Shown here: positions 1 to 64,000 of the stretch, one piece after another | Layout: each line of letters starts with the position of its first letter | How positions within the stretch are numbered: the first letter of the stretch is position 1 | Source of the DNA: Candidatus Nomurabacteria bacterium | Lineage (GTDB): Bacteria > Patescibacteriota > Minisyncoccia > Phycocordibacterales > UBA5272 | Direction of reading: 5' to 3' | DNA length: 64,000 bases | NCBI GenBank assembly: GCA_040376695.1 | Contig: JBEIQD010000001.1 | Span: 217,029-281,028, forward strand | The notes under the pieces: model-generated | Told to the model about the DNA's origin: nothing | Database searches by the model: none | Seen by the model: the letters and a program-made list of their open reading frames with translations, nothing else | Program-made: the position numbers and the translations under genes

Positions 1-572
1 ATAAGAGGGTACTGTCCAATTTCTCGGAGATACATCTGAATACTGTCGTGAGTACTATCTCCCCCAGGAAGCTTAAGCTCATCGTCCATATCAAGAAGGT
101 TTCCTCCTTCAAGAACATCGATACCTGCGCTTTCCATTTTCTGATACAACTCCTCGAGATACATGATATCTGTCTCAATCGTAGGGAAATAACGAATGAT
201 TTCATCATACGTAATAAAACCTCGTTCCTTACCTTTAGTTAGGAGTTCGAGCTCGTTCCCTTCGCGGGTTGTTATTTTCTTTGGCTTCTCGGCAATCTTT
301 GGCTTTGAAGGACCAGTCTTAATAGTAAATGCCTTTGGCTTATACTTTGGTTTTGTTTCAACCTTTGGAACTTTTTTCGTAGCAACTTTCTTCACTACTT
401 TCTTTGGAGATTTTGCTATGACTTTCTTCGTTGTTTTCTTTACAGATGTCTTTTTGACAGATGTCACCTTTTTCTTTGGTGCAACTTTTTTCGCTTGAGC
501 TTTTTTTGCTGCTGGTTTTACCGCAGTTTTTTTCTGTACACTTTTTGATTTTGAAGAAACTTTTTTCGCCAT
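1..572 (-). CDS. rpoD: RNA polymerase sigma-70 factor RpoD, N-terminal part (gene runs off the window start). Not in the ORF track because it has no in-window stop.
   Basis: Minus-strand ATG at 572..570 opens a frame that stays open to position 1. Translation: MAKKVSSKSKSVQKK... (about 95 aa Lys-rich) ...ELELLTKGKERGFITYDEIIRYFP...DSIQMYLREIGQYPL, which matches sigma-70 regions 1.1 and 1.2. The gene sits immediately downstream of dnaG, the classic dnaG-rpoD arrangement. Confidence 0.85.
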   Translation of the reverse strand, partial: MAKKVSSKSKSVQKKTAVKPAAKKAQAKKVAPKKKVTSVKKTSVKKTTKKVIAKSPKKVVKKVATKKVPKVETKPKYKPKAFTIKTGPSKPKIAEKPKKITTREGNELELLTKGKERGFITYDEIIRYFPTIETDIMYLEELYQKMESAGIDVLEGGNLLDMDDELKLPGGDSTHDSIQMYLREIGQYPL

Positions 573-638
573 AATGCGTGTACTCGCGATTATACCACAA
601 TTACACAAAAAGGTCGAGGTACATCAAAAAATAATAAT

Positions 639-2267
639 TTACGGATTACGGCTTTTTGCGTGAGTAGAAAGTTCTTGAAGTAACTTTTTCTCATCTTCTG
701 TTCCCTTTTCAACTAACAGTAATTTAGCGTGTAAATCGGCGTACTTTTCCTTATCTATTATTTTTTTATATGTCGTAATAAGATCACGTAGATAAATATC
801 TACGTCTCCTGTTCCTTTCTCTTCAAGTTTAAACATTTCTTCCTGGAGTACTGCTTCTGGGAATTGTGTTAGATCAAGAGACAGCTCAACAAATTTTGGA
901 TCATCTAGTTTTCCTTTAAGAGTCGCAAAAGCAATCATCTCTCGCAATAATCGTTCCTTGCTATGCATCACATCTTGCACACGCACGGCAGCAACTTCAG
1001 GCTGAGAAAGTACTCCTCGAGATAATTCTTCCATGAGCGTAGTATTTGGAATACCTGAAACATCAGCAATTATTTTTATGAAATGAGCCCTATCAATAGG
1101 TGATTGAATAGCTCTCACAAATGGAAGCACCTCCGTCACAATACGTTTTCCTTGAGCACGAGGTTCTGGTTCTGCAGCAATACTACTTGTAAGCATGACT
1201 TCTACAATATGCTTTTTCTTCGTGACACTTTCTTTCCATGCGCTTGGGTTTTCACGTATAAGATCTGCAGGGTCTTTTGTTCCCAAATCAGTAACGACAT
1301 ACACGTCCAATCCTCCAAGGAGACATAAAAGAGCTGTCTTTTTGAGGGCAGACTGTCCTGCGGTGTCAGCGTCGAAAGAAAGAATCACCGTATCACAAAA
1401 ACGTTTTATAAGGTTGATATGTTCGTCCGTAAACGCTGTACCTGAAACAGCAACAGTATTGTGAATTCCCGCTTGGTAACTCATACATAAATCCATTTGT
1501 CCCTCAACAACCACAACTGATTTAGAGATAGACATCTCTTTCTTTGCAGTATCATATCCAAAAAGAATTTTTGATTTGTGATACAACGCCGTCTCTGGAG
1601 TATTCACATATTTACCCTGAGCCACGGATGGATCCACCAGTGACGGAAGGATTCTCCCTGAATACCCGACTGTTGCCCCTGATACGTTTCGTATAGGAAA
1701 CATCACCCGTCCACGAAATCGATCATAATAGCCTTTCTCTGTTTTTATCATAATACCTGCCGCCTCCATCTCTTCTGGTTGATACCCTTTTGATGCTAAT
1801 AGAATAAACAAATCTCGCCATTCATTTTTTGCATATCCAACGTGAAAAGTTTTTATAGTTTCTTCAGTAAGACCTCGCTCTAAAAGATACTGTTTTGCTT
1901 CTGGGCTGTTGTGTAAATTCTTTTCAAAGTGTTCAGTGACATCTTTAAGGATAGCTATAAGACGAGATTCTTCTTTATTCTTTTCAGAGTTAGTAAGAAC
2001 CACTCCTGCGCGATCAGCTAGAATTTTCAATGCCTCAAAAAAAGGAATATTTTCAATTTTCTCAACAAACGTAAAAATATCCCCGTGTGCTTGGCATCCG
2101 AAACAATGAAAATTCTTTCGTTCTGGAGATACGTAAAATGATGGCGTGCGCTCATTATGGAATGGACAGCGGGCACGGAATTGGGCGCCTGACTTTTCCA
2201 AACGAATATAGGTTGAGACCACTTCCGTAATGGACAGATTTTCCTTGATCTGGTCTTTTGGGTTCAT
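639..2267 (-). CDS. dnaG: DNA primase DnaG
   Basis: CHC2 zinc finger (CPFHNERTPSF...CFGCQAHGD), Toprim region (VVVVEGQMD, SFDADTAG) and a DnaB-interaction C-terminus; 542 aa. Confidence 0.92.
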   Translation of the reverse strand: MNPKDQIKENLSITEVVSTYIRLEKSGAQFRARCPFHNERTPSFYVSPERKNFHCFGCQAHGDIFTFVEKIENIPFFEALKILADRAGVVLTNSEKNKEESRLIAILKDVTEHFEKNLHNSPEAKQYLLERGLTEETIKTFHVGYAKNEWRDLFILLASKGYQPEEMEAAGIMIKTEKGYYDRFRGRVMFPIRNVSGATVGYSGRILPSLVDPSVAQGKYVNTPETALYHKSKILFGYDTAKKEMSISKSVVVVEGQMDLCMSYQAGIHNTVAVSGTAFTDEHINLIKRFCDTVILSFDADTAGQSALKKTALLCLLGGLDVYVVTDLGTKDPADLIRENPSAWKESVTKKKHIVEVMLTSSIAAEPEPRAQGKRIVTEVLPFVRAIQSPIDRAHFIKIIADVSGIPNTTLMEELSRGVLSQPEVAAVRVQDVMHSKERLLREMIAFATLKGKLDDPKFVELSLDLTQFPEAVLQEEMFKLEEKGTGDVDIYLRDLITTYKKIIDKEKYADLHAKLLLVEKGTEDEKKLLQELSTHAKSRNP

Positions 2268-2309
2268 GTGCCTATTTTACCATGTAAGCAAAATATCTTC
2301 TGGCAAAAC

Positions 2310-2335
2310 AAAAACAGCCCTTTCGAGCTGTTTTT
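2310..2335 (-). terminator. Intrinsic terminator downstream of rpoC
   Basis: Hairpin aaaaacagccctttcgagctgttttt with a T-run on the minus strand directly after the rpoC stop. Confidence 0.55.
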
Positions 2336-2350
2336 GTTTTGTAAAAAATA

Positions 2351-5300
2351 TTACTTACCTTCTTGCTTTCCTCGGAGCCCTGTTCCGGCTGGGATAAGTC
2401 GTCCAATGATAACGTTTTCCTTAAGTCCTCGTAGCTGATCCATTTGTCCACGAGTAGACGCTGTGATAAGCACACGAGTAGTGTTCTGGAATGATGCTGA
2501 AGAGAGCCATGAGTCAGTAGAGAGAGCAACGTCTGTGATACCAAGTACCAAACTACGCCCCTTCGCTTCTGTCTTTCCTTCTTCCTTCATACGAGCATTC
2601 TCATAACGGAATGTTGAGATTTCAACCACATCAGACTGCGTAAAGCGAGTGTCTCCTGGGTTTGTAATCTTAACGCGTCCAAACATCTGCTTGATGATAA
2701 CTTCAACGTGCTTACGAGTGATCGCAGCTCCTTGTAGTTCATACACCTTGTTGATTTCAGAAACGATGTACTCTGCGGCAACGTCCTTACCAGCGTATGT
2801 GAAGAGTTCGTCAATATCAGCAGAACCATCAGTCATCATCTGACCTTTTTCTACTACATCTCCAACCTTCACAATTACCTGACGGCGATATGGCACAGTG
2901 TATTCCACCTGCTTACCACTCTTGTTACCCTTTGCTCCATCATCATCTCCGATAATAACAATAACCTTTTCTTTCCCTTCATCACGGATACCCATGATTT
3001 CACCTGCTTCGTGAGCGATGATAGCTGGGTTCTTTGGTGCACGTCGTTCGAAGATTTCTTCAACACGAGGAAGACCTTGTGTGATGTCGACTCCCGAAAC
3101 TCCTCCGGCGTGGAATGTACGCATAGTAAGCTGTGTTCCTGGTTCACCGATGGCTTGCGCAGCAACGATACCAACTGCTTCTCCAAGGTCTACCTTCTTG
3201 TTACGTCCCATGTCTAGTCCGTAACACTTCTGACAGATACCATGTAGTGACTGACAAGCAAGTGGTGAGAATACATTTGCTTCCTCCACTCCTGCGTTTT
3301 CAATTACAAGTGCATCGTCCTTGTTAACAAGGTGATTCTTCTTGTAAAGAACTTTACCGTCTACAACAATATCTTCAGCGAGTACACGTCCACGAACGTT
3401 CTTTGAAATTGGAACTTCGATACCGAGCGCGTTTTCCTTTCGGATTGTCTTACTCTCTTTTGTCCCACAATCAATTTCTGTAATGATCGCGTCCTGAGCC
3501 ACATCCACCAAACGACGAGTAAGGTATCCGGCCTGCGCTGTTTTAAGAGCGGTGTCAGAGTTACCCTTACGAGCTCCGTAGGTAGTAATGAAGTACTCTA
3601 GTGGTGTCAAACCTTCCTTGTATGATGAGATAACTGGGAAGTCGATGTTACGCCCTGAGTTGTTCACGATGATACCCTTCATACCTGACATCTGAATAAC
3701 CTGAGCGATAGAACCTCGGGCACCAGACGTAATAAGGTCATACACTGATCCATGCTTTTCGAAAGACTCTGGAACAAGCTTTTCAATTCTTGAACGAATT
3801 GCCTGCCATACTTCGATAGTCTTTGAGTAACGCTCTTCAGATGATAGAAGACCTTCTTCGTAGTCAGCTTCAACACGTGCTGCGTTATCCCAACCTTCAG
3901 CAATAAGAGCTGGCTTTTCCTTTGGAACCTTAACAGCATCAATATTCCATGTTGTTCCTGAAATAGTTGCATACTTGTAACCGAATGCTTTAATCTTGTC
4001 GATTACAGATGGTGCAGTCTCAAGACCATACGTAAGAATAACTTGATCAATAATAAGGTTCATCTTCTTCACAGCTACTTCATCATTCATGTATGGGAAG
4101 TCAGACGGGAATACAGAGTTAAAGAGAAGACGTCCAATTGTTGTTTCAAATGGCTTACCTTCAAACTGTGCATACTTTGCTTTTTCAGTTGAAGCCATCA
4201 CCCACACCTTTGCGCGGAATGATACAACACCGAAGTCATACGCTGTGATTGCTTCGTTTGGAGAAGCGAAGTACTTACCTTCACCCTTCTCTCCTTCAAT
4301 CATCTTTGTCATCCAGTACACACCAAGCACCATATCCATTCGAGGGTTAACGATTGAGTCTCCAGATCCAGGGCGGAGTAGGTTTCGGTTCGCCGCCATA
4401 AGCGTACGAGCTTCTTCCTGCGCTGCTACTGAAAGTGGAAGGTGAACGGCCATCTGGTCACCGTCGAAGTCAGCGTTAAAGGCCTGACATACAAGCGGGT
4501 GAAGCTGAATAGCATTACCTTCAATAAGACGAGGGTTGAACGCCTGAATACCAAGTCTGTGAAGTGTAGGAGCGCGGTTCAAGAGTACGTACTTTCCAGC
4601 AATACACTCTTCAAGAATTGCCCACACTTCTGGGATACTGTCTTCGATCAACTTATTCGCACCACGAATGTTGAACGCAAGTTCTCGTTCGAGAAGCTTT
4701 GAGATAACGAATGGCTTGAAGAGTTCAAGTGCCATGTGCTTTGGAAGTCCACACTCATTTAACTGAAGTGAAGGACCAACCACAATAACTGAACGAGCTG
4801 AATAGTCCACACGCTTTCCAAGAAGATTTCCGCGGAGAAGACCTTGCTTACCCTTAAGGTTATCAGAAAGTGACTTAAGCTGACGCTTCTGTGACTGACT
4901 CATAACAGCATCCTGTCCATGACGAGCTGAGTTGTCGATAAGAGCATCGATAGCTTCCTGGAGAATACGCTTTTCGTTACGCAAAATAACATCAGGCGCT
5001 CCAATTTCCATCAACTTCTTAAGACGGTTGTTACGGTTGATTACACGACGGTAAAGGTCGTTCACATCAGATGCCGCGTAGCGTCCTCCTTCAAGAGCAA
5101 CCATAGGACGAATCCCTGGAGGAATAACTGGAATAACTGTCATGAACATCCATTCTGGACGAATGCCAGCGTTCTTAAACGCACGAACAAGAGAAAGTCT
5201 CTTTTCCGCTTTTTCACGCTCAAGCGCACCAGCTTTTTCAAGGCGAAGCACAATAGCAGCTTCGAGCTCTGAAAGATCAATTGTCTTAAAGATTTCGTAG

Positions 5301-5953
5301 ATTGCTTCCGCTCCAATTCCTGCTTCGAACATTGTTCCATACTTCATTGAGAAGCGGTGGTATGTAAGTTCATCAAAAATCTTCCAAGGTTTAATTTCTT
5401 CAATTTCCTTCTTTGTTGCTGTCAAAAGTTCACGGAGTTTATCCTGTGTCTTTTCATCGGCTGCTGACTTTACCTTTGCCTTGAATTCAGATTCAAGATT
5501 TGAAAGAAGTTCTTCCTTCGCTGCCTGATTAACTGACTTCACAACATATCCAGCAAAGTACACAACCTTCTCAACGTCAGATACTGGCTGAGCCAAAATG
5601 TTTGCAATACGAGATGGAACAGTACGTAGGAACCAGATGTGTGCAACCGGAGAAGCAAGTTCAATGTGCCCCATTCGTTCACGACGAACGATAGACTTTG
5701 TTACTTCAACCCCACACTTCTCACACACAATATCCTTATAACGGATACGTCGGTATTTTCCACAATAACATTCATAGTCCTTTTCTGGACCGAAGATACG
5801 CTCATCAAAGAGACCGTATCGTTCTGAACGTCCTGTTCGGTAGTTAATCGTCTCTGGCTTCGTAACCTCACCAAATGACCAAGAACGGATAGCTTCTGGA
5901 GAAGCAATCTTGATCGCGAGACCGTCGAAATTATTTGTATCGATTGTTTTCAT
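2351..5953 (-). CDS. rpoC: DNA-directed RNA polymerase subunit beta-prime
   Basis: 1200 aa; NADFDGDQMAVHLP catalytic motif, zinc-binding Cys clusters, trigger-loop region. Confidence 0.97.
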   Translation of the reverse strand: MKTIDTNNFDGLAIKIASPEAIRSWSFGEVTKPETINYRTGRSERYGLFDERIFGPEKDYECYCGKYRRIRYKDIVCEKCGVEVTKSIVRRERMGHIELASPVAHIWFLRTVPSRIANILAQPVSDVEKVVYFAGYVVKSVNQAAKEELLSNLESEFKAKVKSAADEKTQDKLRELLTATKKEIEEIKPWKIFDELTYHRFSMKYGTMFEAGIGAEAIYEIFKTIDLSELEAAIVLRLEKAGALEREKAEKRLSLVRAFKNAGIRPEWMFMTVIPVIPPGIRPMVALEGGRYAASDVNDLYRRVINRNNRLKKLMEIGAPDVILRNEKRILQEAIDALIDNSARHGQDAVMSQSQKRQLKSLSDNLKGKQGLLRGNLLGKRVDYSARSVIVVGPSLQLNECGLPKHMALELFKPFVISKLLERELAFNIRGANKLIEDSIPEVWAILEECIAGKYVLLNRAPTLHRLGIQAFNPRLIEGNAIQLHPLVCQAFNADFDGDQMAVHLPLSVAAQEEARTLMAANRNLLRPGSGDSIVNPRMDMVLGVYWMTKMIEGEKGEGKYFASPNEAITAYDFGVVSFRAKVWVMASTEKAKYAQFEGKPFETTIGRLLFNSVFPSDFPYMNDEVAVKKMNLIIDQVILTYGLETAPSVIDKIKAFGYKYATISGTTWNIDAVKVPKEKPALIAEGWDNAARVEADYEEGLLSSEERYSKTIEVWQAIRSRIEKLVPESFEKHGSVYDLITSGARGSIAQVIQMSGMKGIIVNNSGRNIDFPVISSYKEGLTPLEYFITTYGARKGNSDTALKTAQAGYLTRRLVDVAQDAIITEIDCGTKESKTIRKENALGIEVPISKNVRGRVLAEDIVVDGKVLYKKNHLVNKDDALVIENAGVEEANVFSPLACQSLHGICQKCYGLDMGRNKKVDLGEAVGIVAAQAIGEPGTQLTMRTFHAGGVSGVDITQGLPRVEEIFERRAPKNPAIIAHEAGEIMGIRDEGKEKVIVIIGDDDGAKGNKSGKQVEYTVPYRRQVIVKVGDVVEKGQMMTDGSADIDELFTYAGKDVAAEYIVSEINKVYELQGAAITRKHVEVIIKQMFGRVKITNPGDTRFTQSDVVEISTFRYENARMKEEGKTEAKGRSLVLGITDVALSTDSWLSSASFQNTTRVLITASTRGQMDQLRGLKENVIIGRLIPAGTGLRGKQEGK

Positions 5954-5976
5954 AGTTTAAGTGTTGATTACGTAGC

Positions 5977-8900
5977 TTATAAAGATGATTCACCAAGTAT
6001 TGTCTCCCGCTCTGACTCGATCTTTCGTGGTCCAACATCAAGTGAAAGTCCTCGAAGTGTGTTCAACATCACAGTAAATGATGCAGGAGTATTTGGCTCC
6101 TTCACGTCTTCTCCCTTGATAATCGAATCAAACGCTGCAGAACGTCCTACGATATCGTCAGACTTAACTGTTAGCATTTCACGCAAAATGTGTGCTGCTC
6201 CGTAACCTTCGAGTGCCCATACTTCCATTTCCCCGAATCTCTGTCCTCCTCCCTGAGCCTTTCCACCAAGTGGCTGCTGCGTAATAAGAGAGTAAGGGCC
6301 GATTGAACGCATGTGAATCTTATCTTCAACCATATGGTGAAGTTTCATGATGTACATAACACCAACGGCAGTTTCCTGATTGAAAGCCTCACCCGTTCGT
6401 CCGTCGTAAAGTTGTACTGTTCCCTGTTCGTTGTATCCAGCCTTTACAAGCTCTTCCTTGATTTCAGTTTCAGTAGCTCCCTGGAATGAAGGCACAATAG
6501 CCTGGTATCCAAGCGCATCAGCTGCAAGACCAAGGTACATTTCAAGAATCTGTCCAAGGTTCATACGTGATGGCACACCAAGCGGCGTAAGCAAGATGTC
6601 GATAGGAGTTCCATCTTTATCAAATGGCATTTCTTCTACCGGAAGAATTGTTGAGATAACTCCCTTGTTACCGTGACGTCCAGCAAGCTTATCTCCAACA
6701 GAGATGTTACGGATCTGCGCAACCTCAATGTGAATACGCTTGATGATTCCACTTTCTAGCTGATCACCTCGTTCACGAGAGAATACCTTCACACCAATAA
6801 TACGTCCACGCTTTCCGTGATCTAGTCGAAGTGAAGAGTCCTTCACGTCGCGAACCTTTTCACCGAAGATAGAACGTAGAAGTCTCTCTTCTGGGGTAAG
6901 TTCAGTTTCTCCCTTTGGAGTGATCTTACCTACCAAAATATCTCCTGGACGAACTTCAGCTCCAATGCGGATGATTCCTTCTTCGTCAAGGTTCTTAAGC
7001 TTGTTTTCTCCAACGTTTGGAATGTCGTGTGTTGTTACTTCAGCTCCAAGCTTTGTATCACGAACGTTACATACGAATTCTTCGATGTGAATTGAAGAGA
7101 ACTTACTTTCACGAACAAGACGCTCTGAAAGAATGATGGCATCTTCATAGTTCGCACCGTTCCAACTCATGAACGCAACACGAATGTTGTGTCCAAGTGC
7201 GATCTGACCATTGTCAGATGTTGCAGCATCAGCAAGTACTTGTCCTTTCTTTACCTTTTCTCCAAGAGACACGATTGGTCGCTGGTGGAATAGGTTGAAA
7301 GCGTTTGTACGTGCGAAGTTGATAAGACTGTATTCATATTCCTTCTTTTCAGATTTGATGATTACTTTCTTTGCATCGACATACTTAACTTCACCTGCTT
7401 CGTCCGCCAAAATAAGACGTCCGATGTGCTTTGCAGCTTCTCCTTCCATACCAGTAGCAACAAATGGTGCTTCTGGAATCATAAGTGGAACTGCTTGTTT
7501 CTGCATGTTTGAACCCATGAGTGCGCGGGTTGCTTCATCGTGCTCGAGGAATGGAATCATAGATGTTGCAACTGAAAACGCTTGGTTTGTTGCTACGTCG
7601 ATGTACTCAACAGCTGATCGATCAACGAGTGCAGGCTGTCCCTGTACACGAGATTCAATCTGTTCGTTTACGAGTTTTCCGTCCTTGTCGTATTCATTTC
7701 CAGCATGTGCAATAATATGACGCTCTTCTTCAAGTGCGTTCATGTACACGATATCCTTTGTGATCTTTCCTTTCTCTACCTTAACGTATGGAGTTTCGAT
7801 AATACCGAAGTCGTTGATACGTGCGTAGTTTGAAAGACGTAGAATAAGACCAATGTTTGGACCTTCTGGAGTGTGGATTGGACACACGCGGCCATAGTGA
7901 GATGTGTGAACGTCACGAACTTCAAAACCTGCTCGTTCACGAGTAAGACCGCCGGGACCGAGGGCTGAAAGTGTACGAAGGTGCTCTACTTCTGCAAGCA
8001 AGTTTTCCTGGTTCATGAACTGAGAAAGCTGGTTTGTTGTAAAGAATTCCTTAATACGTGCCTGAAGTGGGCGCTGGTTGATGATAGCGATAGGAAGTGT
8101 TGTATCAGTATCGATAACAGACATCTTGTCCTGAATGTTTCGCTTCATCTGCATCATACCTGTACGAATCTTCTGTGCCATCATTTCTCCCACGTAACGA
8201 ACACGACGTGAACCGAGGTGGTCAATATCGTCTTCCTGCGCGTTTGGATTATTGTTGAGCTCAATCATGTGATTGATAATCTCAATCATGTCTTCCTTAG
8301 AAAGAGTACGGCGAGCTGCATCCTTATCAGTCTTTGGGTCAATTGGCTTACCGAAACGCTTGTTGAAACGAAAACGTCCAACTGGAGAGAGGTCATAGCG
8401 TTCTGGAGAGAGGATAGAGTCGATATGTTCCTTTGCGTTCTCAGGAGTTGCAAGGTCTCCATCACGAAGACGCTTGTAAATTTCGATGTATGCATCGTGA
8501 ATTGTCTTGATTTCATCACGTTCTACAAGAGCTGACATGAGAGGTCCCGCTACTTCGTGACCTTCAAAAGCCTTCTTGATCTGGTCATCTGTTGTAAGAC
8601 CAAGCACACGGAGGAGTGCAATAGCAGAAAACTTACGCTTCTTGTCGATACGTACGTAAATACCACCATCACTTTCAGTTCCAAGTTCAATCCAAACACC
8701 ACGTGAAGGAATGATCTTTGCACCGAAATACTTCTTACCTTTCGTTTCTTCAGAATCGAAGAAAACACCGAACGATCGGGCAAGCTGAGGAACCACTACA
8801 CGTTCAACACCGTTGATGATGAATGTTCCGTGAACAGTCATGAGCGGAAAATCAGCCATGAAAATCTCCTGTTCCTTAACAGTATTCAAGATTTTGTTTG

Positions 8901-9228
8901 TAAGCTTTACACGAGCGCGAAGTGGCGCTTCGTAGGTAAGCTTGTTTTCCTTAGCATACACTTCTTCGTACTTTGGTGCTGAAAGTTCAAAAGAAATGAA
9001 TTCAAGATCAAACTTCTTTTCTGAGTAGTCACGCAATGGTGAAAATTCACGAAAGATTTCTACAATTCCCTTTTCAGTAAGGTCCTTGTATGAAAGGATT
9101 TGGTTTTCGACGAGGTTAGGAAGTTTAGTAAGCGGTTCTCGATATTTCGAGAACACTTTTTGCGGGCGCACGGTTAAGTGTGATGATTTAGGCATAACGC
9201 AAATGTTGCCAAAGTGACTCTCTTTCAC
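5977..9228 (-). CDS. rpoB: DNA-directed RNA polymerase subunit beta
   Basis: 1083 aa; conserved beta-subunit blocks (GRHGNKGVIS, SALGPGGLTRERAGFEVRDVH etc.). Confidence 0.97.
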   Translation of the reverse strand: MKESHFGNICVMPKSSHLTVRPQKVFSKYREPLTKLPNLVENQILSYKDLTEKGIVEIFREFSPLRDYSEKKFDLEFISFELSAPKYEEVYAKENKLTYEAPLRARVKLTNKILNTVKEQEIFMADFPLMTVHGTFIINGVERVVVPQLARSFGVFFDSEETKGKKYFGAKIIPSRGVWIELGTESDGGIYVRIDKKRKFSAIALLRVLGLTTDDQIKKAFEGHEVAGPLMSALVERDEIKTIHDAYIEIYKRLRDGDLATPENAKEHIDSILSPERYDLSPVGRFRFNKRFGKPIDPKTDKDAARRTLSKEDMIEIINHMIELNNNPNAQEDDIDHLGSRRVRYVGEMMAQKIRTGMMQMKRNIQDKMSVIDTDTTLPIAIINQRPLQARIKEFFTTNQLSQFMNQENLLAEVEHLRTLSALGPGGLTRERAGFEVRDVHTSHYGRVCPIHTPEGPNIGLILRLSNYARINDFGIIETPYVKVEKGKITKDIVYMNALEEERHIIAHAGNEYDKDGKLVNEQIESRVQGQPALVDRSAVEYIDVATNQAFSVATSMIPFLEHDEATRALMGSNMQKQAVPLMIPEAPFVATGMEGEAAKHIGRLILADEAGEVKYVDAKKVIIKSEKKEYEYSLINFARTNAFNLFHQRPIVSLGEKVKKGQVLADAATSDNGQIALGHNIRVAFMSWNGANYEDAIILSERLVRESKFSSIHIEEFVCNVRDTKLGAEVTTHDIPNVGENKLKNLDEEGIIRIGAEVRPGDILVGKITPKGETELTPEERLLRSIFGEKVRDVKDSSLRLDHGKRGRIIGVKVFSRERGDQLESGIIKRIHIEVAQIRNISVGDKLAGRHGNKGVISTILPVEEMPFDKDGTPIDILLTPLGVPSRMNLGQILEMYLGLAADALGYQAIVPSFQGATETEIKEELVKAGYNEQGTVQLYDGRTGEAFNQETAVGVMYIMKLHHMVEDKIHMRSIGPYSLITQQPLGGKAQGGGQRFGEMEVWALEGYGAAHILREMLTVKSDDIVGRSAAFDSIIKGEDVKEPNTPASFTVMLNTLRGLSLDVGPRKIESERETILGESSL

Positions 9229-9443
9229 CTTGGCTTAACAGTATTTAAATAAGTAACCCTAATAATTCCTCTCTTTATTGCCTCTCGGACGGAACTCAAT
9301 CGTGGTCAATAGTGGAAAGATTATAACATACAAGCCTGCAATAGTAAATAATCGAGGAGTGAATAGCTTGCAATTGCTAAAAACCTCATTTTAAAGACAT
9401 TATCCCCTACACAGAGGCTCTTTTGAACTATATACTTAAACGT

Positions 9444-10016
9444 ATGAATATTCTTATCGTCAAAGCCCATCCATCTCCGCTTGGACACACTCACAAAATT
9501 GCAGAGACCTACGCACAAGCAAAGAAAAATAAAGGTCATACCGTAAAGATTATTGACCTCTACGCAGCAGAAAATCAGTGCGAACTTCTTTGTTTTGAAA
9601 ATATTCGAGAAATGGTTCCGCCAAAAATGCAAAAAGTATTCGAAGACCAAATAGCATGGGCAAATGAAATCGTTGTTGTACACCCTATCTGGTGGGGACT
9701 CCCTCCTGCAATTATGAAAAACTGGGTTGATCTCGCTTTCTGGGTACACTTTGCATACATGTATATGCCGGACGGACATGTTAAACCGATGCTTAGTGGA
9801 AAAACTGCGAAAGTCTTCGCGACTTCTGGTGGAACTGGGTGGTGGTATCATCTTCCACTTCTTCCTTTGGCGTCATTCTGGAAGACGTGCGTCTTTGGTT
9901 TCACTGGTGTTGAAGTTATTGATTTTAAAGTTTGCACTAATCTGGATAAGTGGCGTGGAGAAAAAGCAGACAAACACTTTGAGAAATTCTTGAAGAAGAT
10001 AGAAACTTCTGCGTAA
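9444..10016 (+). CDS. Flavodoxin-like-fold NAD(P)H-dependent oxidoreductase (MdaB/KefF-type quinone reductase family)
   Basis: N-terminus MNILIVKAHPSP...VKIIDLY, typical of the Flavodoxin_2 NAD(P)H dehydrogenase fold. Start chosen at the internal Met 9444 rather than the ORF-track start 9423. Confidence 0.65.
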   Translation: MNILIVKAHPSPLGHTHKIAETYAQAKKNKGHTVKIIDLYAAENQCELLCFENIREMVPPKMQKVFEDQIAWANEIVVVHPIWWGLPPAIMKNWVDLAFWVHFAYMYMPDGHVKPMLSGKTAKVFATSGGTGWWYHLPLLPLASFWKTCVFGFTGVEVIDFKVCTNLDKWRGEKADKHFEKFLKKIETSA

Positions 10017-10020
10017 TTAG

Positions 10021-10614
10021 TTATATATACTGCTTTACTATTTTAAAATCTTCTAGTAAAACAGTTTTATTTTTAGGATTGTAGAGCGCCGCAGCTGGGT
10101 GATACAAAGGAAGTAATATAACCTTTCCATATGGAAGCTCTCCTTCATAGACTTTTCCATGCATGACACCTATCGTATCCAACTTTTCTTTGATACCCGC
10201 TTTTTCAAAAACATACTTCATACTAATACGCCCAAGAAGCACAATTACTTTTGGTTGAATGATTTCAAGCTGCTTATCGAGATATGGTCCATAGAGAGCA
10301 ATTTCTTGTGGTGTTGGATCTCGATTATCTTGTGGGCGATCTTTCACAACACTTGTGATATAAGTTGCGTTTCTATCCAACCCAATAGACGCAAGCATTT
10401 CATCTAAAAACTTTCCCGACCGCCCACAAAAAGGTTTACCTGTTTCTCCTTCTTTTTTACCAGGCGCCTCTCCAACAAAAAAGATATTTGCATCAAGTGA
10501 TCCTTCACCAATAACAGGCATGTAGTTATTCTCAACTCGGTATTCATAAAGAGGAGAACTCTCAAGAGATATAATCTCATCTTCTATATGCTTCATCATG
10601 AGAGCTTTCATCAT
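10021..10614 (-). CDS. Uracil-DNA glycosylase, family 4
   Basis: GEAPGKKEGETGKPFCGRSGKFLD motif (family-4 UDG signature GEAPG..E...G.PF.G..G). Confidence 0.85.
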   Translation of the reverse strand: MMKALMMKHIEDEIISLESSPLYEYRVENNYMPVIGEGSLDANIFFVGEAPGKKEGETGKPFCGRSGKFLDEMLASIGLDRNATYITSVVKDRPQDNRDPTPQEIALYGPYLDKQLEIIQPKVIVLLGRISMKYVFEKAGIKEKLDTIGVMHGKVYEGELPYGKVILLPLYHPAAALYNPKNKTVLLEDFKIVKQYI

Positions 10615-10629
10615 GTTGGTGAGTATAAC

Positions 10630-10656
10630 AAAAAGCCACTCTCAGGTGGCTTTTTG
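10630..10656 (-). terminator. Intrinsic terminator (bidirectional hairpin) after the DUF305 gene
   Basis: aaaaagccactctcaggtggcttttt: GC stem flanked by A-run and T-run. Confidence 0.55.
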
Positions 10657-10668
10657 TTATCTAAAGCA

Positions 10669-11058
10669 TTATTTAAAGCTTGGCAACCAATCTCTCATGG
10701 TTTTTATTTCTACAGTTTGAGCAGAAATAATATCATTCGCAAGTTTTTTAATATCAACAGATGACGTAATTGCTAATACCTGTTGTGCCATGACAATCGC
10801 GGCTTCATGGTGTTTAATCATTTCCTCCAAGAACTGTTTCTCTGTGGTGATTGTACCCATCATATATGGATTTCCGTGCATCATGCGCTCTTCTTGCGCA
10901 GATTTTTCGTCCATGGCGTGATACATGCTGATTACTTGATTAGAGTTTGGAATAAGAGCGTTAAGTGCGTATACACCGACTCCGAATCCAATAACGATAC
11001 CAATAAATAAATTCCAAAAGTTAACTTTACTTCCTACGTGTGCGATATACTTTTTCAT
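10669..11058 (-). CDS. DUF305-family membrane-anchored protein
   Basis: N-terminal TM segment, then the HHEAAIVMA motif characteristic of DUF305. Confidence 0.6.
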   Translation of the reverse strand: MKKYIAHVGSKVNFWNLFIGIVIGFGVGVYALNALIPNSNQVISMYHAMDEKSAQEERMMHGNPYMMGTITTEKQFLEEMIKHHEAAIVMAQQVLAITSSVDIKKLANDIISAQTVEIKTMRDWLPSFK

Positions 11059-11123
11059 ATGCCTTTAAGTATACCAAAGAAAAGAGCGTCCATGGACGCT
11101 CTTTTGGATAGCCTTGCGGCAAT

Positions 11124-12047
11124 TCAGGATATATCAAACGCCGATCCTGACTTCGCGGTGGAAATAAACTCACTGTACATCTTTGCAACAGCATCAGAAT
11201 GGAATTTAACTTCGTTTTCCACCCAATCCTTATCTTCCTGCCTGAAAAACGGATTGGTAAGGTACCAACCCAATAGCTTGTGTGCTTGGTAGAACGCCAT
11301 TGATGGTCGACGGGAAAGAGGTGTGATCATCTTTACGATAGCGTTCATGAACACTTCCCTTGACCGATCCCTCTTTGCATTTCGACGCACCCTCTCAACA
11401 TCGTACATCACCTTGACAGCTATCTGAACTGCTCCACTTAGAGGTGCGGTCTCTGTGGCGGAGCGAAGCACCGATTCGAGTGTCTCTTGATCCAGGCTCT
11501 TGGGGTCGCGCCTATACATGAGCTCGAGTATCTGCGCACGAGCAAGCGGTGTGATCGCATGATTCTGCGCCCATACGCCGACAAGCTCGATAGGGAGAAG
11601 ATCATGATGTTCCTTATCAGCAAGAAACATCATTACATCTTGCTCTGAAACCGTTTGCACCAACCGCGCAACATCAATCAGCTCTTCGGAAGAAAACAGA
11701 GCTTTTCCATTCCGTGTCAAAGCCTTGATATCTTGAAGGTGTAGGTACGGTCGAGTGGAACGCACGCTTTCACTTTGCAATCCGTAGAACTTGATGAGAT
11801 CGCCTTTATGAAGAAGCTTTTGCTTCACAGCTTCCTCAAGCAGGAACCGTAATTGATGGCGCGAAATGTTGACTGCCACAAACGGTAGGTTCGCCATTAG
11901 GCTGGCACGGTTGCCTCCCCAATGTGCGATCATCTTGCGAGGCCAGGAGTCGTTGTTCGCAAGCGGCTCATCGTCCTCAAGGATACGCAGACCTCCCTTA
12001 GGAAGGAGCTCCCGAGAGAGCACCACTAATGCCGTGGATTTTTTCAT
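11124..12047 (-). CDS. Hypothetical protein, GC-rich (about 50-52% by eye); likely horizontally acquired
   Basis: 307-aa ORF with markedly higher GC than its flanks; no confidently recognisable motif. Confidence 0.5.
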   Translation of the reverse strand: MKKSTALVVLSRELLPKGGLRILEDDEPLANNDSWPRKMIAHWGGNRASLMANLPFVAVNISRHQLRFLLEEAVKQKLLHKGDLIKFYGLQSESVRSTRPYLHLQDIKALTRNGKALFSSEELIDVARLVQTVSEQDVMMFLADKEHHDLLPIELVGVWAQNHAITPLARAQILELMYRRDPKSLDQETLESVLRSATETAPLSGAVQIAVKVMYDVERVRRNAKRDRSREVFMNAIVKMITPLSRRPSMAFYQAHKLLGWYLTNPFFRQEDKDWVENEVKFHSDAVAKMYSEFISTAKSGSAFDIS

Positions 12048-12095
12048 GGAATTTCTCCTGTTTGTTCAACTGTTTATAACCCTAACATTCCAAAT

Positions 12096-12125
12096 CAAAA
12101 ACCGCCAGACTGGCGGTTTTTGATT
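12096..12125 (-). terminator. Intrinsic terminator after the peroxiredoxin gene
   Basis: aaaaaccgccagactggcggttttt hairpin plus T-run. Confidence 0.6.
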
Positions 12126-12147
12126 TTTCTATCTACATCAAATGGAT

Positions 12148-12687
12148 TTATTTTGACTTTAAGTAGTTTAGAATCGTATCTGCATCAGATACCTCAAACG
12201 GATCAGTTGGGCAGTTATCTCCAAACTCTGGTTCGACAAACATTTTTTCAATAACACCATCAACAACAATCATTGAATATCTCCATGAACGCTCTCCAAA
12301 TCCTAGATTTGTTTTCTTCACGAGCATTCCCATACCACGAGTAAAGTCTGCGTTTCCATCTGGAAGCATAGAAACTTTTTCAAGTCCAAGCTTAAGCTTC
12401 CACTGATACATAACGAATGCATCGTTTACAGAAAGACAGTACACCTCATCAACTCCTACAGCTTTAAATTCATCATACTTCGCTTCATATCCTGGAGCGT
12501 GTGTAGAAGAACATGTTGGAGTAAAAGCACCAGGAAGTGAAAATACTACAACTTTCTTTCCTTTAAATATCTCGTCCGTTGTCACGTCCTGCCACTTAAA
12601 TGGATTTTCTCCACCAATTGAATCGTCACGAACGCGAGTCTTAAACGTTACCTGCGGTACAGGGTTTCCTTCAGTTAAATGTGACAT
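12148..12687 (-). CDS. Peroxiredoxin, Prx5/type II (redoxin fold)
   Basis: PGAFTPTCS peroxidatic-cysteine motif typical of Prx5-type peroxiredoxins. Confidence 0.85.
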
Positions 12688-12756
12688 AGTAAATTTACAA
12701 TTTTATATAATGCTTAATAACAAAACCTTGTAAGGTTATATTCACTATACCACATT

Positions 12757-12785
12757 AAAAACCACCCTTTAAGGGTGGTTTTTAA
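12757..12785 (-). terminator. Intrinsic terminator after the DEAD-box helicase
   Basis: aaaaaccaccctttaagggtggttttt hairpin plus T-run. Confidence 0.6.
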
Positions 12786-12796
12786 TGATGTTATTG

Positions 12797-14134
12797 TTAT
12801 CGACCTGGTACAAACGTAAGAGCGTGTCCTAGTTTAGTTCCGCGTCCTGTACGACCAATACGGTGAACGTATGTTTCGTAGTTGTTAGGCACATCGTAAT
12901 TAACAACAAGGTTAATATCGTTGATATCAAGCCCACGTGCTGCAACGTCAGTTGCAATCACTACCTGCACCTTACCTGATCCAAGTGCCTTAACAGCTCG
13001 CTCTCGCTCGCGGTTATGCATGTCTCCGTGAAGAGCAAGCGCTTTGAATCCACGCTTTGAAAGTTCTTCTGCAAGACCATCCACATGACGCTTCATTTCT
13101 CGGAAGATAAGTACCTTTGAGTACTCTGGTTTAAGAAGAATCTCGTGAAGAGCTTCAACCTTTCCAGCATCCCCATTAACGCGAACAACATCCTGCATAA
13201 CAGATGACGCTGTATCACGACTCTTGATAGAGATAGTAACTGGATCCTTAAGGAAGTCAGTACAGAGTCTCTTAATTTCTGGAGAAAATGTAGCTGAGAA
13301 GAATAGTCCCTGCTTTGCTTTTGGCATAGCACCTAGAATAGAACGCATGTCGTCGATGAATCCCATATCAAGCATACGATCCGCTTCGTCAAGTACAATA
13401 CTGTCAAAGTAATCCATCTTGATCTTTCCACGTTCGATAAGGTCCATGACACGTCCTGGAGTACCGATAACGGCATTCACTCCAAGTTCGAGTTCACGAA
13501 TCTGTCGCATAATTGGTGCACCTCCCACACACGGTACAGAGAAAAGCTTCATACCACGAGTAAACGCGATAAATTCTGCTTCCACCTGAAGAGCAAGCTC
13601 TCGTGTTGGTGTAAGAATCATCATCTTATGATTGTTATCAGCAACAAGCTTGTTGATAAGAGGAATAAGAAAGGCCGCAGTCTTTCCTGTTCCTGTTGAG
13701 GCAATACCAATCACATCCTTACCTTCAAGAACAACAGGGATAGCCTGGTCCTGAATTGGAGATGGAGTGATAAGTCCTTTTGCCGTTAGGTTTGCTGATA
13801 GAAGTTCAGCGATACCAAAGTCAGTAAACTTATGCTTTGCAGTATAGTTGTCTGTTTCAGTAACACCAGCTTCTTTGTTAATAAAAAGTTTTTCATCAAT
13901 GTAATCCTTTCTGAATCCACGCTTTGGATTAAATGAACGAGCGCCGCCTTGAGCTGGACCACGTCCAAATCCTCCACGCGCTGGGCCACGAGATGAACCT
14001 CCGCGAGAATAGCCTCCGTCGTTTGAACGAGAGCCTCCACGTGGTGCACGAGTCTCAGATGAGAAACGTGACGAAGAACGATTGTGTGGTCGTGCATCAG
14101 AAGAAGACGAACCACCTGTTGTGATTGTATACAT
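12797..14134 (-). CDS. DEAD-box ATP-dependent RNA helicase with an N-terminal Arg/Gly/Ser-rich tail
   Basis: Q-motif region, Walker A ASTGTGKT, DEAD (VLDEADRML), SAT and HRIGRTGR motifs; an RGG-like low-complexity N-terminus of about 75 aa. Confidence 0.9.
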   Translation of the reverse strand: MYTITTGGSSSSDARPHNRSSSRFSSETRAPRGGSRSNDGGYSRGGSSRGPARGGFGRGPAQGGARSFNPKRGFRKDYIDEKLFINKEAGVTETDNYTAKHKFTDFGIAELLSANLTAKGLITPSPIQDQAIPVVLEGKDVIGIASTGTGKTAAFLIPLINKLVADNNHKMMILTPTRELALQVEAEFIAFTRGMKLFSVPCVGGAPIMRQIRELELGVNAVIGTPGRVMDLIERGKIKMDYFDSIVLDEADRMLDMGFIDDMRSILGAMPKAKQGLFFSATFSPEIKRLCTDFLKDPVTISIKSRDTASSVMQDVVRVNGDAGKVEALHEILLKPEYSKVLIFREMKRHVDGLAEELSKRGFKALALHGDMHNRERERAVKALGSGKVQVVIATDVAARGLDINDINLVVNYDVPNNYETYVHRIGRTGRGTKLGHALTFVPGR

Positions 14135-14389
14135 ATATAGTTTTGATTGAAGGACTCACGAAACCAGCAATAGTTGCTTGAATGCTAATTCAAGCTTAGG
14201 CCAGCTGCACCAATCCTGATTGGTTAAATTATTTGCGCTCGATTTCTTTCGATGAAACCTCTTCTATCTGTAAAGACAGATGTATGGTTATCGCAACGCG
14301 TCAAATAAAACCTGACTACACGAGATATCCATAAGGAAATAATATATCTATTCTATCAGATAAGAAGGGAAATGTCAAGATATATAAAG

Positions 14390-14425
14390 AAAAACCCGCC
14401 TAGACGAATTTTTCGTCGGCGGGTT
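14390..14425 (-). terminator. Intrinsic terminator after the receiver-domain gene
   Basis: aaaaacccgcctagacgaatttttcgtcggcgggtt nested hairpin abutting the stop codon. Confidence 0.5.
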
Positions 14426-14858
14426 AGTTTTGTTCAGAGACTTCATGTGAAGTCGCAGGAGGCCTCTTAGTTAAAGCAAGACACATCTTCACGATATCTC
14501 GGGGACCGAAAACACCTTTGCTGTAGGCTTGGGCATATCCCGCCGACTTGATTGTTTCAAGATGTTGATTACTTGAAGACAAATAAATAACCTGGCCAGC
14601 AAAGGAGAGCTGCTGGAGCTCAGCCAAGAAAATAAGCCCTGCTGACTTGTTGATGGGACTTATTGAAGAATCAGGATATTGACCATCCGTTACCACAATG
14701 TCATACGGCATTGCCGCAAACTTGACCCGCGCATCTTCCAGAGTGGAAGCATACACAGGCTCAATGACATCAAGGTGGTCACAGAACCACATTTCCAACA
14801 TATCCAACCAATCCTTGTTATCCTCAACAAGAAGAATCGATATTTTTTTATCTGCCAT
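14424..14858 (-). CDS. Stand-alone response-regulator receiver (CheY-like) domain protein
   Basis: ILLVEDN...IVVTDGQYP receiver-domain pattern; 144 aa, no output domain. Confidence 0.6.
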   Translation of the reverse strand: MADKKISILLVEDNKDWLDMLEMWFCDHLDVIEPVYASTLEDARVKFAAMPYDIVVTDGQYPDSSISPINKSAGLIFLAELQQLSFAGQVIYLSSSNQHLETIKSAGYAQAYSKGVFGPRDIVKMCLALTKRPPATSHEVSEQN

Positions 14859-14925
14859 GTTGTAAAGAACTCCAATTAGAAATTGTATACTAAACTCAGT
14901 TATTTATTATACAATATAAAAATAT

Positions 14926-15675
14926 TTAGTCAAATTTTATACTTACCGCACAATCGTGACCGTACGGATCTTTCAAAAATGAGTAGTTAGTAAAGCCACA
15001 CTCCTTAACCAGCTCTTCAATATGTGTACGTTGAGTAATATCAAATTCTAAATACAATACCCCGTCTTTTTTCATAAAATCCTTTGCGCGAGATAGTACT
15101 TGTGTATGGAAGTAAAACCCCTCCTCTTTATCAAAAAATGAAAGCGGTGCTTCAGCGTGAAGTTCCTTCATTACCTCTTCTTTCATGCTTTGAGGTACAT
15201 ACGGTGGCACCGCAAATATCACGTCATATGTTCCCCCTGCTCCTTCCCAGGTATCTCCAGTAAGAACTCGCGCGCGAAGTTTTTTAATATTGTTTCTTAT
15301 AATTGAATGTTCAATCCCTGGTTTTAACTTTGGATCAAGCTCGATGAAATCAACCGTCGCTTCAGGGATATTCCTCGCAACTGCAAGGCCAACATTTCCC
15401 GAACCAGCAAAGAGATCGAGCACTCGAAGCACAAAGAGGCGCTTCGTTCTCATAATGTCTTCTATCGCCTGCTTAACCCAAAACTCTGTTTCAGGGCGAG
15501 GAATCATTGGACGCAGTGATAAATCCACCTTTGCGCCAGCAAACACTATCTCGCCTAAAAGATATTCAAAAGCTTCACCATCAGTCATTCTCTTTACGTC
15601 TTCAAGAAGTTCTGGGGTTTCGATTCCTTTGTACTTTTCTTTACGCAGACGCGCAACTTTATCTTCAAATTTCAT
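14926..15675 (-). CDS. HemK/PrmC-family protein-(glutamine-N5) methyltransferase-like
   Basis: SAM-binding LDLFAGSGNVGLA motif; motif IV present as VPPY (variant of NPPY). Confidence 0.65.
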   Translation of the reverse strand: MKFEDKVARLRKEKYKGIETPELLEDVKRMTDGEAFEYLLGEIVFAGAKVDLSLRPMIPRPETEFWVKQAIEDIMRTKRLFVLRVLDLFAGSGNVGLAVARNIPEATVDFIELDPKLKPGIEHSIIRNNIKKLRARVLTGDTWEGAGGTYDVIFAVPPYVPQSMKEEVMKELHAEAPLSFFDKEEGFYFHTQVLSRAKDFMKKDGVLYLEFDITQRTHIEELVKECGFTNYSFLKDPYGHDCAVSIKFD

Positions 15676-15695
15676 ATGACTTTTATACTAGGATA

Positions 15696-16436
15696 CTACC
15701 ACACCTTTGCTGAATAGCTCGTAAACAAAGGAGTCTCCTTACTGGTTTCTATACGTAGATCTCTTGCGCCCACCAACTTCCATTGTGACACCAGTTGAGC
15801 TACGTAGACACTTGGATCGATGAATGACCCCTTCCAACCCCTCGTCTCTGCAGCAGTTTTAAAATGTGTATCAACGAGCGGGTAATGCGTACAGCCATAC
15901 AAAATATGCGTTGCGCCGACAGATATCACAGCATCTATACTTTCATTAATGGATATTTCTATAGCCCCAGAATCTTGTGTCTCAATTTCTCCAGCGAGGC
16001 CAGAAGGAACATGTGTTGAGACTGTGATTCCTTTCATATTTAAAATGCTCTGATACAGCCCGGAAGCAATTGTTGTATGTGTTGCAAGAATTAACACATG
16101 TGAACTATGTTCAAATGGAATCAAATTCACCGCATCAATCATGTCGATATACTGTTCCTTCGGAATACCACTTTCTTGTAAAAGCTTTTCTGTTGTATTC
16201 ACGGACATACTATTACAGGCACTAACAAAATGAGTGACACCTTTTGATTGTAATTGTTGTAGTATCTCACTCACGAAAAGTGCTATCTCGGACTCACGGC
16301 GATTACCGTATGGCGCTCGAGCACAATCTCCAAAATACAGAATGTCTGCATCGGTTACTTTGCGGAGTTCTTGTAATACTGAAAACCCGCCGACACCAGA
16401 ATCAAAAATACCTAAAAGAGGTGTTTGTTCTTTCAT
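15696..16436 (-). CDS. murI: Glutamate racemase
   Basis: LGIFDSGVGGFSV N-terminal motif and a second catalytic-Cys region (YGCTHYP). Confidence 0.85.
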   Translation of the reverse strand: MKEQTPLLGIFDSGVGGFSVLQELRKVTDADILYFGDCARAPYGNRRESEIALFVSEILQQLQSKGVTHFVSACNSMSVNTTEKLLQESGIPKEQYIDMIDAVNLIPFEHSSHVLILATHTTIASGLYQSILNMKGITVSTHVPSGLAGEIETQDSGAIEISINESIDAVISVGATHILYGCTHYPLVDTHFKTAAETRGWKGSFIDPSVYVAQLVSQWKLVGARDLRIETSKETPLFTSYSAKVW

Positions 16437-17327
16437 TTAGCCGCGCACTCTTTGTACTACTCGCACGGTCGACTTCTCACATTTCTCACCACAAAATCCT
16501 GGACCTTCTGCTGACATGCAGTTGTTGCAGATAAGAAACAGCATATTACATTCTGCGTTGGCGCAATTTTGGTACTGTTCATTAGGAGCATCGCATCGTT
16601 TACACTTTCCAACAATCTCTCTGTTTCCACCAAAATTCATCACAAGACGATCATCAAACGTAAAGAGTGTTCCTTTAAAATGCCCTTCTGGATATTTCTC
16701 CATGTATGAATGCATGCCGCCATCTAATTGATGCACATCTTTAAATCCTTTATGAAGGAGGTATGCTGACATCTTTTCACAACGAACACCACCGGTACAA
16801 ACAGTAACAATTTTCTTTCCCTCTTCCACTTTCAGGTCTTCAACTATTTTTGGAAGTTCACGTGAAGCGTCCATGCCGGGATCGATTGAATTTGCAAAAT
16901 GCCCAGACTCAAACTCATATGAGTTGCGCATATCCACCACTACGAAATCTTCCTTGTTTTCATAGAGCGCATGAAGTTCATCTGGAGACATGTACGGAGC
17001 AGTTTGCACACGTGGATCAATCTCTTTTCCAAAGCGTGTTCCTACTATCTCATTACGAACCTTAATCATGCATCGAGGAAATGAAGCTCCGTTCCCAACA
17101 CTACGTTTAATCTGCATATCAGAAAATCGAACGTCAGTAAGAAGCTCAAGAAGAAAGGCTTCAGTATTTTCTACTGTTCCTTCAAGAGTTGAATTAATAC
17201 CCTCTTCAGCGATAATTGTTCGTCCTTTAAGTTGATACTTATCACATAGCGCTCGATATAAACCCATAAGTTCTTTTGGGTTTTCAATAGTTACGTATTT
17301 ATAGAAAAGTAATACCTGATACGACAT
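16437..17327 (-). CDS. trhO: Rhodanese-domain tRNA uridine(34) hydroxylase TrhO/YceA family (UPF0176) with a C-terminal Cys-rich extension
   Basis: N-terminal LLFYKY signature and rhodanese active-site Cys (VCTGGVRC); start placed at MSYQVLLFYKY. The C-terminus carries a CxxC...C cluster. Confidence 0.8.
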   Translation of the reverse strand: MSYQVLLFYKYVTIENPKELMGLYRALCDKYQLKGRTIIAEEGINSTLEGTVENTEAFLLELLTDVRFSDMQIKRSVGNGASFPRCMIKVRNEIVGTRFGKEIDPRVQTAPYMSPDELHALYENKEDFVVVDMRNSYEFESGHFANSIDPGMDASRELPKIVEDLKVEEGKKIVTVCTGGVRCEKMSAYLLHKGFKDVHQLDGGMHSYMEKYPEGHFKGTLFTFDDRLVMNFGGNREIVGKCKRCDAPNEQYQNCANAECNMLFLICNNCMSAEGPGFCGEKCEKSTVRVVQRVRG

Positions 17328-17367
17328 AGTTGTATATATGTTCGATTCTAACAGAAAAGACTCTTCT

Positions 17368-17655
17368 TTAAAAATGCGCAAACATGTATATGAAGGCAAG
17401 AAAAAATAGTACAGAAACTATACGCATAGAAACAAATGAAATCACAACAAGAAACCACAAAGGAAAAGGTGTAATAACATATCCAATACTTATGATAATT
17501 AATTTCGGAACAAGAAAAATAAACACCCATTGATTGATAAGTGAGAAGCCTTTAAGCCAATCCATAAGTGCCGCAAGTCCAAAGAAGAAAAAGATACAGA
17601 AGACTTTTATACCTGAAGCAACAACACCAATTGATTCCTTAGGAAGAGAAAACAT
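17368..17655 (-). CDS. Possible small multi-TM membrane protein (weak)
   Basis: 95-aa ORF with 2-3 hydrophobic segments; no other support. Confidence 0.25.
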   Translation of the reverse strand: MFSLPKESIGVVASGIKVFCIFFFFGLAALMDWLKGFSLINQWVFIFLVPKLIIISIGYVITPFPLWFLVVISFVSMRIVSVLFFLAFIYMFAHF

Positions 17656-17698
17656 AAACAGCTATAGTAGCACATGAAAATACCGCAAAGAATACTTT

Positions 17699-18943
17699 TT
17701 GATTGTGGTACACTCAAGTACATTATTTCTTCAATTTTCAGATTATCTTTCCGCTATGGCTCAATCGTTCTCAACAAAAAAGTACTTTTCAAAAATTTTT
17801 TCACATACACTGGTCTCAGAACTTATAGCAAATCATGGGGCGCAAGCCTTCTTTGAAATAAACGATCAGACTCCACGAAAACTTGCCGTACAATTGATGG
17901 AAGACTCAATTAAATCCCTCGAGACAGCGACACGTCTTGAAGTATTAAAAGATCTTTCATACATCTCATCGATTACAAGTCCGCATACTGCTTCGCTTGG
18001 GAAAAAACTTTTTAAAGAAGAGGTTGGTACAGACTTTGAGCCAGAAATTGAATGCACAAGTGACCACGATGTTGTTCTCTATCTTTTCCTCCGTCACGAA
18101 ACAATTGCAGACAAGCTCGCCTTTCTTTTTCCATTCTATGCCTCAAAGAGTTATATTTCTTATGAAGCAAAAAATATTGGAAAAGTTGAATCAGAAACAA
18201 AGTTAACTGAGTTGTCGCGCGAATTTACACGTCTAGCCAATAAAGATGACAATGCAACAGAGCAAGAAATGGAACACCTCTACCTAGAAAACATTCTCTA
18301 TATTGAATCAAAGTTCCAAGGGTCATACGATGTAGAGAGTAAACTAGATGCGACAACAGGAGAGATAACAAGAAAACATGTGACTCGAAAAATTGAGAAA
18401 GTTCGCATCGCATACCTACCTGAAGAGGAAATGGTTCTTATTGCTGGAAATGTTTCCAAACCACAGAAGATGATTTTTATGGACACCTTCCTTCGAATTG
18501 TTTGCGCAAGCGGATATGAAGAAAAAGTAGAACAATTTGATTTTACCCCCCTTAAAAACCTAACGCTAGATTTTACGCAATACAATAAAGGCACTCCTTT
18601 TATTAAAGCAAGTATAAGCTCCGTCACCATTTCATACGCTGAGGGTAAAAAGAAGCTTCGACTCATGCTTCCTGGAACGCGCGAACATAGCGGCATGCAA
18701 GCGCTCTCTGAAACGCTCGCTGAACTTGGACTTGAATCACGGTGGAGTTCTTTTGATATTATTAACATGTCGTTTAAGTTCATGTTCCAAAATAAAGAAA
18801 AACAAGATAAAGCTGTAAATGTTACGTGTTCAATTTCTGCAGTAAAAGCCTCGTTATGTCCACTGTTCGAATATGAACGCTACACGAAGCAAATTCTAAA
18901 GAATGCAGGGGTTTATAAAGGCTTTGTGCTGCTTGAAAAGTAG
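17699..18943 (+). CDS. Hypothetical protein (no recognisable domain)
   Basis: Long ORF of 414 aa, or about 395 aa from Met 17756; not overlapped by a better ORF. Confidence 0.55.
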   Translation: MIVVHSSTLFLQFSDYLSAMAQSFSTKKYFSKIFSHTLVSELIANHGAQAFFEINDQTPRKLAVQLMEDSIKSLETATRLEVLKDLSYISSITSPHTASLGKKLFKEEVGTDFEPEIECTSDHDVVLYLFLRHETIADKLAFLFPFYASKSYISYEAKNIGKVESETKLTELSREFTRLANKDDNATEQEMEHLYLENILYIESKFQGSYDVESKLDATTGEITRKHVTRKIEKVRIAYLPEEEMVLIAGNVSKPQKMIFMDTFLRIVCASGYEEKVEQFDFTPLKNLTLDFTQYNKGTPFIKASISSVTISYAEGKKKLRLMLPGTREHSGMQALSETLAELGLESRWSSFDIINMSFKFMFQNKEKQDKAVNVTCSISAVKASLCPLFEYERYTKQILKNAGVYKGFVLLEK

Positions 18944-19009
18944 AAAACAATTCTTGTGTGTAAGGCTTAGATATGGTATTATACGCACACTCTAAAAAAG
19001 AGTTGATTT

Positions 19010-19080
19010 AGCGGAGTAGAGTAGAGGTAACTCACGAGGCTCATAACCTCGGGACACCAGTTCGATTCTGGTCTCCGCAA
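19010..19080 (+). tRNA. tRNA-Met (anticodon CAT); possibly the initiator (1:72 positions appear unpaired)
   Basis: Cloverleaf: acceptor gcggag/ctccgc, T-arm accag-ttcgatt-ctggt, anticodon arm cgagg-ctcataa-cctcg. Confidence 0.8.
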
Positions 19081-19165
19081 CAAGTAAAACTACGTGACAT
19101 GGTTTAAGGTTTAAGCGCCGCCCACGTAGTTGTAGGCGGCGCTTAAACTATTGAAATAAGAATAT

Positions 19166-19239
19166 GTCAGTGTAGCTCAGTTGGTTAGAGCGTGGGACTC
19201 ATAAGCCCAAGGTCGGTGGATCGTTCCCACCCACTGACA
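19166..19239 (+). tRNA. tRNA with CAT anticodon (elongator Met or lysidine-modified Ile2)
   Basis: Acceptor gtcagtg/cactgac, D-arm gctc-agttggtta-gagc, anticodon loop ctcataa, T-arm ggtgg...ccacc. Confidence 0.7.
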
Positions 19240-19304
19240 CCCGTAGTAGACGGATTCTAGCTTTTTGCTAGAATGGATGAGACAAATAAATAGCGGTTAA
19301 ATAT

Positions 19305-19378
19305 GCGGTCGTAGCTCAGCTGGTTAGAGCACCGCCCTGTCACGGCGGGGGTCGTGGGTTCAAATCCCATCGACCGCG
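19305..19378 (+). tRNA. tRNA-Asp (GTC)
   Basis: Acceptor gcggtcg/cgaccgc, anticodon arm ccgcc-ctgtcac-ggcgg, T-arm gtggg-ttcaaat-cccat. Confidence 0.85.
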
Positions 19379-19386
19379 CAAAAAGA

Positions 19387-19416
19387 AAAAGCAATGGAAG
19401 ATTCCATTGCTTTTTC
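19387..19416 (+). terminator. Intrinsic terminator after the tRNA cluster
   Basis: aaaaagcaatggaagattccattgcttttt hairpin plus T-run. Confidence 0.55.
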
Positions 19417-19463
19417 TTTTGTAAAGTAGAACAGCTTAAAGAAAACAAGTATACTGGAAACAT

Positions 19464-20354
19464 ATGTTTGAATCCTCCCCGCAAGAATCAGGTCCAGTTG
19501 CTGAACCATTACCACCACAAACAACTCTTGAATCTATTGAGCAACAATCTCACCTTGATGCAACAACTCTCATGAAAGAGAAAAATTGTTACTTTGTTCA
19601 CATGATGCAAGTAACTAAAGCTCTTGATGTTTCTGAAAATAACAAATCAGTAGATACGAACAAACTTACCAATGCCGATAAATTAGATATTTTATACGCA
19701 GCACAGCCAACTCTTTCCACTAGTACATTACGCCCACACACCCAAGACGGAACATTTCAAGGAGGGTTTGGTGTCATTTTCTCACAAGGTAAAATTGTTT
19801 CAGCTAGTCGAGGTGATAACGGAACAATAGCAATCTCACTTTCAGAAAGAAGAATTGGTGGAGGTAATCAAAACTCGAAAGAAGAAATAGACAAAGCTAT
19901 TGATCGACCACATGGCGGTTATGGGAAGTCATACAATGAAATAGTACTTAAAGAACCAGAAGTTGCAGGCGGATTTATGAAAATTGACGGAGAATCACTG
20001 CAAAAAAGAATAAGGTTTGAAGAGGAAGTTAGAGAGTACGGACACGGACAGAGAGATGTTGTTGAAAAAGTTGGAACTCTTGATCTTTCGAACGAAAAAA
20101 ATGGTTCAATATTTGATACTCCTTTTTCAGTGTTGCTCGAGATGGAAAAGCGCGGACCTGTTTTCTTTATGAACGAAAATAATGAAATGCTCCAAGTTAC
20201 TCATATTGATGAAAAAACAAGAAAGGTGCGTTTTTCTACACGTCCAATTACCCCAAGTGACATTGCAGAAGTCTATGGTGAACATAAAATTAACAAGTAC
20301 ACAAAACAAGAAATGTTAGACAGGGTCTCAGGTAATGGAATCACTCTTTCCTAA
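19464..20354 (+). CDS. Hypothetical protein (no recognisable domain)
   Basis: 296-aa ORF followed by a strong bidirectional terminator. Confidence 0.5.
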   Translation: MFESSPQESGPVAEPLPPQTTLESIEQQSHLDATTLMKEKNCYFVHMMQVTKALDVSENNKSVDTNKLTNADKLDILYAAQPTLSTSTLRPHTQDGTFQGGFGVIFSQGKIVSASRGDNGTIAISLSERRIGGGNQNSKEEIDKAIDRPHGGYGKSYNEIVLKEPEVAGGFMKIDGESLQKRIRFEEEVREYGHGQRDVVEKVGTLDLSNEKNGSIFDTPFSVLLEMEKRGPVFFMNENNEMLQVTHIDEKTRKVRFSTRPITPSDIAEVYGEHKINKYTKQEMLDRVSGNGITLS

Positions 20355-20359
20355 TGATT

Positions 20360-20391
20360 AAAAGACTTCAAGATAATCTTGAAGTCTTTTT
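20360..20391. terminator. Bidirectional intrinsic terminator between convergent genes
   Basis: Perfect hairpin aaaagacttcaagataatcttgaagtcttttt. Confidence 0.6.
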
Positions 20392-20394
20392 CTT

Positions 20395-21786
20395 TTACCG
20401 AATCACTTTCAGTTCTCTAAACACTGATTCGTAGAGGTTAAATGCTCGCTTAGCTTCACGTTCAGTTAACTGGAAATCTGATCCTTCATGAGCAATTCTA
20501 TTTCGTATCCCATGAGCGTCCCACGCTAATTGTACTGTTTTGAAGTTTGATACCTTGAGCATATCCGCCACAGTCTCCCCTGCATATCCTTTGTCTCGCA
20601 ACACATGAGCGAGCATATTATCTGCTTCAAGGATTCCTATTCTCCATAACGCTTCACTAGTGCTACTCATATACCCTTGTACGATTGCGAATCGAGGATG
20701 ATCTTCAAAATCATTAACGGTAGGTGGGGCAGCTGGTGCTTCTTCGTGAATTGGAAGACCAGGAATTCCTGCCACAAGCACATCATCAAGGTGAGTATCC
20801 TTAATAACATGAGCTTCTTCATGTCCATGATGATCTCCATGACTAAAGTGATGCTCGTAATGATGTAAGCCTTCAAGGAAGGTTAGGAACCATCTAAACA
20901 CCACATACACAAATACCAGGACCATCGCCACAGCTAAAATAGAAAGGAGGTCTGTGAAAAGTGAAAGCACTGGATTCTGTACCGAAAAATGAAGACCGCT
21001 TGTCGCACCATTAATATCAAAAGATGGAATCTGCGTAGTATTAGTTGCATCAAGTGGATACGTATCCATGTTATCCAGAATGCCGTCACCGTCAGTGTCT
21101 GTTTTGTAAATATCAGACCCTATAAAACCTTCTACTTTATCGCTCACTCCATCACCATCTGTATCAAGAGTACGAGCGGAAATGGTTCCATCAAGGGGTG
21201 CTTCATCACGACCGTCTAACACAAGATCTCCATCGCTATCACTATTAAGAGGGTCAGTTCCTTGATTAAGCTCTTGCCCATCAAACACACCATCCCTGTC
21301 TGAATCTCCGCTATTTTTATCCATACCGTGAGCAAGTTCATAGCTATTAGGTACTCCGTCCTTATCAGAATCTTTTGGACCTATTCCAAACAAATCGCGC
21401 ACATGATCAGTAAACGTATAATCAGCCTGGAAACGTTCCTTTAACTGTGCATCAGTAAGATTACTCGCATCATACGGACTACTGTCAGTAACGTCTGGTT
21501 GTCCATCTTTATCTGAATCAGGAAGGTTAATACCAAAAGATTCAAGCATTCTTTGCCACAAAGATACATGAATATCCGCCTGCGGAACTACAGCGTCTTT
21601 CTGTGCAAGATAGTCCGTAAACCATCCACGATCACGCAACCCATCAAATTCTCGATAGGTGTGTTCAACTAAATATTCATCTGGGTTTTTCCTTAAGAGG
21701 ACGAAGAGCCACACGTACTTAATCCAAAGAAGTACATCATATATACGATTGAAAAGGTAGTCGATAGAAATCGATTGCATGGACAA
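20395..21786 (-). CDS. Membrane protein with thrombospondin-type-3-like Ca-binding repeats, a His-rich segment and a C-terminal HEPN-like (Rx4H, DUF4145-like) domain
   Basis: Six or more DxDxDG-type repeats (DSDKDGQPD, DSDKDGVPN, DSDRDGVFD, DTDGDGVSD, DTDGDGILD). An N-terminal hydrophobic anchor and an internal TM (LLSILAVAMVLVFVYVVF). HHYEHHFSHGDHHGHEEAH stretch. C-terminal LAWDAHGIRNRIAHEG motif. Confidence 0.6.
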   Translation of the reverse strand: MSMQSISIDYLFNRIYDVLLWIKYVWLFVLLRKNPDEYLVEHTYREFDGLRDRGWFTDYLAQKDAVVPQADIHVSLWQRMLESFGINLPDSDKDGQPDVTDSSPYDASNLTDAQLKERFQADYTFTDHVRDLFGIGPKDSDKDGVPNSYELAHGMDKNSGDSDRDGVFDGQELNQGTDPLNSDSDGDLVLDGRDEAPLDGTISARTLDTDGDGVSDKVEGFIGSDIYKTDTDGDGILDNMDTYPLDATNTTQIPSFDINGATSGLHFSVQNPVLSLFTDLLSILAVAMVLVFVYVVFRWFLTFLEGLHHYEHHFSHGDHHGHEEAHVIKDTHLDDVLVAGIPGLPIHEEAPAAPPTVNDFEDHPRFAIVQGYMSSTSEALWRIGILEADNMLAHVLRDKGYAGETVADMLKVSNFKTVQLAWDAHGIRNRIAHEGSDFQLTEREAKRAFNLYESVFRELKVIR

Positions 21787-21865
21787 TAAGTGGTGCTAAT
21801 TACTACTGTATAATACCACGAAACAGATAGGTCTTTTGTGTATGAAGGTAAAAACTATTCAAAAC

Positions 21866-23302
21866 TTATGCTTGAGAAATCTTTTCAAAGTCCCTTCCAA
21901 TACTGAAAAGTGTAGACTCTCCAAAATGTGGAGCAATGAGCTGAAGAGAAAGAGGTAACTCAACACCGTCTTTTGCTTTCGTAGTTCCAGAAGGAAGCGA
22001 GATGGCGGGCACTCCAACAATATTAATTGGAACAGTAAATATATCCGCTAAATACATAGCAAGCGGATCGTGAGATTTTTCCCCTATCTTGAAAGCAGGT
22101 ATTGGGGAGGTTGGCATAGCGATTGCATCAACATCTTTAAACACAGCGGCAAACTCTTCGCGTAACATTGCGCGCACGATATTTGCTTTATTATAGTACG
22201 CATCATAATATCCCGATGAAAGCACGTACGTTCCGAGCAAAATTCTACGACGCACCTCGTCTCCTAATCCATCTGTTCGTGTTTTAAAGTACGCACCAAG
22301 CATAGAGTTTGAAGCGTTCTCATCTTTAAGTGAGAGCCCGTAGCGAATACCGTCATATCGAGACATGTTTGATGAAATTTCCGCAAACACCACAACATAG
22401 TACACAGAAAGAGCTTTTTCCAAATGCTCAAGTTGTATATCTACAATCTCGTACCCATTACTTTTCAATTTTTCTAGAGATGCGTTGAAATTTTCAAGAA
22501 CTTCAGGATCAATTCCTTCACGTTCGACGAATGATCGAGGTACACCAATTTTTTTCCTCTGGTTTGCTGCAACAGTAGGAATATCTTTCACTGATGTCGC
22601 ATCCAAGTCGTCCGCTCCTTTAATAATATTAAATACCGCTTCAACGTCATCGACACATGTAGCAAATGGTCCAATCTGATCAAGCGATGAGCCCATAGCC
22701 ATTAATCCATATCGAGAGACCGCTCCGTATGTTGGCTTAAGTCCTACAATTCCACAAAATGATGCTGGCTGACGGATTGAACCTCCAGTATCAGATCCAA
22801 GCGACACAGAAACTCCACCATATGCAACAACCGCAGCTGATCCACCTGATGATCCACCTGCAACGCGTGTGATGTCAGCCGGATTTTTTGTTACTCCAAA
22901 TGCAGAATTTTCAGTTGACCCTCCCATGGCAAACTCATCCATGTTAGCTCTTCCAAGTAAAATAGCTCCCGCTTCTTTTAATTTCTTTACAACAGTAGCA
23001 TCATACACCGCAGCGTAATCGGCAAGAATCTTTGAAGCAGCGGTAGCACGCTCCCCTTTAACAACAATATTGTCTTTAAGAACAATCGGAACACCTGTGA
23101 GCGCTGTCGCTGTGCCGTCCTTCAACATGTTCTCAGCGCGTGCAATTTGGCTTTCGATAAGATCATTTGAGTACATACCCAAAATAGCGTGAATGCTTTC
23201 GTCTTTTTCACTTATTGTTTTGTGCGCATCCTCAACAAGACTGGTAACAGTAATAGTTCCATTCTTCAACTCTTCTTGAATTTGCTGTAATGTTTTTTGC
23301 AT
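21866..23302 (-). CDS. gatA: Glutamyl-tRNA(Gln)/aspartyl-tRNA(Asn) amidotransferase subunit A
   Basis: Amidase-signature GGSSGGSAAVVA and the catalytic Ser-cisSer-Lys context. Confidence 0.95.
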   Translation of the reverse strand: MQKTLQQIQEELKNGTITVTSLVEDAHKTISEKDESIHAILGMYSNDLIESQIARAENMLKDGTATALTGVPIVLKDNIVVKGERATAASKILADYAAVYDATVVKKLKEAGAILLGRANMDEFAMGGSTENSAFGVTKNPADITRVAGGSSGGSAAVVAYGGVSVSLGSDTGGSIRQPASFCGIVGLKPTYGAVSRYGLMAMGSSLDQIGPFATCVDDVEAVFNIIKGADDLDATSVKDIPTVAANQRKKIGVPRSFVEREGIDPEVLENFNASLEKLKSNGYEIVDIQLEHLEKALSVYYVVVFAEISSNMSRYDGIRYGLSLKDENASNSMLGAYFKTRTDGLGDEVRRRILLGTYVLSSGYYDAYYNKANIVRAMLREEFAAVFKDVDAIAMPTSPIPAFKIGEKSHDPLAMYLADIFTVPINIVGVPAISLPSGTTKAKDGVELPLSLQLIAPHFGESTLFSIGRDFEKISQA

Positions 23303-23311
23303 ACCAGATTT

Positions 23312-23596
23312 CTACTTAAGCACTTGTTCAACCTTTACATACCCATCTTCACTCTCTGGCGACTCTTGCATAATAGCTTCTGTATTTGAACCAGGGAGAT
23401 GGGTAATAACATCCTCACGCAAAATATTATAATGTGTCTCTTTTGCTGGTGAAGTTGTTCCTCCAACTTCATTTATCTCGGATACATAGCCCAAAATAGC
23501 CTGCATATCATGGAGCATTTTCTCTTTTTCTTCTTCCTTGATTGAAATCCTCGCGAGCTGCGAAAGATTGTCTAATTCCTCTAAAGTAAATGACAT
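23312..23596 (-). CDS. gatC: Amidotransferase subunit C
   Basis: 94-aa protein immediately upstream of gatA with a GatC-like N-terminus (LEELDNLSQLARISIKEEEKEK). Confidence 0.8.
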   Translation of the reverse strand: MSFTLEELDNLSQLARISIKEEEKEKMLHDMQAILGYVSEINEVGGTTSPAKETHYNILREDVITHLPGSNTEAIMQESPESEDGYVKVEQVLK

Positions 23597-23603
23597 AGTG
23601 CGA

Positions 23604-25610
<2,007 letters not shown>

Positions 25611-25664
25611 CTAACATAAAACACTTGTAAAATATAGCTTATTTATACTAACCTCAATAGCCTA

Positions 25665-26294
25665 CTACTGTATCGCACTCTCAGAGGTACTAACAATCGC
25701 TCGTTCAATTGGATACGCGTACACAGAACCACATGAAGCAAACCCACGAGAAATAATCTGTCTGTAGGTAGGTGTTTTATTAACAAGTACAGTAGCGCAT
25801 CGATACTCCCCTCCACCTAAATCCATACGCATATTAAAGGTAGAAGTTTGCCCAGTGTCAGTATTCCCCGCAGAATCAATACGTGAAAAAGGGGTAATAG
25901 CATAGTTACTAACCGAACTATCGAAAATACTCGATGCAGCGCACTTTATGTCATTTAAGGAAAGAGAACTTAAACCACCCGCTACACGCTGTACGTTTAT
26001 TTTATCCAGCACCATTTGACTTGTTACTAGATTATTATATTGAAAGATACCAAGACCTGTTTCTTGATCGTAATACTGATCATCTATTGCCGTAGCACAC
26101 ATGAGTCCATTATCAGCAGCGTAGTAAGCAATTTGACTCAAGCGAGAGAGTCTAGAAAAATATAGCTCCTTACTAAGAATAATAGAGATGCTCGTAGCAA
26201 TAGTTAGAATAATAACGCACACAATAAGAGTCAGTGGGAGGACAAACCCCTTAGCACGTGTATCTATTATTTTCTTAAGAGTAAATAGTTTCAT
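25665..26294 (-). CDS. PilX-like pilus-assembly/minor pilin protein
   Basis: Hydrophobic N-terminal segment (KGFVLPLTLIVCVIILTIA) without the classic cleavage motif; last gene of the pilin sub-cluster. Confidence 0.45.
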   Translation of the reverse strand: MKLFTLKKIIDTRAKGFVLPLTLIVCVIILTIATSISIILSKELYFSRLSRLSQIAYYAADNGLMCATAIDDQYYDQETGLGIFQYNNLVTSQMVLDKINVQRVAGGLSSLSLNDIKCAASSIFDSSVSNYAITPFSRIDSAGNTDTGQTSTFNMRMDLGGGEYRCATVLVNKTPTYRQIISRGFASCGSVYAYPIERAIVSTSESAIQ

Positions 26295-26299
26295 GTTCG

Positions 26300-26950
26300 T
26301 TATGCTCGTGCGTGGAGAAAATCTACAATCTTAACCTGATGTAGATATCCGTTCTGACGCTTAAAGGTTATTGTAACCGTAACACGAAGATCGTCATTAT
26401 AATTTTGGTCTGGACCGGTAAATGTTGGTATTGAAGTAATAGACACAGCTCGACTAAAATTAGTTAATGTGTACCCTGGCCCGCTCCCGTGGGCTCCTGT
26501 ACAAACATAAATACTAGTTGCGTCTTCTAGAGAGAGGGTATTGCAACCTGCTTGATTACTTACATACTTCGTTGGATCAAAATCTTCATTAGCTGTCATA
26601 TCAATGAAATCATATGCACATCCCGTAGGGTTATCTACCTCGTAACATGACGCACCTTGAGCATTAGAAGCTAATCGTGCACGAAACACTCGCCAAGCCG
26701 CTTGAGCTGAAGTTTCTGCATTAATAGGTGTACATGCAGCTGTGGTGGATTGAATGCAGCGTATATACACAGAGTCTTGCTGGTGACGTAAAAGTTCTAT
26801 TGCCTCCTGTGCGAGATATGTTGCAATAAGAGTGTCCTTTGTAAGTCGTGCATACGTTGAAGCGTTCGATGCAACAGTAAGCGGACCAAGAATTACCATC
26901 GTAATGATCATTGTAGACACAAGTGTTTCAACAAGTGTAAAGCCGCGCAT
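26300..26950 (-). CDS. Type IV minor pilin (prepilin-type N-terminal cleavage/methylation domain)
   Basis: MRGFTLVETLVSTMIITMVIL: G/FTLVE class III signal. Confidence 0.75.
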   Translation of the reverse strand: MRGFTLVETLVSTMIITMVILGPLTVASNASTYARLTKDTLIATYLAQEAIELLRHQQDSVYIRCIQSTTAACTPINAETSAQAAWRVFRARLASNAQGASCYEVDNPTGCAYDFIDMTANEDFDPTKYVSNQAGCNTLSLEDATSIYVCTGAHGSGPGYTLTNFSRAVSITSIPTFTGPDQNYNDDLRVTVTITFKRQNGYLHQVKIVDFLHARA

Positions 26951-26995
26951 AGATCGTGCTTGTTTTTTGAAAAGGAAATTGAAAAATATCATAGG

Positions 26996-27634
26996 TTAAT
27001 TGTCTAGAGCACGAGATGATCCACTTGTTTGAACACTAAAGGTTACAGCGGGGATCGTCTTCTTTCTTGGAATTGTCACCCCTGATATAACCATAGTAAT
27101 AAGTGGCTGATTATTGTCAGAAGCGCCAGCATAGTCAGCTGTTCCGGTTGTACTATGTAATCCATCACCATAAAAAGAAAGTGTTGTTATATTCACATCA
27201 CTTGAGGTGATCTGAAATGTTCTCACTGTCCCACCATATGGATACTCATTTTTATATAAAATCCCATTTGAAAGATAATATGCCACGCGGTCGAGGTTAA
27301 GGTTTGTTGTACCGTTCAAAGCAACGGTTGGCCTAAAGATAAGCACAGTACCCCCACTTGGGTAGTCACATCCTTTTCTAAGAGTTGTCATAGGAGTTGG
27401 GATGGCAGTGTCACAATAAAAACGTGAACCATACCGTATGTCACGTATGATCACTTCTGTTGCCAAGTTTACTCCATCAAGAATAGATTGTGTTTGTTCT
27501 AGTCGAGTGTTTACGACCTGTGCTGAAAAAAGTGCCCCTGTGGCAATGGTCATAACACTAATAAAAATTGCCATCGTAACAAGTAGTTCGATAAGAGTAA
27601 ACCCGCGAAGTGAAGATTTGTTTCTGTGTATCAT
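26996..27634 (-). CDS. Type IV minor pilin (GspH/PilV-like)
   Basis: LRGFTLIELLVTMAIFISVM prepilin signal. Confidence 0.75.
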   Translation of the reverse strand: MIHRNKSSLRGFTLIELLVTMAIFISVMTIATGALFSAQVVNTRLEQTQSILDGVNLATEVIIRDIRYGSRFYCDTAIPTPMTTLRKGCDYPSGGTVLIFRPTVALNGTTNLNLDRVAYYLSNGILYKNEYPYGGTVRTFQITSSDVNITTLSFYGDGLHSTTGTADYAGASDNNQPLITMVISGVTIPRKKTIPAVTFSVQTSGSSRALDN

Positions 27635-28302
27635 GGTGTAAGGTTGTCGCATCTACCGATATCATTTCTAATCATACCTGAACTAAATATTTGAACATTT
27701 CTAATATGCCCTAATAGAGGAGCTCGTGGAGAAAAGAGTTCAATACACGCCGCTCCATAACTGGTCGTAGTTGCATTGTTAATATAAATTGAAGGTACTG
27801 GGTTTGGTCGAGTGAAAGACACCGTAAGAGATTCAACGGCTGGAACATTTGATTCATTGCAAGTAAAAGGAAAACCTGTTCCAACACAGAGCCTATTAAC
27901 AAAATACCTATCAGGAAGTTTTGTTGTTGTCTTTGTTTCATTGAAAGGAACACCGTCCTCAAAAAGACTATTTCCTATTGCAATACCATATGGCTTCGGA
28001 ATACTAGCATCTACTGTGTCACCAAAAAGAACAAGTTGAGTCGATGAGGCTAAAGATATATACACACCATACCCACCGAGAGAACTATTGATTGAATCAA
28101 TTGCGCTCCCTCGAACTTGAGCTTCACGAATGAGGAGTGAAGTTGTGTGGGAAACATTAGCAAGTGTTAATCGTACCGCTGTTTCTGGGTATTTACTCAA
28201 AAGAACCGCCGTGAGAGTAACAATAACTGCCATACTGATACTTAATTCAACAAGAGTAAAGCCGCGCAAAGGAAAAAATACTTTGGAGGATTTCATATTC
28301 AT
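27631..28302 (-). CDS. Type IV minor pilin
   Basis: PLRGFTLVELSISMAVIVTL prepilin signal. Confidence 0.75.
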   Translation of the reverse strand: MNMKSSKVFFPLRGFTLVELSISMAVIVTLTAVLLSKYPETAVRLTLANVSHTTSLLIREAQVRGSAIDSINSSLGGYGVYISLASSTQLVLFGDTVDASIPKPYGIAIGNSLFEDGVPFNETKTTTKLPDRYFVNRLCVGTGFPFTCNESNVPAVESLTVSFTRPNPVPSIYINNATTTSYGAACIELFSPRAPLLGHIRNVQIFSSGMIRNDIGRCDNLTP

Positions 28303-28311
28303 ATAGTACCA

Positions 28312-29085
28312 CTAAGCAAAGAGTGAAGCGATGGAAAAAATGCCTATATCTGTGAACAAAACAATAAGAAACGCAGCCACAATAAATGGCACAAAAGGAA
28401 TTGCTGTATTCGTATTATGTTTCTTCCTTCTTTGGAGGTAAACGATAATACCGACCACAGCCCCTAACCATACAGAAATGAGAAGCACCGCGAGACCTTG
28501 TTCAATTCCAAAAAAAGCGCCGACGGCTAAGTATAAAAGAACATCTCCAAAACCAAGAGCTCGGCCCTTTGTAACTAACCAGATAATAAGAAATGGGAGT
28601 GCTACTACAAGTGGACCTAATAAGACTTCCACCCCTCCATAATGAACATATCTAATACCCAACATTACAATAGAAAGAAATGAGAAGAGCCCGAGAAAAA
28701 CAACAGGTACATATGAATGCTTATAATCATATAACGCTATCACTCCCAAAGAAATAAGGATGAGGGTGTAGTAGAAAAGCCACCACATAGCAACAACAGG
28801 TGCTGAACCAGCCAACATAAAATGATAGACCATCATAAACACCACCCCAAAGCCGATTTCAATGATAAGTGTCTCTATTCCGTACGGGACTTTACAGTAC
28901 TTACACTTTCCTTTAAGGAAGAGATAGGAAAGTACTGGTACCAAATCTGAAATGCGAAGTGCCTCTCCGCAGGAGAGGCACTTGCTACGTGACTGTATGA
29001 TTGGGGCAACGTTAAGACGAGTAGCTACAACTTGAACAAAACTCCCTATCGCAGCACCGTATAAGAATGATAGAAAATAGAACAC
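28312..29085 (-). CDS. pilD: Prepilin peptidase (A24 family)
   Basis: Polytopic membrane protein with CxxC...CxxC (CLSCGE...CKYCK) between TM1 and TM2 and conserved Asp residues. Confidence 0.85.
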   Translation of the reverse strand: MFYFLSFLYGAAIGSFVQVVATRLNVAPIIQSRSKCLSCGEALRISDLVPVLSYLFLKGKCKYCKVPYGIETLIIEIGFGVVFMMVYHFMLAGSAPVVAMWWLFYYTLILISLGVIALYDYKHSYVPVVFLGLFSFLSIVMLGIRYVHYGGVEVLLGPLVVALPFLIIWLVTKGRALGFGDVLLYLAVGAFFGIEQGLAVLLISVWLGAVVGIIVYLQRRKKHNTNTAIPFVPFIVAAFLIVLFTDIGIFSIASLFA

Positions 29086-29094
29086 TACAAGAAA

Positions 29095-29742
29095 CTAGTT
29101 AGTAAGGTCGTAGATACAGTTCGTGAGTGCACCAGTACATGTTGTTAAACCAGTGTCTGCAGGACCATTACCGAAGTCAGCAGAAGCTGATCCAGCTGGG
29201 TTTCCAGCATCGCCTGAACCAAAGTTACTTCGTACAACGGTACAAGCACTTGATGATGTACATACAGGAACCGCTGCACCTGACGTCGCATCTCCCATAC
29301 ATGGACGAGGACTACTTCCTGAAGCGGTTTGAACACCTCCACAGTCAGCGTCATCGTTTAATCCCTGGTTTCCAGCCTCAAGCTTTACACCAATATGGTA
29401 TCCCATGTAATTAGCTGTTCCTGAATCGAGGAAAGCTGCGTACATGTATTTATCACGCCCAATAGTAGAAGTTGCTGCGTTTGAAGGCATGTTTGGAATA
29501 TAACGAGGAACTAGGTCTTCGATGGCGCCAGGATATGTTCCTCCGTGGTCGTCAGCGTAAATACCAATTGCTGTCACAATTGAACGAAGGTCTGCAATCT
29601 TTTTTGCATCTCGTCCCTTCTTACGAGCTTCAGTAATTGGAGCTGCGATAACAGTTGATAGGAGACCAATGATTGCGATAACAACGAGAAGTTCAATCAA
29701 CGTGAATCCTCTTAGACCCTTTTTTGTAAGTGTTTGTAGCAT
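29095..29742 (-). CDS. pilA: Type IVa major pilin candidate
   Basis: KKGLRGFTLIELLVVIAIIGLLSTVI class III signal. The C-terminal half is G/S/A/T-rich with six Cys, and the gene is GC-richer than its neighbours. Confidence 0.8.
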   Translation of the reverse strand: MLQTLTKKGLRGFTLIELLVVIAIIGLLSTVIAAPITEARKKGRDAKKIADLRSIVTAIGIYADDHGGTYPGAIEDLVPRYIPNMPSNAATSTIGRDKYMYAAFLDSGTANYMGYHIGVKLEAGNQGLNDDADCGGVQTASGSSPRPCMGDATSGAAVPVCTSSSACTVVRSNFGSGDAGNPAGSASADFGNGPADTGLTTCTGALTNCIYDLTN

Positions 29743-29840
29743 AATTTTTTTCTATCTTTGTAGATATCTTAAGTATAGTACCCTTCGTCTAAAGCGCAAG
29801 GAATACCGGTGCAAAAGTGAAGAATAGCTGTGGATAAAAG

Positions 29841-31046
29841 CTATGAAATAGAAGCAGAAAGTGAGTACATCGGAAGAAGCACAGATGACACAAGAACTCC
29901 AACACCCAAACCAAGACCTACAATCATAGCTGGTTCAATCAATCCAATAACATTATCGATAGCTGTGTCGAGCTCTCGTTTATAGAACGTAGCAAGGTTC
30001 TTGAGGATATATCCAAGCTCTCCTGTTTCTTCACCGATACGAACCATTTGCACAAGAATATTCGGAACGAGCGGCTCTTCGTATAAAGCCTTTGAAAAGG
30101 CAACTCCAGATTGTACTTTTGCTGATACTCGTTTAAGTAAATCTTTATATACCACGTTATCAACAACAGCTGAGGTGATATCGATAGATCTCACGATAGG
30201 AACTCCACTAGAAAGCATAGTATTCATATTGTCTGCAAGTCGTGTAAGGAAAATTCTTTGATAGAGATTTTTAAACACGGGAGTTTTTGTTTTAATCTCA
30301 TCCATCTTGCGTGTCCCTTCTTCTGTTTGTATCCATCGATAAAAAAGCCAACCTCCAATAATCATTACAGGAAACACAATAATCCAGTACTTTACGAATA
30401 TCTCAGAAGTTCCAAGTACAATTTTTGTAATCATTGGTAGTTCAGCTCCCTGATCCGCAAACATCGCTGCCATTTTTGGAATAACGAACACGAACATACC
30501 AACCATAATCACAATAAATGTCCCCACCACGAACATTGGATATGTAAGTGCCTTCTTTACCTTCTGACGCAATTCATAATCACGATCGAGATAATCAGCT
30601 AAGTACAAGAATGATTCATTAAGCTTTCCACTCTCTTCTCCAGCTTTCACCATGTTCACATAAAAAGGAGAGAATAGTTCTGGACGCTTAGAGAGCGCAT
30701 CAGAAAGAGAAACACCAGATTCAATATCATCCGCCACACCAGTAAGCTGCCGCTGAAGTTCTTTGTTATCATTCTCAGCAGCAAGTAGACGAAAAGCTTT
30801 TAAAGCTGACACTCCGGCTTCAAAGAGTGTTGCAATCTGTCGAGAGAAAATAACAACATCTTTTGGTTTAATCTTTGCCTTGAAGAAAGAGAAGTTGAGG
30901 TTTACATCTTTACTTTTGTCTTTAATACTTACAACGCTCAATCCTCGCTTTTGAAGAAGCACTATTGCTGCGTCCTGTGAAGAAGCTTCTATTTCAGCTT
31001 CTGTTTTTGTTCCCTCTTGATTAATTGCTGTGTAGTGAAAAATCAT
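29841..31046 (-). CDS. pilC: Type IV pilus platform protein PilC (GspF family)
   Basis: 401 aa; two GspF repeats and three TM blocks. Confidence 0.85.
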   Translation of the reverse strand: MIFHYTAINQEGTKTEAEIEASSQDAAIVLLQKRGLSVVSIKDKSKDVNLNFSFFKAKIKPKDVVIFSRQIATLFEAGVSALKAFRLLAAENDNKELQRQLTGVADDIESGVSLSDALSKRPELFSPFYVNMVKAGEESGKLNESFLYLADYLDRDYELRQKVKKALTYPMFVVGTFIVIMVGMFVFVIPKMAAMFADQGAELPMITKIVLGTSEIFVKYWIIVFPVMIIGGWLFYRWIQTEEGTRKMDEIKTKTPVFKNLYQRIFLTRLADNMNTMLSSGVPIVRSIDITSAVVDNVVYKDLLKRVSAKVQSGVAFSKALYEEPLVPNILVQMVRIGEETGELGYILKNLATFYKRELDTAIDNVIGLIEPAMIVGLGLGVGVLVSSVLLPMYSLSASIS

Positions 31047-31048
31047 AG

Positions 31049-32137
31049 TTATAGTAGACGTTCAAATATATTTGTTCGTCGAGCAAAAGACATGGCATCA
31101 TCTTTTGTTACATCTCCGCGACGAACAAGCTCAGCAAGATTACGATCAAGGTCTATCATGCCGTCTTGTGACCCAGTCTCGATAAGTACGTCAATTTCAT
31201 GCGTTCTTCGTTCTCGAATAAGATTTGATATTGCTGGTGTATTAAGAAGAAGTTCAAATGCAGGAATAAGTCCACCAGATACGCGTGGAACAAGGCGTTG
31301 TGAAAGAATACCAATAAGCGATGAAGCAAGCTGCAAACGAATCTGATCTTGCTGATCAGCTGGGAACGTATCAATAATACGATCAACAGTTTGTGCAGCT
31401 GAGTTTGCGTGAAGTGTTGAAAGTACGAGGTGTCCTGTTTCAGCAGCAGTAACTGCAGCCGAAATAGTTTCTTTATCTCGCATCTCACCAATCATAATTA
31501 CATCAGCATCCTGACGGAACACGTGTGTAAGGGCTGTGTGGAAATCTTTTGTATCAACACCAACTTCACGTTGCTCAATAAGAGACTTATCCTGATCAAA
31601 ACGAAATTCAATGGGGTCTTCAATGGTTACAATGTGACGCTTTGCTTCACTGTTAATGAGTCCTATCATAGAAGCAAGCGTCGTTGATTTACCTTGCCCA
31701 ACAGGTCCCACCACAAGAAAGAATCCTTGGCGTTCACGAGCAATCTGAATAATCTGTTCTGGTAAATTAAGTTCAGAAATACTTTTTACTTTAGTAACAA
31801 GACGAAGGGCGATAGAAATAACTCCACGCTGAAACGAGGCGTTCCCACGAAGTCGATATTCTTTTGCATATTCATATGAAAAATCGATTTCTTGATTTAC
31901 AACAAACGAAGTAAGTGCTTTTTCACCAACCATTACACGCAAAAATCCAAGCGTATCTTCTGCGGTAAGTTCTCGTTTACGAGTAAGTGGAATCAAATCA
32001 CGATTAACACGAAGTGTAGGAAAAGAACCCACTGTCATATGCAGATCAGACCCCCCTTCTTTTACCAGCGACATAATAAGGTCTGCGAGCTCCGTTTCGT
32101 AGTTCATAGTTGAAGTATAGCAGTGTATGTAAAGCAA
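31049..32137 (-). CDS. pilT: Twitching-motility retraction ATPase PilT
   Basis: 362 aa; Walker A GPVGQGKST, Asp box, Walker B and His box of PilT-class secretion ATPases. Confidence 0.85.
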   Translation of the reverse strand: MLYIHCYTSTMNYETELADLIMSLVKEGGSDLHMTVGSFPTLRVNRDLIPLTRKRELTAEDTLGFLRVMVGEKALTSFVVNQEIDFSYEYAKEYRLRGNASFQRGVISIALRLVTKVKSISELNLPEQIIQIARERQGFFLVVGPVGQGKSTTLASMIGLINSEAKRHIVTIEDPIEFRFDQDKSLIEQREVGVDTKDFHTALTHVFRQDADVIMIGEMRDKETISAAVTAAETGHLVLSTLHANSAAQTVDRIIDTFPADQQDQIRLQLASSLIGILSQRLVPRVSGGLIPAFELLLNTPAISNLIRERRTHEIDVLIETGSQDGMIDLDRNLAELVRRGDVTKDDAMSFARRTNIFERLL

Positions 32138-32173
32138 ACAATTGTATAACTCACAGAAAGTAGATTTCTATGA

Positions 32174-33919
32174 TTATAGTTCGTTAATTTCGGTAAATGG
32201 AATAAGTCCTTTGATTGACTTTATAATCGCATCTTCTTTCATCGTCATCATTCCATGAGAGCGAGCGAGCTTCCATATCTCTTCTTCGCCCTTACTATGA
32301 AGAACAGCCTCTTGAACATCGTCAGTGAATGTTAGCACCTCAAACACAGGAACACGTCCTTTCATTCCTGTTGGATGTGTTGCATCTGCCTTTGCTTGGT
32401 GAAGTGGTTTATCTAGTGGTAATAATTTTCTAAATTCTTCTGGCATATCCTTAAACTGCTCTTGAATCATTGTCCTCATGCTGTCATTCTCTGGAATCTC
32501 TTCTGCGCACCCTTCTGCAATTTGACGCGATAGACGCTGACCAATCGTTGCGATAATAGTTGGAGCAATAAGATATGGTTCAATACCCATATCCATAAGA
32601 CGCGTAACAACACCAATAGCTGTGTTGGTGTGAATTGTAGAGAACACCAAGTGACCAGTAAGAGCAGCCTGAATAGCAAGACCCGCAGTTTCCGCATCTC
32701 GAATTTCTCCCACCATGATTACGTCAGGATCTTGACGCAAAATAGAACGAAGACCTGAAGCAAACGTATAGCCAATTTCTGGGAACACCTGAGATTGGTT
32801 CATAGAAGGAACGTTATATTCAATTGGATCCTCAAGAGACACCACATTTCTGTGCTCACGATCCAGTTCGTTCAACATCGCGTACAGTGTTGTTGTTTTT
32901 CCAGATCCTGTTGGACCAGAAATCAAAATAATTCCATATGGACGAGCAAGCGCTTCACGAATTGCTGTCATCTGGCGCTCATCAAATCCAAGCGTATCCA
33001 CAGGGCGCACCCCCTTGTAACTATCAAGAATACGAATCACCACCTTTTCTCCATAGTACCCTGGGAATGTCGACACACGGTAGTCAATACTATGATCTCC
33101 TAATTTCGTACTAAAACGTCCGTCTTGAGGCTTTCGTTTTTCGTCAAGCTTAATTGAACAGAGAATCTTTACACGAGCAATAAGCATTGGATGCATCTTT
33201 ACCGGAAGAGTGGTGATAGTTTCAAGTCGCCCATCCAATCTTACACGAGCTCGCACAGCTGTGCCAATATGTTCAATGTGAATGTCAGATGCACCGTTAT
33301 CAATTGCATAGCGCAAAATAATACTAAACACTTCAGGAATAGTAAGTTTTGCAAGATCGTTATCTAAAATTTGTGATACGTCTGAAAGATCAATATCCTC
33401 TCCAAGGTTCTCAGCCCCCTTGTCAGGTTCATCTTTGGAAACATATGAAAGTTTCTCGTCACTAACTTTATCAGTAAGGGAAGCCTTTAAATCAGAGGGA
33501 CTGGCACTAAGTCCAAAATGTTTCTTGTAAGCATCGTATGAAATCAAATATACCTTATACGCTTGATGATCTGTACCGAAAAGGAATTGAAGACTATCCA
33601 ATACATTTCCATGTTCTGGATCCACAACTCCGACTAAAAGCACCCCTTCAACCATTTCTAGCGGTACTGCGAGGAATTGCTTTGACTGAACAACATTAAT
33701 ATAACGAGTGAGTTCTTTATCTTCCGCGATTTCCTTCCCGTAAATAGGAAGTCCATACAGCACGGATCGCACCTGCATAATGTCTTCCCCTGTGATTTGT
33801 TTTGCTTTTAGTAAATCATCAACGAGAACATCGTCACGCACCGAAATATCAGACTCAATGTCCTTTGCTTCAAGTTCTGTTAACTTATTTTGACTAACGA
33901 AGAGGTCGAGTAGAAGCAT
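32174..33919 (-). CDS. pilB: Type IV pilus assembly ATPase PilB (GspE family)
   Basis: 581 aa; N-terminal GSPII_E_N-like domain and Walker A GPTGSGKTTTL. Confidence 0.9.
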   Translation of the reverse strand: MLLLDLFVSQNKLTELEAKDIESDISVRDDVLVDDLLKAKQITGEDIMQVRSVLYGLPIYGKEIAEDKELTRYINVVQSKQFLAVPLEMVEGVLLVGVVDPEHGNVLDSLQFLFGTDHQAYKVYLISYDAYKKHFGLSASPSDLKASLTDKVSDEKLSYVSKDEPDKGAENLGEDIDLSDVSQILDNDLAKLTIPEVFSIILRYAIDNGASDIHIEHIGTAVRARVRLDGRLETITTLPVKMHPMLIARVKILCSIKLDEKRKPQDGRFSTKLGDHSIDYRVSTFPGYYGEKVVIRILDSYKGVRPVDTLGFDERQMTAIREALARPYGIILISGPTGSGKTTTLYAMLNELDREHRNVVSLEDPIEYNVPSMNQSQVFPEIGYTFASGLRSILRQDPDVIMVGEIRDAETAGLAIQAALTGHLVFSTIHTNTAIGVVTRLMDMGIEPYLIAPTIIATIGQRLSRQIAEGCAEEIPENDSMRTMIQEQFKDMPEEFRKLLPLDKPLHQAKADATHPTGMKGRVPVFEVLTFTDDVQEAVLHSKGEEEIWKLARSHGMMTMKEDAIIKSIKGLIPFTEINEL

Positions 33920-34226
33920 ATGGTACGAACGGGTCTACGCGACCACGTGTATCGTTAGTTGAGATGGTTTCTGAAAAGTCACGGAGCTGTCGCACAAGCG
34001 CAGAGTCCATGAAGTTCGCATCTGTGAATGAAATACGATCCTGATTTACGACTTTAAGGAAAAGTACAAAATTCTGTCCGAGTAATTGCTCGTTGATTTT
34101 AGTTTCAGAAACAGACGCTGAACCTTCGCTGAAACTTGTATACAGATAATATGCTCCAAATAGGAAAAGGAGGAGAATTGCTGCTTCGATGATAACTGTT
34201 TTCTTTTGTACGAAAAATGATTGCAT
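33894..34226 (-). CDS. Small membrane-anchored protein inside the pilus operon (possibly a PilP-like accessory)
   Basis: 110 aa with an N-terminal TM; sits between pilO and pilB and overlaps the pilB start by 26 nt. Confidence 0.4.
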   Translation of the reverse strand: MQSFFVQKKTVIIEAAILLLFLFGAYYLYTSFSEGSASVSETKINEQLLGQNFVLFLKVVNQDRISFTDANFMDSALVRQLRDFSETISTNDTRGRVDPFVPYASTRPLR

Positions 34227-34235
34227 ATACGTGAA

Positions 34236-34787
34236 TTATTTTATGAAGTAGGTCTCAAGCTTTACCTGGTATGAAGTAGGATCACTCTCACGCTCAGGGG
34301 CTGCAAAGTTCACTGTTTGTATTGAGAAAAGTCGCAAACTCTTTTCAAATGTATCCATAAGAACCTTAAATTGTGGGTATGTTGTCTTAACAGTAAATGA
34401 AATACCTGCCGATCCACGACCGTTCGTTGTTGATGGGCCGTCTGAGTATGCAAGTTCATTAAATGGAATTCCTGCTTCTACAGAAATATTATACACCTCA
34501 CTAAGTAGTCTCACTTTATCAATACTGTCAGGCACCATCACTTTCATTTTAGCTTTCTGTTCATCGGTAACACGAGAATACTGTGAGCGAAGTGTTTCTG
34601 CTTGCGTGAAAAGATTATCCGCTTGATTGAGGGTCTCATCATACTGACTCTTTAGTTCTCGAAGTGACTGGACACTTTCTGTTGGCTGCCACACACCACC
34701 CACACCCTTATAGAGTGGACCGATCAATAGATAATACACTGCGAATGTTCCAACGATGAGCAATAAGTTAAGGAGATTTTTTGACAT
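34236..34787 (-). CDS. PilO-like pilus assembly protein
   Basis: N-terminal TM plus coiled coil; positioned after PilN. Confidence 0.55.
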   Translation of the reverse strand: MSKNLLNLLLIVGTFAVYYLLIGPLYKGVGGVWQPTESVQSLRELKSQYDETLNQADNLFTQAETLRSQYSRVTDEQKAKMKVMVPDSIDKVRLLSEVYNISVEAGIPFNELAYSDGPSTTNGRGSAGISFTVKTTYPQFKVLMDTFEKSLRLFSIQTVNFAAPERESDPTSYQVKLETYFIK

Positions 34788-34794
34788 AGTGGTA

Positions 34795-35589
34795 TTACCT
34801 TCTTGGTGAGGTAGTTGTTCCAGTAGAAGTTCCTGTTACTGGCGTTGTTGTACCTGTAGTAGGAAGTATCGGCATAGTTGATGAACTTGTACCCATGATT
34901 GGAGACGTTGAAGCAACTCGCGCGGCTGCACCATCTGAAAGATTAATACCTTCAGGAAGAAGCCCTGCGATCAAGATAGGCATCTTAAGAGTAAACCCGA
35001 TATTTCCTGTTTCGTTAGGCTGCAACCCTTCAACGACAATATCCTGTATGTATGTTGTGTATGGCTTACGCTTAAGTGTGTCCACTTGTTGAGCAATGCT
35101 CTTATAGTTAGGAGCAACACCGCCAAGCTGAAGAGCGTACCCTTTTGTCTGCGGGTTATATCGCAATTCAAAACGTTCATAAGTCACCTGATTTTCAATA
35201 CTGTCTTCAACAATACGGAATGCAACGTTTGCTGATGGGTGCTCTTTAACCAACTGATTAATTATTTTAATCCGATTAGAGAGTTTACGCATGTCTTCAA
35301 GTGGAAGCGTTGCGAGACGTGATTCATAGTCCGCAAGTAATGCTTTCTTGGCATCAATTTGAGATGAGAGGTAATACTGATACCCAAAAAGTCCTACAGC
35401 AATTAATACCGCAGCACCAAAGACTGCCATCAAAACAAGCTGAACTAGTGATTTACCATGCTCCCCTTCTCGTGCCATAAGACTCGATACTGCTGTTCCA
35501 CCAAAAGAAGCCGCAGGAGTAGGTACAGGTAACGGAGCGTCTCCGTTTGGTGTGGTTTGTGATATCTCTGGTTTAAATGAAAACGGCAT
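34795..35589 (-). CDS. PilN-like pilus assembly protein with a Thr/Ser/Gly-rich C-terminal tail
   Basis: Single TM after a short cytoplasmic N-terminus; positioned after PilM. Confidence 0.5.
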   Translation of the reverse strand: MPFSFKPEISQTTPNGDAPLPVPTPAASFGGTAVSSLMAREGEHGKSLVQLVLMAVFGAAVLIAVGLFGYQYYLSSQIDAKKALLADYESRLATLPLEDMRKLSNRIKIINQLVKEHPSANVAFRIVEDSIENQVTYERFELRYNPQTKGYALQLGGVAPNYKSIAQQVDTLKRKPYTTYIQDIVVEGLQPNETGNIGFTLKMPILIAGLLPEGINLSDGAAARVASTSPIMGTSSSTMPILPTTGTTTPVTGTSTGTTTSPRR

Positions 35590-35609
35590 ACGTGAGGTGG
35601 TGGTGAATC

Positions 35610-36692
35610 TTAGGGAATTAATTTCTTAAGCGCGCATCCAACAGCTACAGAGTATGATGGACCGATTCGCTCAATCATCTCATGAAGAAATGGCGGCACA
35701 TCTACCTGTTCAAATGGTGTCGCAATTCTCCCTGGAATATGTACCGTCTCATTATATGATTCGATTACCCCCGGGAGACGAGCTCCGCCACCTGATAAAA
35801 TTATCCCTTCAATAGTTTGATTATACTTTCTTTCGTACATAAGAGATAGACGTGCGACCTCTCCAAACAGTGGATAACTAGAAAGCTGCATCACATCTTT
35901 CACGTAAGGATTGGTTGCGTCTCCTTTATATCCAAATGTTCGCTTTGTTTCTTCTGCGGTATCAATTGGAATTGAAAGTGCTTTCGATAATTGAATAGTT
36001 CCGTCTTGTGAACCTCGACTTATTACATGCATGTCGAGCACGGTATTGTTATGAATAAGAGAAAGCGTCGTGTATTGTGCACCAATATCTACATAAAGAA
36101 CCATTCCCGCACTTTTCGGAGACACACTACGCATCATAGAATACCCCTGAATCTCATATTCAACATTTGTCAGAGAAAGTTTCTTAATAACACGATCGTA
36201 CATCGTAAGCGTCTCATTTTTCACCGCAGCCAATACCACGTTGATCATACGTTCGTTTGCACCAATGTTTACCGTTGTAGGAATGTGCCACCAATCCATC
36301 TGTACTTCTGATAATGGTATCGGAATATACTTACGGGCCTCAAATGGCATCATGCTACGAAGTTCGTTATCATCCACCTTAGGAACTTTTACAAGCGATA
36401 CGAATGCAGCGGACGAATCAATAGAAACAACAGCATCTCGCGCAGTAATTTTTGCTTCCTTAATAACATCTTGTATCGCTTCAACAAGTTTTTCTTCACC
36501 CAAGTGAACTGCCTGTCCTGCAACCATGCCACCGTATGGACCAAGTGCTATCTCACCGTAGGTGTCGAGAATAATTTTTTCTTTCTCACGACGAAGTTGC
36601 ACAACCTTAACGGAAGCACTTCCAATATCAAGTCCAATTGCTTGACCAACGTCTTCTTTTTTAAAGATGTTGAACATATACGTAGTATACAC
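35610..36692 (-). CDS. pilM: Type IV pilus assembly ATPase-fold protein PilM
   Basis: Actin-like fold motifs GLDIGSASVKVV and ILSGGGA. Confidence 0.8.
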   Translation of the reverse strand: MYTTYMFNIFKKEDVGQAIGLDIGSASVKVVQLRREKEKIILDTYGEIALGPYGGMVAGQAVHLGEEKLVEAIQDVIKEAKITARDAVVSIDSSAAFVSLVKVPKVDDNELRSMMPFEARKYIPIPLSEVQMDWWHIPTTVNIGANERMINVVLAAVKNETLTMYDRVIKKLSLTNVEYEIQGYSMMRSVSPKSAGMVLYVDIGAQYTTLSLIHNNTVLDMHVISRGSQDGTIQLSKALSIPIDTAEETKRTFGYKGDATNPYVKDVMQLSSYPLFGEVARLSLMYERKYNQTIEGIILSGGGARLPGVIESYNETVHIPGRIATPFEQVDVPPFLHEMIERIGPSYSVAVGCALKKLIP

Positions 36693-36728
36693 TCTTGTAT
36701 CACAGAGATTATGTATACACTGAGAGAT

Positions 36729-37343
36729 ATGTGGATGGTAACTTCATTCTTTCAAATACTTTTTCCTCCGCAGTGCTTTGGTTGTAGTAAAAGCTCTACA
36801 CCGCTTTGCGCTCGTTGCGTTCGACTTACAAGAAAATCTCTTTCATCTCCCTATCCATACATCACTTCTGTCTTTGATTTCAAAGACCCGCTCATCAAAC
36901 GAGTCATTCACGCTAGCAAATACTATCACCGAAAAGATTTGCTACCACCTCTTGTTGCAGAGCTTGCACAAGAGATACAAAAGCTTCCAGATATTCATCT
37001 CTATACTCTTGTGCCTATCCCAATGCCACGTATACGAAAGCTCCTTCGTGGGTATAATCAGTCAGAGCTTATTGCACAACAACTCTCCACGCTTCTTTCT
37101 GTTCCTGTTTCAACCTCAATGCTCAGGCGTATCAAAACCCCGCTTCGCCAAGCAGTAACTAAAACAAAAACCGAACGAATGAAAAACCAACATGGAAGTT
37201 TTGGTATTGTTGATGGCGCACCCTCAACACACATCATTTTAATTGACGACGTAACAACCACTGGTGCAACGCTCGTTGAAGCGCGAAACATTCTTCTCAA
37301 AAACGGCACAAAATCTGTTCTCGCCTATACTCTTGCTCACTAA
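36729..37343 (+). CDS. comF: ComF-family phosphoribosyltransferase-domain competence protein
   Basis: N-terminal four-Cys (CFGC...CARC) plus a PRTase motif ILIDDVTTTGATL. Start placed at 36729; the ORF-track start 36471 would overlap pilM. Confidence 0.75.
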   Translation: MWMVTSFFQILFPPQCFGCSKSSTPLCARCVRLTRKSLSSPYPYITSVFDFKDPLIKRVIHASKYYHRKDLLPPLVAELAQEIQKLPDIHLYTLVPIPMPRIRKLLRGYNQSELIAQQLSTLLSVPVSTSMLRRIKTPLRQAVTKTKTERMKNQHGSFGIVDGAPSTHIILIDDVTTTGATLVEARNILLKNGTKSVLAYTLAH

Positions 37344-37346
37344 AAA

Positions 37347-37372
37347 TAAAAACACCCGCAATGGGTGTTTTT
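37347..37372. terminator. Bidirectional terminator after comF
   Basis: aaaaacacccgcaatgggtgttttt. Confidence 0.6.
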
Positions 37373-37390
37373 ATTGTTACCTACCTTTCT

Positions 37391-37846
37391 TTAGTTCTTC
37401 TGTCCTCCAAAAAGATTTCTGAAGAAATTCATCAACTTCTGATTTTCAAAACGAGGAGTCTGCACTGTTCCTGTAGCAGATGCTTCTGCTCGCACATCTT
37501 TACGCTCTTCCATGTATTCCTTTCGTTCCTCTTTAATGTCCTTACGAACTTCCTTTACAGTCGTCGTAGATCCATCTGGTTTTACAATCATCGGCTTCAT
37601 GTTTCCAACAATTGCCTTAATCTTCACTTCGTATTCCGCCTGAAGTGCTTTCATTTTTATTTCCATTTCCTGACGAAGTGCTTTTACCTGTGCATCAATA
37701 GATGCATCTCCTGTTGTCATTACTGGCATAGCCATAGCAGGACGGGCTGCCGTTGCTTGAGCACTAGCTGTTACCGAAACCTCCTGAGCGCTTGCAAATG
37801 CAAGTGCTGAAAGTGCGAGAGTTGTTGTTATAAGTATTTTCTTCAT
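37391..37846 (-). CDS. Secreted hypothetical protein (signal peptide, coiled-coil, Lys/Glu-rich)
   Basis: MKKILITTTLALSALAFASAQE signal peptide. Confidence 0.5.
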   Translation of the reverse strand: MKKILITTTLALSALAFASAQEVSVTASAQATAARPAMAMPVMTTGDASIDAQVKALRQEMEIKMKALQAEYEVKIKAIVGNMKPMIVKPDGSTTTVKEVRKDIKEERKEYMEERKDVRAEASATGTVQTPRFENQKLMNFFRNLFGGQKN

Positions 37847-37922
37847 ATATAGATAATTAATTAGTAAGTGTCTTACTTCAGTATACCGCCACCCTAGGCG
37901 AGAAATATTTTGATGTTCACAT

Positions 37923-38654
37923 CTATGGCTTCACGCCTCCCTGTGGAGGCATGATTGTTTCCTTTGTTTCGTCGTACAATCTAATAGCAACTACAAAAAG
38001 TTCTGATCCTTGTTTCTGAAGGAAGAAAACCAATGTATCACCCACTTCATATACCGGCCTATCTTTTCTTGTTCTATCAGAGACCATGAGTGTTACCTCA
38101 TCTCCATTTTTAAGTTTAAGTTTATACACATTACCCTTCACCTCGAGAAGCGTCCCCGCGAGTGTAAGTGGTGGCGCACGTTTTTTAAGTTGCGTATGAA
38201 TTGCTTCAATACCTGGAACCTTTTGTGTTTGCCCAAAGCGTGCAATTTTTGATTCCTTATCCGCAAGCAAAACAAGCGCGAAAAGAAACAGTGTAAAAAG
38301 TAATCCAAGTCCAAGTGTTGCTGCAACTGGCTTCATATATGCGAAGGCAAAGTGCCGCACCAGTACATGCAAAATGAGAAACACTGTCGTCACTAATACA
38401 ATAAGCAGAAACGGTAGTGTGTAGATAATCTCAAACACTGTCCGCGGTCCAAATGAAAGTGCTTCAAACAATAAATGTTCACGAAGGAAGAACGCAACAA
38501 AACTTACCAAATACAAGAGCACTAAGAAAAGAGCAATTACGCCGAACACAATACCAAGCGTCATGAGTACAAAGTGCCACTTTGGTTTTTGTCGTATTGC
38601 TCCGCTTTCAATTTTCTTCAATATGAGATTGTGTATGTTGTTAATGGTATTCAT
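37923..38654 (-). CDS. Putative anti-sigma factor / membrane protein translationally coupled to the ECF sigma gene
   Basis: Multi-TM protein whose start overlaps the end of the sigma gene by 14 nt. Confidence 0.5.
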   Translation of the reverse strand: MNTINNIHNLILKKIESGAIRQKPKWHFVLMTLGIVFGVIALFLVLLYLVSFVAFFLREHLLFEALSFGPRTVFEIIYTLPFLLIVLVTTVFLILHVLVRHFAFAYMKPVAATLGLGLLFTLFLFALVLLADKESKIARFGQTQKVPGIEAIHTQLKKRAPPLTLAGTLLEVKGNVYKLKLKNGDEVTLMVSDRTRKDRPVYEVGDTLVFFLQKQGSELFVVAIRLYDETKETIMPPQGGVKP

Positions 38655-39216
38655 GGATAGTTGTAGTTTCTAGTTTCACTAACTCGTACGCTTTTTTCTT
38701 CGCACGGTTAATACGTACACCGACTGACGATATAGGAATCTTGAGCACAAGAGAAATTTCTTTATATGAAAGCTCTTCGTAAAAATACAGCACAAGAATT
38801 TCTCTGTAGCTTTCAGGAAGTTTGATAAGCACCTGCTCAATATCTTTCTTCAAAACTTCCAAATCAATGTTTTCTTCTGTCTTGTCGTGATATGCAAAAT
38901 ATGGAACAAGAGCCTCAGGGTCAAACCATGAGAACGGAGTAGACTTTTTCTTCTTCAATACATTCAATGCTTCATTGTGAGCAATACGATATACCCACGA
39001 AGAAAATGTGTAACTCTCATCAAAGCTTTGAATATTAATGTAAGCCTTAACAAGGACATCCTGAAGAACATCTGTAACAGCGTCATCGTCATGCAAAAAT
39101 CGCCCTAGATATCGTGTAAGCTTTGCTTCGTAACGATTCATAAGCTCACCAAAGGCTTCGGCATCGCCTTGCTTTACCTTTCGCACTATATCTATATCTG
39201 TATAGGTGACTGTCAC
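38641..39216 (-). CDS. ECF-type RNA polymerase sigma-70 family factor
   Basis: Region 2 (VLQDVLVKAY...FSSWVYRIAHNEALN) and a region 4 HTH; 191 aa. Confidence 0.85.
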   Translation of the reverse strand: MTVTYTDIDIVRKVKQGDAEAFGELMNRYEAKLTRYLGRFLHDDDAVTDVLQDVLVKAYINIQSFDESYTFSSWVYRIAHNEALNVLKKKKSTPFSWFDPEALVPYFAYHDKTEENIDLEVLKKDIEQVLIKLPESYREILVLYFYEELSYKEISLVLKIPISSVGVRINRAKKKAYELVKLETTTIHEYH

Positions 39217-39354
39217 TTCTTACATACTACAACAAAGAGACTTTTTTCTTACACTTTGAAATAAGATACTTTTTGCACCTGTACTAGCTTATGTAAGGGA
39301 CGCCTTACCAACGGACACATTACTTAGCTTAATTACATTTGAAAAACTACCAAT

Positions 39355-40026
39355 ATGAATAAAAAGAAAATGGCAGCAATTGCCCTCATCCCGACACTTG
39401 GTGTCGCAGCCCTCGCGGGTTCAGTATTCGCAGCAAGTGAATCGACAACAACACCTTCTACCAATTCAGTATCGCGACCATTCAAGGATGGTCACGGCAT
39501 GATGAACAACACCATCTTCACGCAGGACCTCGCTTTCGCACTTGGACTTACTGTTGCTGATGTACAAGCAAAGATTGACGCTGGACAAACTCCAGACCAA
39601 ATCATCACAGCAACTGGTATTTCAAAAGACACTGTCATGGCAGCAATGAAAACTGCTCGCGACACGGCAATGAAAGCAAAGCTTGCTGAGAAAGTTGCAG
39701 CAGGAACAATCACTCAGGCACAGGCAGATGAAATGCTTACACGTATGACAGCTGCTCATGGCAAAGAAATGCGTGGACACAAAGGTGGGCTTGGAGACAC
39801 TAAGCACACAGAAGCATTAGCTACTGCACTTGGTATGACAACGACAGATCTTCAAGCAGCACTTACTTCTGGTAAAACAATTGATGAAATAACTACATCT
39901 CTTGGTCTTACAAAAGAAGCAGTGATGGCAAAAATGGAAGCCTCTCGTCCTAAGGATGCAGATGGTAATCCCCTACGTCCGGCTCACGGACCACGCGGAG
40001 TAAAGACAACAACTTCTACTCAATAA
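39355..40026 (+). CDS. Secreted protein with two internal about 50-aa repeats, Ala/Thr-rich and GC-richer
   Basis: Signal peptide MNKKKMAAIALIPTLGVAALAGSVFA. Repeat units LAFALGLTVADVQAKIDAGQTPDQIITATGISKDTVMAAMK and LATALGMTTTDLQAALTSGKTIDEITTSLGLTKEAVMAKME. Confidence 0.55.
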   Translation: MNKKKMAAIALIPTLGVAALAGSVFAASESTTTPSTNSVSRPFKDGHGMMNNTIFTQDLAFALGLTVADVQAKIDAGQTPDQIITATGISKDTVMAAMKTARDTAMKAKLAEKVAAGTITQAQADEMLTRMTAAHGKEMRGHKGGLGDTKHTEALATALGMTTTDLQAALTSGKTIDEITTSLGLTKEAVMAKMEASRPKDADGNPLRPAHGPRGVKTTTSTQ

Positions 40027-40130
40027 TACACAGAAGTTTCCTACAGTAAAAAGCACCTAGGATTAAGGTGCTTTTTACTGTGTGGACTAGTTTCTGTGAG
40101 CAATAGTATAGAAAGTGATAAAATAAACAC

Positions 40131-41012
40131 ATGAAAACAATAACTCCACATCTATGGTTTGACAAGGAAGCAAAAGAAGCGACAGCATTGTACGTGTCTC
40201 TTTTTAAGGATTCAGAGATTACTAACATCACCACTATTACTGGTACTCCATCAGGAGATTGCGATACTGTCAGTTTCAAACTCGCAGGACTTCCGTACAT
40301 GGCAATAAGTGCTGGTCCATACTTTACAATCAATCCTTCAATATCTCTTTCTGTAAACTTTGACACTGAAGCAGAAATAGAAAAAGTATGGAACACCCTC
40401 GTCGAAGGTGGAAAAGTACTCATGGCATACGATACCTATCCGTGGGCAAAAAAATATGGATGGCTACAAGATAAGTACGGAGTATCGTGGCAGCTTTCAA
40501 TGAGCGAGAATCCGCAAGATGAGCAAAAGATCATACCCTCTTTTATGTTCACTCAAGCGGTGGCAGGTAAGGCAAAAGAAGCAATTGCAGACTACACAAG
40601 TATTTTCCCAAACTCTTCCACTGACCTCGTTGTGGAATACGAAGAAGGTGACGGTGATACAGTTGGATTTATTAAACATGCTCGTTTTACTCTCAATGGC
40701 AGCTCCTTCATCGCTATGGATAGCTCAGCGGCGCATGAGTTCACGTTTAATGAAGGCATCTCTCTTATCGTTACCTGCGACACCCAAGAAGAAATTGACC
40801 ACTACTGGGAGAAACTGTCTTTCGTTCCAGAATCAGAACAGTGTGGCTGGTGCAAAGACAAGTATGGAGTATCGTGGCAAATCGTTCCAAGCATCATGGA
40901 TGAAGTGATGGCAAGCGGTGACACAGAAAAGATTGCACGAGTTACCCAAGCATTTCTTCAGATGAAAAAGTTTGATATTAAAAAACTGGAGGAAGCGGCT
41001 GAAGGGAAATAA
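40131..41012 (+). CDS. Tandem PhnB-like / 3-demethylubiquinone-9 3-methyltransferase-domain (VOC superfamily) protein
   Basis: Two repeats, each with an ITPHLWF-type start and the GW(L/C)KDKYGVSWQ signature. Confidence 0.85.
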   Translation: MKTITPHLWFDKEAKEATALYVSLFKDSEITNITTITGTPSGDCDTVSFKLAGLPYMAISAGPYFTINPSISLSVNFDTEAEIEKVWNTLVEGGKVLMAYDTYPWAKKYGWLQDKYGVSWQLSMSENPQDEQKIIPSFMFTQAVAGKAKEAIADYTSIFPNSSTDLVVEYEEGDGDTVGFIKHARFTLNGSSFIAMDSSAAHEFTFNEGISLIVTCDTQEEIDHYWEKLSFVPESEQCGWCKDKYGVSWQIVPSIMDEVMASGDTEKIARVTQAFLQMKKFDIKKLEEAAEGK

Positions 41013-41023
41013 GTAAGCAAATA

Positions 41024-41051
41024 AAAATACCCACCTAGGTGGGTATTTTTA
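41024..41051 (+). terminator. Intrinsic terminator
   Basis: aaaaatacccacctaggtgggtattttt. Confidence 0.6.
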
Positions 41052-41147
41052 TTTGCGGTGATGATGAGTTAAGTGCCCATAGGGTCAATCACCATAAGGG
41101 TATTTTAGTATCTTTGGCATAGCTGATTCGAGGACACTAGGTCACGA

Positions 41148-41477
41148 TTATCTGCTTGTAAAACCATCTAGTGAGGCAAACCTTTTGATTTTCTTGTCAT
41201 AAACTTTTGAGCGGTAATAGAGCGCAATACCGCTAGTAATTAGAGATAAGACACAAAAGGCTATTGCGCTGAATAAAAGTACATTACTCGATTGTGTTGC
41301 ATATGATGTCCAGAAACTCACTGCAGTAGAAAATGCTAGTGATGCTATAAGAAAAAATATCTCGTAATGTCTTAATTCGTTTCCTTGAACGAGTTCAATT
41401 TGAATGGACTCAGGCAGATTAACAACCACACTGGTATCTTTTTTACGACTTTTATCGACCTTTGATGTCTTTTTCAT
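41148..41477 (-). CDS. Small two-TM membrane protein (hypothetical)
   Basis: 109 aa; immediately downstream of the 41487..42269 gene. Confidence 0.45.
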   Translation of the reverse strand: MKKTSKVDKSRKKDTSVVVNLPESIQIELVQGNELRHYEIFFLIASLAFSTAVSFWTSYATQSSNVLLFSAIAFCVLSLITSGIALYYRSKVYDKKIKRFASLDGFTSR

Positions 41478-41486
41478 CTTAATTTA

Positions 41487-42269
41487 TTATTCCGAAATAT
41501 TAACCTCAGGTACCACCTCTTTGAGGTGTGCATTAGAAAATGCCGTTAGTGCAGTACGTGCATCTTTCAAATCCCCATCGGCGATAGCATTTGATGTCAT
41601 TTCATTACGTGGAATAATAAGCTTAATTCCGCCTTTGAAATTGAAAACGAAACTGTCGACCTCTTCTACTCTGACAGCACTTGAAAGAGAAGGTATTTTT
41701 TCTGTAACTTTGCTTGGTGTTACAGTGGTCTCAGTTGGGATTACTTCGGTTGTTCCTTGTAACTCTGATAAAACCAATATTTCATTCTGCATCATTCCAG
41801 AGTATTCTGCTGACCTTACGAAATTTCTTGCTGCAGTATCTTTGGCTGCTGCTTCAATACCGTAGTCGTGTACTAAAAGGTTGCCGAGTGTCTGAACTTC
41901 TGGTAATTTCTTCCCTTTGAAGACTTCAACTAATTCACCGTAAAGTTGCGGAGCAACAAACGCTTTACGTATCGCTTGAACCTTTGATGATTCATCTCGT
42001 GGAAAGGCTATCTCTTTTCCTAGCGGAGACAGAGAGAGTTTTCCGCTTTCCTGGTTGATTAGACCGAATTGTTTAGCAGAGCTCACACGACCGATGAATG
42101 TTGAGTTGTTTACTGCTTTACCCATATGTGCTGCTACAGCGTCACTAGACACTCTATTCCCCCCTAGAGTATTTACGATACCGATAAATGTGATAACTTC
42201 CTCAAGATCATAGCGGGGGTATAACCTACTTCTTGTCTTTGTTTCCTTTTCTTTTGGTGTATTTTCCAT
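41487..42269 (-). CDS. Hypothetical protein with a possible N-terminal winged-helix region
   Basis: 260 aa; preceded by a 380-nt AT-rich leader that contains a perfect DnaA box. Confidence 0.5.
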   Translation of the reverse strand: MENTPKEKETKTRSRLYPRYDLEEVITFIGIVNTLGGNRVSSDAVAAHMGKAVNNSTFIGRVSSAKQFGLINQESGKLSLSPLGKEIAFPRDESSKVQAIRKAFVAPQLYGELVEVFKGKKLPEVQTLGNLLVHDYGIEAAAKDTAARNFVRSAEYSGMMQNEILVLSELQGTTEVIPTETTVTPSKVTEKIPSLSSAVRVEEVDSFVFNFKGGIKLIIPRNEMTSNAIADGDLKDARTALTAFSNAHLKEVVPEVNISE

Positions 42270-42649
42270 ATAAATTAGCTTTTAGTGTGATTAATGTGAT
42301 TTGTGCCTCCTGACTGATATCGTACCAAATAAACAGAAGTAAAGTCAAGTATTTGTGCAATAACTTCTATGTGTTTTATAAAACTGTTATTTATCAAGTA
42401 CTTTATGATAGTTATCCACACAGAAATTACTGATTAGAAATGGAATATAATACCTATTAGGCCATTGGTCGAATGCAGAATATGCAAACCTTCTAGCCTT
42501 ATGGTAAAAGCGCGTTGGGATTATGAAAATCTTAACCAGGAGCAGGTCTTTAGAGCATCGGAGCGCGTAGAAGAACATAGCGTAAAAATACCCAGCAATG
42601 AAGCTGGATATTTTAGGACAGTGAGTCGTACCGATACCTAATTATTGTG

Positions 42650-42736
42650 CGGAGAATGTGAGATTCGAACTCACGGACCTAATAAAAGGTCGACGGTTTA
42701 GTAAACCGTTGGTTTAAACCACTCACCCAATTCTCC
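42650..42736 (-). tRNA. Type-II (long variable arm) Ser-like tRNA whose anticodon reads ACT under the canonical fold (unusual)
   Basis: Minus-strand sequence ggagaat...acggt-ttactaa-accgt...gtgag-ttcgaat-ctcac-attctcc-g: 7-bp acceptor, long variable arm, discriminator G (Ser identity), anticodon loop TTACTAA. Confidence 0.6.
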
Positions 42737-42751
42737 ATATTGTTTTCTGTG

Positions 42752-42838
42752 CGGAGACGAGAGGATTCGAACCTCCGAGGGATTTAACTCCCTGCCTCTT
42801 TAGCAAAGAGGTACGTTAGACCACTCTGACACGTCTCC
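42752..42838 (-). tRNA. tRNA-Ser (GCT)
   Basis: Minus-strand ggagacg...cctct-ttgctaa-agagg, long variable arm cagggagttaaatccctcg, T-arm gaggttcgaatcctc, acceptor cgtctcc, discriminator G. Confidence 0.85.
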
Positions 42839-42994
42839 TAACGCCTTGTAAACTATGGTGTACCAAGTTTCCAAGTGATTTCTATACTACCATATTGAGG
42901 GTCTCTTCGCATCTGTAAAAACTGCACCAAAATGCGGAAAGTAGCCTCATTGGCCTGTCTGAAATATACTGTACTCTTATACGTCATACATTAT

Positions 42995-43600
42995 ATGAAA
43001 AGAACAAATATACAGAACATCGCGATTATTACATTTATCGCTATTTTAATTGGTACTGCAGGGTACCTCTTTTACGTGCGAAATGCTCCAGCTAAAATGA
43101 AGACGTACACAAACGCTACGTACGGTGTTTCTTTTGAATACCCAAAGGACTACCAACTTACTGAAACCGCGCTTACTGAAGGACAGAAAGGTACTATGGT
43201 AACTATCCTTGAAAAAGGAGCTGACGTTCCAGAAGCTGGTGAAGGACCAACATCTATCTCACTTGGATTCTATGAAGGCACAGCAACTGCTTCTGCGAAG
43301 GAAAATACCCTTGATGCGTGGATTAAAAATTCTCCAAACTCAAACTGGAAAATTGCAAAACAAACAACTCCTGGTGTAACTACAGTAGCCGATCAAAGTG
43401 CTCGACTCTACACATGGGATGGACTATACCTTGGTACAACTGTTGTAACTCTCCACAAAGGAAATGTACTCATGTTTTCAGTAACATATGACGGTGAAAC
43501 AGATCTAGAAAAACGTGAAGCTTTCACAAAACTTATCGCAAGCCTTAAGCTAACAGAGCCAAACTCTACAGGAACTTCAACTGTTGGTGTGAGCTGGTAA
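42995..43600 (+). CDS. Membrane-anchored extracytoplasmic hypothetical protein
   Basis: N-terminal TM (IAIITFIAILIGTAGYLFYV), then a soluble domain; start placed at MKRTN. Confidence 0.5.
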   Translation: MKRTNIQNIAIITFIAILIGTAGYLFYVRNAPAKMKTYTNATYGVSFEYPKDYQLTETALTEGQKGTMVTILEKGADVPEAGEGPTSISLGFYEGTATASAKENTLDAWIKNSPNSNWKIAKQTTPGVTTVADQSARLYTWDGLYLGTTVVTLHKGNVLMFSVTYDGETDLEKREAFTKLIASLKLTEPNSTGTSTVGVSW

Positions 43601-43674
43601 CACCTGTGTCACGCTGAAACGCAGCATGAAACAAGAGAGGAACGTTTACGGGTGTGGTATATACTAGGGGCATT

Positions 43675-44004
43675 ATGATACGAAAAAATACAAGAGAGTT
43701 TATTGAGTTTGTTCGCGAGAAAGGAGTACTCGGACTCGCAGTAGGTATTATCATGGGAGGTGCAATTACTAAACTTGTGAATTCAATCGTAGAGAATCTT
43801 ATCAATCCTTTCGTTGGAGCAATCACAGGAGCTGCAGGAAACTTAAGCGACATGTCCTACACTGTCCCCTACACAAGTATCATCTTTAAATGGGGAGCGT
43901 TCCTTTCTTCATTGATTGATTTCATCGCAATCGTAGCTGTTGTGTACTTTGTCTTCATGAAGACTCCGATTCTTTCAAAGCTTGATAAGAAGAAGGAAGA
44001 GTAA
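43675..44004 (+). CDS. mscL: Large-conductance mechanosensitive channel
   Basis: FIEFVREKGVLGLAVGIIMGGA N-terminus and a second TM; 109 aa from Met 43675. Confidence 0.85.
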   Translation: MIRKNTREFIEFVREKGVLGLAVGIIMGGAITKLVNSIVENLINPFVGAITGAAGNLSDMSYTVPYTSIIFKWGAFLSSLIDFIAIVAVVYFVFMKTPILSKLDKKKEE

Positions 44005-44025
44005 TATTCATCACGTAGAAACAAC

Positions 44026-44052
44026 AAAACCGTCACTTGCGTGACGGTTTTG
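44026..44052 (+). terminator. Intrinsic terminator after mscL
   Basis: aaaaccgtcacttgcgtgacggttttg. Confidence 0.6.
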
Positions 44053-44089
44053 TTTACTCTGGTATTGAGTATGAGACGAGTGATGTTTT

Positions 44090-44626
44090 TTAATCCATAT
44101 CAGTCTCAATTTTTTTCATGATAGCGAGCACTTCGTCTGGATACGAAGGAAGCACGGTACCGTTATAGTAGTGTAGCTTCTCTCGTGTAGTGTTTCCGGC
44201 ATAGTAACGCGCAGTCTTAGGGTTTCCACCTCCAAGGTTTTTACCGAGCGCTTCAATAGCCTGTTCGTAACTTGAAAAGTTACTTAGCTTACAAGATCCC
44301 CAACCGAATGGGTTATATCCACAAGCTGCTTTACCCCCAGATGATTCGCGAATTCCGATTGCAGGAAGAAGTCTCCAATCAAGACCGTACTTTTCAGCCA
44401 CAAGAACGAATGTCATTCCTGTACCGTGAAGGGGCATTGAACGCTCCTTAAAGTATGTATTAATTGCATCTGCCTTCTGCTGTCGTAAATCTTCAACCGA
44501 TATTTCTACCTTTGTTACAGGTGTCGTATCGAGTGAGCCAATATGTGAAGCTAGTGAGACACTCGGGATGGCCATAAATGGAACAAACGCGAGAATCTGG
44601 CTAACCTTATAAATGTTTTTGATCAT
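44090..44626 (-). CDS. Secreted GH73-like (N-acetylglucosaminidase family) peptidoglycan hydrolase candidate
   Basis: Signal-peptide-like start MIKNIYKVSQILAFVPFMAIPSVSLA. IGIRESSGGKAACGYNPFGWG resembles the glucosaminidase catalytic E-S..G...N.FG block. Start moved to 44626 because the ORF-track N-terminus runs into the dispersed repeat. Confidence 0.45.
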   Translation of the reverse strand: MIKNIYKVSQILAFVPFMAIPSVSLASHIGSLDTTPVTKVEISVEDLRQQKADAINTYFKERSMPLHGTGMTFVLVAEKYGLDWRLLPAIGIRESSGGKAACGYNPFGWGSCKLSNFSSYEQAIEALGKNLGGGNPKTARYYAGNTTREKLHYYNGTVLPSYPDEVLAIMKKIETDMD

Positions 44627-44633
44627 AATTTCG

Positions 44634-44752
44634 GCAGTTGTGCTCTGCCAACAGTACGTGGTCTGGAAAAAGAAGTGGGTAAAAATAAATACCAAGCAAA
44701 TATTTACTAATAAAAGACTATATTTACTCGGTATTGACTACTTCACTCTTAT
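44634..44752. repeat. Copy A of an about 115-bp dispersed intergenic repeat (copy B at 54772..54880, roughly 80% identity, same orientation)
   Basis: Both start gcagttgtgctctgccaaca and end actacttcactcttat, with internal ...ccaagcaaatattta(c/t)taataaa... conserved. Confidence 0.7.
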
Positions 44753-44857
44753 GTTGCAATTGTAGCATACCTGAAACGACTTGTCAAGTAAAATACAACG
44801 ATTTTGCCCTATTTGTCAAAAAATAGTCTCTAAAAAGCCTTATTCTATAAGGATTTC

Positions 44858-44885
44858 TTGCCAAAGCACCCAAAAATGCTAGAAT
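44858..44885 (+). promoter_or_regulatory. Candidate sigma-70 promoter for tRNA-Glu
   Basis: TTGCCA, 16-nt spacer, TAGAAT, about 45 nt upstream of the tRNA 5' end. Confidence 0.4.
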
Positions 44886-44930
44886 AGTCAAATATTGAAT
44901 CTTTTGAAGAAATGAGACCAATATACCTTT

Positions 44931-45002
44931 GGCCCTATCGTCTATCGGTTAGGACGTATCCTTCTCAAGGATAAAAGCAGAGTTCGACTCTCTGTAGGGT
45001 CA
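44931..45002 (+). tRNA. tRNA-Glu (CTC)
   Basis: Acceptor ggcccta/tagggtc, D-arm gtct...ggac, anticodon arm tatcc-ttctcaa-ggata, T-arm cagag-ttcgact-ctctg. Confidence 0.8.
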
Positions 45003-45003
45003 C

Positions 45004-45046
45004 AATACAAGAAAACCAGCCCCAAAGGCTGGTTTTCTTGTATTGT
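45004..45046 (+). terminator. Long perfect hairpin right after tRNA-Glu (terminator or processing signal)
   Basis: caatacaagaaaaccagcc ccaaa ggctggttttcttgtattg. Confidence 0.5.
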
Positions 45047-45134
45047 GAGCTCTTTCTACATATTTGATTTGTCTCCCGAAAAGGAATAGGCTAGAGAGGA
45101 AATCAGTTCCTACAAACAAACTTGGAGAAATACC

Positions 45135-45704
45135 ATGAAAACCATAGTGGCAGCTACCCTCTCCGCCTTTCTGCACGTGGGTGCTTTAGCTCAACTGGAC
45201 CAATCTGTCTACAGCGTTACAAACCTACTCGACGAAAAGAAAAGTCGGCTTGAGATCTGGAAACTCCACATACCAATGGATGTGGAAGTTGAGTATGAGC
45301 TTACCAAAGAGCCTTTTGACAAAAGGAGCACCCCTTTTGAAAAGCACGTACAACGAGAATACTTCAAAGAGATCCATCAGGCGGGACAACCCACCTACTT
45401 CAGGGAAAGACTTACTGAGGACCCCGATGAAATGCGGAATGGGCGGCGAAGCTACGGCTACATCGAAGAACGAGATGTCAAAACCCATGACGTAGTTAAT
45501 AGCTTCCCTGTTTTTTACGAAGTGGCGGGAATAGCTGACTACAAACGTGCGACGTTCAAGATATACCTCCCTGATGGAATCGAGGAAGTTGTGACAAGAG
45601 ATTTTTTGCGGGGTTTTTATTACCTCCCTTTCCAGGAACGTCGCGTCGTTAGCCAACGAGGCGTCGTTGTAAGTCACTTGCTCTACAAATACGAAAGAAA
45701 ATAA
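45135..45704 (+). CDS. Secreted hypothetical protein, GC-richer than its surroundings
   Basis: Signal peptide MKTIVAATLSAFLHVGALAQ. Preferred over the overlapping minus-strand ORF 45225..45725. Confidence 0.5.
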   Translation: MKTIVAATLSAFLHVGALAQLDQSVYSVTNLLDEKKSRLEIWKLHIPMDVEVEYELTKEPFDKRSTPFEKHVQREYFKEIHQAGQPTYFRERLTEDPDEMRNGRRSYGYIEERDVKTHDVVNSFPVFYEVAGIADYKRATFKIYLPDGIEEVVTRDFLRGFYYLPFQERRVVSQRGVVVSHLLYKYERK

Positions 45705-45743
45705 CAATAAGCGAACTACACACAAGCACCCCTTTCACAAGGG

Positions 45744-45959
45744 GTGCTTTATCATACAAACATGTTAGGATACATACATATGACAACTCCAACGACACCT
45801 TTCAGTAGAAAATGTCTCTTTTGTAAAATCGATTTAAACACTCGAAGTGGTTTCGAAACACGTGAGGATAAAGATACGATAAAGTATTGCAGTAGTAAGT
45901 GCCGAAAAGCTGATATTAGAAACTCTGGCAAAATGCAGCGTTCAAAAGCAAAGAGATAA
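45744..45959 (+). CDS. Small putative zinc-ribbon protein (true start may be Met 45781)
   Basis: CLFCK...YCSSKCRK four-Cys arrangement, basic C-terminus. Confidence 0.35.
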   Translation: MLYHTNMLGYIHMTTPTTPFSRKCLFCKIDLNTRSGFETREDKDTIKYCSSKCRKADIRNSGKMQRSKAKR

Positions 45960-45962
45960 CTC

Positions 45963-47246
45963 TTACGGCTTTAGAAGCCATTGCTTCTCTTGGCGAACTA
46001 AAACCTTTCGAGGGTCATGTGTCTCTGCTAGGATCATTTTCACTGCGTATTCCATACGAACGCTTTGAGATCCTTTCATATACACAACATCTCCTTCTCG
46101 AAGGACCTGTACTAATTCCTTTCCTGCATCAATTGATGTATCGCACTGCATAATGTTTTCATCGAGCATTTTTCCATCGAGCGCTCCTTCTGCTATAGTT
46201 CGCGCGCGAATACCAACCGTGTACAGCTTGTGGGCAGATTTTGCTGCCTCAAGACCGATTTTATAGTGTTCGTCTCGTGTGAACTCACCAAGTTCAAGCA
46301 TGTCTCCAAGTACGGCAATCTTTCTACCTTTAGTATCAATCTGTCCCAGTGTTGCAAGTCCATGTTCAACAGCCTTAGGAGAAGCGTTGTACGAGTCATC
46401 GATAATAATTGATCCGTTCATTCCTGGCAGGATTCGCATGCGCCCTTTTGGCTTATCTCCGTCACGAAGTGCAGCACATGCGATTTCAAGAGATACACCG
46501 AGTTCGCGAGCAACGGCAAGTGCGGGTAACGCAGAATAAACAGAAGATTTACCAACCACTTCTGGAAGCACAAGGTGGTGAGATGTTCCATCAATCATCA
46601 CATCGGTTTCTGTTCCATCAAGTGGAGTACCGTACATACGAACATTGTTTGCTTTAATATCAGCCTGTTCATGAATACCTACCCCCACCTTTCGAGCCTC
46701 TGTCTTGGTAAGCAATGTTGCTGCGTCGTGATCGTCCGCGTTGTAAATAAAAAGACCAGACTCTTTAAGTGCAGATACAAGGTGTGCTTTTTCGGCAACT
46801 ACGGCATCGCGGTCTTTGAAAAATTCGATATGTACTGGCACCTGTCCGAACTGAGTAACAACGGTGATGTCAGGTGTTAGCCAACTTGTAATTGCTTTAA
46901 TATCCCCTGGTCTGTCTGCACCAATTTCAAGAATTAAGTGTGTTGGGTATTGTTTATTAAACGGAACAAGTAATCCACGTCCCAAAATCCCAGCCCAGCG
47001 TGCAGGACTACTCCATCCTGACTTCTCTCCTAAGATAGTAAGCGGTACTCCAAATTCACTATTTAAACTTTTCTCACTACGGCGTACATGAAAACTATCT
47101 TTCATCACCGCGTAGATGGCGTCTTTGGTTGAAGTCTTTCCAAGGTTTCCTGTCACTCCGATAATAAACGGTTTCTGGCGAGCTAGGATGAGCTTTGCCT
47201 CCCATGTAAGAAGTTTAATAATGAGAGGTTTAAAGAGGTCTTTCAT
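45963..47246 (-). CDS. murF: UDP-MurNAc-tripeptide--D-Ala-D-Ala ligase MurF lacking the usual N-terminal domain
   Basis: Mur-ligase P-loop GVTGNLGKTSTKD, and GVPLTILG, DDSYNASP, IAVLGDMLELGE blocks alignable to MurF; 427 aa. Confidence 0.78.
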   Translation of the reverse strand: MKDLFKPLIIKLLTWEAKLILARQKPFIIGVTGNLGKTSTKDAIYAVMKDSFHVRRSEKSLNSEFGVPLTILGEKSGWSSPARWAGILGRGLLVPFNKQYPTHLILEIGADRPGDIKAITSWLTPDITVVTQFGQVPVHIEFFKDRDAVVAEKAHLVSALKESGLFIYNADDHDAATLLTKTEARKVGVGIHEQADIKANNVRMYGTPLDGTETDVMIDGTSHHLVLPEVVGKSSVYSALPALAVARELGVSLEIACAALRDGDKPKGRMRILPGMNGSIIIDDSYNASPKAVEHGLATLGQIDTKGRKIAVLGDMLELGEFTRDEHYKIGLEAAKSAHKLYTVGIRARTIAEGALDGKMLDENIMQCDTSIDAGKELVQVLREGDVVYMKGSQSVRMEYAVKMILAETHDPRKVLVRQEKQWLLKP

Positions 47247-47368
47247 GAGGGCGAATGAAGTTTTTGACGTTAGGTCAGTTAGTTATCGGTTAGTTATATT
47301 GCCTGCTAAGAATCTACTTATTATAACATGAGAGCGACACCGTAGGTGTCGCTCTCATGTATCTTCTA

Positions 47369-49924
47369 TTACTTTGCAGCCATCAATTGCTGATGCTCTT
47401 CTGTGTTTAATTCACCACATTTCTTCCACTTCTTTCCCGATCCACACGGACATTCATCATTACGTCCAATCTTTTCTTTTGTAGTACTTGCGTCAACTCC
47501 TCCTTGATTAGGAATAACTGGTACGAAGTTCTGAGCTGCAGCTGCCTGTGCCTGCTGCTGTGCGAAAAATCCGTCTAGATTTTCTATAAAGAGGACGAGC
47601 TCTCCTCGAAGTGTTGCTTCGAGATTCTTGAAAGCTCGAAGGCCTTCTTTCTTGTATTCAACAAGCGGATCTCGTTGTCCGTATGCACGAAGGTTCACAG
47701 AACTACGAAGATGTTCCATAGAATCCAAATGTTCCATCCACAATGTATCAATAATCTGGAGCATCATAACACGCACGATATGGTGCACAGCTTCTTTCGA
47801 ATACTTTTCTTCCTTAGCTTTAATAGTGTCAGCAAGTTCTGGTTTTTCTGCAACAAGTTCTGCAAAGATTTCTTCAACAATTCCCTCATCACCATAGAGA
47901 ATCTTGCGACGCTTACTATAAATACTTGTACGCTGGTGGTTTAACACATCGTCATACTGAAGTGTGTGCTTTCGAGTATCAAAGTGGAATCCTTCAATCT
48001 TTTCCTGAGCTCCTTCAAGGGCGCGAGATACAAGCTTTGAAGCAACAGGCTCATCTTCTGGAATACCGAAACGTCCCATCATGTTTTTAATGTTTGATGA
48101 ACCGAACACACGCATCAAATCATCTTCGAGTGACACAAAGAACTGTGTTTCTCCAACATCCCCCTGACGTCCTGAGCGACCACGAAGCTGATTGTCGATA
48201 CGACGAGCTTCATGACGTTCTGTACCAATAACGTACAAACCTCCGTACGAAAGCACATCTTCTCGTTCTGAATCTGTAGCTGATGGACCTCCCAACTTGA
48301 TGTCCACTCCACGACCCGCCATGTTTGTAGCAATAGTTACTGCACCTTTCTTTCCGGCTTCTGCAACAATTTCTCCTTCCTTCTCATGATTCTTCGCATT
48401 AAGAACAGCATGTGGCACACCTGCACGCTTAAGGTATTCTGAAATTTCTTCGTTCTTTTCAATTGAAATGGTACCAATAAGAACAGGCTGCCCTTTTTCG
48501 TGAAGTTCCTTCACCTTTTTAGTGAGTGCTTGCCACTTACCTTTTTCTGTTTGGAAAATATAATCCTCATGATCCTTACGTCTAATTTCGTTATGAGTTG
48601 GGACAGGTGTAACAACAAGACCATACACCTTATAGAATTCTTCCTTTGAAGTTTCTGCTGTTCCTGTCATTCCTGCAAGCTTTTCATAGAAACGGAAATA
48701 GTTCTGGAATGTGATGGAAGCAAGTGTACGTGACTCTTGTTCAATCTTTACTCCTTCTTTTGCTTCCACTGCCTGATGAAGACCATCTGACCAACGACGT
48801 CCTGGTTGCATGCGACCAGTGAACTCATCCACAATAACAACAGCACCATCACGTACTACGTATTCACGTTCACGAAGAAAGAGTGCTTTTGCTTTAACAG
48901 CTGTTTCTAGGTGGTGCACCTGCTTTACTCCTTCTATAGAGTAAATGTTTCCAATACCGAGTGCGCTTTCTGCTTTTGTGATACCCGCTTCTGTTAAAGA
49001 AATAGCTCGCTGCTTTTCATCTACCGTATAGTCGTCTCCTTCGATAAGATCATTAGCAATGTGTGAAAACTTTTTGTATAAATCACTTGATTCCTGAGCT
49101 GGCGCAGAAATAATGAGTGGTGTACGTGCTTCATCGATAAGGATTGAGTCGATTTCATCCACAATCGCATAATGGTGAGTGTGCTGTGCAATAGCTTCTT
49201 TACTATACCCAATATTGTCACGAAGGTAATCGAACCCAAATTCGTTGTTTGTTCCGTATGTAATGTCTGCCAAGTACGCTTCCTGACGATTACAACTCTT
49301 AAGGAAATCATATACCACTTTGTATGAACCAACTTCATCACGAATAGCGTCTTCTTCTGTTTGAACTTTCGCACTTGAGTCATACATGAATGATGTCTGG
49401 TGGTTGATTACTGAAACAGAAAGACCGAGCGCGTCATATACCTGCCCCATCCACACTGCATCACGACGTGAAAGATAATCATTCACAGTAACAATGTGCA
49501 CACCACGTCCTGTGAGTGCATTCAAATACGCAGGAAGTGTTGCAACAAGGGTTTTACCTTCTCCTGTTCTCATTTCTGCAATGTGTCCACGGTGAAGAAG
49601 CATTCCTCCTATAACCTGTACACGATAGTGCATCATATGGAGCGTTCTTCGAGCACTTTCACGCACAAGAGCAAATGCTTCAGGAAGAACTTCATCAAGT
49701 ACTTTCTTTTCAACACGCTTTAGTTCGTCACCCTTGAGACCAACAAGCTCTTTCATAACGCGAGCCTTAAGAGCAAGACCTCTATTCTTAAGAAGCTCAT
49801 CAGTGAGTCCTTTTAATTCTTCTTCGTACGAAAATACCTTGTCAGCAACAGGTTGGAGAGATTTTATAAGCTTTTTTGACTCGTCTGGGAAAATAGACGC
49901 AATTCCTTTAGAAAATAGAGACAT
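47369..49924 (-). CDS. secA: Preprotein translocase ATPase SecA
   Basis: 851 aa; DEAD-like motor motifs, preprotein cross-linking domain, and a C-terminal zinc-binding CPCGSGKKWKKC. Confidence 0.95.
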   Translation of the reverse strand: MSLFSKGIASIFPDESKKLIKSLQPVADKVFSYEEELKGLTDELLKNRGLALKARVMKELVGLKGDELKRVEKKVLDEVLPEAFALVRESARRTLHMMHYRVQVIGGMLLHRGHIAEMRTGEGKTLVATLPAYLNALTGRGVHIVTVNDYLSRRDAVWMGQVYDALGLSVSVINHQTSFMYDSSAKVQTEEDAIRDEVGSYKVVYDFLKSCNRQEAYLADITYGTNNEFGFDYLRDNIGYSKEAIAQHTHHYAIVDEIDSILIDEARTPLIISAPAQESSDLYKKFSHIANDLIEGDDYTVDEKQRAISLTEAGITKAESALGIGNIYSIEGVKQVHHLETAVKAKALFLREREYVVRDGAVVIVDEFTGRMQPGRRWSDGLHQAVEAKEGVKIEQESRTLASITFQNYFRFYEKLAGMTGTAETSKEEFYKVYGLVVTPVPTHNEIRRKDHEDYIFQTEKGKWQALTKKVKELHEKGQPVLIGTISIEKNEEISEYLKRAGVPHAVLNAKNHEKEGEIVAEAGKKGAVTIATNMAGRGVDIKLGGPSATDSEREDVLSYGGLYVIGTERHEARRIDNQLRGRSGRQGDVGETQFFVSLEDDLMRVFGSSNIKNMMGRFGIPEDEPVASKLVSRALEGAQEKIEGFHFDTRKHTLQYDDVLNHQRTSIYSKRRKILYGDEGIVEEIFAELVAEKPELADTIKAKEEKYSKEAVHHIVRVMMLQIIDTLWMEHLDSMEHLRSSVNLRAYGQRDPLVEYKKEGLRAFKNLEATLRGELVLFIENLDGFFAQQQAQAAAAQNFVPVIPNQGGVDASTTKEKIGRNDECPCGSGKKWKKCGELNTEEHQQLMAAK

Positions 49925-50138
49925 AAGGGTTACATTATAGCATATTTAGAGGCATTTTACCTTAATCAATTTATACAAATTATGTTAAATTTCAATTTCT
50001 AATTATGTGATACTTTTACTCCCAAACTGCTTCAGATACGCGAAGCTTAAGAATTTTTCGAAGAAGATCTAGTTGACCTACATCGCCTGAGAAAAATTCT
50101 GTAGCGACAAAGTAGATGAAATAGTTTTGGAGTAAAAA

Positions 50139-50170
50139 CAAAAAACACTCCGTGGGAGTGGAGTGTTTTT
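50139..50170 (-). terminator. Intrinsic terminator after the histone-like micro-gene
   Basis: aaaaaacactccgtgggagtggagtgtttttt. Confidence 0.55.
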
Positions 50171-50189
50171 TGCAAATCGCAAGCGATGA

Positions 50190-50300
50190 CTATGCACGCT
50201 TTGCTGACTTCTTCTTTGCAACTTTCTTTGTAGCCTTCTTTGCTGCCTTCTTGACTGCCTTCTTTGCTACTTTCTTTGCTGCTTTCTTCTTTGCTGCCAT
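50190..50300 (-). CDS. 36-aa Lys/Ala-rich histone H1/Hc1-like basic micro-protein
   Basis: MAAKKKAAKKVAKKAVKKAAKKATKKVAKKKSAKRA. It has its own TATAAT about 14 nt upstream of the ATG and its own terminator; the upstream part of the ORF-track frame (50301..50408) is unlikely to be coding. Confidence 0.5.
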   Translation of the reverse strand: MAAKKKAAKKVAKKAVKKAAKKATKKVAKKKSAKRA

Positions 50301-50584
50301 AAAATTATTTTTATTATACAAATAAGAGAGTGTTTTGTAATTTGTTTTATGATCACGACCATGATCACTACTCTCTGATGTAAGTATGACACTCATACAC
50401 ATACGCACAAGAGAAAAAAAATTTTTATGTGTGGATAACTCAAACTATTTTTTAAATAAAAAAAATTAAAAATAATTTTAAAAAATAAAAAGAAAATAGT
50501 TGTATCTTTGTACATGCAAACGCGAAGATTTTGCAAAATAAATACATATACCACTACCTACATAAAGCGCTTACATATCAAGAT

Positions 50585-50611
50585 AAAAGCGATGCTCATT
50601 GCATCGCTTTT
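50585..50611 (-). terminator. Intrinsic terminator after the SET-domain gene
   Basis: aaaagcgatgctcattgcatcgctttt. Confidence 0.55.
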
Positions 50612-50628
50612 ATCTTTACCCTTTATTA

Positions 50629-51228
50629 TTATTTATTTTTCTTCTCTGCTTCTTCTGTTTCAGTAACTCCTTTAGCGCCGTATGAATGTTTTTTAGCAAC
50701 ACATCTACATCCGTATGGTGAAATGTATTCTTTCACAAATTCTTCTCCGTAATCATACACAATCTCATCTCCCTCTTTAATATTTTTAATTGCTGATATA
50801 AACACTCTTCCTTTTTTAATATCACTTTCAGCATTCGCTGCTTCTTCACAAGCGTGATTACAATAACGAGCAATGTTCCACCTGACCTGTCCGTTGATTG
50901 TTTTATTACGATTAATTTCGAAAAGATACTGATTCGTTGTTATCTTATCTGATTCCTCTTTATTTAAAATAATTCCAATATACTCGATAATCATCTCCCC
51001 TTTCTTGATATTCTCTCCTGCAAAGAGTCCTAACCCTGCAAGCCCTCTTTTAACCTTAACCGCTTTAAAGTGATGATCTGGTAGATTCTTAGTATTTGGT
51101 GACACTTTTTCAATCACCTTCTTCTTTGATACAGATGCTTTCTTTAAAATCTTTGACTGTTTGTCTAACTTCTTTCCAACTGCTTTCGTAGCCGTCTTGC
51201 TTTTCTTTGTCATAATGCATGAAAGCAT
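50629..51228 (-). CDS. SET-domain protein-lysine methyltransferase with a Lys-rich N-terminal tail
   Basis: GLGLFAGENIKKGEMIIEYIG (GxG/SET-N), RYCNHACEEAN (NHxC motif), EIVYDYGEEF (ELxxDY motif), and a post-SET Cys pair CRCV. Confidence 0.85.
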   Translation of the reverse strand: MLSCIMTKKSKTATKAVGKKLDKQSKILKKASVSKKKVIEKVSPNTKNLPDHHFKAVKVKRGLAGLGLFAGENIKKGEMIIEYIGIILNKEESDKITTNQYLFEINRNKTINGQVRWNIARYCNHACEEAANAESDIKKGRVFISAIKNIKEGDEIVYDYGEEFVKEYISPYGCRCVAKKHSYGAKGVTETEEAEKKNK

Positions 51229-51301
51229 ACTATATATATGTGCCTATGAGCAACATAAAAAAAGAAACCCCGCATAGTGCGAGGCCTCGAATTCAGAACA
51301 T

Positions 51302-51754
51302 TCAATTTGGAGCCAGACCGAGATCGAGGAGAACAACGTTTTTTTCACCGAAGTCATCTTTCACATTGCGATATCCGTCTTGCCAGCCACATTGCTCTCT
51401 AAAGAGACCGCGAATGAACTGACCAAATTGTGGACGAATATAGATTGTCATCGGGAAGAAAACAGCCCCGTAACGTTCCCAGGATTCGGGAATTTCTCCA
51501 CGATGTGCCAACAGTCTGTCGAGAACGCAGGCGTTCGCAGCTCTCTCGATAACCTTGGCAGTTTGAAGCGCTTCAAAAAGTCCACGCCCTGTAATCAATC
51601 CGCCATCCTTTTGTTCCTGAGACTGATACAGGCAGCCCACACCGGAGTACCTTTCCTTATCCCACAGAACAAGACCGCGCCTGAAATGATCCGCCACCCT
51701 CATATCAGGAGGAGACGAGGGCAATGAATCACAGTTGATAATAATTGAAGACAT
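51302..51754 (-). CDS. Hypothetical protein, GC-rich (about 48-50%), likely acquired; alternative start at 51826
   Basis: ORF with clearly elevated GC between the SET gene and valS; no recognisable motif. Confidence 0.45.
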   Translation of the reverse strand: MSSIIINCDSLPSSPPDMRVADHFRRGLVLWDKERYSGVGCLYQSQEQKDGGLITGRGLFEALQTAKVIERAANACVLDRLLAHRGEIPESWERYGAVFFPMTIYIRPQFGQFIRGLFREQCGWQDGYRNVKDDFGEKNVVLLDLGLAPN

Positions 51755-51871
51755 TTGATGCTCCTTGAAACATAGTTGAAGAACGAGTATTATCCGTACA
51801 CTACAATACTTATTAGTAATTGTCAAAAATAGCAGTATTCTAGTGTATTTTTATGATAGGATACATACTAT

Positions 51872-54013
51872 ATGAAACAAGTTCCAGAGCAATTAACTAA
51901 ACCTTTTGATGCAGCTTCTGTAGAAGCCTCTTTATATGACATGTGGGAGAAGAGTGGGTATTTCAATCCAGATAACCTACCTGGTGATAGAAAAGAAGCC
52001 TACACCATCGTTTTACCTCCACCAAACGTAACTGGGGTACTTCACACGGGACATGCAATCATGCTTGGAATTCAAGACACTCTTATACGATACAAGCGCA
52101 TGCAAGGATATAAAGCTTTGTGGCTCCCTGGGACAGATCATGCCGCAATTGCTACACAATCAACGGTTGAAAAGAAAATTTATAAAGAAGAAGGAAAATC
52201 TCGACATGATCTTGGGCGCGAAGAGATGCTTAGACGTATTAATGAGTTCGCACTTGAAAGCCAAAAAACAATACTCGCGCAAACACGTTCTATGGGAGCT
52301 TCCCTTGATTGGTCACGGCTTGCTTTTACCTTAGATGACAAGCGTAACCTTGCAGTACGTACGATGTTCAAGAAAATGTACGATGACGGACTTATTTATC
52401 GTGGACAACGTATCGTGAACTGGGATCCAAAAGGTCAAACAACTATTAGTGATGATGAAACCGTAGCAGAAGAACGAAAAGGAACACTCTATACTTTTAA
52501 ATACAGTAAAGACTTCCCTATTGCTATTTCTTCAACACGACCTGAAACAAAAGTTGGAGACGTGGCAGTTGCTGTTCATCCTGATGATGAACGATACAAG
52601 GAATATGTAGGGAAGGAATACTCAATGATGTTTGCTGGATGTCCTATTACCATCAAAGTGATAGCTGACACTGCTGTTGAAAAAGACTTTGGGACAGGCG
52701 CTCTTGGAGTAACACCAGCGCACAGCGCGATCGACTGGGACATTAAAGAACGACATGGACTACCTTCACGACAGGTTATCAATGAATACGCAAAGATGTT
52801 CGGACTTGAAAATGAAGAGTTAAATGGTAAGAAAGTTACCGAAGCGCGTGAATATATCGTGGAGTGGCTTCGTACAGAAGGCCTTCTTACGAATGAAGAG
52901 GAAGTAACACAAAATATTCCAACAGCAGAACGAACTGGTGGCGTTATTGAGCCACTACCTAAGCTTCAATGGTTCGTTGCAGTAAATAAAACATTCAATC
53001 ATTTTGGAAAAGAAACAACGCTCAAGAATCTTATGATTCAGGCAGTTGAAAGCAAAGAGACTTCAATCATCCCTGATAGATTTGAAAAGGTGTACTTCCA
53101 TTGGATCGAAAACTTGCGTGACTGGTGTATTAGCCGTCAGATTTGGTATGGGCACCGAATCCCAGTTTGGTACAAGGGTGATGAAGTTCATTGTGGAACA
53201 GAAGCTCCAACAGGAGAAGGTTGGGTACAAGATGAAGACACGCTTGATACATGGTTCTCTTCTGGTATGTGGACCTTCTCAGCACTGGGCTGGCCAGAAC
53301 AAACAGAAGATATGAAGCTGTATCACCCTACTTCACTGCTTGAGACAGGCCCAGATATTATTTTCTTCTGGGTTGCTCGTATGATTCTCTTCTCAACCTA
53401 CGCGCTTAATGAGGTTCCTTTTAAACACGTATACCTTCATGGACTTGTTCGAGATGCGCAAGGGCGCAAAATGAGTAAGTCTTTAGGAAACGCACTTGAC
53501 CCTCGTGAGCTTTCACTTAAATACGGAACCGACTCATTGCGTATGGCACTTCTTGTAGGGAACGGACCTGGAAATGATCTTAAGCTTAGTGAAGACAAGA
53601 TAAAAGCATACAAGCTTTTCTCAAACAAAATATGGAACGCGACACGGTTTGTTCTTGATAGAACAGCTGACCTGGAATCCCCTGCTCCACTTACAGCTGA
53701 GGACACAGCGCTTTACGATGCTTGGAGAGTGGTACAGGCCGATATAACTTCGGATCTAGAGAATTACCGTCTTCATCTTGCGTCGGAGAAAATATATGAC
53801 TACTTCTGGAAAACTTTTTGTGATCAGATTATTGAAACACATAAGGTTCGTATCGCGGAAGATAAAGATAAGACGAGCGCACAAACACTTCTTATAAAAC
53901 TTCTTCGCGAACAACTTATTGTTCTTCATCCGTTCATGCCGTTTATCACGGAGGAACTTTGGAAGTACGTCAAAGATGATACAGACAATCTCTTGATGGT
54001 AACTCATTGGTAG
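51872..54013 (+). CDS. valS: Valine--tRNA ligase (short form, 713 aa, lacking the C-terminal coiled-coil)
   Basis: HIGH region PPPNVTGVLHTGHA, KMSKS, and the ValRS-type editing/CP1 region. Confidence 0.88.
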   Translation: MKQVPEQLTKPFDAASVEASLYDMWEKSGYFNPDNLPGDRKEAYTIVLPPPNVTGVLHTGHAIMLGIQDTLIRYKRMQGYKALWLPGTDHAAIATQSTVEKKIYKEEGKSRHDLGREEMLRRINEFALESQKTILAQTRSMGASLDWSRLAFTLDDKRNLAVRTMFKKMYDDGLIYRGQRIVNWDPKGQTTISDDETVAEERKGTLYTFKYSKDFPIAISSTRPETKVGDVAVAVHPDDERYKEYVGKEYSMMFAGCPITIKVIADTAVEKDFGTGALGVTPAHSAIDWDIKERHGLPSRQVINEYAKMFGLENEELNGKKVTEAREYIVEWLRTEGLLTNEEEVTQNIPTAERTGGVIEPLPKLQWFVAVNKTFNHFGKETTLKNLMIQAVESKETSIIPDRFEKVYFHWIENLRDWCISRQIWYGHRIPVWYKGDEVHCGTEAPTGEGWVQDEDTLDTWFSSGMWTFSALGWPEQTEDMKLYHPTSLLETGPDIIFFWVARMILFSTYALNEVPFKHVYLHGLVRDAQGRKMSKSLGNALDPRELSLKYGTDSLRMALLVGNGPGNDLKLSEDKIKAYKLFSNKIWNATRFVLDRTADLESPAPLTAEDTALYDAWRVVQADITSDLENYRLHLASEKIYDYFWKTFCDQIIETHKVRIAEDKDKTSAQTLLIKLLREQLIVLHPFMPFITEELWKYVKDDTDNLLMVTHW

Positions 54014-54126
54014 CTCTCGTTTCCCTTCATTGATTTCGCACAGTATGACTGTCTGTGTATAACTTTTCATATATATTGACAGCGATAGTTGTATACTGCA
54101 CTCATACACCCCTAACAAATTTTATT

Positions 54127-54666
54127 ATGCTTAAAGAAAAGAAATCATTTTTCGAGCGATTGGCTGGCTCGATAAGCGTTGATGACGAAGATGAGATTGA
54201 CTTCATCCCTGAAGAAGAGGATGAGGATGAAGTAGTCCCTATCAAACACACAACACGAAGAGCGGAAGCTGCTTCACCAAAAGTTCGTTCACATGTTGCT
54301 CATATTGAAGAAGATGAGGATGACGCAGCTATGGAAGAAGGAGAGCTCTCAGTGGATGTATATCAGACATCAAACGAAATTATTATTGAAGCTATGGTTG
54401 CTGGTGTTAAGCCAGAAGATCTCCATCTTTCAATAACACGAGACATGGTAACTATTAAGGGTCGTCGAGATGGCAACACTCAAGTAACACATGATGATTA
54501 CTTCTACAAAGAACTCTACTGGGGATCATTCACTCGTACAATCCTCCTTCCACACGAAGTAGAGATTGAAGAAGCTGAAGCTGTTGAGAAGCATGGACTC
54601 CTCATTATCCGCCTTCCAAAATTGGATAAGGCACGACAGGCAAAGCTTAAAGTTAAATCGATATAA
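54127..54666 (+). CDS. Hsp20/alpha-crystallin family small heat-shock protein
   Basis: ACD core LSVDVYQTSNEIIIEAMVAGVKPEDLHLSI...FTRTILLPHEVE...GLLIIRLPK; start placed at MLKEKKSFF. Confidence 0.8.
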   Translation: MLKEKKSFFERLAGSISVDDEDEIDFIPEEEDEDEVVPIKHTTRRAEAASPKVRSHVAHIEEDEDDAAMEEGELSVDVYQTSNEIIIEAMVAGVKPEDLHLSITRDMVTIKGRRDGNTQVTHDDYFYKELYWGSFTRTILLPHEVEIEEAEAVEKHGLLIIRLPKLDKARQAKLKVKSI

Positions 54667-54673
54667 GCAATAT

Positions 54674-54701
54674 AAAATCCGCATCAAATGATGCGGATTT
54701 T
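54674..54701 (+). terminator. Intrinsic terminator after hsp20
   Basis: aaaatccgcatcaaatgatgcggatttt. Confidence 0.6.
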
Positions 54702-54771
54702 ATAATTACTTAGTCAGCTCCTTAATTATAAGAAGAATGACTACTAAGTGTAGTGTTTCCATATTTTTAAA

Positions 54772-54880
54772 GCAGTTGTGCTCTGCCAACAAGTGGTCTT
54801 GAAAAGAAGTTGGTGAAAACAAAAACCAAGCAAATATTATTAATAAAGGACTTACTCGGTCTCGACTACTTCACTCTTAT
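54772..54880. repeat. Copy B of the about 115-bp dispersed repeat
   Basis: See copy A (44634..44752). Confidence 0.7.
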
Positions 54881-55065
54881 AATTTAAATATAACAGACCA
54901 TATTGAAATTGCAATACGGCAGGAACCACTTCATTTTCGGTCACAAGAGCACTCGCTTCGCTCGAGAAGCCCTCGCGACCCCTATTCGATTCCTGCACGA
55001 AAGCCAAGCAGTTGGCTTTCTCTCGGACACATTTCAAAAAACCCTTTTAGGTCTTTTTTGAAATG

Positions 55066-55137
55066 TGTCCTCGGCAGGAATCGAACCCACAATAACTCCT
55101 TAGGACGGAGCAGTTATATCCATTTAACTACGAGGAC
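55066..55137 (-). tRNA. tRNA-Arg (CCT)
   Basis: Minus-strand gtcctcg...gctcc-gtcctaa-ggagt...gtggg-ttcgatt-cctgc-cgaggac-a; followed by a hairpin at 55031..55065. Confidence 0.7.
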
Positions 55138-55201
55138 GTATAGCGATTCTAACACATTTTATCCACTGAGAAATATATGAAATAAGGGTATACTAGAAAC
55201 T

Positions 55202-55540
55202 ATGTCTGATCCAGATTTAACTAACCAGGAAAAACTTGAAGAGGTCTACCGTCTCACCCTTGAGAATAATCATATTCTTCACAAAATACAGAACCGTGAC
55301 CGTATAACCATCATCTTGCGTATCGTTTACTGGCTAGCAATCCTTGGAGCTCTTGGAGGAGCATACTACTATGTTCGACCGTTTGTGGATTCTATTGCAG
55401 CAAGCAACTCACGAGCAGATGGAATTATTCACCAGTTTGAAAATCTCCGCTCACAGTTCCCAGAAACAAAGGCGTTCCAAGAATTCTTTAACCAGTTCAA
55501 ACATAATAACGAGGCAAGCTCTACACCAGCACAAGGATAA
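55202..55540 (+). CDS. Small membrane protein (hypothetical)
   Basis: 112 aa with a central TM (IILRIVYWLAILGALGGAYYYV). Confidence 0.4.
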   Translation: MSDPDLTNQEKLEEVYRLTLENNHILHKIQNRDRITIILRIVYWLAILGALGGAYYYVRPFVDSIAASNSRADGIIHQFENLRSQFPETKAFQEFFNQFKHNNEASSTPAQG

Positions 55541-55588
55541 TCGTGCTTTTCTAGGCAGTTATTTTATGATAGTATGAAAGACATACAT

Positions 55589-55664
55589 GCTTGGATAGCT
55601 CAGTTGGTAGAGCGCTTCCCTGAAGAGGAATAGGTCCCCAGTTCGAGCCTGGGTCCAAGCACCA
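55589..55664 (+). tRNA. tRNA-Phe (GAA), 3' CCA encoded
   Basis: Acceptor gcttgga/tccaagc, D-arm gctc-agttggta-gagc, anticodon loop ctgaaga, T-arm cccag-ttcgagc-ctggg, ACCA end. Confidence 0.8.
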
Positions 55665-55667
55665 AAA

Positions 55668-55696
55668 GAAAAACACCTACAATTTGTAGGTGTTTT
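55668..55696. terminator. Bidirectional terminator (tRNA-Phe and the glutaredoxin-like gene)
   Basis: aaaaacacctacaatttgtaggtgttttt. Confidence 0.6.
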
Positions 55697-55709
55697 TCTC
55701 TATATTCTA

Positions 55710-55970
55710 TTACGCAGCAACTCCGAGAATCTTTGCCATTTGGTCTGGATTAAATCCAACCATAACATCATTCTCTATTTTGATAACTGGCACTCCGAGT
55801 TGTCCTGTAATTTCCACCATCTCCTTTCGCTTTTCCATATCTTCTGCAACGTTATAGTCCGTATATGGAATATTTTTTGCAGATAGCCATTCCTTTGCCA
55901 TATGACAAAAATGACATGTTGGCGTACTGTAAATCTCAATTAATTTGTGTTCTGTAGTGTTTGTATCCAT
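55710..55970 (-). CDS. Glutaredoxin-like / NrdH-like thioredoxin-fold protein
   Basis: IEIYSTPTCHFCHMAKEWL CxxC active site; 86 aa. Confidence 0.75.
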   Translation of the reverse strand: MDTNTTEHKLIEIYSTPTCHFCHMAKEWLSAKNIPYTDYNVAEDMEKRKEMVEITGQLGVPVIKIENDVMVGFNPDQMAKILGVAA

Positions 55971-56048
55971 ATGTTTCCAGTATATACCTAAAGGTACTGC
56001 GATTTCAACAGACTGAGTACAGTCTAAGAAATCGGGAGCATATCTTCG

Positions 56049-56441
56049 TTATTCTTTAGCAAAAAGCCCCTGTAAAAATACTTTCATATGCTCCCAGATG
56101 GTCATATCTGACTTTACTTCTGCAACAGAGCTCTTGTTTTCGTCATAAATAACAATGACACCTTCACCTTCCTTTACCACAGGATAGGTTGTTCTAACAT
56201 ATGTTTCAAATCCCCTTTGGGTACTCAAGGCTTCGTTTTTTTCCTCAGCTCTTGCAACCTTCTGTTCCAGATCCTGTCGCTCAGCCAAGGACTCTGCGCG
56301 AAGCTTACTTACTTCAATACGTTTATTATTTAACTCTACAATTGAGCGCAGCAATAGGATACACAAAAGGAACAATACAACAATAGTTACTCTCGAATAG
56401 AGTATTGACCGTATCTGATGCTTTTGTTGATATTCACGCAT
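56049..56441 (-). CDS. FtsB/DivIC-like septum-formation initiator (TM plus coiled-coil)
   Basis: Single N-terminal TM followed by a heptad-rich region (KLRAESLAERQDLEQKVARAEEKNEAL). Confidence 0.55.
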   Translation of the reverse strand: MREYQQKHQIRSILYSRVTIVVLFLLCILLLRSIVELNNKRIEVSKLRAESLAERQDLEQKVARAEEKNEALSTQRGFETYVRTTYPVVKEGEGVIVIYDENKSSVAEVKSDMTIWEHMKVFLQGLFAKE

Positions 56442-56489
56442 ATATGGGTTAGTATAAGATATACTTTAACATACCTAACATAAAGAACT

Positions 56490-56600
56490 ATGATTTTCAC
56501 AGGAAAAAACAAGAAACTAGTTACTCGTATCTGGGCCTTCATTTCGATTCTAGCAATCGTTGGTATGGTAGGATTCTCACTCGTAGCACTTATTGCATAA
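56490..56600 (+). CDS. Possible 36-aa hydrophobic micro-protein (weak)
   Basis: MIFTGKNKKLVTRIWAFISILAIVGMVGFSLVALIA, followed by the hairpin 56615..56644. Confidence 0.25.
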   Translation: MIFTGKNKKLVTRIWAFISILAIVGMVGFSLVALIA

Positions 56601-56642
56601 TAAGTTGTAGAAATAAAAAAGCGATGCTGATGCATCGCTTTT

Positions 56643-58445
56643 TTATTTCTCTGTCGGCTTCATCATATTAAGGAAGGTGTCATGAGAAATATGCACTCGG
56701 CCTTCACGCTCCATTCTGTCCTTTCCACGCTTTTGCTTTTCGCGTAATTTCATCTTTCGAGTAATATCTCCTCCGTACATATATCCTGTCACATCCTTCT
56801 TCATCGGCGCAATTGAACGAGACGCAACAATTTTCCCATGAACATAAGACTGGATCTTTACACGGAACAATTCTCGAGGAAGAATTTTTTCCAATTTTTC
56901 AACCACTTCTTCACTTTCTTCTCTTGCTCTATATTCAGGAATAACACGAGAGAAAGCAGATACTCGCTCTTCTGCAACATACACGTCTAGCCGTGTTACA
57001 TAGGCATCTTTCATTTCCCCTTTTTCATACACTATCGAAGCATACCCACTTGATGCTGACTTTACTTCATTAAAGAAATTTCGCATAAGTTCACGAAGTG
57101 GCATATTGAGTGTTATTTTTACTCGGTCATGTCCCCAATCAGCAAGATCAGCTACCGTTGCTTCATGTGGTGGGAATAGTTGCATCAAAGGACTCACATA
57201 GTCATGTGGTGTGATAATCGTAAGAATAATCCAAGGCTCACGAACCGATGTATACATACCATGGTCTGGAAAATGAATCGGCGTATAGACCATTTCCACT
57301 TCTCCGTTTTTAAGTTTTACTTCATACGTAATAGAAGGAGTTGTAACAACAAGCTCTTGATCAAATTCACGTCGCAAACGTTCAGTTACAATTTCCAAGT
57401 GAAGCATTCCAAGGAATCCACATCGAAACCCACGCCCTAGAGCACCAGAGGATTCTTCTTCAAAGGTTAGTGAAGAATCTGAGAGCTTCAGTTTTGAAAG
57501 ACTACTTCGGAGGTCATCAAACTCATCTTGAGATTCAGGATAAATAGAAGCAAACACAATTGGCACTGGTTCAGCATATCCTGGGAAAGCAGGGAGCGGC
57601 CGAGACTGTGTAGTGACAGTATCTCCGACACGCGCAATACCTGGTTCCTTAATACCTGTCACAATGTACCCAATCTCCCCTGCGCTGACGACGTCGGTTG
57701 GACGTTTTTCTGGAGAAAATCTTCCCACCTCTCGAATAATAAATTTATGGTTAGACTGTACGAACAAAAGCGTATCTCCTGCTTTCACGCTGCCATCCAA
57801 AACACGAGTATACAAAATAACACCCATGTGATTACTGTATTCAAAATCAAAAATAAGTGCACGAGTCTGATTACCTTCTGCATCTACGAATTCACTTTTT
57901 GGTTCTGGTACTCTTGTAATAATTTCTTCGATAAGCTCTTTTACACCTTCCCCTGTTTTTCCAGATACCGCTAGGATTTCTGATTCATCACAATGAAGGA
58001 GAGCTACAATTTCTTCCTTCACGTCTGTTACTCGCGCAAGCGGACTATCGATCTTAGTAATAACGGGAATAATGGTAAGTCCAGAGTTTTTTGCCATTTC
58101 AAGAGTCGTCAGTGTCTGAGCCTGTATACCTTGTGTAGAATCAACAAGAAGAAGTGTACCTTCTACCGCTTGAAGTGCGCGAGATACTTCATACGAGAAA
58201 TCGATGTGCCCAGGAGTGTCAATAAGGTTGAGAATATATTCCTTCCCATCAGAGCTTTTCCAGCCCATACGCACTGGAGTCATTTTAATCGTAATACCAC
58301 GCTCACGTTCGAGTTCCATCGAATCAAGGACCTGTTCCTTCATATGACGCTTATCCACCGTTGAGGTAACTTCAAGAAGTCGATCTGCAAGAGTCGATTT
58401 ACCATGATCAATATGGGCAATGATAGAGAAGTTGCGAATATTCAT
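56643..58445 (-). CDS. lepA: Elongation factor 4
   Basis: G1 motif AHIDHGKSTLADRL and the LepA-specific C-terminal domain; 600 aa. Confidence 0.95.
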   Translation of the reverse strand: MNIRNFSIIAHIDHGKSTLADRLLEVTSTVDKRHMKEQVLDSMELERERGITIKMTPVRMGWKSSDGKEYILNLIDTPGHIDFSYEVSRALQAVEGTLLLVDSTQGIQAQTLTTLEMAKNSGLTIIPVITKIDSPLARVTDVKEEIVALLHCDESEILAVSGKTGEGVKELIEEIITRVPEPKSEFVDAEGNQTRALIFDFEYSNHMGVILYTRVLDGSVKAGDTLLFVQSNHKFIIREVGRFSPEKRPTDVVSAGEIGYIVTGIKEPGIARVGDTVTTQSRPLPAFPGYAEPVPIVFASIYPESQDEFDDLRSSLSKLKLSDSSLTFEEESSGALGRGFRCGFLGMLHLEIVTERLRREFDQELVVTTPSITYEVKLKNGEVEMVYTPIHFPDHGMYTSVREPWIILTIITPHDYVSPLMQLFPPHEATVADLADWGHDRVKITLNMPLRELMRNFFNEVKSASSGYASIVYEKGEMKDAYVTRLDVYVAEERVSAFSRVIPEYRAREESEEVVEKLEKILPRELFRVKIQSYVHGKIVASRSIAPMKKDVTGYMYGGDITRKMKLREKQKRGKDRMEREGRVHISHDTFLNMMKPTEK

Positions 58446-58447
58446 AC

Positions 58448-59743
58448 TTACTGAGAAAGCTTCTTCTTTCTACTATAAAAGAACCCAAGTAGCAAGAGAT
58501 ACACCACACTTAAGACCCATGAACTTATAACAAGTGAAAACATACCCTGACCCATCTTAACTGCCGTAATGAGGGTTATAACACCAACGCTTGACGCAAT
58601 CAGGTTTGCATAAAAAAGACCCATAGTATCTTTCGATGCACTAAACGCACTCACAAAATATATATTGATAGCATACAGCGGCAAACTGAAAGCAAATAAT
58701 CCTGCCATACTAGAAATCTCTTTCCCTCGAGTAACATCTCCGTACAAAATACGCACGATAGGATCTTTACAAATAATAATTACTGCTGCAGCGAGAACTG
58801 ATATAGAAAAAATAGAAATAAGATTTATCTTAAGAATTTTTGTAAAATCCTTATGCTCACCCTGAGCGTGTTTATGTGCCAGCAAAGGAAGTGTTGCAGA
58901 AGCCGCACTCTGTACAACAACTTGTACGAATGCATCAATAATACGTTGTGCAAATAAATATACTGACAAGACACCAACCCCAATAGAGGTTGCCACAGCC
59001 ACAAAAATTAAATCTCGCACTCTTGAAACCACTGTAGAGAGCGATCGAGGTACAGCAACTCTCATATGAGACATAACATGTACCCAACTAAACATAGCTA
59101 GTGACAATTTCATTCTTGCTTCATATAAAGTATATGACTGTACAGCAAAACTAAGAATTGCCCCAACTACCACACCGCAAACAATTCCAATTACTCCGTA
59201 GCGTGGATACAGGAGCGGAATGGAAGCAATAATGGTAAGAGTGTAGATGAGTGGCGCAATACTGTATAAAACAAATCTATGTTTAATCTGAGCAAGTGAT
59301 GACACAAGCGCAGAAAGTCCGAGGAAAAGTGGCTGCACCATGAGAATAAGGGAACAGACAACAAAATAATGCCGCTGAAACTCATCAAATCCAGGAACAA
59401 TATATGGAGCGAGGAATGGCAAACATGCTGCCGCCACCAAAGAAAATGCTATTAAACTAAATCCAAAAAAGAAAAAGAGTGAGTTAAACTTCTTAGTAAT
59501 CTCCTCTTCATTTTCTTCTGCATGTTTAGTGATAAAAGGAACGACTGTTGCAGCCGATACTGCAGCAATTAATAAACCATAGACAAGATCAGGGATTCTA
59601 AACGCTGCATTATATACATCAAGCATTGGACCCACTCCTACAACTTGTGCAAGAAGACGGTCTCGAAAAATACCTAAGATAAGTGAGACTACACCGAAAA
59701 AAGCAAGAATTGCAGAGTTTCTAAGAATCATACGATATACCAA
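58448..59743 (-). CDS. murJ: Lipid II flippase MurJ/MviN family (short, 431 aa)
   Basis: N-terminus ...GIFRDRLLAQVVGVGPMLDVYNAAFRIPDLVYGLL... matches the MurJ Arg-rich N-terminal pattern; polytopic. Confidence 0.65.
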   Translation of the reverse strand: MVYRMILRNSAILAFFGVVSLILGIFRDRLLAQVVGVGPMLDVYNAAFRIPDLVYGLLIAAVSAATVVPFITKHAEENEEEITKKFNSLFFFFGFSLIAFSLVAAACLPFLAPYIVPGFDEFQRHYFVVCSLILMVQPLFLGLSALVSSLAQIKHRFVLYSIAPLIYTLTIIASIPLLYPRYGVIGIVCGVVVGAILSFAVQSYTLYEARMKLSLAMFSWVHVMSHMRVAVPRSLSTVVSRVRDLIFVAVATSIGVGVLSVYLFAQRIIDAFVQVVVQSAASATLPLLAHKHAQGEHKDFTKILKINLISIFSISVLAAAVIIICKDPIVRILYGDVTRGKEISSMAGLFAFSLPLYAINIYFVSAFSASKDTMGLFYANLIASSVGVITLITAVKMGQGMFSLVISSWVLSVVYLLLLGFFYSRKKKLSQ

Positions 59744-59756
59744 TTATACCATGAGA

Positions 59757-59787
59757 AAACACCGCCCTTGTGGGACGGTGTTTTCAT
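59757..59787 (-). terminator. Intrinsic terminator directly after the rnpB 3' end
   Basis: Minus strand aaaacaccgtcccacaagggcggtgttttc. Confidence 0.55.
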
Positions 59788-59789
59788 GT

Positions 59790-60070
59790 ATTCTTTGTCT
59801 ATAAGCCGAATTCTGTGTTTGTGTAGACATGTATCTAGGATGATAGTCACCCATCACCTCAAGCGACGCTCCTTTCAATTGCTCAAAAGGCACGGTCTTG
59901 CACACACGTATGTATTTAGCCGTTTCAGCCGAACTAAATCGGATCGTTTCTGTTCGCAACACGGTGGTCACCCACGACGGGCATTACCCGCTACGCTTAT
60001 CATGTAAACATGATGATGTGTTCGGACTTTCCTCACGATATTGCTATCGCGCGTCTACCCAACAAAGAAC
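59790..60070 (-). ncRNA. rnpB: RNase P RNA (M1 RNA), compact about 280-nt form; not in the ORF track
   Basis: Minus strand carries the universal 5' block cgtGAGGAAAGTCCGaac (plus 60020..60037) and the 3' block ACAGAAttCGGCTTAtag (plus 59799..59816). P1 pairing gttctttgt/acaaagaa (60062..60070 vs 59791..59798). Internal GGGTAATGCC and TGAAAGGAGCG blocks. An upstream TATACA-18-TAGTAT promoter-like sequence and a terminator hairpin right after. Confidence 0.78.
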
Positions 60071-60107
60071 CTACACATACTACAATGAAAAAACTATTCT
60101 GTATAGC

Positions 60108-60626
60108 TTATTCCCCTAGCACCACGTTCGTTCCAAGATATAATCCAAACTTCTCAGCAGAGCCTGCTTGGATCTCAAGTACATATTTTGCCTCTGGAGA
60201 ATTAATAAACGTCTGTGGCGGAACTTGGTTAAAATATGATTCAGGTGTCGCACTATGTACAACATGAACCACAACACCATCCTTATTTATCCAAACAATA
60301 TCAATTGGGAAAAGCATGTCTTTCATCCAAAATCCATATTTACCAGATTCCTCGAAAATGAAAAGCATTGCTTCATCTTCCTTAAGTCCCACTCTACCTG
60401 AAAGACCTTGCGCTCGTGAAGCTGGTGTATTCACCACCTCTGCGTATACTTTTCCTTTTGGAAGATTTATTTCCTTTCCGCTCCGTACAACCTTTTCAAC
60501 CATTGCCGACTTACACACCTTTTGATATCCGCATGTGTATCCGTAAGCAAGAACAATAAGTGAAACAAGTACGACGACGATAATTCTAAGTTTATTTTTA
60601 CGATTCAGAACAGTGAGTGTATTCAT
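60108..60626 (-). CDS. DUF192-domain protein (COG1430-like), membrane-anchored
   Basis: ASRAQGLSGR...MLFIFEESGKYGFWMKDMLFPIDIVWI matches the DUF192 core. Confidence 0.75.
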   Translation of the reverse strand: MNTLTVLNRKNKLRIIVVVLVSLIVLAYGYTCGYQKVCKSAMVEKVVRSGKEINLPKGKVYAEVVNTPASRAQGLSGRVGLKEDEAMLFIFEESGKYGFWMKDMLFPIDIVWINKDGVVVHVVHSATPESYFNQVPPQTFINSPEAKYVLEIQAGSAEKFGLYLGTNVVLGE

Positions 60627-60686
60627 ATGTGTAGTATATATAAAAATTGACTGATTACCTTAGGATAATCAGTCAATTTTTATGAG

Positions 60687-62474
60687 TTAGCTTTTTCGTC
60701 CAGCCTTTGCGCGATCACTTTCAGTAAGCAATTGCTTTCGAAGTCGAACTGATTTTGGAGTAACTTCCAAATACTCGTCGGCGTTCATGATTTCAAGCCC
60801 ACGTTCAATTGAAATCTCCCACGCTGGAACAAGAACGATAGCTTCATCCGCACCGGAAGAACGCATGTTAGAAAGTGCCTTACCCTTTGTTGGGTTCACC
60901 ATCATTTCTTCACCCTTTGAGGTGTTACCGATAACCATACCCTCGTACACTTCTGTTGTAGGGAGGATATAAATCACTCCACGATCCTGAAGGTTCCAAA
61001 GAGAGAACGCAAGAGACTTCCCTGCTGCCATAGATGTCATAGAACCAACAAGACGTCGCTGAATTGGGCCGGCGTACGGACCAAAACGCAGGTAACGCGC
61101 TGAAAGAATTCCAAGACCCTTCGTATCAATAACGAATTCTCCACGGTATCCGAGAAGCCCACGAGTAGGGATTTCTGCCTTAATACGATTTACACCGTGC
61201 TTTTCTGACATGTCAGTAATCATAGCTTTACGTCGTCCAAGTTTTTCCATTACTGTTCCAGCTGCTTCAACTGGTACGTCGATAACAAGCTCTTCATATG
61301 GCTCCTCTTTAACTCCATCTTTTTCATGGAAAATAACCTGAGGCTGTGACACCTGTAACTCGTATCCTTCACGACGCATTGTTTCGAGAAGTACGCCGAT
61401 GTGGAGTTCACCACGTCCGTACACTAAATACTTATCAGTATCAAAATCTACCTTAAGTCCAACGTTAATTTCTAGTTCTTTTTCTAGGCGATCACGAATC
61501 TGGCGACCTGTCACAAACTTACCTTCTTTTCCAGCAAACGGAGAATCGTTAACAAGGAAGTTAAGAGCAATAGTTGGTTCATCAATATGAATCGCTTCCA
61601 TTGGAGTCTGATCAGCATTTTTTACGAATGTTTCACCGATATAAATATCAGGGAATCCTGCAATCATCACAATGTCTCCAGCCTCTGCTGTCTGTGTGTC
61701 CATTTTCTGAATACCATTGAATGTAAAGATTTTTGTAATCTTACCTTTACGAGATTCACCTGTTGGTTTCTTAACCAGGATTTCTTCACCTACACGAGCA
61801 ACTCCGTCGTACACGCGACACACCGCCATACGGCCAAGGAAGTTATCGTATGCGAGATTAAACACCTGCCCTACGAAAGGATTATTAATATCTCCAGTGG
61901 CACGTGGCACCTTTTCAATAATAGTATCGAGGAGTGGTGTAAGATCCTTACGCTCATCATCAAGTTCCTTCATAGCAACACCGTCACGTCCAATTGCGTA
62001 CACTGTTGTAAAGTCTAGCTGGTCATCTTGTGCGCCAAGTTCCATAAATAGTTCGAATACTTCGTCGTGCACTTTCTTAGGATCAGCTGCAGGCTTATCA
62101 ATCTTGTTAATAACAACGATTGGCTTAAGACCAAGTTCAAGTGACTTCTTCAATACGAAACGAGTCTGAGGCATTGGACCTTCCTGAGCATCCACAACAA
62201 GAAGCACACAGTCAATTGAACGAAGTACGCGCTCTACCTCACTTCCGAAGTCGGCGTGACCTGGAGTGTCTAGAATGTTAATCTTCACCCCCTTGTATGG
62301 AACAGATGTATTCTTCGCAGTAATAGTAATACCACGTTCTTTTTCCATCGGATTAGAGTCCATTGTCTGCCCTGCAACTCCAACTCCACACTGTTGCATA
62401 AGTGCGTCGGTAAGTGTGGTCTTTCCATGGTCCACGTGAGCGATGATAGCGATATTTCTGATTTCCTGTTGCAT
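60687..62474 (-). CDS. typA: Translational GTPase TypA/BipA
   Basis: NIAIIAHVDHGKTTLTDAL G1 motif, EF-G-like domains, BipA C-terminal domain; 595 aa. Confidence 0.95.
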   Translation of the reverse strand: MQQEIRNIAIIAHVDHGKTTLTDALMQQCGVGVAGQTMDSNPMEKERGITITAKNTSVPYKGVKINILDTPGHADFGSEVERVLRSIDCVLLVVDAQEGPMPQTRFVLKKSLELGLKPIVVINKIDKPAADPKKVHDEVFELFMELGAQDDQLDFTTVYAIGRDGVAMKELDDERKDLTPLLDTIIEKVPRATGDINNPFVGQVFNLAYDNFLGRMAVCRVYDGVARVGEEILVKKPTGESRKGKITKIFTFNGIQKMDTQTAEAGDIVMIAGFPDIYIGETFVKNADQTPMEAIHIDEPTIALNFLVNDSPFAGKEGKFVTGRQIRDRLEKELEINVGLKVDFDTDKYLVYGRGELHIGVLLETMRREGYELQVSQPQVIFHEKDGVKEEPYEELVIDVPVEAAGTVMEKLGRRKAMITDMSEKHGVNRIKAEIPTRGLLGYRGEFVIDTKGLGILSARYLRFGPYAGPIQRRLVGSMTSMAAGKSLAFSLWNLQDRGVIYILPTTEVYEGMVIGNTSKGEEMMVNPTKGKALSNMRSSGADEAIVLVPAWEISIERGLEIMNADEYLEVTPKSVRLRKQLLTESDRAKAGRKS

Positions 62475-62736
62475 AAATGATATAAAAATCGGCCTTAAGC
62501 CGAAGCGGCTTGCGCCGATTACCTAACTAATTGATGTCAAATATAATACCACAAATTAGCCTATTGTGCTAGTCGTCGAATAGGTGTAGTATCTGAAGTG
62601 CTGGGGCATCAAAGTAGATTTTAGGGTTAACGCCCTCCGTACGCGCTGACACTCCATTACCATGGAATACAAGAAGCGATGCATGTGATCTGCTGCCTTA
62701 GCACCAAATACCCATTTGGTAGACAACATCTACCAA

Positions 62737-62762
62737 AAAGCAGCCACGTGTGGCTGCTTTTT
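62737..62762 (-). terminator. Intrinsic terminator after the M3 peptidase gene
   Basis: aaaaagcagccacgtgtggctgcttttttc. Confidence 0.6.
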
Positions 62763-62765
62763 TCT

Positions 62766-64000
62766 TTACTTAACCCCCAACTCTTTAAGGAAAGCTTTAT
62801 CTGACGGTTTGCGCCCGAGAAAATTTGTAATCAATTTCATTTCATCTTCAGACGATCCTTTTTCTAAAACTTCTTTTCTCCATCGCATACCAACTTTTTC
62901 ATTAGACAAGCCTTCCTTCTCAAATTCTGAAAATGCATCTTGTGCATATACGAGAGCCCACAGGTATGAATAATACCCTGCATCATACCCAACAAGGTGT
63001 CCGAACCCCGCAGGAAATAATGTTTCCTTTACTGGGAGTTCTAATCCTGTATACATTTTTACCATACTTCTATATGCCTCAGTTGCATCTTTAATTTTAC
63101 CCATATGAAGATCCATGTCTAGTTTACCCATTAAAATCTGTCGCATAAAATGATATGCATTTTGGAACTTCTTTCCTGCAAGGATTTTTGTTCGCATTTC
63201 TTTAGGTAAAGGCTTTCCTGTTTTCACATGAGAAGAAAGCTTTTTTAACATTTCATCATTCCACACCCAGTTCTCCATAATCTGTGACGGCGTTTCAACG
63301 AAGTCCCACGCAACATTCGCACCACTCTGAGATTCATGTCGAGACGTTGATAGTGTCATATGAAGACCGTGACCGAATTCATGGAACAATGTTTCTACTT
63401 CGCGAATAGAAAGAAGTGAGAGATTTTTCTTTGAAGGTAACGGGAAGTTACACACAATCCCTGTAATAGGTGCTGTAAAGATTCCACTGTTAAAACCTTC
63501 TTCGTGAGCAATGGTTGTATCAACACACATAGCGTGACCGTATTTTCCTGTTCGTGGGAACAAATCGAAAAACATATATCCAATAAGAGAACTATCTTTA
63601 TTCTGCACCTCGTACACTGTCACATCTTTATGCCATGTCTTTATATCTTTTTGTATAAACTTAATTCCGAACAATTTACCAAAATGCTTAAGCATGTGTT
63701 CCATAACAAATGAAAGTGGAAAATACTCGCGAATGACTTCTGGATCAATTTCATATAATTTCTTTTCCAGACTATTTCCAACGTACGCAGTATCATAGTG
63801 TTCTAATGTCTCAATACCAAGTGTTTTTGCGTGTGCACGAATTTCATCAACATCTTTCTTTGCTGGAACAATAAGCTTCTTAAGGAGCTCGTTCTGAAAC
63901 TTTTCAGCTATTTCCCCTTTCTTTGCCATTCTATTTTCCGTTCTAAAATCTGCATGATGTGCATATCCTAAAATTTTTGAAATTTCAGCCCTAATAACAA
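62766..64000 (-). CDS. M3-family zinc metallopeptidase (oligopeptidase), C-terminal part. The reading frame stays open upstream of Met 63929 to the window edge, so this is a 5'-partial gene.
   Basis: HEFGHGLH zinc motif, downstream Glu, and the C-terminal GYDAGYYSYLW M3 signature. The in-frame upstream translation ...VIRAEISKILGYAHHADFRTENR has no stop. Confidence 0.8.
   Translation of the reverse strand, partial: VIRAEISKILGYAHHADFRTENRMAKKGEIAEKFQNELLKKLIVPAKKDVDEIRAHAKTLGIETLEHYDTAYVGNSLEKKLYEIDPEVIREYFPLSFVMEHMLKHFGKLFGIKFIQKDIKTWHKDVTVYEVQNKDSSLIGYMFFDLFPRTGKYGHAMCVDTTIAHEEGFNSGIFTAPITGIVCNFPLPSKKNLSLLSIREVETLFHEFGHGLHMTLSTSRHESQSGANVAWDFVETPSQIMENWVWNDEMLKKLSSHVKTGKPLPKEMRTKILAGKKFQNAYHFMRQILMGKLDMDLHMGKIKDATEAYRSMVKMYTGLELPVKETLFPAGFGHLVGYDAGYYSYLWALVYAQDAFSEFEKEGLSNEKVGMRWRKEVLEKGSSEDEMKLITNFLGRKPSDKAFLKELGVK

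Follow-up and report, generated by a model that had tools for sequence, protein, structure and literature searches.

A KMT2-like SET-domain gene next to a conserved Lys/Ala-rich micro-gene in a reduced-genome Patescibacteria bacterium

Introduction

On the reverse strand of a 64,000-nucleotide stretch of DNA (here termed the window) from a reduced-genome, Paceibacteria-like bacterium of the Patescibacteria/CPR, a gene for a SET-domain protein is followed by a gene for a Lys/Ala-rich protein of 36 residues. The original prediction for this DNA regarded the two as a chromatin-like module of a writer and its substrate in a minimal-genome bacterium. The last point agrees with the affiliation of the organism, and whether the two genes form such a module is the question that the locus raises.

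A comparable system is chlamydial cpnSET/NUE (CT737) with Hc1/Hc2, where a small bacterial SET protein is likewise found in a reduced genome, together with Lys/Ala-rich, H1-like proteins that condense DNA. In PMC3980110, cpnSET is reported to bind Hc1/Hc2 and to methylate Hc1, while NUE did not methylate Hc1 and is described as a secreted type III effector that acts on host histones, and the two accounts are discordant (PMC3980110, PMC6426960). The chlamydial enzyme had been put forward as the sole well-known precedent, which does not hold, as the case is contested and Go1-SET/MC1-alpha and BaSET/H1 also exist. Go1-SET of Methanosarcina mazei (PMC3980110) is a minimal prokaryotic SET protein that methylates the endogenous, small, basic DNA-binding protein MC1-alpha. 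It differs from the present case in that it is archaeal and its target, MC1, has a fold and a single methylated lysine where the micro-protein is a low-complexity polycation, and the passages of PMC3980110 on Go1-SET report no adjacency of the two genes. That Lys/Ala repeats in bacteria can be heavily methylated is known from mycobacterial HBHA, the repeats of which bear 20-26 methyl groups (PMC8467707).

If the SET protein of the window methylates the micro-peptide, the two would be the simplest known writer/substrate chromatin pair, and it would bear on the contested chlamydial case. The substrate of 35 residues could be chemically synthesized, which would make the control of polycation-nucleic-acid binding by lysine methylation directly testable. 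Should the enzyme turn out to modify different proteins or a host target, the locus would be an ordinary case of conserved synteny. A literature search on SET proteins in Patescibacteria/CPR, on H1-like proteins in CPR and on the micro-peptide sequence found no relevant paper.

Results

The SET gene (50629..51228, reverse strand) encodes a protein of 199 aa and is identified by its open reading frame, by the Pfam family PF00856, by its homologs and by PDB and Foldseek matches. An alternative start at Met6 (51213) is possible, since the first five codons overlap a promoter-like sequence. The profile search that the original prediction had called for matched PF00856 with E=1.1e-21 and 77.7 bits, compared to a cut-off of 22.4, over residues 65-161 of the protein and positions 1-105 of the 105 in the model; SET was the only Pfam domain, with the PR domain matching below threshold. 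The catalytic domain (residues 65-161; 50746..51036, reverse strand), defined by the Pfam envelope and by invariant columns, contains the motifs GLG, YLFE, NHAC and YDY, and in an alignment of 67 homologs G65-L-G67, N124-H125-A-C127 and E155...Y158-D-Y160 are invariant, which upholds the earlier claim of a well-formed SET domain with GxG and NHxC motifs. NHAC is followed by an acidic insert, EEAANAES. The post-SET motif C174-R-C176-VAKK-H181 (50686..50709, reverse strand) together with C127 is predicted to form a Cys3His zinc site, as C127, C174, C176 and H181 are invariant in all 67 sequences. The post-SET cysteines that had been foreseen are therefore present in a variant form, CxCx4H, where the third Cys is replaced by His as the last ligand.

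Homologs of the SET protein (n=1317) come mostly from Patescibacteria, and its best sequence matches in the PDB are the SET domains of KMT2A/C/D (E about 3e-14). In an AF2 model the SET core has pLDDT values of 70-94, and a Foldseek search with this model gave 371 PDB matches at E<=1e-3, headed by the SET domains of MLL1 and G9a; the match to MLL1 had an E value of 5.8e-10 and 30-33% identity, and among the top PDB matches TM on the target was up to 0.75. The likeness to the KMT2/MLL-SET1 (COMPASS) enzymes, which are the nearest relatives in both sequence and fold, includes the GxG, NHxC and YDY motifs and the post-SET CxCx-AKK-C/H, and the motif C174-R-C176-VAKK-H181 resembles the CNCGAKKC of MLL. 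However, the window protein lacks other domains and WRAD-binding regions, has His as the last ligand, and carries the EEAANAES insert and a disordered Lys-rich tail. As the multidomain N-SET/Win architecture is missing from its 199 aa, it is a relative of this subfamily rather than a member. The SET domain is genuine and looks catalytically competent, and the protein would be a minimal KMT2/MLL-like protein-lysine methyltransferase that is predicted to be active, given its intact SAM-binding, NHxC and catalytic-Tyr motifs and its post-SET site. Among related loci the mean identity of the SET protein is 72%, that of SecA 81% and that of ValS 70%, and conservation at about the level of its housekeeping neighbors argues for a core endogenous role.

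The Lys-rich N-terminal tail of about 50 aa that had been noted earlier corresponds to residues 1-48 with 15 Lys (51085..51228, reverse strand) and is delimited by alignments, by pLDDT and by its absence in distant relatives. Residues 1-46 have pLDDT below 50 in the AF2 model and are modeled as disordered; docking of the tail into the active site was also considered and is not what the model presents. Within the tail there is a conserved motif, LDKQSKILKKGS, in which K23 and L28 never vary and S25 is almost invariant, and the tail is missing from the distant SET relatives in loci L050-L080, which are 131-170 aa long. It most likely tethers the enzyme to nucleic acid.

The micro-protein gene (50190..50300, reverse strand, ATG to TAG) encodes the 36 aa MAAKKKAAKKVAKKAVKKAAKKATKKVAKKKSAKRA, and the evidence for it comes from conservation and the substitution pattern. 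The protein (MAAKKK...AKRA) has 17 K, 1 R, 12 A and zero acidic residues, giving a net charge of +18, and is 47% K and 33% A with KK pairs every four residues (KK-x-x periodicity). The 64-kb window has no other K/A-rich micro-ORF. All 45 micro-ORFs compared are intact and 66-153 nt long, every length being a multiple of three; 239 of 384 nucleotide differences (62%) fall at codon position 3, and synonymous codon changes (180) outnumber non-synonymous ones (111). Such a pattern is typical of coding DNA, and the micro-ORF is a real, conserved gene. An exact look-up of 10 micro-protein sequences found none of them in a collection of 15 billion proteins, and a database search with a 40-aa ortholog gave 2019 word candidates and none that was significant, the query being too short and too low in complexity for the size of the database. 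The micro-protein had no family match in Pfam, NCBIfam (both at E<=1) or PADLOC.

How far the chemistry of the micro-protein is that of histones was also part of the original prediction. It has the Lys/Ala composition and the AKKA/KKxx units of the repeats in the histone H1 C-terminal domain, Hc2, HBHA and Hlp (MDP1), so that the likeness to H1 tails and Hc2 stands. In contrast to these proteins it is all repeat, with neither a globular nor a coiled-coil domain, and its low complexity precludes establishing homology. Hc1, with 125 aa, and Hc2 are far larger. Neither the Pfam model of Hc1 (PF07432) nor that of Hc2 (PF07382) was matched, although the composition filters of HMMER may suppress such matches, and as judged from sequence the resemblance to Hc1/Hc2 is compositional only.

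The candidate promoter of the micro-gene (50383..50410, reverse strand), recognized by its conservation, consists of TTGTGC (50410..50405), a 16-nt spacer and the extended -10 element TGtCATACT (50391..50383). Across an alignment of 45 upstream regions the TG and the A-T-A-x-T positions do not vary, the clade B version being TGaGATAAT. Downstream is a leader element (50323..50376, reverse strand), defined by alignments and covariance, in which an outer repeat, AGAGAGT...ACTCTCT, surrounds the hairpin TGATC-AUGGUCGU-GATCA with an invariant GTC in its loop. Base pairing reaches 95.9% in the inner hairpin, in which compensatory and G.U changes occur, and the outer helix is invariant. A covariance model of the leader (R1) scored 61 bits at its single copy in the window and matched one of 100 metagenome loci, L147, which leaves no regulon from which a function could be read. 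A search of 49800..51400 against Rfam 15 gave sub-threshold hairpin matches only, with the leader below the gathering score. A consensus scan found a second promoter-like site (50313..50341, reverse strand) inside the leader, ATTACA and TATAAT with a 17-nt spacer, 14 nt before the ATG; it has 10 of 12 consensus matches, is partly conserved and would be an alternative to the upstream promoter.

The micro-gene ends in an intrinsic terminator (50138..50173, reverse strand) with a 14-bp stem and a T-run, 16 nt after the stop codon; terminators are likewise present behind the micro-ORF in 44 of 44 relatives and in each of the eight SET-less loci that were inspected. The micro-gene would therefore be a unit of about 230 nt made up of an extended -10 promoter, a leader of about 76 nt, the 36-codon ORF and the terminator. 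A terminator-like hairpin (50582..50614, reverse strand; -20.2 kcal/mol) also lies 14 nt past the SET stop codon, and comparable hairpins follow SET in 38 of 46 relatives; its T tail is weaker than that of the micro-gene. By these predicted signals the SET gene and the micro-gene are separate transcription units, in line with the earlier description of the 36-aa gene as separately promoted and terminated.

The distance from the SET stop codon to the micro-ORF is 328 nt (about 330 nt had been given), and conservation of this arrangement in relatives, one of the points to be checked, was found throughout: an intact micro-ORF of 21-50 aa lies on the same strand downstream of SET in all 44 related loci whose sequence extends more than 306 nt past the SET gene. 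The spacing is below 500 nt in 36 of these 44 loci and mostly about 300 nt, while that between the micro-ORF and secA is below 700 nt in 21 of the 36 loci with secA found downstream. In the window secA (47369..49924, reverse strand), the more ancient downstream neighbor of the micro-gene, has a separate TATAAT, located 9 nt ahead of its ATG. In 14 loci insertions of 1-8.7 kb separate the micro-ORF from secA, and in clade B (L044, L046, L047 and L049) the SET and micro-genes are kept together and secA is no longer found within 4-9.7 kb. In some relatives DGR/reverse-transcriptase cassettes sit between SET and the micro-ORF, and where cassettes are inserted after SET the candidate promoter and the leader remain with the micro-ORF, the transcription start being a predicted one. 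The tail-bearing SET subfamily always has the micro-ORF downstream, and no K/A-rich micro-ORF is found near distant SET genes in 31 control loci (about 480 kb in total). The tighter adjacency, its persistence in clade B and the joint appearance of SET tail and micro-ORF hint at more than passive synteny. The whole block of valS, SET, micro-gene and secA, however, is syntenic across L001-L049, which form one Paceibacteria-like clade, and hence the adjacency of SET and the micro-gene counts as one evolutionary event.

Two further proteins of the neighborhood can be mentioned. The RpoD encoded at the window edge carries a Lys-rich N-terminal tail of about 110 aa, and ORF150 has no match in Pfam, NCBIfam or PADLOC and no relative in the PDB.

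A wider view of the micro-gene came from metagenome loci located by a degenerate DNA pattern. SET lies upstream of the micro-ORF in just one of 120 such loci, and it is lacking upstream in 13 of the 14 Patescibacteria-like ones for which 1 kb or more of upstream sequence is available. The contigs without SET are short, so that their genomes may have a SET gene elsewhere. Several SET-less Patescibacteria-like micro-ORFs, from deeper lineages, are directly upstream of secA genes whose products are 57-61% identical to that of the window. At these SET-less, secA-linked loci a SET HMM found no match, and the upstream genes are MurB-like and Ddl-like instead. Of 21 low-GC micro-ORFs, 13 are preceded by a GGTCG element at a distance of 39-54 nt, an argument for homology of these genes. 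The element is the loop of a hairpin in both clade A and clade B, as well as in L087 and L184, and this is unclear in the other SET-less lineages. Stand-alone micro-ORFs encode 13-59 aa, and the head MAAKKKAAKK is also found on HU-like and SWIB-domain proteins. Together with the RpoD tail, these heads indicate that Lys-rich tails are common nucleic-acid-binding appendages, which would offer alternative substrates.

Discussion

The reading that we favor, with a probability of about 0.6, is that the SET gene and the micro-gene are neighboring, independent units and the micro-protein is one of several plausible substrates of the enzyme, rather than half of a dedicated two-gene module. The micro-peptide amounts to a Lys/Ala tail like those of histone H1, chlamydial Hc2 and bacterial HU/SWIB proteins, existing on its own, and its most likely role is that of a genetically encoded polycation, either compacting the DNA to which it binds or coating RNA or ribosomes. 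In Patescibacteria the micro-gene would ancestrally have been located upstream of secA, and a tail-bearing SET gene would have been placed upstream of it once, in one clade, and inherited since. The most likely targets of the SET enzyme are lysines in basic proteins of the cell itself that are bound to nucleic acid, and candidates are the micro-protein, the enzyme's own tail, the Lys-rich N-terminal tail of RpoD, HU and ribosomal proteins.

The writer/substrate module of the original prediction is upheld insofar as both genes are real and adjacent in 44 of 44 loci, and is weakened by synteny confined to one clade, by the separate units, by the cassettes between them and by the SET-less micro-ORFs. 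In its strict form this reading would hold that SET was recruited beside the micro-gene to act on the micro-protein as its main physiological substrate; methyl groups on the 17 lysines would modulate how the peptide binds to nucleoid or RNA, or would shield it from proteolysis, as has been proposed for mycobacterial HBHA/Hlp, whose Lys/Ala repeats are methylated. It would account for an adjacency that is kept in clade B after secA moved away and for a tail-bearing SET subfamily never seen without a downstream micro-ORF, and a presumably unstructured peptide with 47% Lys would suit the peptide groove of a SET domain. After removal of Met its N-terminus, AAKKK, might even be seen to recall, loosely, the ARTK of H3, the substrate of the closest SET relatives. 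Precedents are cpnSET/Hc1 and Go1-SET/MC1-alpha (PMC3980110) and the methylated Lys-rich repeats of HBHA (PMC8467707). Against this, a single clade represents a single evolutionary event with general synteny, the two genes are predicted to be transcribed separately and tolerate DGR/RT cassettes between them, most micro-ORFs are without SET and other SET genes are without such a neighbor, and the chlamydial precedent is itself contested (PMC6426960). A dedicated pair is the strongest of the alternatives and still an unlikely one.

Somewhat more doubtful is a related and broader proposal, in which ultra-small Patescibacteria use the MAAKKK polycation, a free H1-type tail, as a counter-ion of chromatin or RNA, and the KMT2-like SET protein, tethered by its Lys-rich tail, is a writer of methyl marks recruited to it in one clade. 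The two would then form a minimal bacterial chromatin system of tail and writer with an origin independent of histones.

That the micro-protein is instead a lineage-specific ribosome-associated protein and SET a ribosomal-protein methyltransferase seems improbable. The micro-protein can be likened to bS22 and bL37 of actinobacteria, which are tiny K/R-rich ribosomal proteins, and the eukaryotic SET enzymes Rkm1-4 are ribosomal-protein methyltransferases. The gene is phylum-wide, its neighbors valS and secA function in translation and secretion, and its strong promoter, structured leader, which is typical of autoregulated ribosomal-protein genes, and strong terminator would be in keeping with such a role. 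However, the size of the protein and the number of its repeats differ widely (21-50 aa within the clade, 13-59 aa in stand-alone forms), which argues against a fixed rRNA-binding site, and the micro-protein has no sequence similarity to any ribosomal protein family in Pfam or NCBIfam.

Equally improbable is that SET is a host-directed effector, a nucleomodulin like LegAS4/RomA or NUE, with the micro-gene as an unrelated neighbor. The basic tail, which may resemble a bipartite basic targeting signal, would then direct the enzyme to the nucleus or nucleoid, where host histones or chromatin proteins would be methylated. Patescibacteria are typically episymbionts and the closest relatives of the protein in sequence and fold are eukaryotic KMT2 SETs; the known hosts of these lineages, however, are mostly prokaryotes. 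Lysine methyltransferases with a SET domain are also found in Legionella (LegAS4/RomA) and Bacillus anthracis (BaSET), but these act on host histones, and the window protein is without ankyrin or other effector domains. The sole NCBIfam match is the LegAS4/AnkI effector model (NF043024), an assignment that was rejected, as the score is far below the cut-off (36.6 versus 550 bits) and the SET core alone is aligned. Neither a signal for secretion nor a secretion system is apparent in the vicinity of the SET gene, which belongs to a stable housekeeping block and evolves slowly, like secA and valS.

Least probable is that the micro-ORF is not a protein gene of its own but regulates secA in cis as a SecM-like leader peptide or attenuator, or represents a small RNA, since its position immediately upstream of secA across deep Patescibacteria lineages, the hairpin terminator in between and the structured, conserved 5' leader are outweighed by a coding substitution pattern with in-frame length changes, by an ORF that does not overlap the terminator and a -10 element of secA that comes after it, by the insertions before secA in 14 loci and its absence nearby in clade B, and by a peptide without a hydrophobic or signal segment or a known arrest motif. 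The strong terminator, the separate secA -10 element and the lack of a hydrophobic segment likewise set it apart from SecM/MifM-type regulatory leaders.

The micro-protein family, widespread and apparently never annotated, is more solid as a novelty than the pairing of writer and substrate. Missed by gene callers, these poly-Lys/Ala micro-genes for 13-50 aa, which in Patescibacteria share conserved promoter, leader and terminator elements, are relevant to nucleoid compaction in ultra-small cells and to the annotation of small ORFs. In soil bacteria MAAKKK micro-ORFs occur in tandem copies.

Organization of the Locus

On the minus strand, the gene order is ORF150/174 (51302..51826 from a TTG start, 51302..51754 for the 150-residue form), SET (50629..51228), encoding a 199-residue protein with a Pfam SET domain, a 36-residue Lys/Ala-rich micro-ORF (50190..50300; MAAKKKAAKKVAKKAVKKAAKKATKKVAKKKSAKRA), and secA (47369..49924), with valS (51872..54013) divergent from the SET block. 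The spacer between SET and the micro-ORF is 328 nt, a hairpin (50614..50582(-), -20 kcal/mol) follows SET, and a terminator consisting of a 14-bp hairpin and a T-run (50173..50138(-)) follows the micro-ORF. The original prediction had described this arrangement accurately.

ORF150 (51302..51754) has neither a family match nor a PDB match. Its GC content is ~49%, compared with 41% for the window as a whole, and unlike most genes there it has a strong Shine-Dalgarno sequence (AAGGAG). In a 98%-identical relative (L001) the ORF is missing and the valS-SET gap is 71 nt, and a 33%-identical homologue lies directly downstream of a micro-ORF in locus L153. ORF150 is probably a recent insertion. A TATAAT-like hexamer precedes the ATG by 9-18 nt in several genes of the window, secA among them, suggesting that their mRNAs are leaderless or have very short leaders.

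Conservation of the Micro-ORF

Judged by comparative sequence analysis, the micro-ORF is a real gene. Its product contains 17 Lys, one Arg, 12 Ala and no acidic residues, with KK pairs every four residues. A SET-alignment scan of one genome per species yielded 80 loci, 49 of which have a tail-bearing SET of at least 54% identity, and 44 of these hold more than 306 nt after SET. The conservation and synteny on which the original prediction depended are found in all 44, where a same-strand ORF of 21-50 residues beginning MAAKKK or MAVKK lies downstream of SET and is followed by a terminator hairpin. Every ORF length is a multiple of three, the third codon position accounts for 62% of nucleotide differences, and there are more synonymous than non-synonymous codon differences (180 versus 111). 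A search of the rest of the 64-kb window and of 31 loci surrounding distant SET genes found no comparable K/A ORF. The micro-ORF lacks a Shine-Dalgarno sequence, but this is no case against translation because only 8 of the 49 gene starts in the whole window have such a motif. None of ten orthologue sequences was present in a collection of 15 billion proteins, and hence gene callers have never predicted them. A literature search for the peptide string did not find it. The family and the leader conserved with it seem not to have been described before and are a solid side-finding.

Promoter and Leader of the Micro-ORF

The 110 nt before the ATG are strongly conserved, and upstream of each micro-ORF in the tail-bearing clade they include a candidate promoter and a leader of ~76 nt (together at 50323..50410(-) in the window). 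The promoter comprises a -35-like TTGTGC (TTGTAT or TTGTGT in relatives), 16 nt, and an extended -10 element, TGnCATACT, which is TGaGATAAT in the deeper subclade. In the leader, AGAGAGT comes ~6 nt past the -10 and is followed by a TGATC/GATCA hairpin with an invariant GTC (GGTCG) in its loop. An A-rich stretch and ACTCTCT follow, and an A/U-rich tract leads to the ATG; a second candidate promoter (ATTACA, 17 nt, TATAAT) lies within the leader. Pairing in the inner hairpin reaches 95.9% and is supported by compensatory changes (GATCG/CGATC, GACC/GGTC, GATG/CATC) as well as G.U-type changes on the sense strand, while the outer helix (AGAGAGT/ACTCTCT) is structurally uninformative because it is invariant. 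A covariance model of the leader found one copy in the window (61 bits) and, among 100 metagenome loci, matched only the same-clade locus; there was no Rfam match. A possible role for the leader is autoregulation at the RNA level, or it may serve as a binding site for a protein. Promoter and leader remain with the micro-ORF where cassettes are inserted after SET. The promoter-to-terminator unit (50410..50138) is therefore independent of SET, which bears out the separate promotion and termination originally proposed for this gene.

The SET Protein

The Pfam SET model aligns in full with the 199-residue protein (E 1.1e-21, 77.7 bits versus a cut-off of 22.4), confirming the original domain assignment. 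The SAM-binding GLG, Y101, N124-H125-x-C127, Y158-D-Y160 and post-SET C174-x-C176-x4-H181 are invariant in 67 aligned homologues. Among the 1317 homologues retrieved, those with a name come from Patescibacteria, Paceibacterota or "Gracilibacteria" MAGs, with "SET domain-containing protein" as their fullest annotation, and the gene is an annotated, uncharacterised member of a known superfamily. The nearest solved relatives by sequence are the KMT2A/C/D SET domains (E ~3e-14); MLL1 SET has the closest fold (E 5.8e-10, 30-33% identity), followed by G9a. Mean identity among relatives is 72% for SET, 70% for valS and 81% for secA; SET is about as conserved as valS and nearly as conserved as secA. 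The proposed Lys-rich N-terminal tail was also recovered, in that residues 1-46, with 15 lysines, are modelled as disordered (pLDDT<50); K23 and L28 never vary within a motif, LDKQSKILKKGS, that is conserved in the tail. The protein is a genuine protein-lysine methyltransferase, probably active, with a putative nucleic-acid-tethering tail.

Codons 1-5 (MLSCI, 51213..51228(-)) are kept as "ML..IM" in relatives but overlap with sequence resembling a promoter (TATAGTATGCTTTCAT), and translation may really begin at Met6 (MTKKSK...).

Possible Coupling Between SET and the Micro-ORF

The original prediction joined the two genes as a writer and its substrate. Coupling of the two would fit an adjacency that is universal within the clade, with a spacing of ~300 nt in 36/44 loci as against a tight micro-ORF-secA linkage (<700 nt) in just 21/36, that is retained in the deeper subclade (L044, L046, L047, L049) though secA is not within 4-9.7 kb, and that co-occurs with the long Lys-rich SET tail. 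However, the whole block from valS through SET, micro-ORF and secA to the next gene is syntenic in SET-clade genomes, which makes the adjacency in essence a single inherited event, and in 8/44 loci 0.9-3.1 kb is inserted between SET and micro-ORF, including reverse-transcriptase/Avd-like (DGR-type) cassettes. Moreover, a metagenome DNA-pattern scan for MAAKKKA[AV]KK gave at least 120 loci, and among the matches listed SET lies upstream at one (L147, same clade), while SET is missing from 13/14 of the low-GC, Patescibacteria-like contigs that extend at least 1 kb upstream. SET relatives outside the clade, including those of other Patescibacteria, Caulobacteraceae and Chitinophagales, are 131-170 residues long and tail-less, and no K/A micro-ORF was found within 10 kb either side of them. 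The conserved adjacency thus stands, but it reflects synteny in one clade, and most of the micro-ORFs found have no SET upstream; this wider distribution weakens the claim that the micro-protein is the principal substrate of SET, a claim that now seems doubtful.

The DGR-like cassettes (L016 11004..13455, L045 6844..9333, L005 10852..11508) encode a reverse transcriptase in which the motif YIRYADDFV occurs, a four-helix protein resembling Avd, and target proteins that end in ...W.W.Y.WLD..W.AN.PSAVL.

Micro-ORFs Beyond the SET Clade

At eight loci of Patescibacteria lineages (L083, L087, L097, L102, L118, L129, L143, L172), a micro-ORF with terminator lies 66-362 nt upstream of a secA 41-61% identical to that of the window (57-61% in seven). 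A SET HMM had zero matches upstream of these micro-ORFs, and the readable upstream ORFs differ (MurB-like in L083, Ddl-like in L087). GGTCG occurs 39-54 nt upstream in 13/21 low-GC micro-ORFs, with ~4% expected by chance, which makes these genes homologues and not products of convergence on low complexity. Most simply, a tail-bearing SET arrived in one lineage beside an old micro-ORF-secA neighborhood.

Very short MAAKKKAAKKPAAKKKAAKKK-type ORFs (13-31 residues) are common in high-GC (55-75%) soil metagenome contigs (L084, L098, L103, L124, L127, L141, L146, L163, L183 and many others), where some are tandemly duplicated and many have a strong hairpin after them. They seem to form a poly-Lys micro-ORF family of their own outside Patescibacteria, apparently unannotated.

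Proposed Roles

We favor the reading (probability about 0.6) that the two genes are neighbors by synteny, SET acting on endogenous basic proteins and the micro-protein serving as a polycation. The micro-protein amounts to a Lys/Ala tail standing on its own, of the kind seen at the front of HU-like and SWIB-domain proteins from the same metagenome scan. The analogy with the C-terminal domain of H1 and with Hc2 suggests that it binds DNA or RNA electrostatically. SET, tethered via its tail, would methylate lysines of basic proteins carrying such tails, the micro-protein being an obvious candidate among several. The MAAKKKAAKK head is an N-terminal extension of HU-like proteins (L100, L119, L190) and SWIB/MDM2-type proteins (L108, L126, L179, L193, L200); the SWIB domain has been discussed in Chlamydiae as co-occurring with SET. 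An RpoD-like primary sigma factor (1..573(-), running off the left edge; contains DSIQMYLREIGQYPL) has an H1-like N-terminal tail of ~110 Lys/Ala/Val/Pro-rich residues, so that such tails are common in this genome, and this one is another potential SET substrate.

The pairing varies the chlamydial and archaeal theme of a SET protein plus a small basic chromatin protein. The original prediction called the chlamydial case the only well-known bacterial precedent. There cpnSET methylates Hc1, and in addition Go1-SET methylates MC1-alpha and BaSET methylates H1 (PMC3980110). NUE, however, failed to methylate Hc1, and the chlamydial results have been termed discordant (PMC6426960). HBHA has 20-26 methyl groups on its Lys-rich repeats (PMC8467707). 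A literature search for SET domains in Patescibacteria/CPR found no linking paper. The headline writer/substrate claim is an attractive and easily tested hypothesis.

That SET is a host-directed effector is improbable; its sole NCBIfam match, the Legionella LegAS4 effector, scores 36.6 bits, far under the cut-off of 550. There is a similarly slim chance that the micro-protein is ribosome-associated. A secA leader peptide or small RNA is the least credible reading of the micro-ORF, and secA in the SET-less loci has its own -10 element near the ATG.

A different small basic ORF, MGKNAHGVSPKKIRSRPHKTAKRLAAKAARNAAKKK, lies ~9 kb from a distant, tail-less SET in Parcubacteria locus L066 (19850..19960(-)), and a 42-residue relative of it lies ~2 kb from another such SET in L076 (12203..12331(-)), also Parcubacteria.

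Follow-up and report, generated by a model that had tools for sequence, protein, structure and literature searches.

The 64-kb stretch of DNA analysed here, which we call the window, carries on its minus strand a gene for a DUF192 protein and, downstream of it, murJ (Table 1). The gap between them measures 364 nt when counted to the TTG start of murJ and 376 nt when counted to the ATG at 59731; the latter, which is the one that relatives use, is likely the genuine start, and the MurJ homologues are 427 aa long with MILRNS as first residues. Within this gap lie, again on the minus strand, a promoter-like pair of hexamers, a gene recognised as rnpB, for a compact RNase P RNA, and an intrinsic terminator, all overlapped by four listed ORFs. 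The gene order typA-DUF192-rnpB-murJ-lepA is conserved among relatives.

When the whole window was scanned against Rfam at gathering thresholds, a single RNase P match was found, the remaining eight matches being all tRNAs. This match, to RF00010 (bacterial class A RNase P), runs from 60070 to 59786 on the minus strand with 115.7 bits (E 1.1e-34), covers model positions 1-367 of 367, and exceeds the gathering score of 100 by about 16 bits. Class A was kept when overlapping matches of the RNase P clan were made to compete, and no other RNase P family was retained. The Rfam comparison suggested in an earlier note on this DNA, which had claimed an RNase P RNA gene from the letters alone, thus bears that claim out; since the score lies above the Rfam cut-off, a standard pipeline would call the gene. 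Our own covariance model, R1, built from eight compact sequences and the hand-mapped structure, gives the window RNA 333.5 bits. The length, 285 nt for the Rfam match and 281 nt between the outer ends of P1 against a model of 367 positions, agrees with the earlier estimate of about 280 nt, shorter than typical type A RNAs. We are therefore highly confident, from sequence and comparison, that this locus is the organism's rnpB, which would be independently transcribed as an RNA of about 281 nt and act as the catalytic subunit of RNase P in removing the 5' leaders of pre-tRNAs.

Table 1. Features of the rnpB locus and tRNA genes of the window (RNA position p is window coordinate 60071-p)
Feature	Window coordinates	Strand	RNA positions	Basis or remark
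DUF192 protein gene, upstream neighbour	60108..60626	-		PF02643, E 1.1e-28
-35-like hexamer TATACA	60100..60105	-		Direct reading
-10-like hexamer TAGTAT	60077..60082	-		Direct reading; ends 6 nt before RNA position 1 (G60070)
rnpB (class A-derived, compact)	59786..60070	-		RF00010; P1-to-P1 core 60070..59790
P1	60061..60070 / 59790..59799	-	1-10 / 272-281	10/10 canonical
P2	60053..60058 / 59823..59828	-	13-18 / 243-248	Mapping
P3, short 7-bp hairpin, GCAA loop	60034..60051	-	20-37	Rfam alignment and mapping
Conserved block GAGGAAAGTCCG/GAGGAAAGUCCG, J3/4 and P4 5' strand, bulged U at 60026	60023..60034	-		Direct reading
P4 pseudoknot	3' strand 59803..59809	-	42-49 / 262-268	Mapping
P5		-	51-54 / 167-170	Mapping
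Extra J5/7 hairpin AUCAUG-UUUA-CAUGAU	59999..60014	-	57-72	Insertion relative to RF00010 consensus
S domain (P7-P11, J11/12 AACAGAAACGA, mini-P12, CUGAAAC; P13/P14 absent)	59906..59996	-		Rfam alignment
P7		-	75-79 / 161-165	Mapping
P8		-	80-94	Mapping
P9, GUGA loop		-	95-109	Mapping
P10		-	110-112 / 158-160	Mapping
P11, 2 invariant pairs		-	114-115 / 151-152	Mapping
J11/12 AACAGAAACGA(U), A-rich		-	117-128	Mapping
Mini-P12, 4-bp CCGA/UCGG, 6-nt loop UUUAGU	59929..59942	-	129-142	Mapping
CUGAAAC strand		-	143-149	Mapping
P15 (3 bp), internal loop, P16 with GCAA cap	59865..59897	-	174-206	Rfam alignment and mapping
P18, 8 bp, GUGA tetraloop	59839..59858	-	213-232	Mapping
Conserved block ACAGAATTCGGCTTA/ACAGAAUUCGGCUUA, P4 3' strand	59802..59816	-		Direct reading
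Intrinsic terminator, 13-bp hairpin (59785..59755), U run in 3' arm	59752..59785	-		Folding and conservation
Extended -10-like TGgTATAAT	59743..59751	-		TATAAT at 59748..59743
murJ, downstream neighbour	58448..59743	-		PF03023, E 7.6e-37
Listed ORF	59744..59971	-		Overlaps rnpB
Listed ORF	59768..60007	+		Overlaps rnpB
Listed ORF	59898..60119	+		Overlaps rnpB
Listed ORF	60010..60267	+		Overlaps rnpB
tRNA genes	19010-19379, 42650-42838, 44931-45002, 55066-55137, 55589-55661			Rfam

The helices were mapped from the Rfam alignment and by hand, and every helix pair of the proposed fold is canonical in the window sequence; the Rfam alignment of P10/P11 contains non-canonical pairs. Nothing of the universal catalytic core is missing: P1 to P5 are present, P4 forms its pseudoknot with a bulged U, and both conserved strands, GAGGAAAGUCCG and ACAGAAUUCGGCUUA, are in place. 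Both universal blocks of the RNA, already pointed out in the earlier note, are present on the minus strand, and its P1 helix indeed joins the two ends by 10 bp. In P4, the pairs from A42-U268 through A49-U262 are all canonical, U45 being bulged. Of the S domain, the portion with the tRNA T-loop docking region is likewise intact: P7 to P11, the CUGAAAC strand and the A-rich J11/12 are all there, and the invariant G-C pairs of P8 are preserved. When the sequence is folded by energy alone, P1, P2, P3, the J5/7 hairpin, P8, P9, P16 and P18 come out; the whole-RNA MFE z-score, -1.97, is modest.

The predicted loss of peripheral helices holds as well: P13, P14, P17 and P6 have disappeared, P12 has shrunk to a stub of 4 bp and P3 is short, while P18, whose presence the earlier note had left to a manual fold together with that of P13 and P14, is retained. 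In the RF00010 alignment, the 43 model positions of the P13 and P14 block face 1 nt, the P15-P17 block has 24 nt against 43 in the model, and 11 model positions are deleted in the J2/4 region that contains the P6 strand. Only the 6 nt ACAAAC (59817..59822) separate the 3' block of P4 from P2, and the P6 strand and P19 are consequently absent. The GGU motif of L15, which pairs with the 3'-CCA of the tRNA, is not found in the internal loop of P15/P16, whose strands read CGUG and AGC. In the opposite direction, about 11 nt are inserted relative to the model in the interval from P5 to P7, where the extra hairpin lies. Its position is that of P5.1 in type B RNAs, a likeness by position only.

The mini-P12 module is constantly 15 nt long (YCCGG-UUAAGU-CCGG) over at least 120 metagenome contigs of 38-63% GC, with a conserved loop and a covarying stem. 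The stem occurs as CCGG/CCGG, CCGA/UCGG or CCUA/UAGG, and of the 81 sequences where the stub was recognised, 80 have the loop UU(A/U)A(G/A)U. This conservation suggests that the loop may take part in a specific contact. Derivation of the compact S domain by deletion from the full form of the relatives was considered and rejected, as the stub is not derivable from their P12-P14 sequence; the compact S domain would thus be a separate, older variant.

Transcription signals frame the gene. The earlier note had read a promoter-like TATACA-18-TAGTAT upstream of the RNA; both hexamers stand, and the spacer is 17 nt rather than 18. In relatives the -35 is TTGACA, TGGACA or TAGACA, spaced as in the window. 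A -10-like hexamer (at least 4 of 6 matches to TATAAT) lies 3-6 nt before the RNA start, and a -35-like hexamer 16-18 nt above it, in all 29 genes compared (the window and 28 relatives), with hexamer scores that are optimistic because the best offset was chosen for each sequence. The constancy of this promoter geometry across the 29 genes is convincing. The terminator hairpin that had been claimed is found as well, with a ΔG of -22.5 kcal/mol and a z-score of -6.4 (none of 200 shuffles being as stable), and a comparable hairpin follows the 3' end of the RNA in 29/29 genes (ΔG from -17.6 to -29.1). Furthermore, promoter-like site and terminator recur in both orientations of the gene. A consensus promoter/terminator scanner flagged neither the promoter nor the terminator of rnpB, the former since the two hexamers together match only 8/12 positions and the latter since the U run is inside the extended stem.

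Directly after the rnpB terminator we noticed an extended -10-like element on the same strand. Its TATAAT is separated from the murJ ATG by only 11 nt, so that the murJ mRNA would have no leader or a very short one. In relatives with a co-directional rnpB, TATAAT or TATACT stands at the matching place before murJ.

The MurJ homologues range in small steps from 94% to 37% identity. The names attached to MurJ relatives and syntenic genomes, where they have any, are Parcubacteria, Paceibacterota, Nomurabacteria or Patescibacteria, and from these names the organism is judged to be a Patescibacterium. A scan with a MurJ alignment, covering one genome per species, gave 51 loci (L001-L051), and an RNase P RNA lies directly upstream of murJ in about 45 of them. 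In the alignment of 46 syntenic relatives, standard pairs fill 95.2% of the cells, and sliding the partners by 1-3 columns lowers this share to 33-48%; 54 of the 76 pairs change on both sides, and the observed values were reached by none of 500 shuffles. A metagenome scan for the compact S-domain signature yielded at least 120 contigs, and each of the 80 loci taken from them (38-63% GC) holds a complete RNase P RNA; in 78 distinct sequences 95.3% of the cells are paired and 67/76 pairs covary, the pair counts of both sets being inflated by the fitting of the covariation alignments to their own model. This bias is partly offset by the slid controls and by folding the J5/7 segments one by one, both of which argue that the covariation signal is real.

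The signal is spread over the molecule. The core helices P1, P2, P3, P5, P7, P8, P9 and P10 each have double-sided pair changes, which affect 10/10 pairs of P1 in relatives; in the 46 relatives and the 78 metagenome sequences they concern respectively 4/6 and 6/6 pairs of P2, and covariation in P3 reaches 6/7 and 7/7. All pairs covary in P16, in P18 (8/8) and in the J5/7 hairpin (6/6, with 88-90% of cells paired). The J5/7 segment, when each sequence is folded separately, forms a stem-loop in 36 of 40 relatives, and among the short J5/7 segments the stem is in matching register, flanked on either side by 2 unpaired nt. The P4 strands are invariant in well-aligned relatives, and the extension pair 50-261 changes from A-U to G-C in four of them. 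P11 never varies among relatives and is thus unsupported by covariation.

Seven of 20 relatives tested miss the RF00010 gathering score, so that such RNAs are easily missed in genomes of the CPR (Patescibacteria). Some metagenome relatives are even smaller than the window RNA: L107:1372-1622 (+) is only 251 nt long, yet its match spans the entire model; its P3 is minimal, and of P15/16 a 3-bp hairpin is left. It is smaller than the RNase P RNA of Mycoplasma fermentans, which has 276 nt.

Could the gene be a relic? The absence of several peripheral helices and of the CCA-binding motif would also fit a decaying rnpB in a cell where tRNA 5' processing falls to a gene outside the window, be it another copy of rnpB or one for a protein-only RNase P (HARP). 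Bacteria with both enzyme types exist (PMC9945441), and no rnpA was found in the 64-kb window with an RNR-motif regular expression in six frames, a weak test. However, the universally conserved core strands are all intact, promoter and terminator are conserved, and at least 78 distinct sequences, with GC contents from 38 to 63%, share the compact architecture and show compensatory changes in it. Since base pairing would be lost in a gene under decay, we consider a relic very improbable.

What kind of RNase P RNA is it? With class A (RF00010; E. coli M1 RNA, Thermotoga maritima RNA) the window RNA has in common P1 to P5 with the P4 pseudoknot, P7 to P11, P15-P16 and P18, and it shares the conserved strands of J3/4 and J11/12 and the GNRA loops on P9 and P18. 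It differs in lacking P13, P14, P17, P6 and the L15 GGU, in its 4-bp P12 and in its added J5/7 hairpin. The window RNA fails class A only on peripheral features known to be dispensable. P6, for instance, is known to have been lost several times independently (PMC12974513).

The window RNA also resembles class B (RF00011; Bacillus, Mycoplasma fermentans). Both lack P13, P14, P6 and P17 and have a helix between P5 and P7, and in size the window RNA is close to that of M. fermentans. In the 2010 helix-distribution table of PMC2858038, P5.1 is assigned to type B only. The J5/7 hairpin and the type B-like set of missing helices (PMC2858038) could thus be taken to place the RNA in type B or type C rather than class A. 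Yet the window RNA has neither P10.1, only UAAAU lying between the 3' strands of P11 and P10, nor P15.1 (named P18.0 in PMC12974513, and the partner of P5.1 in type B), only GCUUGA lying between P15 and P18. Moreover, its P15 continues into the P16 hairpin instead of being closed by a loop, its P18 is of the class A kind, and it scores as class A, which survives the Rfam clan competition. Type B membership was rejected on these grounds. Finally, close relatives with the same core retain P12, P13 and P14; one of them, L041, keeps these helices (31, 17 and 16 nt) in a common alignment with the window RNA. A type B or type C RNA is accordingly extremely improbable, and the relatives point to a reduced class A lineage. 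With archaeal type A RNAs the window RNA shares an S domain made of P7 to P12 only, without P13/P14 (PMC2858038). The archaeal RNAs, in contrast, have no P18, possess a long P12 and act together with several proteins, whereas the window RNA keeps P18 and has a minimal P12.

That the interval codes for one or more small proteins instead of an RNA can be practically dismissed: the four ORFs are open frames of 73-85 codons on both strands, but Pfam gives no match to any of them, the longest run without a stop in the sense frames, 79 codons here, shrinks to 44 in the closest relative and to 16-41 in several more, the substitutions track RNA pairing instead, and one of the ORFs overlaps the DUF192 gene in antisense. 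The earlier opinion that these ORFs are spurious and the gap non-coding is thereby upheld.

The window RNA, then, is a reduced class A RNA of a kind already reported for the small-genome Patescibacteria, and an ordinary housekeeping gene. Lui, Nielsen and Arkin 2021 (PMC8172020) describe, from circularised CPR genomes, diverged RNase P RNAs, many of them without P13, P14, P16 and P17, with a UGG motif (CCA-binding) absent in 23/35 and several scores below the Rfam thresholds. In the same paper the absence of P13/P14 is called 'not unusual', and it does not, therefore, exclude class A membership. The window RNA belongs to the same organism group as the RNAs of PMC8172020, shows the same types of loss and scores close to the Rfam cut-offs near or below which they fall; compared with them, it retains P12 (as a stub), P15, P16 and P18. 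The abstract, RNase P section and figure legends of that work make no mention of a J5/7 hairpin or of a conserved mini-P12 loop, and our literature search for the structure of Patescibacterial RNase P RNA found no description beyond that paper. The finding leaves our knowledge of RNase P itself unchanged. For annotation, it fills in a required housekeeping gene and removes four spurious ORFs, and it provides a clean, well-supported case of trimming in which the catalytic core and the tRNA-docking region are kept.

How might such a trimmed RNA work? As described in PMC12974513 and in the abstract of PMC8457005, L18 docks into P8 and links the two domains, P14, likewise docked into P8, serves as a brace for the S domain, the C domain is connected through P6 with the interdomain junction, and in Bacilli P5.1 paired with P15.1 replaced P6. 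In the mechanism that we propose, the L18-P8 and L9-P1 tertiary contacts would persist, the bracing of the S domain by P13/P14 would have been given up, and the P6 bridge dropped. The J5/7 hairpin, perhaps together with the GNRA-capped P16, may partly replace the P6/P16/P17 bridge, like P5.1 of type B. The enzyme, completed by an RnpA protein presumably encoded elsewhere in the genome, would recognise the acceptor stem and T arm of the pre-tRNA without pairing to the 3'-CCA. Such recognition would fit the tRNA genes of the window, only one of which, the tRNA-Phe gene (55589..55661), encodes CCA, the other seven of the eight lacking it; for these seven, the organism must depend on a CCA-adding enzyme.

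Among these tRNA genes, one of Ser type with a long variable arm (42650..42736, minus strand) has the anticodon loop UUACUAA and hence the anticodon ACU; A34 is unusual in bacteria outside tRNA-Arg. A normal tRNA-Ser(GCU) gene (42752..42838) precedes it at a distance of 15 nt.

In the 51 loci, the unit formed by promoter, rnpB and terminator occurs in either orientation at the same spot between the DUF192 gene and murJ, and even near-identical RNAs differ in this respect: those of the window and L001 are co-directional with murJ, those of L036, L040 and L033 opposite to it. Compact S domains, without P13/P14, and full ones are interspersed on the neighbour-joining trees of MurJ and LepA. There are, in addition, two variants of the C domain, one with P2 GUAGAC and without P19, the other with P2 GUAAUC and a P19-like hairpin, and all four combinations with the S-domain types occur. 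Indeed, L018, L032 and L003 combine the compact S domain with the P2 GUAAUC/P19-like variant, and L028 the full S domain with the P2 GUAGAC variant.

The interspersion on the trees and these combinations suggest replacement or recombination of rnpB or of its domains. The two trees carry no bootstrap support and conflict with each other, and we therefore withhold a firm evolutionary conclusion; mixed types and orientations could also have arisen through chimeric assembly of genome bins. The compact RNAs may represent a discrete architecture, in which a class A core is combined with a helix at the P5.1 position without P15.1 and with a fixed 15-nt mini-P12, and in which P13, P14, P17 and P6 are lacking. 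The joint reading, in which this architecture is discrete, undescribed and widespread in Patescibacteria and the gene behaves as an invertible or replaceable cassette, is a tentative one that we hold to be rather unlikely as a whole.

The rnpB genes of relatives are also the site of insertions. Palindromic segments of 60-150 nt are found at the tips of peripheral hairpins (J5/7, P13, P15/16 and the P19 site); the window's rnpB has none. They lie between P2 and P4 in L016, L014, L022 and L003, in the J5/7 hairpin in L014 and in P13 in L043, and further relatives with such insertions are L033, L020, L037, L003, L038, L044, L002 and L021. The ends CCAGCYCCAGUUUUG...CAAAACUGGGGCUGG are common to several of them, and GCUUCGCAUUAAGCGC is common to others. 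By their appearance the insertions would be MITE-like elements for which the loops of RNase P RNA are a repeated target. A larger insertion of about 400 nt occupies the P15/P16 hairpin of rnpB in L022:1102-1377 (-) and L014:283-447 (-), where it is flanked by the long inverted repeat CCAGCYCCAGUUUUAGG ... CCUAAAACUGGGGCUGG. It encodes, on the strand of the RNA, a GIY-YIG nuclease of 91 aa (PF01541, E 5.6e-17), truncated to 54 aa in the L014 copy, and has the look of a mobile element with a nuclease gene, lodged within the gene of an RNase P RNA.
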